A stretch of DNA of 37,283 nt. It comes from a virus. Lineage: Duplodnaviria > Caudoviricetes. The notes below the pieces were generated by a model. That model did not search any database, was not told the DNA's origin, and saw nothing but the letters and a program-made list of their open reading frames with translations. The translations under genes and the position numbers were made by a program. The stretch is from IMG/VR virus record IMGVR_UViG_3300033067_001749, positions 1 through 37,283 of that record; one strand, given 5' to 3'. Shown here in pieces: positions 1 through 37,283 of this stretch (position 1 is its first letter; every line of letters starts with the position of its first letter).

Positions 1-153
1 ATAATGCATCTGTTTCATACGTCGGAGAAATACAGACTTACAGCGTCGCATCGGCATCTGCTGTTTCTTTAACTACCAACGTGTATGCTAACGTACTGTC
101 AATGTCGATCAACGCAGGTGACTGGGACTTCACGGGAGTTGTCATTGCAAAAG
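1..153. repeat. Terminal direct repeat, left copy (matches 37131-37283)
   Basis: 148/153 identical by eye; mismatches at 53, 62, 69, 71, 77. Confidence 0.97.
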
Positions 154-401
154 CTGCGGCGATAACCGGAACATATTTCGAAGCATCTTGGGGAACTACA
201 TCTGCAACGCCGACCGGCTCCGAGTTTGATCAAACGTTTACCCCGACAATGCCGACGGCAGCTTGTCAACAGTCGTTAACCCTTCCGATGTATCGCCTGA
301 GTGTCGCAGGGTCAACGAACCTTTACGTGGTAGTCAAAATGATATTCTCGGCTGGTTCGCCAAGCGTTTATTGTGGCGTGAGAGCTAGGAGGCGTAGATA
401 A
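1..401 (+). CDS. 3' part of a 162-aa virion fibre/structural protein that starts at 37043 and crosses the junction
   Basis: Frame continuous with ATG 37043 (MSYFPVPDYSPG...GDNASVSYVGEIQ...SINAGDWDFTG...VRARRRR); the 81..401 call is N-truncated; stop overlaps the next ATG (TAATG). Confidence 0.8.
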   Translation, partial: NASVSYVGEIQTYSVASASAVSLTTNVYANVLSMSINAGDWDFTGVVIAKAAAITGTYFEASWGTTSATPTGSEFDQTFTPTMPTAACQQSLTLPMYRLSVAGSTNLYVVVKMIFSAGSPSVYCGVRARRRR

Positions 402-694
402 TGATAAAATTCACGTTCAGAATTGAAAAAGACGGACAAATTGTTGACAGTGTTTCAGCAGAATATGCTGACAATGTCTTAGACATGATACAGGGAGCTT
501 GCGAGAGCCTAGGATTACTTGATGCTTCGGACGCTCCTGTAACTGGACCTAGATCAATTTCGTACGCAACGCGACTTTATCTAACACAGATAGCCGCAAA
601 CTATGGAAGCAGACTTGTATCTACAAATGCAATTTCGCAGTTTAACGAGCAATTTAAAAACGCTGTTAGTAATCCAGTGATCACGGAAGGTTGA
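401..694 (+). CDS. Hypothetical protein, possible fibre assembly helper
   Basis: 97-aa ORF coupled by TAATG to the upstream fibre gene; function from position only. Confidence 0.7.
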   Translation: MIKFTFRIEKDGQIVDSVSAEYADNVLDMIQGACESLGLLDASDAPVTGPRSISYATRLYLTQIAANYGSRLVSTNAISQFNEQFKNAVSNPVITEG

Positions 695-695
695 A

Positions 696-839
696 ATGAA
701 TAAAGAAGATGCACTAAAAATTATTTCGGATGCCTGCGCTGAGTTTAAGGGTAACTTAAAAGATCATCAAATAATTCAAAAAGCACTGAAATTACTAAAT
801 GATTTGGTCAATAAACCAGAACAGGAAAAATCAGAATGA
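696..839 (+). CDS. Small hypothetical protein, 47 aa (MNKEDALKIISDACAEFKGNLKDHQIIQKALK...)
   Basis: Read by hand, below the ORF-track cutoff; fills the gap, GGAAGG upstream, ATGA overlap with 836. Confidence 0.7.
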   Translation: MNKEDALKIISDACAEFKGNLKDHQIIQKALKLLNDLVNKPEQEKSE

Positions 840-1651
840 ATACAGAACAGCGCGTCTTATATCAATCGACAGAGATATCGCAGGAAGTAAACGATTTCCG
901 CGCAGGCACGGCTGCTTTTTCATACACGGCAGGCGAGTATCTTTATGTCGGTTCGATACTTCCGTTCAATAATTTGTATTTCGAGATGGGCACAGTCAAC
1001 GCAGTCACAACGGTTCCATCGGTCGACATTTGGTGGGGGCACACGTGGCGGGCTGCTGTTGATGTAATCGACGAGACAAACGGATTGAAAAAAAACGGAA
1101 GGATGCAATGGCGTCCGGAGCTTGCTACTGGCTGGGACATGGAACAATACAGCTCGAACGTCACGGGACTTCCGAACACCAGTAGAATTTATAATTTGTT
1201 TTGGGCTAGACTTTCATGGTCAAACACGATGACCTCAGGAACGACGATCAAATACATCGGCCAAAAATTCTCAAGTGATTCTATTCTCTATAGTTTTTAT
1301 CCAGATTTTAATAATTCTACAATTAAAACGTCGTTTGCATCTGGTAAAACCACGTGGGACGAACAACATTACATGGCTGCCGAGCATATCATCCGCGATT
1401 TGAAAAAAAGAAATATTGTCAAATCTCGCAGTCAAATTTTGGACACTGATTTGCTCGTCGATGCATCCTGTCACAAAGTAGCAGAAATCGTGTATACTGC
1501 TATGGGACTCCCATACTTTGATCATTTGAAGCAAGCCAAAGAGCACTACTCTGAGGCTATCAATTTGAGATTTTTTAACACTGACCTTAACCACGACTCC
1601 GAATTGAGTATGCGAGAGCGATATCAATCTACAACGTTTTCCACTAGGTAA
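836..1651 (+). CDS. Putative head-tail adaptor / head completion protein with N-terminal beta-rich domain
   Basis: Position between head and tail genes; helical C-terminal half (AAEHIIRDLKKR...ASCHKVAEIVY...KEHYSEAI) typical of adaptors. Confidence 0.55.
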   Translation: MNTEQRVLYQSTEISQEVNDFRAGTAAFSYTAGEYLYVGSILPFNNLYFEMGTVNAVTTVPSVDIWWGHTWRAAVDVIDETNGLKKNGRMQWRPELATGWDMEQYSSNVTGLPNTSRIYNLFWARLSWSNTMTSGTTIKYIGQKFSSDSILYSFYPDFNNSTIKTSFASGKTTWDEQHYMAAEHIIRDLKKRNIVKSRSQILDTDLLVDASCHKVAEIVYTAMGLPYFDHLKQAKEHYSEAINLRFFNTDLNHDSELSMRERYQSTTFSTR

Positions 1652-1655
1652 CTAA

Positions 1656-2105
1656 ATGAGCATCGCAACGGTATATGCAAAAATTACAGACTTAATTGAG
1701 GCGACGCTTCCCAATCACAAGCGTTTGCCGAATCCTTACGATATCGGTTCGAACACGTTTCTACACATGATCGATCAAGCGTTTGGTCTTGCCGTTGATC
1801 CTGGTACTAACACCGAAAGATACCAGGGATGCTTAGCTAGCTGGGAACAAACATACAGCATTGTCCTCATTCGTAGAGTCGTGACAACTGAAAATAATAC
1901 CGACGCAAGAGAAACAATAGAGCTCAACCTGTTATCGGATTGGGAGTTGCTGTGGAAAGCTTTCGAAAACAACAACTCGCTGGATGGCAATGTAATCAAA
2001 GCAACGGTATTGGGTAATGGCGGCATCAATTTTTTCGATATTAAAAACCAGAAATTTTTATCAATGTTTGTAAATTTATCCGTGGAACATCAAGACACTT
2101 TTTAA
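1656..2105 (+). CDS. Putative tail terminator / tail completion protein
   Basis: 149 aa, immediately upstream of the tail tube gene; alpha/beta pattern ending in a beta strand. Confidence 0.55.
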   Translation: MSIATVYAKITDLIEATLPNHKRLPNPYDIGSNTFLHMIDQAFGLAVDPGTNTERYQGCLASWEQTYSIVLIRRVVTTENNTDARETIELNLLSDWELLWKAFENNNSLDGNVIKATVLGNGGINFFDIKNQKFLSMFVNLSVEHQDTF

Positions 2106-2117
2106 AGGAGTAAATCA

Positions 2118-3635
2118 ATGACATCGATTTCAACACGTTCAAGCGTTCTCGCTATCAAAAAAGAGACCACGGAAAATACTCCTGTTTTCCCGACATCGGC
2201 AACCGATTACATCGCGTTGCAGCCAGACTTTTCAATGGACTCAGTATTTGAAAATCTGACAAACGACGAATTGAAAGCATCTATCGGTAAATCGGCTCCA
2301 ATCATTGGCGCAGAAGCTCCCACAGCGTCTGTAAGCGCATATCTTCGTGCAAGCGGAACCGTAGCGACAGCTCCAAACTACGGTCTTCTTTTGGAAGCGA
2401 GCCTTGGTGCGGTGACGACAGCGTCGACAGAATACGACACGGTTTCATCTTCCACGACATCGGTCATCAAAGTTAACACGGGAGAAGGCGCTACATTCCA
2501 AAGAGGCGAGGCTCTGTTAATTAAGGACGGAACCAATGGTTACCGTATTCGCTGCATCGATTCGATCTCAAGCGACGATCTCACGATCGGTTTCCAAGTA
2601 CCATCAGCTCCCGCATCTGGTGTTAACCTTGGGAAGGCGGTTCTTTACTATCCTGCAAACACAGGTCACCCTACCATCACACTAACAAACTACGTTGGTA
2701 ATGGTGGCGTGGTTCAGATGATGTCTGGAGCTCGCGTTACTAGCGCAAGTTTCGACATCGCAGCCGGTCAAATCATCAAAGGCTCTTATAACCTTGAAGG
2801 TCTCAGCTACTACTACAACCCAATCGAGATTACGTCCTCGACTCGTTACCTAGATTTTACAGATGATACAGGAACATTTGCTGCGAGCGTTGCGGTCGGT
2901 TTCTACAAAGATCCATACGACCTTGCCGAAGCATTGACGACAGCAATGAATACGGCAAACCCTGCAAAGACTCACACAGTCACCTACCAAGACACCGACG
3001 GTAAATTTAAAATCGTATGCACAGGTACTGTCTTGACTCTGAAATGGAACACAGGGACAAACACAGCGAACTCTATTGCCACCAAAATCGGCTTTACGAC
3101 TGCCGCAGATAGTAGCGGAACAGCAGCAACCACAGGTTATACATCGACGAACGCTATGACTCTGACGGCTCCGCAAACGCCTTCTTACGACTCCGCAGAT
3201 CCACTTGCTGCGAAAGACAACGAAGTCATGGTTGGCGATACAGCAGACTACGCTTGCTTCAAAGCGAGCACAGTCAAGCTTGATATCGCGACACCTAAGG
3301 CTGACATCCTTTCAGTTTGCGAGGTATCTGGTAAATCAGGTTCCATCATCACATCGCGAGAAGTAAAAGTTTCTATCGAGGCTCTACTTGAAAAATACGA
3401 CGTTCAAGATTTCAAGAACTTCCGCGAGGGATCTAACGTAAAATTTCAATACAGCTTCGGCGTTAAGTCTGGCGGCTCTTGGGTTGCTGGAAAATGCGGG
3501 GCGCTGTATTGTCCAACTATGAAAGTAAGTTCGTTTAAATTGACCGACAAAGATGGTCTCGCAAACGTCACCATGGAATTGACTGGATACGTCAACTCCT
3601 CAGGTGAAGGCGAGTGTTTCGTAAACTTCCTATAA
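2118..3635 (+). CDS. Major tail tube protein with inserted accessory domains
   Basis: Strong RBS AAGGAG; N-terminal LAIKKETT..TP and LLLEASLG, C-terminal ITSREVKVSI...DKDGLANVTMELTG tube-like motifs; followed by chaperones and tape measure. Confidence 0.8.
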   Translation: MTSISTRSSVLAIKKETTENTPVFPTSATDYIALQPDFSMDSVFENLTNDELKASIGKSAPIIGAEAPTASVSAYLRASGTVATAPNYGLLLEASLGAVTTASTEYDTVSSSTTSVIKVNTGEGATFQRGEALLIKDGTNGYRIRCIDSISSDDLTIGFQVPSAPASGVNLGKAVLYYPANTGHPTITLTNYVGNGGVVQMMSGARVTSASFDIAAGQIIKGSYNLEGLSYYYNPIEITSSTRYLDFTDDTGTFAASVAVGFYKDPYDLAEALTTAMNTANPAKTHTVTYQDTDGKFKIVCTGTVLTLKWNTGTNTANSIATKIGFTTAADSSGTAATTGYTSTNAMTLTAPQTPSYDSADPLAAKDNEVMVGDTADYACFKASTVKLDIATPKADILSVCEVSGKSGSIITSREVKVSIEALLEKYDVQDFKNFREGSNVKFQYSFGVKSGGSWVAGKCGALYCPTMKVSSFKLTDKDGLANVTMELTGYVNSSGEGECFVNFL

Positions 3636-3645
3636 AAGGTGAATA

Positions 3646-3996
3646 ATGAAAACGTTTAAGTTTGTTCCGTCGATTTGCAAAGGTGAAGATGCTCTTTGGG
3701 AAGGATCGATCACATTAAGATCGGTCACTTTTAAAGAAAAGCACGAATATTATGAAATGCTCAGCGTGGAAGATGACGGCGAGGTCAAAACAAAGAGCGT
3801 TAGTAATAGCGTCAAGCAAAATTTGCAGTTAGTTGAAATGTCTGAAAAACATTACATCGCTGTAGAGCTTAAGCGAAAAGACGGGACAGCCGAAGCTAAG
3901 AGTTTCCAGGATATGTGTGAAGACGACGAGCTCCATGAAGCATTGATGGAAGTCGCGACACGAATTATCTCGGGCTCAAAAGTGGGAAACGGCTAA
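3646..3996 (+). CDS. Tail assembly chaperone (lambda gpG-like)
   Basis: Between tube and tape measure; ends with slippery heptamer G GGA AAC just before the stop. Confidence 0.8.
   Translation: MKTFKFVPSICKGEDALWEGSITLRSVTFKEKHEYYEMLSVEDDGEVKTKSVSNSVKQNLQLVEMSEKHYIAVELKRKDGTAEAKSFQDMCEDDELHEALMEVATRIISGSKVGNG
3984..3990 (+). other. Programmed -1 ribosomal frameshift site G_GGA_AAC
   Basis: X XXY YYZ heptamer in the correct phase; the -1 frame (CGG CTA AGG GCC GAC CTC GAA TTG) is open into 4011..4226. Confidence 0.85.
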
Positions 3997-4226
3997 GGGC
4001 CGACCTCGAATTGCAAGCGAGATCCTCATACAACGGGAGCTCGTTTGTGGGCGAGGCGGTCCATATATTCGCCGAGTATGTGCAGCGTAAACGTTTGGCT
4101 AAACTAGGTTATACGTCGAATATTGACGATCTAGAATCCTGGAAAGCGGAAGCGTTCATTATTATAGATACCGAACTAGATGCTTGCCAAAATCGCGAAA
4201 TGAAAAAGGCGGCTAAACGTGGCTAA
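3990..4226 (+). CDS. Frameshift extension of the tail chaperone (gpGT-like C-terminal part)
   Basis: -1 frame continuation; 4011 TTG has no convincing RBS; overlaps the tape measure start. Confidence 0.75.
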   Translation, partial: RLRADLELQARSSYNGSSFVGEAVHIFAEYVQRKRLAKLGYTSNIDDLESWKAEAFIIIDTELDACQNREMKKAAKRG

Positions 4227-6729
4227 CGAAAATAAAGTTGCGATAGAAATTACGGTCGATGCCAAGGATGCACAGGCGGCGATTGAGCTCTTTGGTCAGA
4301 ATGCCGTAAAGTCAGTTAAAAAAGCTGAAGATTCTACAAGAAAATTTGGCGAGTCGTTCAAAGAATCTCTGGCTCCGATAGCAGAATTGGCTGCTCAAAT
4401 TGGATTAGCTGTCGGTGCTTATGAGCTTCTGAGCAAATCGATCGAAGGCGCTACCAAAGATCAAAAATTGTTTTTGCAAATTGGCGATGCTTTAAGCATA
4501 ACCGGCGAAAACACCGATGCGGCGACAAAAAAGATAGTTGAGTTCGCAGATGAATTAAAACGAACAACTGGTGTCAGCGATGATCTAGCCAAGCAAATTT
4601 TCATTGATGGCAAAGCATTTGGCATAACAACCGAAGAGGCTAAGAAATTAACCAAGGCAGCTATCGACTATGCCGCTGCTACAGGTATTGATGTCGAGAC
4701 AGCGACTAGAAGGCTTGGTCAAACTCTTGACGGTCAAATCGGTAGAATCGGGAAGCTCGGGGATGAATTTAGAAACTTAACCGAAGATCAACTCAAGAAT
4801 GGCGAGGCAATTGATCTTATTGCTAACCGATATAAAGGCGCTGCAGTCAATCAATTTGATACATTTGAGGGCGCTACTAACAGTCTAAAGAATGCTGTTG
4901 AGGACTTACTGAAATCATTTGGTAAGGTTGTAATTCAATCACAAGTAGTTTCAGACTCTATCAAAGGAGTTGCCGAAGCTACGAATTCGGTAGCTGAATC
5001 AGTGGATAGTGCTGGTAAGAAAACTAATTTATTGGACGATCTTTTCCAAGCGTTCGCAGCTACTGGAGGTGGGCTTGCTCAAAATTCTGTAGAAGTTTCT
5101 TTGGCTCTAGAAGATCAAAGAAAAAATATGGAAAATCTTATAGCTACCGGTCTATCACTTGAGAACAGTAGCAAAAAGGTCTCCGATGGATTCGCAGGTA
5201 TTGTTGAGCTTGCCGATGGTCTAAAGCAAAGTACGAACGAGGCTAAAAACTTTGAAGATCGGATTAAATCTTTAAGTGCCAATATTGTCGTAAGTACCGA
5301 ACTCACAGGAAAACGTCTTGAAAAGTTTCTTGAAGATAGAAGAAAAGCCCAAGAGGAACTTTCAAAATTTCTCACACAATTATCAATCGAAACTGCCGAT
5401 GAAATTGAAAAAGTAAGAATCAAAGCCGAATTAGATATAAAAAAGCTGGATGATTTAGCTGTTAAGTCTGGTCAAGAGGGGTCAAAAAAGATAGCGGATG
5501 CCAAGCTTGCAATTACAACAAAGCTCATAAAAGATATCGAGAAGATCAATCAAGACGCTGACGATAGAGAACAAGAACGAATCAAGAAACAAAACGACGA
5601 ACTAAACCACCTTCTTGATCTTAGGAAAGAACGTTTACAAAAAGAACGTGATGATGTTCAAAAATCGGCATCCGACCCTTTTAGCGCATTAGCAAATGGT
5701 GTAAATACAAGCAGTGGTGGGCAGTTAGCTGGGGTTGCAGTTGGCATCACTTCCTCTATATTGCAAGGAGCACAAGGCGCTACTAAGGCGGTAGCCCAGA
5801 CTTTAGGGGCGCTTGCAGATTCTATTATTCCTGGTATCGGAGGAGCAGTTGCTGGACTTGCGGAGCTACTAGCGCGTGGTCCAGAAGCGACAAAACAATC
5901 TATACGTGAATTTGTCAAAGCGGTTCCAGATGTTATCATCGCAATTGCTGAGAGTATTCCTGTAGTTGTCGAAGTCTTTGTTGATAGTATGATAAATCGT
6001 GGCGGGGCAGTTAGAATCGGCGTAGCAATCGCAAAAGCGATGTTGTTTGTTCCAGTGTGGGAGCGCATAGGCCAGGAGATATCAAACGGATTTAAGCAGC
6101 TTGATTTCACAGGAGCTCGCGATGCGATAATTGAAGGCCTTTCAACTTTTAGAGAGGCGGCTCTTCAATTTGCCAACACTATAGGGGAGAGCCTCAGGAA
6201 TTTCTTTAGCGGATTATTTCAACCGCTTGAAGATGCCATACGTCCATTAACCAATGCCGTCAACGGACTGTTACAACCGATTGCCGACTTAATAGCGGCT
6301 CTTAAAGGTGGTAAAGGCGGAGGCTCTGGTCTCATAAACGAGGCACTCGGAGGAAAAGGCGGAGGCTCAGGAGTTATCGCGGAAACGTTTGGAAGGATTG
6401 GAAACGGTAATGGTGGTCTAAAGTTTTCAAAAGGTGGAGTCGTTCCAAAATATGCCGCTATGGGATTTCAACCAAAGGGCGTTGACGTAGTTCCAGCGAT
6501 GGTGCAACCAGGAGAATTGATCGTCAGTAAGGACACAAACACTCAACTCGCCGATTTTCTGTCCAAGAATAGTGGTGGAAGCGACCAGGCGACACTAGCA
6601 ATGCTTGCTCAAATTTTGGCTACTGTGTCACAACCGGTGGTCGTAAAAACCGAAGCCAAAGTGAACCAAAGTGCCTTTGCTGATATCATTGTGCAACTGA
6701 ATAGACAAAATGCGAGGTTATCGGCATGA
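4219..6729 (+). CDS. Tape measure protein
   Basis: 836 aa, Ala/Gly-rich helical and coiled-coil; C-terminal FSKGGVVP...DVVPAMVQPGELIV motif common in TMP ends; canonical position. Confidence 0.92.
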   Translation: MANENKVAIEITVDAKDAQAAIELFGQNAVKSVKKAEDSTRKFGESFKESLAPIAELAAQIGLAVGAYELLSKSIEGATKDQKLFLQIGDALSITGENTDAATKKIVEFADELKRTTGVSDDLAKQIFIDGKAFGITTEEAKKLTKAAIDYAAATGIDVETATRRLGQTLDGQIGRIGKLGDEFRNLTEDQLKNGEAIDLIANRYKGAAVNQFDTFEGATNSLKNAVEDLLKSFGKVVIQSQVVSDSIKGVAEATNSVAESVDSAGKKTNLLDDLFQAFAATGGGLAQNSVEVSLALEDQRKNMENLIATGLSLENSSKKVSDGFAGIVELADGLKQSTNEAKNFEDRIKSLSANIVVSTELTGKRLEKFLEDRRKAQEELSKFLTQLSIETADEIEKVRIKAELDIKKLDDLAVKSGQEGSKKIADAKLAITTKLIKDIEKINQDADDREQERIKKQNDELNHLLDLRKERLQKERDDVQKSASDPFSALANGVNTSSGGQLAGVAVGITSSILQGAQGATKAVAQTLGALADSIIPGIGGAVAGLAELLARGPEATKQSIREFVKAVPDVIIAIAESIPVVVEVFVDSMINRGGAVRIGVAIAKAMLFVPVWERIGQEISNGFKQLDFTGARDAIIEGLSTFREAALQFANTIGESLRNFFSGLFQPLEDAIRPLTNAVNGLLQPIADLIAALKGGKGGGSGLINEALGGKGGGSGVIAETFGRIGNGNGGLKFSKGGVVPKYAAMGFQPKGVDVVPAMVQPGELIVSKDTNTQLADFLSKNSGGSDQATLAMLAQILATVSQPVVVKTEAKVNQSAFADIIVQLNRQNARLSA

Positions 6730-7796
6730 GTAGCCGTGCGAGATTTTGCTATAACAATTGGCTGACTACCGATGGATTCACGGTATCAAGCGCTCAGGCC
6801 AATTATCCTGCTAATAATTTGGTCTCACAGATAAGATCAAAGGTCTGGAAGCCAGATAGTAATTTTGAAATCACAGCCTCAAATAATATGGTTTACGTGG
6901 ATGGAAGTTCTTTTGCAGTACCGGCTGGGGAGTACACGTTTTCTGAACTAGTGACGGCATTTGCGACAGCCAGCGGGGCATTATCTCTCACGCTAGCTAG
7001 GAACGGGTCAGGATTGATCACAATCACCAAAGGTGGATCGGTAACCTATAACCTGAGCACGACAACCGACGCTATCTGGTCGACTCTCGGAATGATTTCA
7101 ACGACCGATGTCACTGGAACGGTCGTAACCGCAGACGAGCGGGCATACCACACAAGCGAATGGATCAAAATTGACATGGGAATGCCTCAACAATGCGACT
7201 TTGCCGCGCTGATTCCGTCGAATGGCGAGGCTTTTACCATTTCGTCAGTCGCTGAGGTCAAACTTCAGGCGAACAATGTGGATATTTGGACCGACCCAGA
7301 CTATGAGGATGACTTTGAGATCGATAATCTCGGGGCCTTCATAGTCCCGGATAGCGTGGGTCCATACCGCTATTGGCGTATCAAGATCATAGACCCAACC
7401 AACAGCGCCATCTCTGCAGCAGTCGCTTATATCGGCGATTCCTATAGCCCTGTTTCAACGAATATATCAACTGGACTACAGAGATCATCCCAAGATAACT
7501 CGGTAACAGTTTATAGTGAGAGCGGAGCTTTGTTCGCGGACACGAGACCAAAGGTTTTAAAAATAACGTCTCTCCAAATACAGTTTTTAAAAGACGACGA
7601 TCTTGACGACCTTGAACAGCTTTTCTATGAGCTTGGTTTAAGCAGTGGATTCTTTCTCTGTATCGATCCGCTAGCCCAGGTTTCTTCTAGTATTTCAAGA
7701 ATGACAAATTACGTGAGACTCGATGGCCCTGCGAACTTTCAACACATCATCAGGGGTTATTATCATACCTCCTTTGAACTAAAGGAGGTCGTATGA
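6726..7796 (+). CDS. Distal tail / tail tip protein with discoidin (F5/8 type C)-like elements
   Basis: ATGA-coupled to TMP; SSAQANYPANNL, EWIKIDMG, YRYWRIKI motifs. Confidence 0.65.
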   Translation: MSSRARFCYNNWLTTDGFTVSSAQANYPANNLVSQIRSKVWKPDSNFEITASNNMVYVDGSSFAVPAGEYTFSELVTAFATASGALSLTLARNGSGLITITKGGSVTYNLSTTTDAIWSTLGMISTTDVTGTVVTADERAYHTSEWIKIDMGMPQQCDFAALIPSNGEAFTISSVAEVKLQANNVDIWTDPDYEDDFEIDNLGAFIVPDSVGPYRYWRIKIIDPTNSAISAAVAYIGDSYSPVSTNISTGLQRSSQDNSVTVYSESGALFADTRPKVLKITSLQIQFLKDDDLDDLEQLFYELGLSSGFFLCIDPLAQVSSSISRMTNYVRLDGPANFQHIIRGYYHTSFELKEVV

Positions 7797-8236
7797 GTAT
7801 TAGACAATACCCCAAATTTCAATATTTTATCTTTGCTGATTCTGCCAATACGAATATTGGTAAATTTAAAAGCGCCACTGGTCTTTTAGGCCTGTTCTGT
7901 TTGCGTGTATTACATAAAAACGCATCAGCTTATAGCTACCAAATGAGGATTGTCTTTTCGGCCACACAAGGCGGCACGGCTCTACATACGACCGATTGGT
8001 TTACGTTTGACAACGCATCGACTGGTCAAGCGACGTCAGTTTGGATGGGAAATCTTTACTTTGACGTCAACCAATATCGTCTAAATAGCGCGGTTTATTT
8101 ACACGCGCGGGTTGAAACTACTGGATATACGCCTGTTGCCGACACGGTTTATCTCGCATACCAATGCGATTGGTATGAGCCAATTGGCAATACTGATTCT
8201 GCCGGAGCTCGCATGACTCTAGGGGTGTATCAATGA
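7793..8236 (+). CDS. Minor tail protein
   Basis: 147 aa, beta-rich, ATGA-coupled on both sides within the tail tip cluster. Confidence 0.6.
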   Translation: MSIRQYPKFQYFIFADSANTNIGKFKSATGLLGLFCLRVLHKNASAYSYQMRIVFSATQGGTALHTTDWFTFDNASTGQATSVWMGNLYFDVNQYRLNSAVYLHARVETTGYTPVADTVYLAYQCDWYEPIGNTDSAGARMTLGVYQ

Positions 8237-10419
8237 CGTTTGCCTCGGCAATTACCAAAAATGTCAGCGAACGATTCATGCTAGTCAAAGTCGTGCCGAG
8301 AAAGTATTTGACGCCAGCGACATTGGTATCTGCAAACACCTACACGTTTGTTTCCGGTCTTTCGAGAGTCGACGACGTGCAAATAAATGGATCGGATGCC
8401 GACGTGACGTCATTTTCATTCAACGCTTCCACAGGTGTTTTAACGGTTGTCAGTAGTGTTGATCTTACGAATACGGCAAATATTGTAACGGTCGACTTCT
8501 ATGTATTCCTGACAGGTTCTAAGACGAGATACACCTATGGAAATACGGCTTATCTTCCTGAGGAAGAATGGTTACCATTGATCAATAATTATCCATCATG
8601 GGCGCAATCAATGCGCAGTATTGCAGACGGCGTTTTCTCATTAGCTAACACGCAGATAGATCTCATTACGACCGATCGCTGGATGCAGGAGCTTTTTGGA
8701 GAATTCTATTCTTGGAATAAGGCTCCAGTCACAGTCTGGGCTTGCGTCGATTCTACCGATAACAATCAAATTGTGTTTACTGGCGAAGTCGTAAGCATTG
8801 TCTTTGATTCAAAAGTCGCATCATTATCTGTCATTGACACTTTCCAGAAGCTCAACGCTACGGCGACATTTGGTACGCTTGCGCAATCCTATGCTTTGAA
8901 CGGATCATCTTACACGCCGTTTGTTCAGCCTGCCGATCAAAATAAGGCCATACCACTCGTTATCGGCAAATCTAGCCCGCTAATTGTTTCGAACGGCTAT
9001 CGTATCTCGGAGGCTTTTGGTACTGCAGCCAATACAACCATGAGCCACCTTTCGAACGGTCTCAGATGTATTCCGGTATCGGATGGTTTAGAGAACGCAA
9101 CATCGGTGACATTTCTGTGTGGTCGCGTTATCGATGGTTTGAAAGATGTTACTTTTGGCACCATCAGCGCAGCTTATGAGCATTTTTTAACAAAAGATGT
9201 TTATTCCGACGGCGTCACGGTGACCGTTTATTCACGACTTATTTATTTGAACTGTTCGGCGTTCACCGGCGAGATCGGAGACTACGTTAAAGATGTTGGT
9301 GGTACTGGATTACACGGATGGTGCTGCAGAAAAGAGACATTTACTCATGCATCGACGACGTTTAACGTTGCTTTTACCACTCTGGATTACTTTTTTGCTA
9401 ATGGAAGTTCGACGACTAGCGGTTCGATAAGTATTCCGACACCTTCAGCAGCAAAAAGCATAAGCCTATGGATTGACGGTAGCTCTCCTGCGAACTATCA
9501 AGCTTCATCGGTACTTCTTGCAACTGTTCCAGAATGGGCTATTGCGACATATTCCGGTCATTACATTCCTTTCACGCTCAGTTATGGAACTCCATACACT
9601 ATTGGCGGTAGGTCGATAGTGCATGTATATGCGACTGTTACCGCAAGTAATGCCAGCTATCTGGGAACTGCCCTACCTGGAAAATTCTCGATCAAGTGTC
9701 GATTTTCACCAAGCACGACCTTGAACCATAGCGAGGCAATGGAGTTTGCTGTTCTTGCTGCCGGTATGGACATCGAGTCTGGATCATTTACGGATGCTGC
9801 GACTTATCTTACCAATGAGGTATCCACGTGCGTACCATCCTTAAGATCTTCCGAGTTTCCATCCTATTTGCAATTTTGCCAATCCATCACCACGTCAACT
9901 CTTGGCATATTGAGGACAAATGAAAATAGACGGGTTCAATATTTCATTTTGGATAATCGAAAAGACGCGGCTGTAATCGGCTCTAAAGACCGCACCAATA
10001 TGCTTGAGTCTAAGACTAAGGCATCGATTGAATATCAAGACATCTGCTCCCGAGTTATTTTCAATAATGAGAATTATGTCGGCGTCGAAGCTCTAAGCAC
10101 TTCAAGTGGTCCATCGGCGACTGTAGATAGCACTCTCGCATCAAGCCTTCATCGCGTCGACAAAGTTAAAATGATTAACCATGTTTTGACAAACATCTAT
10201 AATCGTAAAGACGTGATTGCTGGATATATCGCATCGCCAACGGTAGAATATAATTTCGCGACAGCTAGCGAAGATCTCAACTCAAACATCGCCGACATGG
10301 TTGATTTCGACAACCCTGTGACAGCTGATTCTAGCTCTCAAACTTCGGGAATGATTACCGAGTTGACTTCAAGTGGATCAGAAACAAACGTAAAAATAAA
10401 TGAACTAAGGGGAATCTAA
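8233..10419 (+). CDS. Tail tip hub / central tail protein
   Basis: 728 aa; FTGEV and NKAIPLVIG hub-like motifs; position after distal tail genes. Confidence 0.6.
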   Translation: MTFASAITKNVSERFMLVKVVPRKYLTPATLVSANTYTFVSGLSRVDDVQINGSDADVTSFSFNASTGVLTVVSSVDLTNTANIVTVDFYVFLTGSKTRYTYGNTAYLPEEEWLPLINNYPSWAQSMRSIADGVFSLANTQIDLITTDRWMQELFGEFYSWNKAPVTVWACVDSTDNNQIVFTGEVVSIVFDSKVASLSVIDTFQKLNATATFGTLAQSYALNGSSYTPFVQPADQNKAIPLVIGKSSPLIVSNGYRISEAFGTAANTTMSHLSNGLRCIPVSDGLENATSVTFLCGRVIDGLKDVTFGTISAAYEHFLTKDVYSDGVTVTVYSRLIYLNCSAFTGEIGDYVKDVGGTGLHGWCCRKETFTHASTTFNVAFTTLDYFFANGSSTTSGSISIPTPSAAKSISLWIDGSSPANYQASSVLLATVPEWAIATYSGHYIPFTLSYGTPYTIGGRSIVHVYATVTASNASYLGTALPGKFSIKCRFSPSTTLNHSEAMEFAVLAAGMDIESGSFTDAATYLTNEVSTCVPSLRSSEFPSYLQFCQSITTSTLGILRTNENRRVQYFILDNRKDAAVIGSKDRTNMLESKTKASIEYQDICSRVIFNNENYVGVEALSTSSGPSATVDSTLASSLHRVDKVKMINHVLTNIYNRKDVIAGYIASPTVEYNFATASEDLNSNIADMVDFDNPVTADSSSQTSGMITELTSSGSETNVKINELRGI

Positions 10420-12365
10420 TGTCTGGAACACTTAAAAAATTAGTCTTTGCTGACGGCGTCGATATTACTGAACCTAGTGATTTAAGTAGTGGCGGGGGGA
10501 GTGGTTCTGGCGAACTTAACCTCATCAGCGGATCAAATTCATCGGCTGGGTGGGTTGCGAGTGCATCAGGCATAACTGTTGCAACTTCGACCACATCGAC
10601 CGATTTGCCTCTTGTCGGAATATCTACGACATCTATTAAGATTACCCCTGTTTCTGGGACCGACTATGTCTACTACAGATTCACAATGGCGGCATCTCTT
10701 AAGCAAAGAAAGCTTAAGATTCAGTGGGAACAGCGCCCGCTTTCCGGGTATGCTTCCGGTGATTTAAAACTGGAACTTTATATTAATTCAGCCTCAAACT
10801 ATGGGGGTTCTTATACTAGATTGAGCCTAAGCACTGACTCGGGTGGAGTTTCTGCTATTCCAAATCTATCAGGAAGATACACTTCAACATTCGATGGTGA
10901 TTCGAGCGATTACTATGAGCTTCGTATCAAGCGTGTGGCTGGAACAACAGCGCTCAACCTTGCAAACGTTATCGTAGGTCCAGGCATCCAACCACAAGGT
11001 GCTGTTATCACTGAAGCTCAATCTTATACTCCGACATTTAGTGGACTTGGTACTGTCACAAATATTGATATGTGGTGGTCTAGGCGCGGATCTAAAATGG
11101 TAATTTGGGGTACATTCAAAAATGGTACTGTATCGGCAAGCGCAGCTTATTTTAGCTTGCCAAGTGGTTTCAATATCAATTCATCTCGACATCAAACTGG
11201 ACGAGCATCGTTTGGTCAGATTTCTCAAACAAATACGTCTACAACGGGAACAGTTATAGCAGGTAATATTTTTGGCGCATATATTTCTGGTAATGGGAAT
11301 GGGAACATATCGATTTGTTCATCGCGACAGGCAAACGCAGGAAATGTCGATTTCATCAGTGAAAATGGCAACACTGTTTTTAGCGGATCAGAAACTTTAA
11401 GTGTTGAAAATCTTGAAATAGAAATTTCTGAATGGGCTGGTTCAGGAATAGTTAACCTAGCTCAGAATGACGTCGAATATAAATCGGTTGGCGGGACATG
11501 GGATGCAGATTCGAGCACAACTGTATCTGGACCAGCTGGCTATGCAACCGGAGGAGCTCTCACTGCAGCAAGAAATAAAACTATCACTTGGGATACTCCT
11601 GTCCTCGCGACGGAAAGAATTTATATCTGGATGTCTAAGGATCAGGTCAACTGGTTCCTTGCCAATGGCGCACAGATTGGCTCAGGAAACTCTCCAGTTA
11701 TCCCTTCTGTAAATGCGGCAGGAACTGTTTCGTCGGGTGTATCTTTCAGACCTGGAGCATCTTCGAATCAAACCATTGTGACGTTTGCACAATATGCGAG
11801 TATGGCTAACGATGATTCGCCTACTGTTGATTGGCCTTCATCTGCGTCTTACTGGGTTGCCACAAAATCAGCATCAGGTCTACCCGTAGGATTTTCAATT
11901 GTCAGTGAATCCGCCTCTGGTTTGATGCCTGCAAACATAGCCAATCTAGATGATGTTGCTGCAACCCGCATGGGTTTAAAAACATATTACATTGGTCAGA
12001 CTTATAATGGCGGATCTGGACCAGGTGTTTCAGCCACCGGATGGTCAAACAGTTATGGCGCATTTATTCCATATCAAATGCAGGATGGTATTTGGAGATT
12101 GAGAATAAACTTTACCGGAAGTTTCACCGGTCAGGCGAATACTAATGCCACTTCGTTGACGGCGATTGGATTTACAGTCGCATCAACTAGGCAATGTATT
12201 GCAATTAATGATCAAAATATTCAAAACGGAAGAGCCGCAACGGCTTCATTCAATGGCGGGTCGAGCACGCTTCAAATACTGTTCAGCGCAAACATTAGTA
12301 TCAACGTTGAATATGCATTCTCCGGTGATATCGAATTAGCTTCAAAACCAAGCTGGGCTTATTAA
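10419..12365 (+). CDS. Tail fibre / receptor-binding protein
   Basis: 648 aa Ser/Gly/Thr-rich, modular beta domains (SYTPTFSG...WWSRRGSKMVIWG...FSLPSG); last gene of the tail cluster. Confidence 0.75.
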   Translation: MSGTLKKLVFADGVDITEPSDLSSGGGSGSGELNLISGSNSSAGWVASASGITVATSTTSTDLPLVGISTTSIKITPVSGTDYVYYRFTMAASLKQRKLKIQWEQRPLSGYASGDLKLELYINSASNYGGSYTRLSLSTDSGGVSAIPNLSGRYTSTFDGDSSDYYELRIKRVAGTTALNLANVIVGPGIQPQGAVITEAQSYTPTFSGLGTVTNIDMWWSRRGSKMVIWGTFKNGTVSASAAYFSLPSGFNINSSRHQTGRASFGQISQTNTSTTGTVIAGNIFGAYISGNGNGNISICSSRQANAGNVDFISENGNTVFSGSETLSVENLEIEISEWAGSGIVNLAQNDVEYKSVGGTWDADSSTTVSGPAGYATGGALTAARNKTITWDTPVLATERIYIWMSKDQVNWFLANGAQIGSGNSPVIPSVNAAGTVSSGVSFRPGASSNQTIVTFAQYASMANDDSPTVDWPSSASYWVATKSASGLPVGFSIVSESASGLMPANIANLDDVAATRMGLKTYYIGQTYNGGSGPGVSATGWSNSYGAFIPYQMQDGIWRLRINFTGSFTGQANTNATSLTAIGFTVASTRQCIAINDQNIQNGRAATASFNGGSSTLQILFSANISINVEYAFSGDIELASKPSWAY

Positions 12366-12432
12366 ACGGTGTAAAAGATACTAATTTGTATTTTTGCCAA
12401 TAATTAAATATAAGCTTTAGCATAATTTTTTG

Positions 12433-12457
12433 TTGACAAGGTTTTGTGTGATATAAT
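12433..12457 (+). promoter_or_regulatory. Putative sigma70 extended -10 promoter for the holin-like genes
   Basis: TG-A-TATAAT at 12449-12457 in an AT-rich gap; TTGACA at 12433-12438 is only 13 nt away, so non-canonical spacing. Confidence 0.5.
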
Positions 12458-12501
12458 TTATCCCAGAGCCAACAACTGGAAAATTTTAAGGGCTGCAATC
12501 G

Positions 12502-12732
12502 ATGGACGTTCACCTTGACCAGGGGATTATTTCTGTAATTGCGGCCTTGTTAGGATTCGCGGTCCGTTATTCGGTAAAGGCCGTTAACCAAATGACGGAC
12601 ATGGCTTTATCGCTTCGCGAGATCGCAATCAATGTCAATCACGTAAACGAAAAGATTGGCATGGTTACTGAGATCACGAAAGATCACGAGCAGCGGTTGC
12701 GTGTGATCGAAACAAAAAAAATAGAGGGGTAA
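12502..12732 (+). CDS. Holin-like / XhlA-like membrane protein
   Basis: N-terminal TM (IISVIAALLGFAV), coiled coil and DHEQRLRVIE ending; follows tail fibre. Confidence 0.55.
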   Translation: MDVHLDQGIISVIAALLGFAVRYSVKAVNQMTDMALSLREIAINVNHVNEKIGMVTEITKDHEQRLRVIETKKIEG

Positions 12733-12736
12733 AATC

Positions 12737-13000
12737 ATGGCAGGCATCGAACACACCAAAGCAGCGCTTGCGGACGTGAGAAAAACCGCAGCAGACCTTA
12801 GAGAAGTCGCAAAAGATGGTTTAACCGCTGGCGATCTTTTGAAAGTTCCAGAGCTCGTTAAAGACGGCATCTCCATGTTCAACGACGCGAAGGCAGCGAA
12901 AGACGCTGGCGAAATCAGCGACCTTGATTGGGAAGAGATCACCGTTCTTTGGACTGACGTGACGGCGATCATTAGCGATTTGCTCAAGGGTGCGGCATAA
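12737..13000 (+). CDS. Hypothetical protein, last gene of the late operon
   Basis: RBS GAGGGG; 87-aa amphipathic helical protein followed by a terminator. Confidence 0.7.
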   Translation: MAGIEHTKAALADVRKTAADLREVAKDGLTAGDLLKVPELVKDGISMFNDAKAAKDAGEISDLDWEEITVLWTDVTAIISDLLKGAA

Positions 13001-13033
13001 TATTAGTAAGCCGTCAGTCGTAGAACGGGCTCA

Positions 13034-13061
13034 CGCCGGGTTACTCCCGGCGATTTTTTTT
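13034..13061 (+). terminator. Rho-independent terminator
   Basis: CGCCGGG-ttact-CCCGGCG stem followed by A and 8 T; at the convergence of + and - gene blocks. Confidence 0.85.
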
Positions 13062-13220
13062 ATTAAAAAAGTCCACCATAAAAGCAGTAGCCCAACTAAG
13101 GACAGAGCACACCATTGAGCTCCCGGTTTTTGCTTTTATGATGGATATGCCACAATTAAAAAGAAAATGCCCTAGATTGTCTAGAGCAATTTCGTGAGGA
13201 TGATTGGTGAAAAAACTCAT
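13041..13220 (-). CDS. Possible 59-aa protein downstream of the protease (MSFFTNHPHEIALDNLG...)
   Basis: Hand-read ORF filling the gap; RBS poorly spaced and it runs into the terminator. Confidence 0.3.
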   Translation of the reverse strand: MSFFTNHPHEIALDNLGHFLFNCGISIIKAKTGSSMVCSVLSWATAFMVDFFNKKNRRE

Positions 13221-13237
13221 CTCACCAAAATTATAAC

Positions 13238-14020
13238 TTAGTCTGTCGATTTGACGTTAATGAAACCGGCTTCGTCGCCGATTTTATCGCATCCAAACGG
13301 CACCAAGGCATAACCTTTATCACCCCATGAGGTTCCCCAGCTGTTCGCCATGATCCACTTGTTATCTTTCGTCCAGCCGACGATATTTACCATGTGGTTG
13401 ATGCCTCTATTCTTGCAGTAAGTCAACTCTTTTGCTTGTCCGCCCCAGCCAGATCCGGCGGCAACAGTTACAAACAAAACGCCGTGCTCGAGTAGCGCGG
13501 TTTTCATCTCTTGAACCGAGGGAGCTTTGTTGGGTTGACCGATAAGTTTATAGCTGACGGCCTTGGCAGCCACAGGCACTTTTTTGCAGCGCAAATCAGC
13601 CGCGCGGTATGGGAAGTCTTTTTCTAAGCCGAGACCGTGGTCGATCACATATTGAGCCGATTCCATGTAGCCGCCACTGCAACCTGCCGCCGCCCTATCA
13701 CAAGAAACGAGTTCTTGCTCGGCCAAATCAAGCCCAGGTTTATCAGCTAAAAGCGCCATAGAAGATTCTAGAGATTTTGTTATTGCATGTGCCCAGCACG
13801 AGCCACAAGCACCTTGATCACGAATGCCTGGAAGCTTGCCAGTTTCACGAAGATCGAGCGCGTCAGGAAGGTCGACGCGTGATTCTATTTTAACGTATTG
13901 AGCAGGGTTGCCGTTTAAAAGGTGGCCAAGGTAGCCTGTGCCGCGAGGACCGTTTACCGTGCTAACACCGTCAGCGTAAGCAGGCAAAGCAAAACAGAGC
14001 AAAGCAAGTAGCTTAAACAT
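13238..14020 (-). CDS. Secreted papain-family (C1A) cysteine protease
   Basis: QGACGSCWAH, LAEQELVSCD, GCSGG, INHMVNIVGW, MANSWG..WGDKGY give the complete Q/C/H/N site; start reassigned to ATG 14020 (RBS GGAGG), giving signal peptide MFKLLALLCFALPAYA. Confidence 0.93.
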   Translation of the reverse strand: MFKLLALLCFALPAYADGVSTVNGPRGTGYLGHLLNGNPAQYVKIESRVDLPDALDLRETGKLPGIRDQGACGSCWAHAITKSLESSMALLADKPGLDLAEQELVSCDRAAAGCSGGYMESAQYVIDHGLGLEKDFPYRAADLRCKKVPVAAKAVSYKLIGQPNKAPSVQEMKTALLEHGVLFVTVAAGSGWGGQAKELTYCKNRGINHMVNIVGWTKDNKWIMANSWGTSWGDKGYALVPFGCDKIGDEAGFINVKSTD

Positions 14021-14054
14021 AGAAACCTCCAAAGAGTAAATTTGGAGAATTCTA

Positions 14055-14354
14055 TCACGAAAGAGGTCTATTTGGCTTGGGGTCAAGCTGGGGAAGTGGC
14101 GCGAGCGGTGGCGGTGGGGTGTCGTTTCTGCGGCCCCAGAACCGCCACCAGCGTTGTTCGCGGCGGGTGGCTAGGCGGGCTTTCACGACGTCTTCTTTAG
14201 TCTCGTTTTTGACCGTAGTCTGCTTTGTGGACTCTTGGTCCTGCTTCGTCTCTTGTTCGGCGATCTTTCCAGAGTTGATACCTCTGAACGCATAGCCAAC
14301 ACCGATTAAAATGAAAATCCCGAGCACAAGATAAACGATTGGACTAGAAAGCAT
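14055..14354 (-). CDS. Single-pass membrane protein with polar linker, WWRFW motif and Pro-rich tail
   Basis: TM IVYLVLGIFILIGVGYAF; RBS GAGGG; co-oriented with the protease. Confidence 0.75.
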   Translation of the reverse strand: MLSSPIVYLVLGIFILIGVGYAFRGINSGKIAEQETKQDQESTKQTTVKNETKEDVVKARLATRREQRWWRFWGRRNDTPPPPLAPLPQLDPKPNRPLS

Positions 14355-14357
14355 CCC

Positions 14358-14444
14358 TCACCCTCTCTTGCGAGTTACCAGGGCTATGAGCAGCCGCAGA
14401 AGTTCGATGACAAGTTGGAAAACCCAAACAGGCCAGCTAAGCAT
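14358..14444 (-). CDS. 28-aa hydrophobic peptide MLSWPVWVFQLVIELLRLLIALVTRKRG
   Basis: Start reassigned from 14570 to 14444: RBS GAGGA and a promoter directly upstream. Confidence 0.6.
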   Translation of the reverse strand: MLSWPVWVFQLVIELLRLLIALVTRKRG

Positions 14445-14468
14445 AAAAAAATCCTCGCTTTGAGGATT

Positions 14469-14497
14469 ATTATAGCACGGCTCGGAATTGGGACCAA
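14469..14497 (-). promoter_or_regulatory. Putative sigma70 promoter of the protease operon
   Basis: Minus strand TTGGTC-N17-TATAAT with extended -10 (TG-C-TATAAT). Confidence 0.7.
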
Positions 14498-14500
14498 AAG

Positions 14501-14707
14501 TCAGTCTTCCCAGATCTCGGCAACCGCGTCGTATTTGATTTTTTCGTAGGGGTAACTCACATCTGCACACGTAGTTTCAAAATTACAATTTTTACAATAA
14601 TGCTCCCAGCGAAATGTATTATCAATATAGTATCCAGTGCCATGAGATTTCATCTCACCTTCATGGCAAACTGGGCATCTCTTTCTAACAATTAGTTTTG
14701 TGGTCAT
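14501..14707 (-). CDS. Small zinc-ribbon protein
   Basis: CPVC...CKNC; ATG 14707 overlaps the upstream stop (ATGA). Confidence 0.7.
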   Translation of the reverse strand: MTTKLIVRKRCPVCHEGEMKSHGTGYYIDNTFRWEHYCKNCNFETTCADVSYPYEKIKYDAVAEIWED

Positions 14708-15060
14708 TTGCAAACCTCGTCATATTTATTAAGGCTTCCAGCCATAAAACAATCAAATCTTGGTGTCGATGGATCTAAAGCAAATTTCATCCCTTCTTTT
14801 GCAGCTAAAACGACTTCCCTCGCCGCTTCAAGTTCCCTAATGATCTGCTTGGCGTTGTTGCGGAGGAATACGCATAATTTGAGGTCTTCTCGAGCAGGAG
14901 ATAATTTAGAATATGTCGCTTGTACATAGTCAAATAATCGCTGTCCTGCTCGCACACCGATTAAATATTTATCTTTATATCGTTGTTCATAGCATTCCCA
15001 TTTCCCCGGTGTAGCGGCCTTTTCAAGCTCGGCCAGCTTTTCCAAATCAACTCTGGCCAT
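14704..15060 (-). CDS. Ead/Ea22-like protein
   Basis: LAELEKAATPGKWE...LRNNAKQIIRELEAAR signature; RBS GGAGG. Confidence 0.7.
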   Translation of the reverse strand: MARVDLEKLAELEKAATPGKWECYEQRYKDKYLIGVRAGQRLFDYVQATYSKLSPAREDLKLCVFLRNNAKQIIRELEAAREVVLAAKEGMKFALDPSTPRFDCFMAGSLNKYDEVCK

Positions 15061-15091
15061 TTACTGCCTCCAACTCTTTACATAACCGTTT

Positions 15092-15355
15092 TTATTCATG
15101 ATCAAGAACTTCTCTCACGCGGATTTTTTTCCATCCTACGTATTCGCTCATGTTTGAATCTGAAATATGTGTTCCAGAAACCCAAGCATCCCATTCCCGC
15201 GGTTCGACTTTGATTTCCCAGTCATTCATAAAAATATCTTTGGTTATGAACCAGTATTGAAGTTTATTTGGTAAATACCACTCACCCTCACCAGCTCTTC
15301 TAAACGGCTTCCCACTCTCAATCGCTTCTTTTAGCGTTAGGCCTTTGGTTTTCAT
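15092..15355 (-). CDS. Hypothetical phage early protein
   Basis: 87 aa (LTLKEAIESGKPFRR...DWEI...IRVREVL); ATGA-coupled to the upstream micro-ORF. Confidence 0.7.
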   Translation of the reverse strand: MKTKGLTLKEAIESGKPFRRAGEGEWYLPNKLQYWFITKDIFMNDWEIKVEPREWDAWVSGTHISDSNMSEYVGWKKIRVREVLDHE

Positions 15356-15510
15356 CTATCACCAACCCGCAGCGGCGGACATTTCGCACATCGTTTGATA
15401 TCTATCATTCCGTTCTTCGCAGGCTCGCCCCAGCGTTTGTTACAATGGCTGCACAACCACCTATAGGGAATATGGGTACCTATTATTTTTTTGACTTTAT
15501 TTTCGCTCAT
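15352..15510 (-). CDS. 52-aa zinc-finger micro-protein
   Basis: Hand-read: MSENKVKK...CSHC...CAKC...DR; ATGA overlaps at both ends. Confidence 0.65.
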   Translation of the reverse strand: MSENKVKKIIGTHIPYRWLCSHCNKRWGEPAKNGMIDIKRCAKCPPLRVGDR

Positions 15511-16262
15511 TTCTTTCTAGTCCCATATTGATTTTTCCAATTTAATTTAATGTCTGCTGGTTTAGTCACAGCTATTTCGTGGTCCCATCCATTTTTAATA
15601 CGGCCTTTAATTGCGTGATAACTTACACCGAATATTTTACTCCATTCCTTAATCAATTTAGTTTCTCCAAAAGCAGTAGCAAATAAACTATCTCTAGAAA
15701 GTCTTCTAGTAGGTTCGGGCGGTCTTAATTTTAAACAATTTTTACACGTAACTGATGCCCATCGGGCATAAACTATTCCGTTCTTATTGCACAAAGAATC
15801 GTAAATATTTTTCTTTTTATGAATAATTTTGTTTTTAGGTAGGACTTTTTTCCAAAGGAGTCCTTGTCTGATTTGATATACATAGCTTTGACTTATTTTA
15901 AATTTAGCAGACAATTCTTCTGTCGATTTTTTTGATTTAAAAATATCCAAAACATCTGATTCAGATAACTTTAATCCTGTCTGTTTGTTTCTACTTTGTT
16001 CATGATCGTTAGCCCATCTGCAATTTTTTGGTTCGTAATTTCCATTTACATCGATCCGATCTAAAGTAGTTCCTTTAGGTCTAGGCCCCATATCAGCATA
16101 AAAATTTTCAAATTTATGCCATCGTTTGCAAACTTTAATTCCTCTGCCGCCATAAGATTTCCATTCTTCTCGATTTTTATTTCGACACCTTGTCAGCATT
16201 GAATACCAACTTATATACGCTGGCGTGCCGTATAAACCGTGTTTTAATGGGCCTTTACTCAT
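15507..16262 (-). CDS. HNH-family homing endonuclease-like protein with extra HTH modules
   Basis: HG...SWYSMLTRC...YGGRGIKVCKRW..FENFYADMG...LDRIDVNGNYEPKNCRWA; start reassigned to ATG 16262 (ATGA overlap). Confidence 0.85.
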   Translation of the reverse strand: MSKGPLKHGLYGTPAYISWYSMLTRCRNKNREEWKSYGGRGIKVCKRWHKFENFYADMGPRPKGTTLDRIDVNGNYEPKNCRWANDHEQSRNKQTGLKLSESDVLDIFKSKKSTEELSAKFKISQSYVYQIRQGLLWKKVLPKNKIIHKKKNIYDSLCNKNGIVYARWASVTCKNCLKLRPPEPTRRLSRDSLFATAFGETKLIKEWSKIFGVSYHAIKGRIKNGWDHEIAVTKPADIKLNWKNQYGTRKK

Positions 16263-16339
16263 TTCATCGGCCTCAAAAGTATGAAGATAAACGTGCACAT
16301 CACGAGGAAAATAATGAACCCATCCCAACTAGATGTCAT
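16259..16339 (-). CDS. 26-aa membrane peptide MTSSWDGFIIFLVMCTFIFILLRPMK
   Basis: Hand-read; RBS GAGGTG; ATGA overlaps at both ends; single TM. Confidence 0.6.
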   Translation of the reverse strand: MTSSWDGFIIFLVMCTFIFILLRPMK

Positions 16340-16452
16340 CGCGACACCTCGATAAATAGCATGTTGGCATAGTAGAAAATTACAATCGCAAAAATAGCGA
16401 TCAGCACGATTACAACGAACACTGGCGCGAGAAACCACATGGCTTTATCCAT
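16336..16452 (-). CDS. 38-aa membrane peptide MDKAMWFLAPVFVVIVLIAIFAIVIFYYANMLFIEVSR
   Basis: Hand-read; overlaps upstream and downstream genes; long hydrophobic segment. Confidence 0.6.
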   Translation of the reverse strand: MDKAMWFLAPVFVVIVLIAIFAIVIFYYANMLFIEVSR

Positions 16453-16630
16453 TGTTATCTTCGCCAGCGGGTTTGACTTGTGTGAAATCATTTAGTTTTT
16501 CTTCTAATTGTTTTTCTAGTTTTTCAACGTTTGGTCGGAACTTTGATAGGGTTTCAATCGCGTCGTTAAACCCCTGGCAGTAGGATTCAACGCTCGACTT
16601 GATTAGGAATGCCTTCATTTGATCTATCAT
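16445..16630 (-). CDS. Hypothetical protein, 61 aa
   Basis: RBS GGAGG; YCQGFNDA motif common in small phage proteins. Confidence 0.7.
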   Translation of the reverse strand: MIDQMKAFLIKSSVESYCQGFNDAIETLSKFRPNVEKLEKQLEEKLNDFTQVKPAGEDNNG

Positions 16631-16751
16631 AAAACCTCCGAAAAGCTTGTGGGATAGTCATAAACATTAACAGCGAACGGCGCGGCAAAACTGCGAGATA
16701 GACGCGATACCAAAACGGGTGGCGGGGATAGCGGATTAGTACGGTTTTCAT
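16587..16751 (-). CDS. Possible 54-aa basic protein (MKTVLIRYPRHPFWYRVY...)
   Basis: Hand-read; ATGA overlap with the upstream micro-ORF; overlaps the next gene by 44 nt. Confidence 0.4.
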   Translation of the reverse strand: MKTVLIRYPRHPFWYRVYLAVLPRRSLLMFMTIPQAFRRFYDRSNEGIPNQVER

Positions 16752-16879
16752 TCTTCTTCGCCTCCGGTGTCTTCATCATATTCGGATTGAAAACTAATCG
16801 AGCCACACTTGCACGGCTCGGGGCGCATCTCGTTATTGTAGTAAACGGCTCCGCAAGCCATGCATTTGTGTTCCATCAT
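16748..16879 (-). CDS. 43-aa zinc-ribbon micro-protein with acidic tail
   Basis: Hand-read: MMEHKCMACG...PCKCGS...EDTGGEEE; ATGA overlaps. Confidence 0.65.
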   Translation of the reverse strand: MMEHKCMACGAVYYNNEMRPEPCKCGSISFQSEYDEDTGGEEE

Positions 16880-17070
16880 TTTCTCTTGGTCCTAAAGCGA
16901 ATATTAGTGATTTTCTTTGTCGGATTAGGGGTCGTAAGCAGTTCCTCAAGCTTTTCATTCATCAGAGATTTTATGCTCCGACCTGATTCCTTGCTATAAT
17001 TGATAAGCGCTCTCTTGCGTTTCTTATCTGTTTGAAATGCTATGACCCCGTAAGTTGTTGGCGGATTCAT
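16876..17070 (-). CDS. Small basic DNA-binding protein, ribbon-helix-helix-like
   Basis: RBS AGGAG; beta-alpha-alpha pattern VIAFQT/KKRKRALINYSKESG/SIKSLMNEKLEELL. Confidence 0.55.
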   Translation of the reverse strand: MNPPTTYGVIAFQTDKKRKRALINYSKESGRSIKSLMNEKLEELLTTPNPTKKITNIRFRTKRK

Positions 17071-17120
17071 AAATCTAACTCCTATTGAACTAAAAAATTG
17101 TTTAGTTGAGGGACAATACT

Positions 17121-17585
17121 ATGGCTTTTGATCCATGTAATCTAGAGATTACCGACCGAGACTACGCTAAACTTGCGCCTTGGTTTGCTGAGAAGCTCAG
17201 GCATACGATCGAGCTTTGCCACAACGCTGGTTATCAAATTGCGATGCTTGAGGGCTATCGCTCGCCCGATCGGCAAGACTACCTTTACTCGAAGGGTCGC
17301 TCGCTCCCAGGCAAAAAGATCACCTACGCACGCGGGTGGGAGTCTTTCCATCAATACTCTGTCGCAGCGGACATTGCTCTTTATGACGGCCGAGTTTGGT
17401 CGTGGGACGCGCCGTGGGACGAGATCCATAAAATTTTCCACGCGCAAGGTTTTGAAACTTTAGAATTTGAAGCGAGTCACGTTCAAATCACCGGCGGCAT
17501 GAGGTGGCAAGAGGCTTATAAAATAAGTAGGGCGCAAGGAATGCTCGGACTTTGGTCGGTTATTCAACAGCGGAGTTTATTCTAG
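17121..17585 (+). CDS. Endolysin, peptidase M15C (L-Ala-D-Glu peptidase) family
   Basis: EGYRS..RQDYLY..GR, SFHQYSVAAD (SxHxxxxAxD), EASHVQ; start reassigned to ATG 17121 behind GAGGG. Confidence 0.9.
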   Translation: MAFDPCNLEITDRDYAKLAPWFAEKLRHTIELCHNAGYQIAMLEGYRSPDRQDYLYSKGRSLPGKKITYARGWESFHQYSVAADIALYDGRVWSWDAPWDEIHKIFHAQGFETLEFEASHVQITGGMRWQEAYKISRAQGMLGLWSVIQQRSLF

Positions 17586-18115
17586 TAAATCCGCAAATGA
17601 GTCCCTTGTTCTAAACGAGCCCATGAAAGCGTTCCGCCGTTTTTAAGAAACTGTCGAACCGCGTCCGTGTTAAGAGAATAGAAAGTATTAATCGTAATAA
17701 ATTCTACTGGTATCGCTTCGTGTTCGGATAAAACGTTATTTACGTGACGATGACTAACTTGCACATCAAGCTTAAGAGATTCGGGGTTTTTACGAACTCC
17801 GATCTTGTCGCCCTCGTCGGATTTCCACGGCAAGTTAGGGTTATTCTCGACCTGATATTTAAGACGCTCTTTAATTTCTTTCTCTAATCGCTCGGCGACT
17901 TTAGCTCTGTGCATTAAGACTTTGGCGCGAGTTTCGTAAAATTCTGCGTTTTTCTTAAGTGTCTCGATAACGTGAACATACGCGCCAACTTTCTCGGCAT
18001 GAGCCATTTTCGCATCGGCAAATCGCTCGATCAGATCAAGTGGGATTTCGGACGCAAGGCCTACTTCGTCGCAAAGATCCTCGAGCTGACTAGTTAGTAC
18101 GGCTAACGTGCTCAT
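17582..18115 (-). CDS. Siphovirus Gp157-family protein
   Basis: Coiled-coil N-terminus (EKVGAYVHVIETLK...RLEKEIKERL), VRKNPESL, and C-terminal LKNGGTLSWARLEQGTHLRI; next to an annealing protein. Confidence 0.8.
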   Translation of the reverse strand: MSTLAVLTSQLEDLCDEVGLASEIPLDLIERFADAKMAHAEKVGAYVHVIETLKKNAEFYETRAKVLMHRAKVAERLEKEIKERLKYQVENNPNLPWKSDEGDKIGVRKNPESLKLDVQVSHRHVNNVLSEHEAIPVEFITINTFYSLNTDAVRQFLKNGGTLSWARLEQGTHLRIY

Positions 18116-18639
18116 CCCACGATTACCCCGTCGATATCTACCGTCGCGCCAAGCTCTTCAGGGGTGTAACTAATCCCGCCAATACAGTCGGGGAACATGC
18201 TTCGAGCCATGTCGGTTATGCATCGAGAAAAAAGCATATTTCGTGGGTATTTTTGCCAGCTAGGGTTAGCGAGTAATAACGCCTTTTTGGCGTCTTCCAT
18301 CGAAAATTCAAACGCGCACTCTTCCGAACCGGGACGAGACGCTTTAATAATACAGCGCTCGGCCGTTCTTTCGACGATATTAATTTTAGCCTGGGGGCAG
18401 TTCTTTCTAATTAGAAACTGCATCCCCTCTGCTCCGATCGTCGGTTTTCCGCCGATAATATTTATCTGCGCAAAACTTTGCATCATCGGCAGGCCGACCT
18501 CTACACCTTTAATCGCGATCGCCATAGCCTGCTCGGGCGTTTTAATAGAAGGCGGTAAAAAACCGCTTTTAACAAGCATCTCGGCTTGTTCTTTCATTGC
18601 GATAAACGTTTCCCCTTGGACTACTAAGCTCTGACTCAT
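18112..18639 (-). CDS. recT: RecT/Red-beta-like single-strand annealing protein (core domain only)
   Basis: G.EVGLP.MQS...INIIGGKP, WQKYPRNML..R...ARSMFPD..G..YTPEE. Confidence 0.8.
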   Translation of the reverse strand: MSQSLVVQGETFIAMKEQAEMLVKSGFLPPSIKTPEQAMAIAIKGVEVGLPMMQSFAQINIIGGKPTIGAEGMQFLIRKNCPQAKINIVERTAERCIIKASRPGSEECAFEFSMEDAKKALLLANPSWQKYPRNMLFSRCITDMARSMFPDCIGGISYTPEELGATVDIDGVIVG

Positions 18640-18817
18640 TTTCTATTCCTTCTTCTATAATTTTTAAAAGTCTTTCGACTTGAAACCACGGAACTTTTTT
18701 TCGGTCTACCCAACGGTCGATAACGCTCGTATTATCGTAGCCTAAAAGCCACGTAAGCTTAGCCTTATTATTTTTTTTCAACCACCGCACCAGTAATTTG
18801 TTTACATCTTTTTCCAT
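18569..18817 (-). CDS. Cro-like helix-turn-helix regulator
   Basis: KAKLTWLLGYDNTSVIDRWVDRKKVP; first gene of the leftward arm at a divergent junction. Confidence 0.55.
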   Translation of the reverse strand: MEKDVNKLLVRWLKKNNKAKLTWLLGYDNTSVIDRWVDRKKVPWFQVERLLKIIEEGIENESELSSPRGNVYRNERTSRDAC

Positions 18818-18873
18818 ATGTGTAACCTTATATAATAAATGTTGAACAAAAGTAAAGAGAATGTTTTCTTACG
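18818..18873. promoter_or_regulatory. Divergent early control region
   Basis: AT-rich gap between divergent genes with TATAAT at 18831-18836 and -10-like hexamers on the minus strand. Confidence 0.5.
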
Positions 18874-19128
18874 ATGAAGATAACAGACTATTATGACGGC
18901 CGCAATAACGACCACAAGCTATTTTTAGCCCAGGAAGTCGCTAAACTAGGCCACTTTGATAAGAAGGAACTTCGCGAGCTTTCGGGGGCAATGACTGTCC
19001 ACGGTATGAGGCTTTGCGAACTACTTAGGGCTTGTCGGTCGTACATCGATAACCCTTTTGGAAAATATTTCTATTTAGAAAAGGATTTAGAAAATGGAAC
19101 TAGGAAAGCAGCTGGCTCGAATCGTTGA
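18874..19128 (+). CDS. Hypothetical protein
   Basis: 84-aa first gene of the rightward replication operon. Confidence 0.6.
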   Translation: MKITDYYDGRNNDHKLFLAQEVAKLGHFDKKELRELSGAMTVHGMRLCELLRACRSYIDNPFGKYFYLEKDLENGTRKAAGSNR

Positions 19129-19535
19129 CTACGGCATGACTAAGACAAAAAAAGGCGGGGCTCAAGTATTCGTACAATTTCAGGTCGGCGGAGAAATCTC
19201 GACTTGGTACGGTGTTCCTTTTAAAAATGATGGCGAAGTTAACGACCGGTTTTGACCTAAGCGAACACTCGTTTGACCAACTAGCGTTAGGTATCGTTTC
19301 TGGGATTCTCGTTATGGATGAAGACATTGACATTGTCGTAAAAGATTCTACCCAGCCGGACGGTACTGTTAAACGTCGAATCGATACGATCGGTGATATC
19401 GGCCCGGCTCGGGCGTCTCAAGAGGAGCTTGATCAAATCCTGGATGAAGAGAAGAAAGAAAAATTAAAGGCAGCGGCTGGTAAGTATAAAGTACGAGCGA
19501 AAAAACCTAAAGCAACGGACTCAGTGCCATTTTAA
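19094..19535 (+). CDS. SSB-like (DUF669-like) protein split by a +1 frame change at 19250-19256
   Basis: ATG 19094 with RBS AAGGA gives MELGKQLARIVDYGMTKTKKGGAQVFVQFQ...STWYG...DRF* (TGA 19253-19255); +1 frame continues DLSEHSF...DSVPF, an SSB-type C-terminal tip; joined product 146 aa. Confidence 0.65.
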
Positions 19536-21042
19536 TACCTAGACCTTATCAAAAATTAGCTATCGAAGAAATAAGGAGACTCTATGCCGCTGGCTGCAAG
19601 CGTGTTTTATTACAACTTGCAACCGGCGGTGGTTGAGTAAAACTTTTATCTTTAGCACTATCATGAATGGTGCCAAGTCTAAAGGACGCCGTTGTATCAT
19701 GGCTGTTAGAGGACGTTCGCTAGTCGAGCAGGCCAGCGCGCGTCTTATCGAGATGAGAGTAGATCACTCCGTTTATATGGCCGGAGATAAACGTTTTAAT
19801 CCTACTAAAAATATTCAGATCGTAAGTATCGATACCTTTAGATCAAGGGGTGTGATCCTCCCGGCTGATATCGTCGTTATCGACGAGGCTCACTACGCGG
19901 TTTCTAAATCTTTTAAAAACTTTATATCTAATTACTCTTCCGCTTACATTCTCGCGGTTACCGCGACGCCGTGGGTAAAAGGCGGATTAAAACACGTCGC
20001 CGACGAGCTTATTTATCCGATCTCTATTTCGGAATTAACGGCGCAAAATTATCTTGTACCAGCGAAGTATTTCGTCCCAACTAAGTTCGATTCTAGTAAA
20101 ATTAAAACCGTAAAAGGCGAGTTTAACGAAGAGGACGCTTTAATGGAGTTTAAGACGCAGTGCGTTTACGGCGACGTCGTAAAGACTCTTGAGAAGTGTC
20201 GCGGAGAACCTACGTTTTGTTTTGCGATTAATTTAAAACATGCCAATGAATTAAATTCATCTTTTATGATCGACGGTTTTAAATCCGTCGTCATCTCTGG
20301 GGAAACGCCGCTCGATGAACGTAAGTTCGAATTAAATAGACTAGCTTTAGGCGAATTAGATGTAATCGTCTCCGTCGGCACGATGACGACCGGAGTAGAC
20401 TTTCCGCCGCTTAAAAATATTATCCACTGTCGTCCGACTAAATCTAAAAATCTTTATATTCAAATCCTCGGACGTGGTACGAGACCAAGCGCGGGGAAAG
20501 ATCACTTTAAAGTTTACGACCACGTCGGTAATACGCAGCGCCACGGATTTTTAATAGACGAACAAAAAGCTTCGTTAGAAGGCGAAGAAAAGAAAACGGG
20601 TAAAAAGTCAACTAACGAACTATCTATTAAAACATGTCCGGAATGCTATGCCGCAGTTCCTTCGGCGACAAAAAAATGCGACTGCGGCCACGAATTTGAG
20701 GTAAAAGAAACCACGGTAAAAGAATCTAAAGATCACGGGATGATCGAAGTCGGCCAAGATGTTCGCTCGCGAATGAAAGTTCGCTGCGAATACTATTTGA
20801 ACACAGCCTGGTCTAAGGGCTGGAAAGTCGGCGCTATTTATATGAAACTTAAGGACGAGTTCGGCGATGAAGCTATGCGAGAAAACTGGCAAATTTACAG
20901 GTCAGCAAAAACAAAATGGGAAAAATGGATCAACGGAACTACACCAGCTCCTTGTCAATTCGCTGTTGATAAGTTTAAACAGCAAGCCGTTTATTCGGGC
21001 TTTCAAACAGACGACGGGAACGGGGAGGACCTTATATGGTAA
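19535..21042 (+). CDS. SF2 DEAD/DEAH helicase with C-terminal zinc ribbon; frame broken inside Walker A
   Basis: Upstream frame has Q-motif PRPYQ and VLLQLATGGG* (TGA 19634-19636); KTFIF follows in another frame, then DEAH, TATP, TGVDFP, QILGRGTR, CPEC/CDCG. Confidence 0.85.
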
Positions 21043-21307
21043 TTCCGTTATAAAATTCGGCGTCGTCGGATCTGCCGATATTAACGGCCTTCTTTTAGGC
21101 GGTTACCGATTCGAGGTAGAATGTAAAAGCGGAAACGCGCGGCAATCCGATCAGCAAAAAAAGTATCAGGCCATGATCGAGCGACTAGGCGGAATCTACT
21201 TAGTCGCGCGGATCGAAGACGAATCATCTTTAAAAGAAGTCTGCGAAACAATCTGTGATCAGCTACAAGAAATTCTCAGGCTACGAGGCGTCGCAGTATC
21301 GCTCTAA
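20867..21307 (+). CDS. VRR-NUC domain nuclease
   Basis: G.ADI...FEVECKS...RQSDQQKKYQ..IERLGG.YLVAR (PD-(D/E)xK); start uncertain. Confidence 0.85.
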   Translation: MKLCEKTGKFTGQQKQNGKNGSTELHQLLVNSLLISLNSKPFIRAFKQTTGTGRTLYGNSVIKFGVVGSADINGLLLGGYRFEVECKSGNARQSDQQKKYQAMIERLGGIYLVARIEDESSLKEVCETICDQLQEILRLRGVAVSL

Positions 21308-22007
21308 TTTTTTGCGTCTATCTAATTTCGACCTATTTCAAGAAATAATTACGACCCACGCTTGGTCTCCAATCATCTGGAAAAATGATTATGCAAGAAC
21401 TGATAATTTTGAGTTTAGTGACTTTCTCGTTCTTGATTTTGATGAACCTGGATCCGAAACCCTAGACGATATAAATAATTCGCTATCGGACCATAAACGA
21501 ATTATCGCGACGACGCGGTCACACCAAATAGAAAAAAACGGTATCGTCTGCGATCGTTTCCGTTTGATTGTTCCGTGGGATAAAAGAATTACCGACTATA
21601 AAATTTACCGCGCTAATTACGAAAAAGTTTTATCTAAATACGACTGGGCCGATAAGTCGTGTCTCGACGGCGCGCGTTTCTTTTTCCCGTCTAAAAAAGT
21701 GATCTATTTAGATCGCGACGCAGAATATAAATGGGAAATTACAGAAACGATTCCGATTCTACCGGTAGAAAAGGTAGAGAAAAAAATTCCCCGCGAAATC
21801 CCTAGTTGGTGCTTAAACTTCATCAACAACGGTGCTATCTATAATGGCTCTAGAAATTTAAAAGTATTTGCGGTCGCTCTCGAATTGTTTGAGCGCGATT
21901 TTAACGAAGCTGAAATTAGAAGGCTGCTTCTACGTGCTCCAATTAATTGGGTCGGGGTAAACGTAGAGGCAGCCTTAAAGTCGGCTAAAACAAAAGCGGG
22001 GAAATGA
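21255..22007 (+). CDS. Archaeo-eukaryotic primase (primase-polymerase) with C-terminal PriCT-like domain
   Basis: FLVLDFDE (DxD), TTRSH, RFRLIVP, ADKSCLDGARFFFP, GSRNLKVF. Confidence 0.75.
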   Translation: MISYKKFSGYEASQYRSNFLRLSNFDLFQEIITTHAWSPIIWKNDYARTDNFEFSDFLVLDFDEPGSETLDDINNSLSDHKRIIATTRSHQIEKNGIVCDRFRLIVPWDKRITDYKIYRANYEKVLSKYDWADKSCLDGARFFFPSKKVIYLDRDAEYKWEITETIPILPVEKVEKKIPREIPSWCLNFINNGAIYNGSRNLKVFAVALELFERDFNEAEIRRLLLRAPINWVGVNVEAALKSAKTKAGK

Positions 22008-23266
22008 TGTCACAGAACGAATTTAAAAAAAACCTAATTATCGAAGTCGCTATTAACTCTATTACTCATTACATAATTTATAAAAAATTAGATTTTAAAG
22101 TTTATCGAGATAACAGCGGTAACGTAGAACCGGCTCGAGTTCAAGATGGGTTAGTTAAAATACTTCATTTAGACTCTGAGGCTATACCTCATATTAAGCA
22201 TATTGGAAAAGAACTATACAAATCAGGTTCATTAAATGATGCTTTTAAAAAAACAGAGATACTTTATTTTACTCATAGTTCTGCAAAGCAAGTTTTAAAA
22301 ACTCTTTGCGCCGTCCCCGAACTTTGGATTTCTGAACCAGTAAAAACGTTTGCGTTTAAATCGGATCCGTCTCTCGCCTTTCACCGCATACCTTTTGATC
22401 TTTGTGATACCGAACAGTTAACGCCTAATTGGGATCTTTTCCTTGCAAATTTTACAAATATCCAAGCCCTTAAGATTTGGGTCGGATCTCTTTTTGTCGA
22501 AAATTCAGATCGCTCTCAGTATCTTTGGCTTTACGGCAAAGGCGGTAACGGTAAATCCACTCTCGCAAAAATTATCTCGCGCGTGCTCGGCGATTTCGCA
22601 CGTCAAGATCAAGTTCCATCAAAAGACGATAAGTATTGGACACACGGCCTTCTCCATACTCGTCTTGTTATTCTCGACGACTGTAACAACTACGGCTTTG
22701 TCAAGACTGGGCTGTTTAAATCTTGTACAGGTATGGGTAAGGCTCGCGTCGAAAAGAAGTTTGGCGACGCATATAATGCCGATTTGGACTGTAAGTTTCT
22801 TTTTACGTCGAACGAAAAGCCGATGATTTCGAACGAGATCGCAGATCAGCGCAGATTGATATTCTGCAGCGCGAAGAACCAAGAGGGGTTCTCCTATGAC
22901 CCAGACTTTGAAAAGAGATTGGAGACCGAATTAGCCGCGTTTATTTCGAATTGTGTGCTGCTTTACAAATCCGAGTGCGGAGACGGCCGCCCTATACCCG
23001 TCGACCAGACCGAAGCGCTCGAGCTCGGCGGCGTCTTTAACGAGGAGATTGAATCATGGTTAGAGACTAATTTTGAGTACGATCCAAATTCATATGTAGA
23101 TGTTTCTGTATTTCGCGAGATGCTTAGCTTTACTCGGCTTAATGATCGTCGCGTTTATAGCTTTTTAGAAGAACAAAATATTAAACGTTCGACGAGAATT
23201 TATAATCAAAAGTTAGTAAAAACACTCAAAGGACTTCGTCAAAAGGTTTTTGCGATTAAAAATTAG
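22004..23266 (+). CDS. SF3 (D5/P4-alpha-like) replicative helicase
   Basis: Walker A YGKGGNGKST, Walker B LVILDD, motif C LFTSNEKP, Arg finger RRL. Confidence 0.88.
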   Translation: MMSQNEFKKNLIIEVAINSITHYIIYKKLDFKVYRDNSGNVEPARVQDGLVKILHLDSEAIPHIKHIGKELYKSGSLNDAFKKTEILYFTHSSAKQVLKTLCAVPELWISEPVKTFAFKSDPSLAFHRIPFDLCDTEQLTPNWDLFLANFTNIQALKIWVGSLFVENSDRSQYLWLYGKGGNGKSTLAKIISRVLGDFARQDQVPSKDDKYWTHGLLHTRLVILDDCNNYGFVKTGLFKSCTGMGKARVEKKFGDAYNADLDCKFLFTSNEKPMISNEIADQRRLIFCSAKNQEGFSYDPDFEKRLETELAAFISNCVLLYKSECGDGRPIPVDQTEALELGGVFNEEIESWLETNFEYDPNSYVDVSVFREMLSFTRLNDRRVYSFLEEQNIKRSTRIYNQKLVKTLKGLRQKVFAIKN

Positions 23267-23270
23267 GCAA

Positions 23271-23387
23271 TATACCGATATACCGATATACCGGTTTCTC
23301 CTTATTTATTATTATATATTTTCTGCCTATATATTACGCATATTTTTCCTATTAAATTTAATACGGTATACCGGTATATACGGTATA
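23271..23387. repeat. Putative replication origin: opposed iteron triplets around an AT-rich core
   Basis: TATACCG at 23271, 23279, 23287; reverse complement CGGTATA at 23364, 23372, 23381; AT-rich spacer; directly after the SF3 helicase. Confidence 0.8.
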
Positions 23388-23478
23388 TAAGCTCAAAAAA
23401 TAGGCATAATAAGCGCTTTTACGCTCTAGCTAATAGCGCGGCAATCGGCTATAACCCCTGTGCTGCAAGGGGTGCGCC

Positions 23479-23706
23479 GTGATAAAGATCTTAATTAGCG
23501 CCGATGATCTGCGTAAAATTACTCACAAGAGCATGAGAATGCCTATTTTTAGAGCTGTGAATGAGCTCGAAATAGACGACGACTTCGTGAGCCCATTGTC
23601 TGCACTTTGGTCGCTTGGATACATTGCTCGAATCGAGGACGAGCGGCGAATCGAACAAACACACGCCAAAAAAGTAGACGAAAACGAACCGTCCCGGCTA
23701 TCCTAA
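23479..23706 (+). CDS. Hypothetical protein
   Basis: 75 aa, GTG start behind AAGGGG. Confidence 0.6.
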   Translation: MIKILISADDLRKITHKSMRMPIFRAVNELEIDDDFVSPLSALWSLGYIARIEDERRIEQTHAKKVDENEPSRLS

Positions 23707-23749
23707 TATTTATACAACGAGACAAATCGCGCGAGTGGGGGCAAGGGAT

Positions 23750-23878
23750 ATGCTCATGCATGATATTACTGTCGTAATACCTGATTGGGCTGTTTGCGCG
23801 TTTTGGTTCGCGCTCTACCTTGTGTCAATTGCCACTGTGGTAATTGGCGCTATTTGCCTGTGGGCGATAAAGGAATAA
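23750..23878 (+). CDS. 42-aa single-TM membrane protein
   Basis: Hand-read: MLMHDITVVIPDWAVCAFWFALYLVSIATVVIGAICLWAIKE; G-rich RBS. Confidence 0.6.
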   Translation: MLMHDITVVIPDWAVCAFWFALYLVSIATVVIGAICLWAIKE

Positions 23879-23880
23879 GT

Positions 23881-24135
23881 ATGCAGCTAACAAATCTAGT
23901 CGTTTTTACTTTATTCCTAGCGCTGGCTCTTTACGATGCTTTCGTAGTTTATTTTCTCGGACGTTCATCAAACATTAGTTTATCGGTTTCTCGAGCTTTA
24001 GAACGGCTTGGGCTCAACTCACCGGTTTTTGTATTCGTAACAGGTTGTCTGATAGGTCACCTGATATTTAGCATGTCTACCGACTGCTCGCAGTGTCTTA
24101 AACCTGTCGAAGTCGGAGTCGTAGAATCGCCATGA
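23881..24135 (+). CDS. Two-TM membrane protein, holin candidate
   Basis: Start reassigned to ATG 23881 (RBS AAGGA); TMs LVVFTLFLALALYDAFVVYFL and PVFVFVTGCLIGHLIF. Confidence 0.65.
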   Translation: MQLTNLVVFTLFLALALYDAFVVYFLGRSSNISLSVSRALERLGLNSPVFVFVTGCLIGHLIFSMSTDCSQCLKPVEVGVVESP

Positions 24136-24431
24136 TCGACTTCCGCGTCACAGAGCCGCTTAATTTTCGCAACCTAAAGATTGAGTATGTGAAGTATATC
24201 CTCAACCTTTGCTCTGGTGATAAAACCAAAGCGGCAAAGATGATCGGGATGTCTTACCGTACGTTGATCAACTTGCGCCTGTTTGATCAAGTCGAACGTT
24301 CCATTGTTTGCGAAGTTTGTGGTGTGAAAAAGAAGACAAAAAATCTAAGAAAATATTGCTCAAGAAAGTGTTATAAAAAAATTGATAACGCTAGAAGAGT
24401 AATGGCGCGAGCCCGTTCTCGATCGAAGTGA
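24132..24431 (+). CDS. Fis-type HTH protein fused to a Cys4 zinc finger
   Basis: EYVKYILNLCSGDKTKAAKMIGMSYRTL, then CEVC...YCSRKC. Confidence 0.75.
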   Translation: MIDFRVTEPLNFRNLKIEYVKYILNLCSGDKTKAAKMIGMSYRTLINLRLFDQVERSIVCEVCGVKKKTKNLRKYCSRKCYKKIDNARRVMARARSRSK

Positions 24432-24690
24432 CGACAGCTTCCTCGGCCTTGGTCCCAAGCACCGAACCAGCGCCAGAAATTGCCAATACGCAATGACATA
24501 TCTCATGTAATAGAGTCTTCTTCCAGTTCTTATCTTTGAGAAGAAAAATTGTCTTGCTGGAATCATTGTAAGCTCCAACCAACTCATGACCGTCTGTCAT
24601 CATAAGCTCTTTCACTAATTTTATTTTTACCTTTTCGCCAAGAATCATAACGTGACGCGGCGGACGATCACGCTCGAATAACTTTACCAT
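24391..24690 (-). CDS. Small HEXXH zinc metallopeptidase-like protein (ImmA/IrrE-like)
   Basis: LVGAYN...TIFL...TLLHEICHC...EE. Confidence 0.75.
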   Translation of the reverse strand: MVKLFERDRPPRHVMILGEKVKIKLVKELMMTDGHELVGAYNDSSKTIFLLKDKNWKKTLLHEICHCVLAISGAGSVLGTKAEEAVVTSIENGLAPLLF

Positions 24691-24705
24691 GTAATTTTTT
24701 ACCGC

Positions 24706-25440
24706 CTATCCGGTGATAATTTTCCCTCTGAAAACACATTCGCCATTTGAAATAAGGATTGGTTCTAGGGACCCTTTTCCTTTCACCCATGTCACAACTC
24801 CGATGCATTGTTGCCATGTATTGGGAGCATGAATGTGAGCCGTTTTACGAGGGTCAGAACCATGACCAAGACATGCGCTCCATATTTTTCCATCGGAAGC
24901 ATAAGCAAATCTATGAGCATGAAATTGAACGAATTTGACACCATACCTAGTCAAATTGCTGACTGCTATATGCTTATCGAAATAAGTCCCATGATGAAAA
25001 TAAACGTCACCTATTTGACAACTGTCCCATTGATTAAGTGGATGCCAAATAAATTTAACGCCATTTTTCGATCGTTCTTTTAAACGAAGAAGTTCAGGTA
25101 TTGGCTTAATAATCTCATGAATTTCGCGACAATTTTTTGCCACATACCGATGTAATCTCTCGCTGTGGTTACCCTCCAACTGATGAAAATAGCTACCTTT
25201 CTTCATTATAGACTGCCATTCATCTAGCTGTTCATTATAAGCCTCAATTTCATGGAACAACCTAGCTTCTTTATCTACTGGTTTTAGATATGAACTAATA
25301 CCACTCGCGTCCAAAGCATCGCCGCCTTGGATCACGTGATCCGGATTTAATTGTTTTATTAATTTCGTAGCAATATTGATGTATTTGGGATCATGATAAT
25401 TGTAGTGTAAGTCGCTCAGCACAACGGCTACACAATTCAT
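24706..25440 (-). CDS. Calcineurin-like metallophosphoesterase
   Basis: SDLH, GGDALD, EGNH, FHHG, FHAHR motifs; RBS GGAGG. Confidence 0.9.
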   Translation of the reverse strand: MNCVAVVLSDLHYNYHDPKYINIATKLIKQLNPDHVIQGGDALDASGISSYLKPVDKEARLFHEIEAYNEQLDEWQSIMKKGSYFHQLEGNHSERLHRYVAKNCREIHEIIKPIPELLRLKERSKNGVKFIWHPLNQWDSCQIGDVYFHHGTYFDKHIAVSNLTRYGVKFVQFHAHRFAYASDGKIWSACLGHGSDPRKTAHIHAPNTWQQCIGVVTWVKGKGSLEPILISNGECVFRGKIITG

Positions 25441-25467
25441 GAAACCTCCAAGACGGGGTTATTTATA

Positions 25468-25478
25468 ATTTTAGCACG
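25468..25478 (-). promoter_or_regulatory. Putative extended -10 promoter for the phosphoesterase operon
   Basis: Minus strand CGTG-C-TAAAAT about 27 nt upstream of the start codon. Confidence 0.55.
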
Positions 25479-25498
25479 CATATGAGGAAAGATAAAAA

Positions 25499-26167
25499 AT
25501 GAAAAGAGTATGTGCAGAAAGCAGAATCGGCCAAAGATTTGAGAGAATAGTGATTTTAGAGATTTTTTATAGAAAGTTTAAAGGCGGCGGGAAAACAATG
25601 TATGCCAAAACTAGATGTGATTGCGGAAAATTAAAAAATATTGCAGTTCAAAATTTAGTTAAAGGTCATACGAGGTCGTGTGGATGTTATAACAAAGAAG
25701 TTCTTTCGGTCAGATCCAAAAAACATGGTTATAGTAGAACAAGAACCTATCGTATTTGGCGCCATATGCGAAGCAGATGCGAATCTAAAACCCATTCTCG
25801 ATATGCTGAATGGGGTGGCCGAGGAATTACAGTTTGTGAACGATGGAAAAAATTCGAAAACTTTTTAACTGACATGGGAGAAGCTCCTAAAAATGCGAGC
25901 ATTGACAGAATAGATAATAATAAAGGATATTTTTTAGAAAACTGTCGATGGGCAGATGCTTTCATACAAGCCCAAAATAAAAATTGGGACGAAGATCAAG
26001 GCGTAAGAAAACAGCCAAAGTGCAATAATAAATGGAAGGCTAGATTTACTCTTTTTGGGGAAAGGTATGTTTTTTGTGGATTCAATTCAAAAGAAGAGGC
26101 TATTGTTTTTAGAAAGAATAAAATTGATGAAATTAGGCTAATGCACAAAAAATGTGCTAATATTTGA
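25499..26167 (+). CDS. HNH-family homing endonuclease-like protein with AP2-like C-terminus
   Basis: CDCG...TRSCGC, WGGRGITVCERW..FENFLTDMG, IDRIDNNKGY..ENCRWA, then GVR...WKARF...GFNSKEEA. Confidence 0.85.
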   Translation: MKRVCAESRIGQRFERIVILEIFYRKFKGGGKTMYAKTRCDCGKLKNIAVQNLVKGHTRSCGCYNKEVLSVRSKKHGYSRTRTYRIWRHMRSRCESKTHSRYAEWGGRGITVCERWKKFENFLTDMGEAPKNASIDRIDNNKGYFLENCRWADAFIQAQNKNWDEDQGVRKQPKCNNKWKARFTLFGERYVFCGFNSKEEAIVFRKNKIDEIRLMHKKCANI

Positions 26168-26182
26168 CATTAGAGGGTTTGT

Positions 26183-26455
26183 ATGCTTGTGAGATTGATG
26201 ATTAGAACTTCGAAATTTTTATATTTATTTTCGTCGATATGTTTTTTGTTTGATCTTGGCCTGGTTATTTTATCCTGGAAATATGGTGATAATTTTCAAT
26301 TTCACAAAGAAGCTAAACTAGATATTTCTTTTGACCCAAATAGAGTTTGGTGGATTGGATTTGCATGTTTAATGGCCGCATTTTTAATCCGAATTAGAAT
26401 TAAAACAAGACGTGAAAATGATGTGAGAATTTTCAAAATATATTGGATAGGTTAA
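26183..26455 (+). CDS. Two-TM membrane protein
   Basis: RBS GAGGG; two hydrophobic segments; AT-rich. Confidence 0.55.
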   Translation: MLVRLMIRTSKFLYLFSSICFLFDLGLVILSWKYGDNFQFHKEAKLDISFDPNRVWWIGFACLMAAFLIRIRIKTRRENDVRIFKIYWIG

Positions 26456-26458
26456 ATT

Positions 26459-26866
26459 ATGCCCGCAGGTCAGCCTACGAAGTTTCGCCCTGAATATTGC
26501 GCGATGTTGATCGAACACATGTCGCGAGGTCTTTCATTTGAAACATTCGGCGCAAAGATAGATGTATGTAGGGCTACAATCTATAATTGGGAAAAAGAAA
26601 ATCCTGAATTCTTAGACGCCAAAAAAATAGCCTTCGATAAATGTCAACTATTTTGGGAAGAAAAGTGCATTGAGCACATCGTTTCTATCTCTGAAAATGA
26701 AAGAGATGGTCAATATTCTAAGTCATCGACCAAGACGCTAAATACTGGCGCTTGGATTTTCAATATGAAGAATCGATTCAAATGGACCGATAAGTCTGAG
26801 CCTTCAACAGATGATGATAAGCCGATCACACTTGGTTATGATCCAGCAAGACTCGGCGATAAATGA
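26459..26866 (+). CDS. terS: Terminase small subunit
   Basis: MPAGQPTKFRPEYC, HTH (CRATIYNWEKENPEFLDA), WIFNMKNRFKWTDK. Confidence 0.8.
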   Translation: MPAGQPTKFRPEYCAMLIEHMSRGLSFETFGAKIDVCRATIYNWEKENPEFLDAKKIAFDKCQLFWEEKCIEHIVSISENERDGQYSKSSTKTLNTGAWIFNMKNRFKWTDKSEPSTDDDKPITLGYDPARLGDK

Positions 26867-27423
26867 AACTATATCCATTAATTTTATCAAAAGCTAAAAC
26901 TTCAGGACTCAGCCAAGAAGACGCTGAAGATGTCGCGCAAGAAGTAATAATCAGCTGGATGGAGTACGAAAAAAAGCATGGAAAGCAAACAAGTCAAACT
27001 ATCAACCAAGCAATTATCGATGCTAAACGAAAATTGTATGGTCGCACTCGGGAACGCGGCCATACTGCAAAACATGCTTCAAGATTTGGAATCCAAGCCA
27101 ATAATGATGAAGAAAACCAGAACATTATTGAGTCATTGCCAGATCAATCTGAAGGATATTCAGACGTGTTTGAGGAATATAGAAACTATATTGACGACAT
27201 AAAACCAACTCTTTCGTTGAGAGAACAACAAGTAATAGAAATGATAATGGATGACATACCTCAAAGACAAATAGCAGATGTTTGCAGCGTCAATGAAACT
27301 AGAGTTAAACAATATAAAGACAAAATAATAAAAAAATTGAATTCGATTTATTTATTTTGGCAAAGAAAAGAGATGATTGAAGAAGATCGGACGTGTGTGC
27401 AAATAGATTGGATTTGCATATGA
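26863..27423 (+). CDS. Sigma70/ECF-like RNA polymerase sigma factor
   Basis: Region 2-like QEDAEDVAQEVII...AIIDAKRK; region 4-like LSLREQQVIEM...QRQIADVCSVNETRVKQ. Confidence 0.75.
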   Translation: MKLYPLILSKAKTSGLSQEDAEDVAQEVIISWMEYEKKHGKQTSQTINQAIIDAKRKLYGRTRERGHTAKHASRFGIQANNDEENQNIIESLPDQSEGYSDVFEEYRNYIDDIKPTLSLREQQVIEMIMDDIPQRQIADVCSVNETRVKQYKDKIIKKLNSIYLFWQRKEMIEEDRTCVQIDWICI

Positions 27424-28169
27424 GGCAGCTTAATCAAAATGAAATAAGCTTCCTAAAGAGAAATTGCACAAAAATGTTTTTAAAAGACATAGCAAAAGAA
27501 TTTAACGTCAAACCTGCAGCCTTAACATATTTTTGTAAGAAAAATAAAATACACGGCAGAGCCAAAAAGGGCGCATGGAATTCAAAACACTCGCATTTGA
27601 GAAAAGATGTTTTGACATATTTCATGGGTCATTCTTTTGAAGAAACACAAAAGACGTTTAAATTAAGTAAATCAGAACTGAAAAGCTTGTTTGCGGCAGC
27701 CTACCGAGACAAAACATTATTACATTTAAGAAAAGATTCTCGAACAAAAGAGCCGTTTGATATAAAAACAACGATAAAAATGGTCAAAATGTTGGGCCTT
27801 ATTTCGAGAAAAGATGTTGCTATAAAATTGAAAAGAGGAAAAACACATTATGTAGTTCGCGATAGACTCAAAAAAATGAACGCAGAAGAAACGAGGTATT
27901 TGAATGGGATATCTGAAAGGTGGGCAAAACAATTATTTGGTATTTCAAATGTTGGAATTAAGACAAAAGCATGTCCAAAAAACTTCGAATCGATCATTAT
28001 TCCGTGGGTTGATCTTGAATATCGATTATCAAAAATGGACGTCGACGACACCCTTGCTCGCTGCGTGAAATCAATGGCGAGATTTCAAAGATGGATATAT
28101 AACTCCAACAGCAGACACTACATAATTAAGCAAATTAAGAAGGTGATAAATGACTCAACTCCAAAATAA
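27420..28169 (+). CDS. Basic multi-HTH-like protein of unknown function
   Basis: Start reassigned to ATG 27420 (ATGA overlap); LKDIAKEFNVKPAALTYF and RKDVAIKLKRG HTH-like segments; very Lys/Arg-rich. Confidence 0.65.
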   Translation: MRQLNQNEISFLKRNCTKMFLKDIAKEFNVKPAALTYFCKKNKIHGRAKKGAWNSKHSHLRKDVLTYFMGHSFEETQKTFKLSKSELKSLFAAAYRDKTLLHLRKDSRTKEPFDIKTTIKMVKMLGLISRKDVAIKLKRGKTHYVVRDRLKKMNAEETRYLNGISERWAKQLFGISNVGIKTKACPKNFESIIIPWVDLEYRLSKMDVDDTLARCVKSMARFQRWIYNSNSRHYIIKQIKKVINDSTPK

Positions 28170-28350
28170 AAATGAAGTTTTTAATACAAAAAACATCGTT
28201 CAAAAACTTGAAACATATATGGATAGAGTCACCGAGAACGAATGCACTCCAGCGACAGTTACGGCGGCAGTTTCTTGTGCCGATAAAATCGTGGACATTT
28301 TGAGACTTCACTTGGAAGTTGAAAGATTGAACATCAAACGTTCAAAATAA
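28150..28350 (+). CDS. Small helical hypothetical protein
   Basis: 66 aa, RBS AAGGTG. Confidence 0.7.
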   Translation: MTQLQNKNEVFNTKNIVQKLETYMDRVTENECTPATVTAAVSCADKIVDILRLHLEVERLNIKRSK

Positions 28351-28371
28351 TATAGCGAGATTCATTTAAAA

Positions 28372-29721
28372 ATGATCGCAAACTCAACGCCTTCATTTGC
28401 TGAGTTCAATCCAACCGTAATCCCAATGCAAGCGGACGTTCTCAGGCGAATCAGGGATGCAAATTACTCTCTTGGAACGCACGAGATTTTGCTCTCAGGC
28501 TCTGTCGGATCAGCGAAGTCCATCCTTATGGCGCATGTAGTAGTTAGGCATTGCCTAGAGAACTCTAGAGCTCGCGTATTGATTGGCCGCAGGGCTTTAC
28601 CAGATTTGAAAGACACTTTATTCACGAAGATCTTAGAGCATCTGGAAGACATACCTGCCACTAAGTTCAAGGTCAATTACTCTTCGGCACGAATCAGGTT
28701 TAGCAATGGTTCGGAGATCATAAGCAGATCGTGGGCTGACAAACATTACTCGAAGCTCAGGTCTCTTGAACTTTCCATGGCGGCAATCGAGGAGTTGACT
28801 GAGAACGACGGCGATGACGAACAGGCTTACCACGAGATCAAAATGCGCGTTGGACGCCTTCCCCACATCAAGACGCCTTTGATCATATCCGCGACAAACC
28901 CAGATAGCCCAGGACACTGGGCTTATAAGTATTTCATACAACCTGAATCACATCCAACTAGGCATGTGTTCTACTCGCGTACCGAAGACAATCCATTCCT
29001 ACCGCGCTCCTATATCGAGCAGCTCAAAGCGGACATGGACCCTAAGACCGCACTGCGAATGCTCTACGGTCAATGGGTCGAAATTAGAGGCGAGGTCGTC
29101 TACTATGAATACAATCGAGATTCCCAATTCCGGAATCTGGAATATCAAATTAACAAACAGCATCCGATCATTCTTACCTGGGACTTTAACATCGGTGAAG
29201 GCAAGCCTATGTCGATGGCTTGTATGCAGTATATCAATGACACTTTTCACGTGTTCGACGAGGTCATCATATCCGGCTCGAGAACCGCTGATACCATCGA
29301 AGAGCTCGACGGCAAAGGATTGCTGCAAAAAGACTGCAAATATATCATCTGCGGCGACGCCTCAGGCAAACACCGTGACACTAGGTCATCGCAATCGGAC
29401 TATGATATCATCAGAAAAGAGCTATCGAATCGTAATCTCTCATTCGAGTATCACGTGCCGTTAAGCAATCCACCCGTGCGAACTAGGCACAACAGGGTCA
29501 ATGCGTACTGTCAGAATATGAACGGCGACGTGAGACTATTTATTTATAAAAACGCAAAAACCTGCGACGAAGCTATGAGACTTACCAAGTTAAAATCTGG
29601 CGCAAGTTATATCGAAGATGACTCGAAGGCTTACCAGCATGTCGGAACTGCGATAGGTTATGCTATCATTTTCGAATCAAACAAAGCGCAGCGCAAACCA
29701 CAAGGAACAACTTTCTTATGA
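28372..29721 (+). CDS. terL: Terminase large subunit (PBSX/Terminase_3-like)
   Basis: Walker A SGSVGSAKS, Walker B AAIEE, ATNPDSPGHW, DNPFLP..YI, nuclease WDFN. Confidence 0.93.
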   Translation: MIANSTPSFAEFNPTVIPMQADVLRRIRDANYSLGTHEILLSGSVGSAKSILMAHVVVRHCLENSRARVLIGRRALPDLKDTLFTKILEHLEDIPATKFKVNYSSARIRFSNGSEIISRSWADKHYSKLRSLELSMAAIEELTENDGDDEQAYHEIKMRVGRLPHIKTPLIISATNPDSPGHWAYKYFIQPESHPTRHVFYSRTEDNPFLPRSYIEQLKADMDPKTALRMLYGQWVEIRGEVVYYEYNRDSQFRNLEYQINKQHPIILTWDFNIGEGKPMSMACMQYINDTFHVFDEVIISGSRTADTIEELDGKGLLQKDCKYIICGDASGKHRDTRSSQSDYDIIRKELSNRNLSFEYHVPLSNPPVRTRHNRVNAYCQNMNGDVRLFIYKNAKTCDEAMRLTKLKSGASYIEDDSKAYQHVGTAIGYAIIFESNKAQRKPQGTTFL

Positions 29722-31118
29722 TTACTCCTAAACAGGTCAATGAACTTGTAAAAAAATTCGAGCCCTATTTGCGCCATAACTTTGAATTGATCGATATCCT
29801 AGAGGGAAACCTCCTTTGTTATATCGAGAAAGACCTTAAGAAAGATATGTCGCCACAGTCATATGAACAGGCGCGCACGCGTATGGTTCCGATCAACATG
29901 CTGCCAAAGATCATCGACAAGCTAACTAATATCTACCACTCTGGCGTCGTTAGGGAAGTGGTCGATGGAACGGATGCGGATAAAGAACTACTCGCTTGGT
30001 ATGAGGACAAGCTCGATATCAACCAGAAAATGAACATGGCAAACGAGATGTTCAATCTATGCAAGGCCATGACAATCCATCCTTACGTCAACAATGGCGA
30101 GCCTAAGATTAGAATTGTCACTAACGATAAATTTATTCCATACTCTTCCGACGTTGTGGAGCCAGAAGAGCCTACCGACATGGTGATTCTCGCCGGTAGA
30201 ATGGATGAAAAAGATATTTACTACGTTTACAGTGACGAGACGTTTTACATTTCAGATAGTACGGAAGCAATTCGCACCGATTTGATGGCGCAATTAAATA
30301 ATGATGGGATTAACCCCATTGGCAGGCTTCCATTTGTCTACGCCGTCGATTCTCATTGCGAACGCCTTATTCCTGTTCAAGATACCGATACTATGAAGAT
30401 GGTAAAAGTCGTACCAATTATGCTCACGGATTTAAACTTTGCAGCAAAATTCCAATGCTTCTCGATTATTTATGGCATTAACCTCGACGATGAAGGCATC
30501 GTGATGTCTCCGAATGCTGTATGGAAGTTTAAAACTGACGGCACGGAAGGACAAAAACCGGAGCTCGGGACAATTAAACCAACGGTTGATTATGATCAAG
30601 CACTGAAATTGATTGAATCAGAATTGTCTATGTGGCTTGGCACAAAAGGCATCAGACCTGGATCGATTGGCCAATTGACAGCAGACAACATCGCGTCTGG
30701 CATCAGTAAAGTGATTGACGAGATGGATACTTTCGAGGCTCGCCAATCTCAAGTGACCGTGTTTATGGACGTCGAAGAAGATCTATGGGACTTGATCTTT
30801 AACTACATGCATCCGTACTGGGTAAAAAATGGACTCATAGACAATACACAGCTATGGTCAAGCGCCAAGGCGAAAGTAAAAACGACTTTTGCGGTTCAAC
30901 TTCCCCTCCAGTCGCGCGGCCAATTGGTGACAGATCTTCAAAATGAGGTCGCATCTGGATTTATCACAAGAAAAGCAGCGATCATGAAGCTAAACCCAGA
31001 GATGACAAACGATCAGGTGGAAGAGCTCATGTCTGAAATTGATGCAGAACGTGGGTTTAATATTCCACAGTCGGATACTCAACCAGTTCAAGCGGATACC
31101 CAAACTTTGGGGGCATAG
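29718..31118 (+). CDS. Portal protein (SPP1 gp6-like)
   Basis: 466 aa after TerL; INMLPKIIDK, NPIGRLPFV, ASGIS motifs. Confidence 0.85.
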   Translation: MITPKQVNELVKKFEPYLRHNFELIDILEGNLLCYIEKDLKKDMSPQSYEQARTRMVPINMLPKIIDKLTNIYHSGVVREVVDGTDADKELLAWYEDKLDINQKMNMANEMFNLCKAMTIHPYVNNGEPKIRIVTNDKFIPYSSDVVEPEEPTDMVILAGRMDEKDIYYVYSDETFYISDSTEAIRTDLMAQLNNDGINPIGRLPFVYAVDSHCERLIPVQDTDTMKMVKVVPIMLTDLNFAAKFQCFSIIYGINLDDEGIVMSPNAVWKFKTDGTEGQKPELGTIKPTVDYDQALKLIESELSMWLGTKGIRPGSIGQLTADNIASGISKVIDEMDTFEARQSQVTVFMDVEEDLWDLIFNYMHPYWVKNGLIDNTQLWSSAKAKVKTTFAVQLPLQSRGQLVTDLQNEVASGFITRKAAIMKLNPEMTNDQVEELMSEIDAERGFNIPQSDTQPVQADTQTLGA

Positions 31119-31553
31119 ATGGCCTGGCAAAAAGTCTCGATAGACATCTCAGAGTTTGATCTCAAGCCACAGCAGCGCGTGGATTTGGCGGACCTCGTGA
31201 TAGAGCACATCTTTGACCGTACTTCGCGAGGCTTGGACAAGAACGGCAGACCATTCCCCAAATACTCGAAAGAATATATTAATAGCGTCGACTTCAAGGC
31301 GGCCGGAAAAAGTAAGGGGAAAGTTAACTTGCAGCTTTCAGGCGATATGCTTGCGGCGATGAAACTTCTAAGTGAGAGCAAGAAGAAAATCACTATCGGG
31401 TTTGAGGATGAAACGCCTGAAAACGCCAAAGCCGAGTGGAATATCAAAGGTACATATGGGCAGAAAACTTCCACAGGTAAAAAGCGCGATTTCTTGGGGA
31501 TTCAATCAAAGAAGCTGAAAGAACTAATTGATGAGGTCACTAATGGCGATTAA
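31119..31553 (+). CDS. Virion morphogenesis-family protein, paralogue 1
   Basis: GLDKNGRPFPKYS..Y, VNLQLSGDML, ITIGF, RDFLGI, resembling Mu gpG / P2 gpS-type proteins. Confidence 0.6.
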   Translation: MAWQKVSIDISEFDLKPQQRVDLADLVIEHIFDRTSRGLDKNGRPFPKYSKEYINSVDFKAAGKSKGKVNLQLSGDMLAAMKLLSESKKKITIGFEDETPENAKAEWNIKGTYGQKTSTGKKRDFLGIQSKKLKELIDEVTNGD

Positions 31554-32046
31554 GAGTGGCGTCAGGAGCATGGAAGAGATTGTTTCTAGCCTCAAGGCGG
31601 GAATTAATGAAGCTACTAAGCCAGCCGTAGTGAAGTCTCTCGCCGAGATCTCCATCAAGATTATTGTAAAGAGGACACGGCTTGGGTACGGTGTTGATTC
31701 ATTTCTTGGGACTAAGAAGAAATTAAATGCCTTAAGTGAAAGATATGTGGAGAGACGCAGAAAATCAAAGCTTTCACCGCTAACGTCACCCAAGAAATCA
31801 AATTTAACTTTTACGGGACAAATGCTCGATAGCGTTAAAATATTAGAGACTAAACAGAAGGGCATAATCATCGGGCCAAGTGGACAGCGATCAAATTCAG
31901 AACAAACAAACGCGGAAATAATGGCGTATAACGAGGAACGTGGTAGAGTGTTTCTAAATCTCTCAGATTTGGAATATGCGCAAGTGTTTCGCGAGTACCG
32001 ACGAACGTTCGGTGACTTGCTTAAAAAACGTGGGCTGTTGAAATAA
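31543..32046 (+). CDS. Virion morphogenesis-family protein, paralogue 2
   Basis: Start reassigned to ATG 31543 (RBS GAGG); LSERYVERR, SNLTFTGQML, IIIG, RVFLNLS. Confidence 0.6.
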   Translation: MAIKSGVRSMEEIVSSLKAGINEATKPAVVKSLAEISIKIIVKRTRLGYGVDSFLGTKKKLNALSERYVERRRKSKLSPLTSPKKSNLTFTGQMLDSVKILETKQKGIIIGPSGQRSNSEQTNAEIMAYNEERGRVFLNLSDLEYAQVFREYRRTFGDLLKKRGLLK

Positions 32047-32067
32047 ATTTTCACATGGGGTATTCTA

Positions 32068-32652
32068 ATGTCAGATCAAGTACAAAATGACTCCGCGAGT
32101 CAACCTAATTCGGCAGTGCCGAATGGGAGCAATCAGAATCCTGCAGATCTTGTTTCAGAAGAGTGGCGTAAGCGTATTCTTAGCGAGAAGAAAAAAGTTC
32201 AGGAAGAACGTGATTTACTTCGAGCTGAAAAAGAAGAGCGTGAACGTAAAGACTTAGAGGCTAGAGGCGAATACCAGAAGCTAATTGAATTAGCTAAGGC
32301 AGAAGCCGACGCAGCTAAAAATCGTCTGAAAGAAATCGAGGAAGAAAGATTGCAAGGCAAGAAGGCAGCAGCGCTGCTCAAAGCACTTGATAATTCATTG
32401 CCAGATAAATTTTATGGGTTTCTGAATCTTGATGATGTCGTTATCGACCCATCGTCAGGCGAGATCAACCAGCTCTCAGTGACTAAAGCTGCGGAACAAT
32501 TCAAGACGAATTATCCAGAGCTTCTTATCAAGAGAGATGGACCAAGATTTCCGAATGCCGCGCCTCAGGGCAGCGGTAAATTGACTAGGGAAGAATGGCT
32601 TAAATTGCCTGTCGACGAGATGAAGAAACGCAGAAAAGAACTCGTAGATTAG
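32068..32652 (+). CDS. Capsid scaffolding protein
   Basis: Charged coiled coil with GEYQKL motif, low-complexity N-terminus, directly before the capsid gene. Confidence 0.85.
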   Translation: MSDQVQNDSASQPNSAVPNGSNQNPADLVSEEWRKRILSEKKKVQEERDLLRAEKEERERKDLEARGEYQKLIELAKAEADAAKNRLKEIEEERLQGKKAAALLKALDNSLPDKFYGFLNLDDVVIDPSSGEINQLSVTKAAEQFKTNYPELLIKRDGPRFPNAAPQGSGKLTREEWLKLPVDEMKKRRKELVD

Positions 32653-32708
32653 CGTGTAAGTTCAATTTTTGAATTAAATTTTATATTTAAAACCAAGGAG
32701 GGTTTTTA

Positions 32709-33593
32709 ATGTCTAACAGCACTTTAACCGAAGTAGCGGCACAGGTTCAGCATTACTGGTCACCTATTTTTACAAAGCAACTTCGCGGTAGCTTGCTTCT
32801 CGGCTCACTCGTTAACAAACAATACCAAGGTTCGATCAACCGCGGCGGCGACCGTGTTCGTGTCAGCCAAATCAATGCGCCAACAGGCCAACTCTTGACT
32901 ATCGGTACCGATGCGGATTCCTTCTCGTCTGAAGCTATCTCGACAAGCTATGTCGATATCGTAGCAAACAAACGCGCTGTTGCTTCTTACACATTCGAAG
33001 ACCTTGTGTCTTTGCAATCGCAGATCAGTCAAGAAAACCCAGAAGTCATGGAAGCATTGAATTACGCACTTCAAAGCCAAATCAATACTTATCTGTATTC
33101 TTTGGTTGCAGCTTCGACATCTTCACCTGACCACAACATCGCGTCGGTCACAGACTTCAACGCGGCCCAATTGTCCGGTGCTCGCCTTCTCGCATCGACA
33201 GCGAAATGGCGCATGGATCCAGGTTGGTACTGTATCGTAGACCCTAGCTACATGTCTGACATCCAAAACGCGGCGACTTTGACAAGCTCCGACTATAACG
33301 GCGGTGAAGCTGTTGTCGTTTCCGGTCAAGTTGCGACTAAGCGCTTCGGATTCAACATCCTTGAAGACAACAACATGAGAAGCACCAACGGCGCGACTGT
33401 CGTCGACCACGCGTTGCTTTTCCACCCAGATTTCATGCATCTAGTCATGCAGTCAGAAGTTCAAGTCAAGATCTCTGACCTCCACGCACTAGGTCAGTTT
33501 GGTGTTAAGATGTCGGTCGATTTGATCTTCGGCGCGGCTCTCGGCATCGACGGCGCTAAGAAACATATTCAGGTTTATAACTCGGCATGGTAA
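32709..33593 (+). CDS. Major capsid protein (HK97 fold, P22-coat-like)
   Basis: Strong RBS AAGGAGG; WS...L, YQGSI..GGDRVRV, G...KRFGFNILEDN, LLFHPD, D.IFG. Confidence 0.88.
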   Translation: MSNSTLTEVAAQVQHYWSPIFTKQLRGSLLLGSLVNKQYQGSINRGGDRVRVSQINAPTGQLLTIGTDADSFSSEAISTSYVDIVANKRAVASYTFEDLVSLQSQISQENPEVMEALNYALQSQINTYLYSLVAASTSSPDHNIASVTDFNAAQLSGARLLASTAKWRMDPGWYCIVDPSYMSDIQNAATLTSSDYNGGEAVVVSGQVATKRFGFNILEDNNMRSTNGATVVDHALLFHPDFMHLVMQSEVQVKISDLHALGQFGVKMSVDLIFGAALGIDGAKKHIQVYNSAW

Positions 33594-33790
33594 TTTTTGA
33601 TTCTCTTAACCAATATCAGTCTTTAGAGCAAATCACCGCTAATTCTCCGGAAGAGTTGGTGATTGCTCTGAAGCAGATTAGAACACCGATCACGATCGTG
33701 GCTATTGTCGCGCTTGGTGCAAGGCATGTGGCTTATATCATGGGCGACATTCGCAAGAACGAACCGAAACAAAAACAAACTAAAAAATAA
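33587..33790 (+). CDS. Small hypothetical protein in the capsid operon
   Basis: 67-aa ORF overlapping the capsid stop and filling the gap. Confidence 0.6.
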   Translation: MVIFDSLNQYQSLEQITANSPEELVIALKQIRTPITIVAIVALGARHVAYIMGDIRKNEPKQKQTKK

Positions 33791-33796
33791 GAGGTA

Positions 33797-34243
33797 ATGA
33801 ATATGACAGCACTCGCCAAATCATTGACGGTAGGACCAGAGTTCAAAAATAGATTCAACGTTGCACGCGCTACTTATGATTTCTCGGTAGATGCAGGCGG
33901 AACGGGCGCTCTCGATATTTTCGTAGCCGGTTCAGATATCGTAATCACAAACTTTTATGCTTACGTTAAAACGACTTGCACATCTGGTGGATCAGCAACA
34001 GTTGCAGTTGGCGTAACCGGCTCGACAAGTGCATTTGTCACAACCACAACTGGTGCGGTTGCAAATTTGACAGCGAACGCTGTTCTTCAACCGGTCGTCG
34101 TATTGACAGAAGGCACACCAAACACTGCGGCTTTCCCTCTTCCACGTCGCCTCGCTTCTGGCGACAAAGTTCTTATGACGATCGGCACGGCAGCTTTGAC
34201 CGCCGGTAAAATCGAATTTGTGATCGAATACGCTTCGGCTTAA
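33797..34243 (+). CDS. Putative capsid decoration / spike-base protein
   Basis: RBS GAGG; beta-rich with TSGGSATVAVG and AALTAGKIEFVIEY; before a terminator, so likely expressed at capsid level. Confidence 0.6.
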   Translation: MNMTALAKSLTVGPEFKNRFNVARATYDFSVDAGGTGALDIFVAGSDIVITNFYAYVKTTCTSGGSATVAVGVTGSTSAFVTTTTGAVANLTANAVLQPVVVLTEGTPNTAAFPLPRRLASGDKVLMTIGTAALTAGKIEFVIEYASA

Positions 34244-34270
34244 TAGATAATTTCTGGTGATTACTAAATA

Positions 34271-34316
34271 ACGGGGGATGGTTTCATCACGGATGATTTA
34301 ACCTCCCCCGTTTTTT
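34271..34316 (+). terminator. Rho-independent terminator with long interrupted stem
   Basis: CGGGGGA/TCCCCCG outer stem, GGTT/AACC and TCATC/GATGA inner stems, then TTTTTT. Confidence 0.85.
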
Positions 34317-34326
34317 CGAGGTATTT

Positions 34327-35850
34327 ATGGCGTTGTCGGAAAACATAAATGATCTTGAAAAGGCAAAGTTCTTAGAGACTGGCAGTGGCGAAACCGCTGT
34401 CAGAATATCTGGAAGCGTAACCCCTAGCCTTCCAACAGGCGCAGCATCCGAAGCAAAGCAAGACATCGCTAATGCGTCTTTAGCTAGCATCGACACTAAA
34501 CTCACATCACCGTTATCTGTCGCACAATCAGGGACGTGGTCGATAGGTCGAACGTGGGTTTTAGATTTTTCTACCGACGACGTCACGGCAATTCAAGGCG
34601 GGACGTGGTCCGTAGGACGTACTTGGACATTATCGAGCGGTTCTGATTCTGTATCTTCAGTACAGTCCGGTAATTGGGATATTAGAAACATAACCGGAAC
34701 TATTTCTTTACCTACCGGGGCAGCAATTGCCTCAAAACAACCAGCCATAGGTACTGCCGGAACGGCATCCACGGATGTAATTACAGTTCAGGGAATTGCC
34801 TCTATGACGGCGCTTAAAGTCGATGGTAGCGCCGTTACTCAGCCTATAAGTGGCACCGTCACAGCGAATCAAGGAACTAATCCTTGGGTTACTTCAAGAT
34901 CATGGAATCTTTCTAGTGGCACTGATTCTGTCGCAGCAGTTCAATCTGGGACATGGAACATTACAAACGTAAGTGGAACTGTTTCACTACCTACAGGCGC
35001 ATCAACGTCGGCTCTACAGACGACAGGAAACTCTTCTCTTTCTTCGATTGACGGTAAACTTGGAACACTTGGTCAGAAGGCCATGGCCGGTTCAGCTCCA
35101 GTTGTTTTGGCGTCAGATCAATCGGCTATTCCAGTTTCTCAATCTGGAACGTGGAATATCACAAATATATCTGGAACCGTTTCGCTTCCGACGGGTGCAG
35201 CAACATCGGCTAAGCAACCAGCACTTGGGACGGCAGGTACGGCAAGTTCTGACGTCATAACCGTGCAAGGTATCGCATCGATGACCGCCTTGAAGGTCGA
35301 CGGAAGTGGTGTCACCCAACCAATTTCTGGGACGGTAGCGGCGACACAGTCTGGAACGTGGACCGTTCAACCTGGTAATACGGCCAACACGGTTGCTTGG
35401 AAAGTCGACGGATCATCCGTAACTCAACCGATCAGTGCGGCGAGTCTACCTCTTCCAAGTGGAGCAGCGACCGCAGCGAAACAACCGGCACTGGGAACAG
35501 CAGGAACAGCTTCGGCTGACGTTATAACGATCCAGGGCGTCGCTTCGATGACTCCGATCAAGACTGATTCAAAGACAGCTTTGACGGCTTCATCACCAAC
35601 AGCTGCGACGGTGGGAGTCACATCGGCTTCCGTTGTTGCTTCAAACTCTAGTAGAAAGGGTCTCGCAGTCGTAAATACATCTTCAAACACAATCTCGTTT
35701 GGCATCGGTGCAGCGGCAGTTCTGAATAGCGGAATTACCCTTTTTCCAGGCGGGACATGGGTTATGGACGAGTTCAACTTTACGACTGCTGCGATCAACG
35801 CGATTGCGAGCGCAGCATCAAGTAATTTAGCTATTCAGGAATTTACATGA
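34327..35850 (+). CDS. Repeat-rich virion fibre protein
   Basis: Ser/Thr/Gly/Ala-rich; repeated QSGTW, SLPTGA, KQPALGTAGTAS.DVIT.QG, LKVDGS.VTQPIS modules. Confidence 0.75.
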   Translation: MALSENINDLEKAKFLETGSGETAVRISGSVTPSLPTGAASEAKQDIANASLASIDTKLTSPLSVAQSGTWSIGRTWVLDFSTDDVTAIQGGTWSVGRTWTLSSGSDSVSSVQSGNWDIRNITGTISLPTGAAIASKQPAIGTAGTASTDVITVQGIASMTALKVDGSAVTQPISGTVTANQGTNPWVTSRSWNLSSGTDSVAAVQSGTWNITNVSGTVSLPTGASTSALQTTGNSSLSSIDGKLGTLGQKAMAGSAPVVLASDQSAIPVSQSGTWNITNISGTVSLPTGAATSAKQPALGTAGTASSDVITVQGIASMTALKVDGSGVTQPISGTVAATQSGTWTVQPGNTANTVAWKVDGSSVTQPISAASLPLPSGAATAAKQPALGTAGTASADVITIQGVASMTPIKTDSKTALTASSPTAATVGVTSASVVASNSSRKGLAVVNTSSNTISFGIGAAAVLNSGITLFPGGTWVMDEFNFTTAAINAIASAASSNLAIQEFT

Positions 35851-37046
35851 TTGGTAATCCTTCATTATTTATTGGTGAAAAGGTTTTTGGTGGGACTACC
35901 AATAATATTTTATCGACAAGTTCGGCTGGAATTTTACAGCAAGGATCTTTAAGCGGTACGACAAACCAGATCACAGTCACGCCTTCATCTGGCGCTTTCA
36001 CACTGTCCACACCACAAAACATAGCGACCACAAGTACACCACAGTTTGCAAAGATCGGTATCGGAGTTGCCGCTCACGCTACCTCAATTTTCTATGCATA
36101 CAATGCATCCAGTTCAAACACTATCCTTGTAGAGACTGGCGGAGCGTCGAGTCAAGCCGGTCTGCAAGTAAAAAACCCAGGGAGAGCTTGGTCATTCTCA
36201 GTGCGCGGTGACGTTTCAAACGGGTTTTGTATCGCCGATGAAACTGCCGGAGCTATTAGAATGGTCGCAGATTCATCTGGTCAATTTGGTTTTGGTACGA
36301 CTGTCCCTGAAGCTAGATTTCATATTATCGAAAATTCTTCGACGTCAACCACTCGCGGAATTGTGTCACAGCAATTTCTTAATGGTACAACTGGCGGGGC
36401 ATTCGTTGGGAGAAAGAATCGCGTATCAGGAAGTACTCCAATATCCATAAACTCAAACGATTTTTTAGCCGAGTTTAGATCTCAAGGATACGACGGAACT
36501 AGCTTCGTAGATGCCTCGAAAATTGTGATTCAGGCATTAGGAACTATCGGCACAGGTCGTATGCCTACCGACATGATTTTCTACACATCGACCGATGCCG
36601 CGACTTCCGTGGTAACCGAGGTTATGCGGCTAAAGGCGAGCGGACAGGCAACTTTTACGACGACAACTGATTCTACCAGTAGCACGACAGGTGCGATGAT
36701 AATTAGTGGTGGACAAGTCGTTACTAAAAACAACTTAACCCTTCAAGGCCAAGGATTCGGGGTCACATCAACCGCGACTGCGGCAGGAACAACGACGCTA
36801 ACTTCGTCTAGCACTTCTGTGCAAATATTTACCGGTACGACAACACAAACGGTCGTATTGCCAGCAGCGAACGCATTTGGATCAGGCATCGGCCTAGTCT
36901 TTTACATCAAAAACAGGTCTACTGGAACGGTCACAATCAACAGAGCCGGGTCAGACACCATTGACGCCGGTACAACATTAAACGTTACGTCAAACCAATC
37001 GGCAACTTTGGTCAGTAACGGATCAACCGCGTGGGTGATAGTATGA
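35847..37046 (+). CDS. Trimeric fibre / adhesin-like virion protein
   Basis: GTTNQITV, KIGIG, FGFGTTVPEARFHI, STSSTTGAMIISGG motifs and C-terminal TVVLPAA...IKN...TINRAGSDTID domain. Confidence 0.75.
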   Translation: MIGNPSLFIGEKVFGGTTNNILSTSSAGILQQGSLSGTTNQITVTPSSGAFTLSTPQNIATTSTPQFAKIGIGVAAHATSIFYAYNASSSNTILVETGGASSQAGLQVKNPGRAWSFSVRGDVSNGFCIADETAGAIRMVADSSGQFGFGTTVPEARFHIIENSSTSTTRGIVSQQFLNGTTGGAFVGRKNRVSGSTPISINSNDFLAEFRSQGYDGTSFVDASKIVIQALGTIGTGRMPTDMIFYTSTDAATSVVTEVMRLKASGQATFTTTTDSTSSTTGAMIISGGQVVTKNNLTLQGQGFGVTSTATAAGTTTLTSSSTSVQIFTGTTTQTVVLPAANAFGSGIGLVFYIKNRSTGTVTINRAGSDTIDAGTTLNVTSNQSATLVSNGSTAWVIV

Positions 37047-37283
37047 GTTATTTTCCAGTACCAGATTATTCTCCAGGAGTTACTGGCGGACTATTAACTG
37101 CAAGCGGTTTAGTTGGAACAGCCGCCGGAGATAATGCATCTGTTTCATACGTCGGAGAAATACAGACTTACAGCGTCGCATCTGCATCTGCGGTTTCTCT
37201 GACTACAAACGTGTATGCTAACGTACTGTCAATGTCGATCAACGCAGGTGACTGGGACTTCACGGGAGTTGTCATTGCAAAAG
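37043..37283 (+). CDS. 5' part of the junction-spanning 162-aa fibre/structural protein (continues to 401)
   Basis: ATGA overlap with the upstream stop; open to the window end and in frame with 81..401. Confidence 0.8.
   Translation, partial: MSYFPVPDYSPGVTGGLLTASGLVGTAAGDNASVSYVGEIQTYSVASASAVSLTTNVYANVLSMSINAGDWDFTGVVIAK
37131..37283. repeat. Terminal direct repeat, right copy (matches 1-153)
   Basis: Direct comparison of the two ends. Confidence 0.97.

Follow-up and report, generated by a model that had tools for sequence, protein, structure and literature searches.

The window analysed here, 37,283 nt of DNA that make up one whole virus record, is the genome of a siphovirus-like phage in which Pfam and PHROG searches found terminase, portal, capsid, tail tube and tape measure genes. 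Its replication block runs in the order SSB-like gene, RadD-like SF2 helicase, VRR-NUC/resolvase-like gene, primase and D5-like helicase (Table 1), and RadD-type helicases occur once in the genome. Comparison of the terminase gave no informative hint of a host. The best match to the helicase in an isolate was that of Bdellovibrio phage phi1422 (38% identity), and DNA searches of an isolate collection gave only 60-80% matches to cultured phages. A preliminary description of this DNA had proposed that consecutive genes of the block each need a non-standard translation event, which could place replication under a switch that responds to release factor RF2 or to translation state.

Table 1. Positions of the features discussed in the text, on the numbering of the window, and gap cassettes of homologous genes
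Feature	Position	Strand	Description
HNH endonuclease	15507..16328	-	PHROG 3377/374; same family as several of the upstream endonucleases; not adjacent to helicase
SSB-like gene	19094..19535	+	label from position and the preliminary description; broken in this assembly by a 26-nt deletion
Deletion junction	19246..19247	+	X1 contigs do not cross it; X2/X3 supply the missing bases
Helicase ORF1	19529..19633	+	spans Q motif RPYQ through Walker A ..LATGGG, roughly 33-35 codons
Candidate near-cognate helicase starts	19529..19537	+	ATT 19529, TTA 19532, ATA 19535; weak SD
Predicted mRNA hairpin	19586..19630	+	ends one base before take-off codon; -24.8 kcal/mol, z -4.0
Take-off codon GGT	19631..19633	+	last Gly of P-loop
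Coding gap TGAGT	19634..19638	+	stop TGA 19634-19636; putative landing triplet AGT 19636-19638
Helicase ORF2	19639..21042	+	starts at Walker A Lys (AAA); DEAH, SAT-type and QxxGRxxR motifs, Zn finger
VRR-NUC/resolvase-like gene	20867..21307	+	overlaps helicase tail; ATG 20867, or ACG 20933
GGGAAAA heptamer	20918..20924	+	at chance level; expression does not depend on it
Primase and D5-like helicase/primase genes	21255..23266	+	uninterrupted
Second HNH endonuclease	25499..26167	+	PHROG 374/3377; not adjacent to helicase
Gap cassettes in series			TAAGGC, TAGGT, TAATATGGA, an 11-nt type

Ten sequencing runs are listed for the region, of which three contain at least half of its sequence words, and four were aligned to the window. 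X1 is probably the source sample and has a depth of 5-8; one of its records (record 5) equals 19261-20274 of the window with 0 differences. X2 and X3 come from one other study and gave a 19,757-nt contig at depths of 18 and 36.5. This contig represents a sister strain, which over 17376-24000 differs from the window by 109 substitutions and 32 gap letters. The gap letters form five indels (1+1+1+3+26), at 18828, 18857, 18862 and 18871, with the 26 nt behind 19246. Agreement of the sister strain at the helicase start, the Walker A motif and the helicase/VRR-NUC overlap is agreement at the level of indels, 40 of the 180 rows of substitutions being listed.

The preliminary description had read the sequence TTT TGA C at 19250-19256 as a UGA-associated +1 break in the SSB-like gene. 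We found that this sequence is present in the window and marks the edge of the 26-nt deletion. The X2/X3 contig has the 26 nt and a restored frame, and the sister-strain protein (P0123) is intact at 155 aa. A homologous locus (L002) likewise holds a segment matching the 26 nt missing from the window. In X1 one contig stops at 19247 and the next starts at 19261, and none of the X1 contigs listed supports the join; by our own arithmetic the bin depth of 7.37 is the value given by two X1 records alone. A prfB-like, RF2-sensing +1 frameshift, with a conserved shift site and a colinear product, was not found here, because the sister strain is intact and the joined product would lack a segment that is found in both P0123 and L002. 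The sequences thus indicate that the junction is likely a mis-join and not a recoding signal, specific to this assembly, and it is not part of the helicase system described below. Neither piece of the SSB-like gene matched Pfam or PHROGs, and a protein search with one piece matched 1 protein and said little about starts.

At the other end of the helicase, the slippery run noted in the preliminary description does exist at the overlap with VRR-NUC, but no frameshift is needed there. The VRR-NUC frame is open from 20846 and has an in-frame ATG at 20867 whose SD (-5.8) was the best of ten starts tested; at the alternative ACG start, homologs likely have ATG. The heptamer is one of 164 of its kind on the + strand. 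Since the VRR-NUC frame is +1 relative to the helicase frame, a -1 slip would not reach VRR-NUC, so the overlap lacks what defines a -1 programmed frameshift, a slippery heptamer needed to reach the downstream ORF. A protein search with the VRR-NUC piece matched 1 protein and said little about starts.

The helicase itself belongs to the same protein family as the RadD/YejH-like SF2 helicases (PDB 6jde match, E 1e-21) and carries the motif set of that family: Walker A, DEAH, SAT-type, motif VI and a Zn finger. The Walker A motif is complete only across a gap between two ORFs. The helicase of phi1422, in contrast, matches in a single ungapped stretch, residues 1-444. The ORF1 peptide is constrained by helicase function. 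The helicase of the sister contig (P0001) was 100% identical over 447 aa.

The Walker A motif reads ACC GGC GGT GGT / TGAGT / AAA ACT, with five surplus bases at 19634-19638. The preliminary description had reported a UGA insertion at this point; the stop is present, but it is part of an insertion of 5 nt, TGAGT, that also shifts the frame. X1 matches TGAGT exactly, and the sister strain from the other study has no indel at the gap. The TTG at 19633 is in frame and could serve as the start of an ORF2 product of its own. Reassignment of UGA was ruled out: TGA ends 13 of the 33 long ORFs, and reassignment would not repair the helicase frame.

We compared this junction in 240 homolog loci. A contiguous GxGK motif was found in 229, and none had sense codons inserted in the motif; three were gapped, one was left out since the gene is broken elsewhere (L089), and seven truncated loci were dropped. 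The three gapped loci represent one sediment phage with GGT / TAGGC / AAA. Among 120 homologous proteins listed, four (P0003, P0004, P0068 and P0081) have N-termini that read as a shifted frame joined to K-T, which implies, as judged from the protein sequences, a 4-nt surplus at the same junction compatible with N-A-G-N; P0003 and P0004 form the sister group of the window's helicase in the tree. A locus scan with the window's ORF2 returned one weak unrelated locus only.

Scanning for the pattern of motif, stop, 0-9 nt and AAAAC gave 68 loci, 28 of which are helicases with the same architecture, and an AAGAC version of the scan gave at least 120 loci from 56 of 64 parts. Combined, these scans yielded 75 gapped loci (some contigs counted twice) in 62 unique contexts, which fall into 21 lineages defined at 75% identity and 29 gap types of 4-11 nt. 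L303 and L812 stand outside these lineages and types; L812 has a 1-nt surplus, a plain +1 shift. While the two scans required a stop, a third did not (at least 119 loci, 34 of 64 parts). It returned nine helicases, one intact and eight gapped, and all eight gaps, seven of them distinct, were led by a stop. The stops of the 29 gap types are TAA in 15, TAG in 9 and TGA in 5. The +5 and +6 geometry is the commonest class, and gaps that keep the frame (6 or 9 nt, for example GGT-TAA-GGC) account for 10/29 types. When gaps of 13-43 nt were sought, none of the 30 loci was a long-gap helicase, and one proved to be a 1-nt version. One of 401 genomes of a single bacterial class matched the gap pattern, and its three matches were non-coding repeats.

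The gapped phages span gut, freshwater and sediment. Gapped alleles are rare: the family with the motif LVLPTGCG had about 1,800 intact stretches and only 58 loci with a gap. The gap is nonetheless retained, with changing length, across about 60% protein identity. Raw pN/pS downstream of the gap was 0.04-0.27 in 7/7 multi-member lineages, and upstream of it 0.06-0.57 in the six multi-member lineages with differences. By these sequence comparisons both sides of the gap are under purifying selection in gapped lineages. The preliminary description had asked if homologs keep the same break with such selection on both sides, and for the Walker A gap they do. In a FastTree tree of 217 sequences the gapped genes lie scattered among intact ones (17 label changes against 27.7 when shuffled), and the nearest intact relative of one gapped gene (L083) is at a distance of 0.08. 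The gapped genes therefore reflect several gains, transfers or losses and not one clade.

The helicase frame of the window is open from 19511 and holds no ATG, GTG or TTG start. This point of the preliminary description stands, as the X1 record is identical here and the sister strain has no indel. The ATA at 19535 sits in a TAATA overlap with the upstream stop, and the codon TTA at 19532 corresponds to TTG in L002. On sequence grounds ATT 19529 and ATA 19535 are the start candidates, both with a weak SD. Gapped helicases elsewhere begin in the ordinary way: 19 of the 21 lineages have an ATG or TTG start, and one could not be scored. An ATA start considered for L083 was rejected when a TTG was found six codons upstream; therefore a non-canonical start is no part of the cassette. 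The missing canonical start is real but peculiar to the window among gapped helicases. Annotation pipelines call these helicases truncated or give them false N-termini (P0001, P0003, P0004, P0124).

The gaps share more than a stop. Pairing of the last gap triplet with the take-off tRNA-Gly is exact in 14 of the 29 types and has one mismatch in the other 15, and in none is it worse. A last triplet within one mismatch was thus found in 29/29 gap types compared with 20/52 non-helicase matches to the pattern, and GGN was the last triplet in 20/29 compared with 9/52. All nine non-GGN landings have a compatible third base. The AGU of the window has one mismatch to tRNA-Gly GCC, in the first position.

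Directly upstream of the take-off codon we found a predicted mRNA hairpin, and 0 of 200 shuffles of 19586-19630 were as stable; with a 45-nt folding window its z was only -1.5. Under synonymous resampling, a predicted hairpin with z<-2 occurred in 17/21 gapped and 6/63 intact lineages, which leaves four gapped lineages without a strong hairpin and six intact lineages with one. In the LVLPTGCG family, where the peptide is nearly fixed, at least 12 of 13 hairpin pairs can form in 27/28 gapped compared with 1/107 intact sequences. Among the hairpins of the window, L083, L429 and L526, double-sided changes were found in 4/14 pairs (2/500 shuffles), and a second hairpin type has them in 2/13 pairs, although such covariation counts are inflated by relatedness, as the tool itself warns. 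Structure spanning the gap or 3' of it did not differ between gapped and intact genes, with z -0.1 across the gap of the window. A hairpin-anchored scan (at least 120 loci from 10/64 parts) recovered only L429 again. A stimulatory mRNA structure of the kind that bypassing calls for is thus predicted from folding and covariation, and it is wholly 5' of the gap.

We also found homing endonucleases near the gapped helicases. The gene directly upstream encodes an HNH or GIY-YIG endonuclease at 8/24 gapped but only 1/54 intact loci (Fisher 2e-4), and because the lineages are not independent (17 against 27.7 label changes in the tree) such p values overstate the difference. The PHROG 374/3377 family accounts for five of these eight genes, which occur in related gut-type phages. 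No endonuclease or HNH remnant was found beside the helicase in the window or L084, and no HNH remnant was found upstream of L429.

Our data suggest that ribosomes make the full helicase of the window by a short programmed hop over the 5-nt gap, a reading drawn from comparison of sequences to which we assign a probability of about 0.8. Gaps of 4, 5, 6, 7, 8, 9 and 11 nt can all lead to one and the same product only by a hop. The two ORFs would be joined without added residues, because 229/240 homologs are contiguous and none has inserted sense codons. The stop TGA at 19634 lies directly on the 3' side of the take-off codon, and across the gap types the landing triplet is readable by the take-off tRNA. 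The preliminary description was correct in that a non-standard translation event is needed for the helicase, one which is best read as a short bypass and not as a +1 shift or readthrough.

Recoding of another kind, a -1 shift or readthrough that leaves extra residues in the P-loop, or re-initiation of ORF2 at TTG 19633 to give a split enzyme, appears unlikely. TTG AGT AAA has the reading frame of ORF2, its overlap with the TGA follows the NTGA coupling pattern, and the 1-nt surplus of L812 is a plain +1 shift. However, 0/240 homolog loci contain inserted residues, and gaps of 4-11 nt would need different shifts yet share one landing rule. Re-initiation is further opposed by an SD energy of only -1.7 at TTG 19633 and by the lack of a start codon at this position in L083, which has TTA, and in the in-frame TAA-GGC family. 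We consider an RF2-gated switch over the whole replication operon less likely still. Such a switch would draw on the UGA stop in the window's gap and on the non-canonical helicase start, but homologous gaps end ORF1 with UGA in only 5/29 types (TAA 15, TAG 9), so the earlier emphasis on UGA as an RF2-specific stop does not hold, and 19/21 gapped lineages start with ATG or TTG. Nor are consecutive genes recoded: the sister strain has an unbroken SSB-like gene, and VRR-NUC has an ATG in frame. A modest dependence of hop efficiency on the level of release factors, not specific to RF2, is possible.

The preliminary description had treated low-coverage error or decay of dispensable genes as an equally live explanation. 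An error is likely behind the SSB-like break, which is assembly-specific, but the helicase gap is seen in X1 and X2/X3 and has selection on both sides. That the gap is an error or the footprint of decay in a dispensable helicase is very improbable, even though the same assembly has an error-like deletion 390 nt upstream of the gap, the depth of X1 is only 5-8 and gapped alleles are rare. An independent study's contig lacks any indel at the gap, P0001 is identical over 447 aa, purifying selection acts on both sides in gapped lineages, the gap persists with changing length across about 60% protein identity, and pseudogenes would give the hairpin and the landing rule no reason to persist. We regard this reading of the helicase gap as largely refuted. 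The target of the strong hairpin beside the gap could be RNA polymerase or a nuclease and not the ribosome, and the gap bases could be lost before translation through processing of the RNA, through a micro-intron or because the polymerase skips at the hairpin. This we hold to be just as improbable, since an in-frame stop as the first gap triplet and a tRNA-Gly-compatible triplet as the last are ribosome-level signatures. We know of no kind of splicing that acts on 4-11 nt.

In a short hop as we picture it, GGU would occupy the P site with UGA waiting in the A site and the hairpin's 3' arm lying within the ribosome. Peptidyl-tRNA-Gly would then leave GGU, slide five bases and re-pair at AGU, and decoding would resume at AAA to give the native P-loop with the junction TGGG-KT. 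We infer that the hairpin zips as the mRNA leaves the exit channel and so pulls the ribosome forward over a distance of at most about 11 nt. The P site and the mRNA exit are some ten bases apart, which would fit the gap range of 1-11 nt. The near-cognate start (AUU or AUA) and the hop may together keep helicase output low. As to origin, the cassette may have arisen and spread because with the gap in place a free-standing homing endonuclease loses its target, and the window's phage would since have lost its adjacent endonuclease. The enrichment of endonucleases fits a history like that of the T4 gap and MobA, which we consider fairly likely, and the miniature bypass was probably spread by homing endonucleases.

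A wider reading, which we favour by a narrow measure, is that hairpin, Gly codon, stop and 1-8 bases form a minimal portable module with which ordinary bacterial ribosomes hop 1-11 nt well enough to supply an essential enzyme. Phages of gut, freshwater and sediment would have gained the module in their helicase P-loops repeatedly, by new origin or by transfer, as a protection against homing endonucleases and as part of what these carry. Its forms would include in-frame stop hops, the first known in nature. The length of the hop would be set by zipping of the hairpin where the mRNA exits, and bypassing would be a common decoding rule of phages and not a T4 curiosity. The genes provide a natural allelic series at one codon, with gaps of 1, 4, 5, 6, 7, 8, 9 and 11 nt, three stops, exact and mismatched landings and two hairpin types. 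The cassette can be cloned as a 60-nt unit, which makes the proposed driver of forward sliding, pairing of the exiting mRNA, directly testable.

Natural bypassing in bacteria so far comprises T4 gene 60 with its homologs and the terminase of Streptomyces phage phiHau3. A full-text search, for which most subscription papers were outside reach, did not bring up any account of gaps like these in helicases. Synthetic stop-hops of +5 and +6 use matched codons flanking a stop (Weiss et al. 1987, cited in PMC5009743) and have the same geometry as the commonest class here, where the genes are natural. According to that 2016 review (PMC5009743) no natural in-frame stop hops were known, and the in-frame gaps, 10/29 types, are candidates for them. 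The byps of Magnusiomyces mitochondria are described there as many short inserts with imperfectly matched landing codons. They differ in that they involve mitochondrial ribosomes and an unused codon instead of a stop and are independent of context, whereas here bacterial ribosomes would act at one fixed site that has a conserved hairpin 5' of it.

The phiHau3 terminase has a 10-nt bypass, with MS support in E. coli for a UAA version (PMC10732093); the word 'helicase' does not occur in that text. The likeness lies in a short gap (7-10 nt) that follows a Gly codon, interrupts a conserved motif, sits in a phage ATPase that is essential and is accompanied by RNA structure. The phiHau3 gene is a terminase, however, and that paper describes a rare UUA trigger with a proposed developmental role and 3/100 genes; here the trigger is any stop, and the hosts are spread across many lineages.

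The closest likeness is to T4 gene 60, with which the cassettes here share a Gly take-off codon, a stop in the A site, a landing triplet for the same tRNA and a place of insertion where the catalytic residue is invariant. In both, a homing endonuclease is associated with the gap but can be lost, and an upstream stem-loop is proposed as the driver. Two preprints treat the T4 bypass and its homologs in Myoviridae (bioRxiv 10.1101/2022.08.31.505936; 10.1101/2024.12.09.627546), and one of them finds the take-off stem-loop and mini-SD conserved but not the 5' stem-loop. Pairing of exiting mRNA is proposed to drive bypassing (10.1101/2024.12.09.627546), and in the account of Manning and Atkins the T4 gap protects against nicking by MobA and persists after loss of the endonuclease (10.1101/2022.08.31.505936). 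The differences are equally plain. The T4 gap is 50 nt long and lies in the TOPRIM domain of a topoisomerase, whereas those here are 4-11 nt in the Walker A motif of a helicase; half of the landings here are mismatched, the structure is wholly 5' and flush with the take-off codon, the gene is not split by an endonuclease, and there is no sequence homology. The mini-SD and A-site stem-loop of T4 cannot fit in a 5-nt gap. The window's gene lacks the defining marks of the T4 MobA/gene 60 element, being a helicase with a 5-nt gap, no structure across it and no adjacent endonuclease. The best reading of the sequences is that its cassette would work like gene 60 bypassing without being a member of the T4 element, and would represent a miniature variant of it.

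The in-frame landing triplet of the proposed ribosomal hop drifts within one gut-type phage family, that of locus L325. Among its 28 contexts GGC, CGC and AGC all occur, and the family is under strong purifying selection. This drift provides a natural test of how far the P site tolerates a mismatch at the first position.

We found that a relative of loci L246 and L287, the single contig L812, carries a one-nucleotide form of the gap. At about position 2070 on its minus strand, one surplus T in the Walker A motif (GGG|T|AAA) creates an in-frame TAA, and a flush hairpin of the same kind (-19.3) directly precedes it. This is either a +1 "shifty stop" version of the cassette or a single-base error. 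The gap pattern is also matched in a bacterial genome (G150) at L788-L790, which we rejected as gapped genes; they belong to a repeated non-coding hairpin element and their fit is chance.

The Walker A region also holds what we take to be intein-like insertions, recognised by motif, within or adjoining it in the protein P0120 (residues 30-40) and in L139 and L114. These suggest that the site is a homing hot spot. Seven homologous proteins (P0009, P0010, P0011, P0020, P0024, P0030 and P0041) have a predicted N-terminus within or just ahead of Walker A, and may hide further non-canonical starts or gaps.

Counting that of the window, 18 helicase tails were matched in the first 31 homologs, and 15 of them show D, N, H or Y followed by G or E at the position of window 20933-20935. 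In the overlapping VRR-NUC frame this reads as ATG or ACG; the codon is ACG in the window and ATG in homolog L002. The ACG is a possible second near-cognate start in the window.

Other features of the window
Feature	Position	Strand	Location
Two short ORFs	3646-4226		between the genes for the tail tube and the tape measure
Papain-family (C1) peptidase	13238-14086	-	
Block of 109 nt diverged in the sister strain	17266-17376		within endolysin gene
Sigma-70-like protein	26863-27423	+	

The tail tube/tape measure interval is the usual site of a tail-chaperone frameshift. Both the peptidase and the sigma-70-like protein are encoded by a siphovirus of 37 kb.

An 11-nt gap (GGA|TAGGTTCGGGA|AAA) with a weak accompanying hairpin (-13.7) was observed at L303:2501-2534, minus strand. 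The gene encodes an SNF2-like helicase, which belongs to another helicase family.
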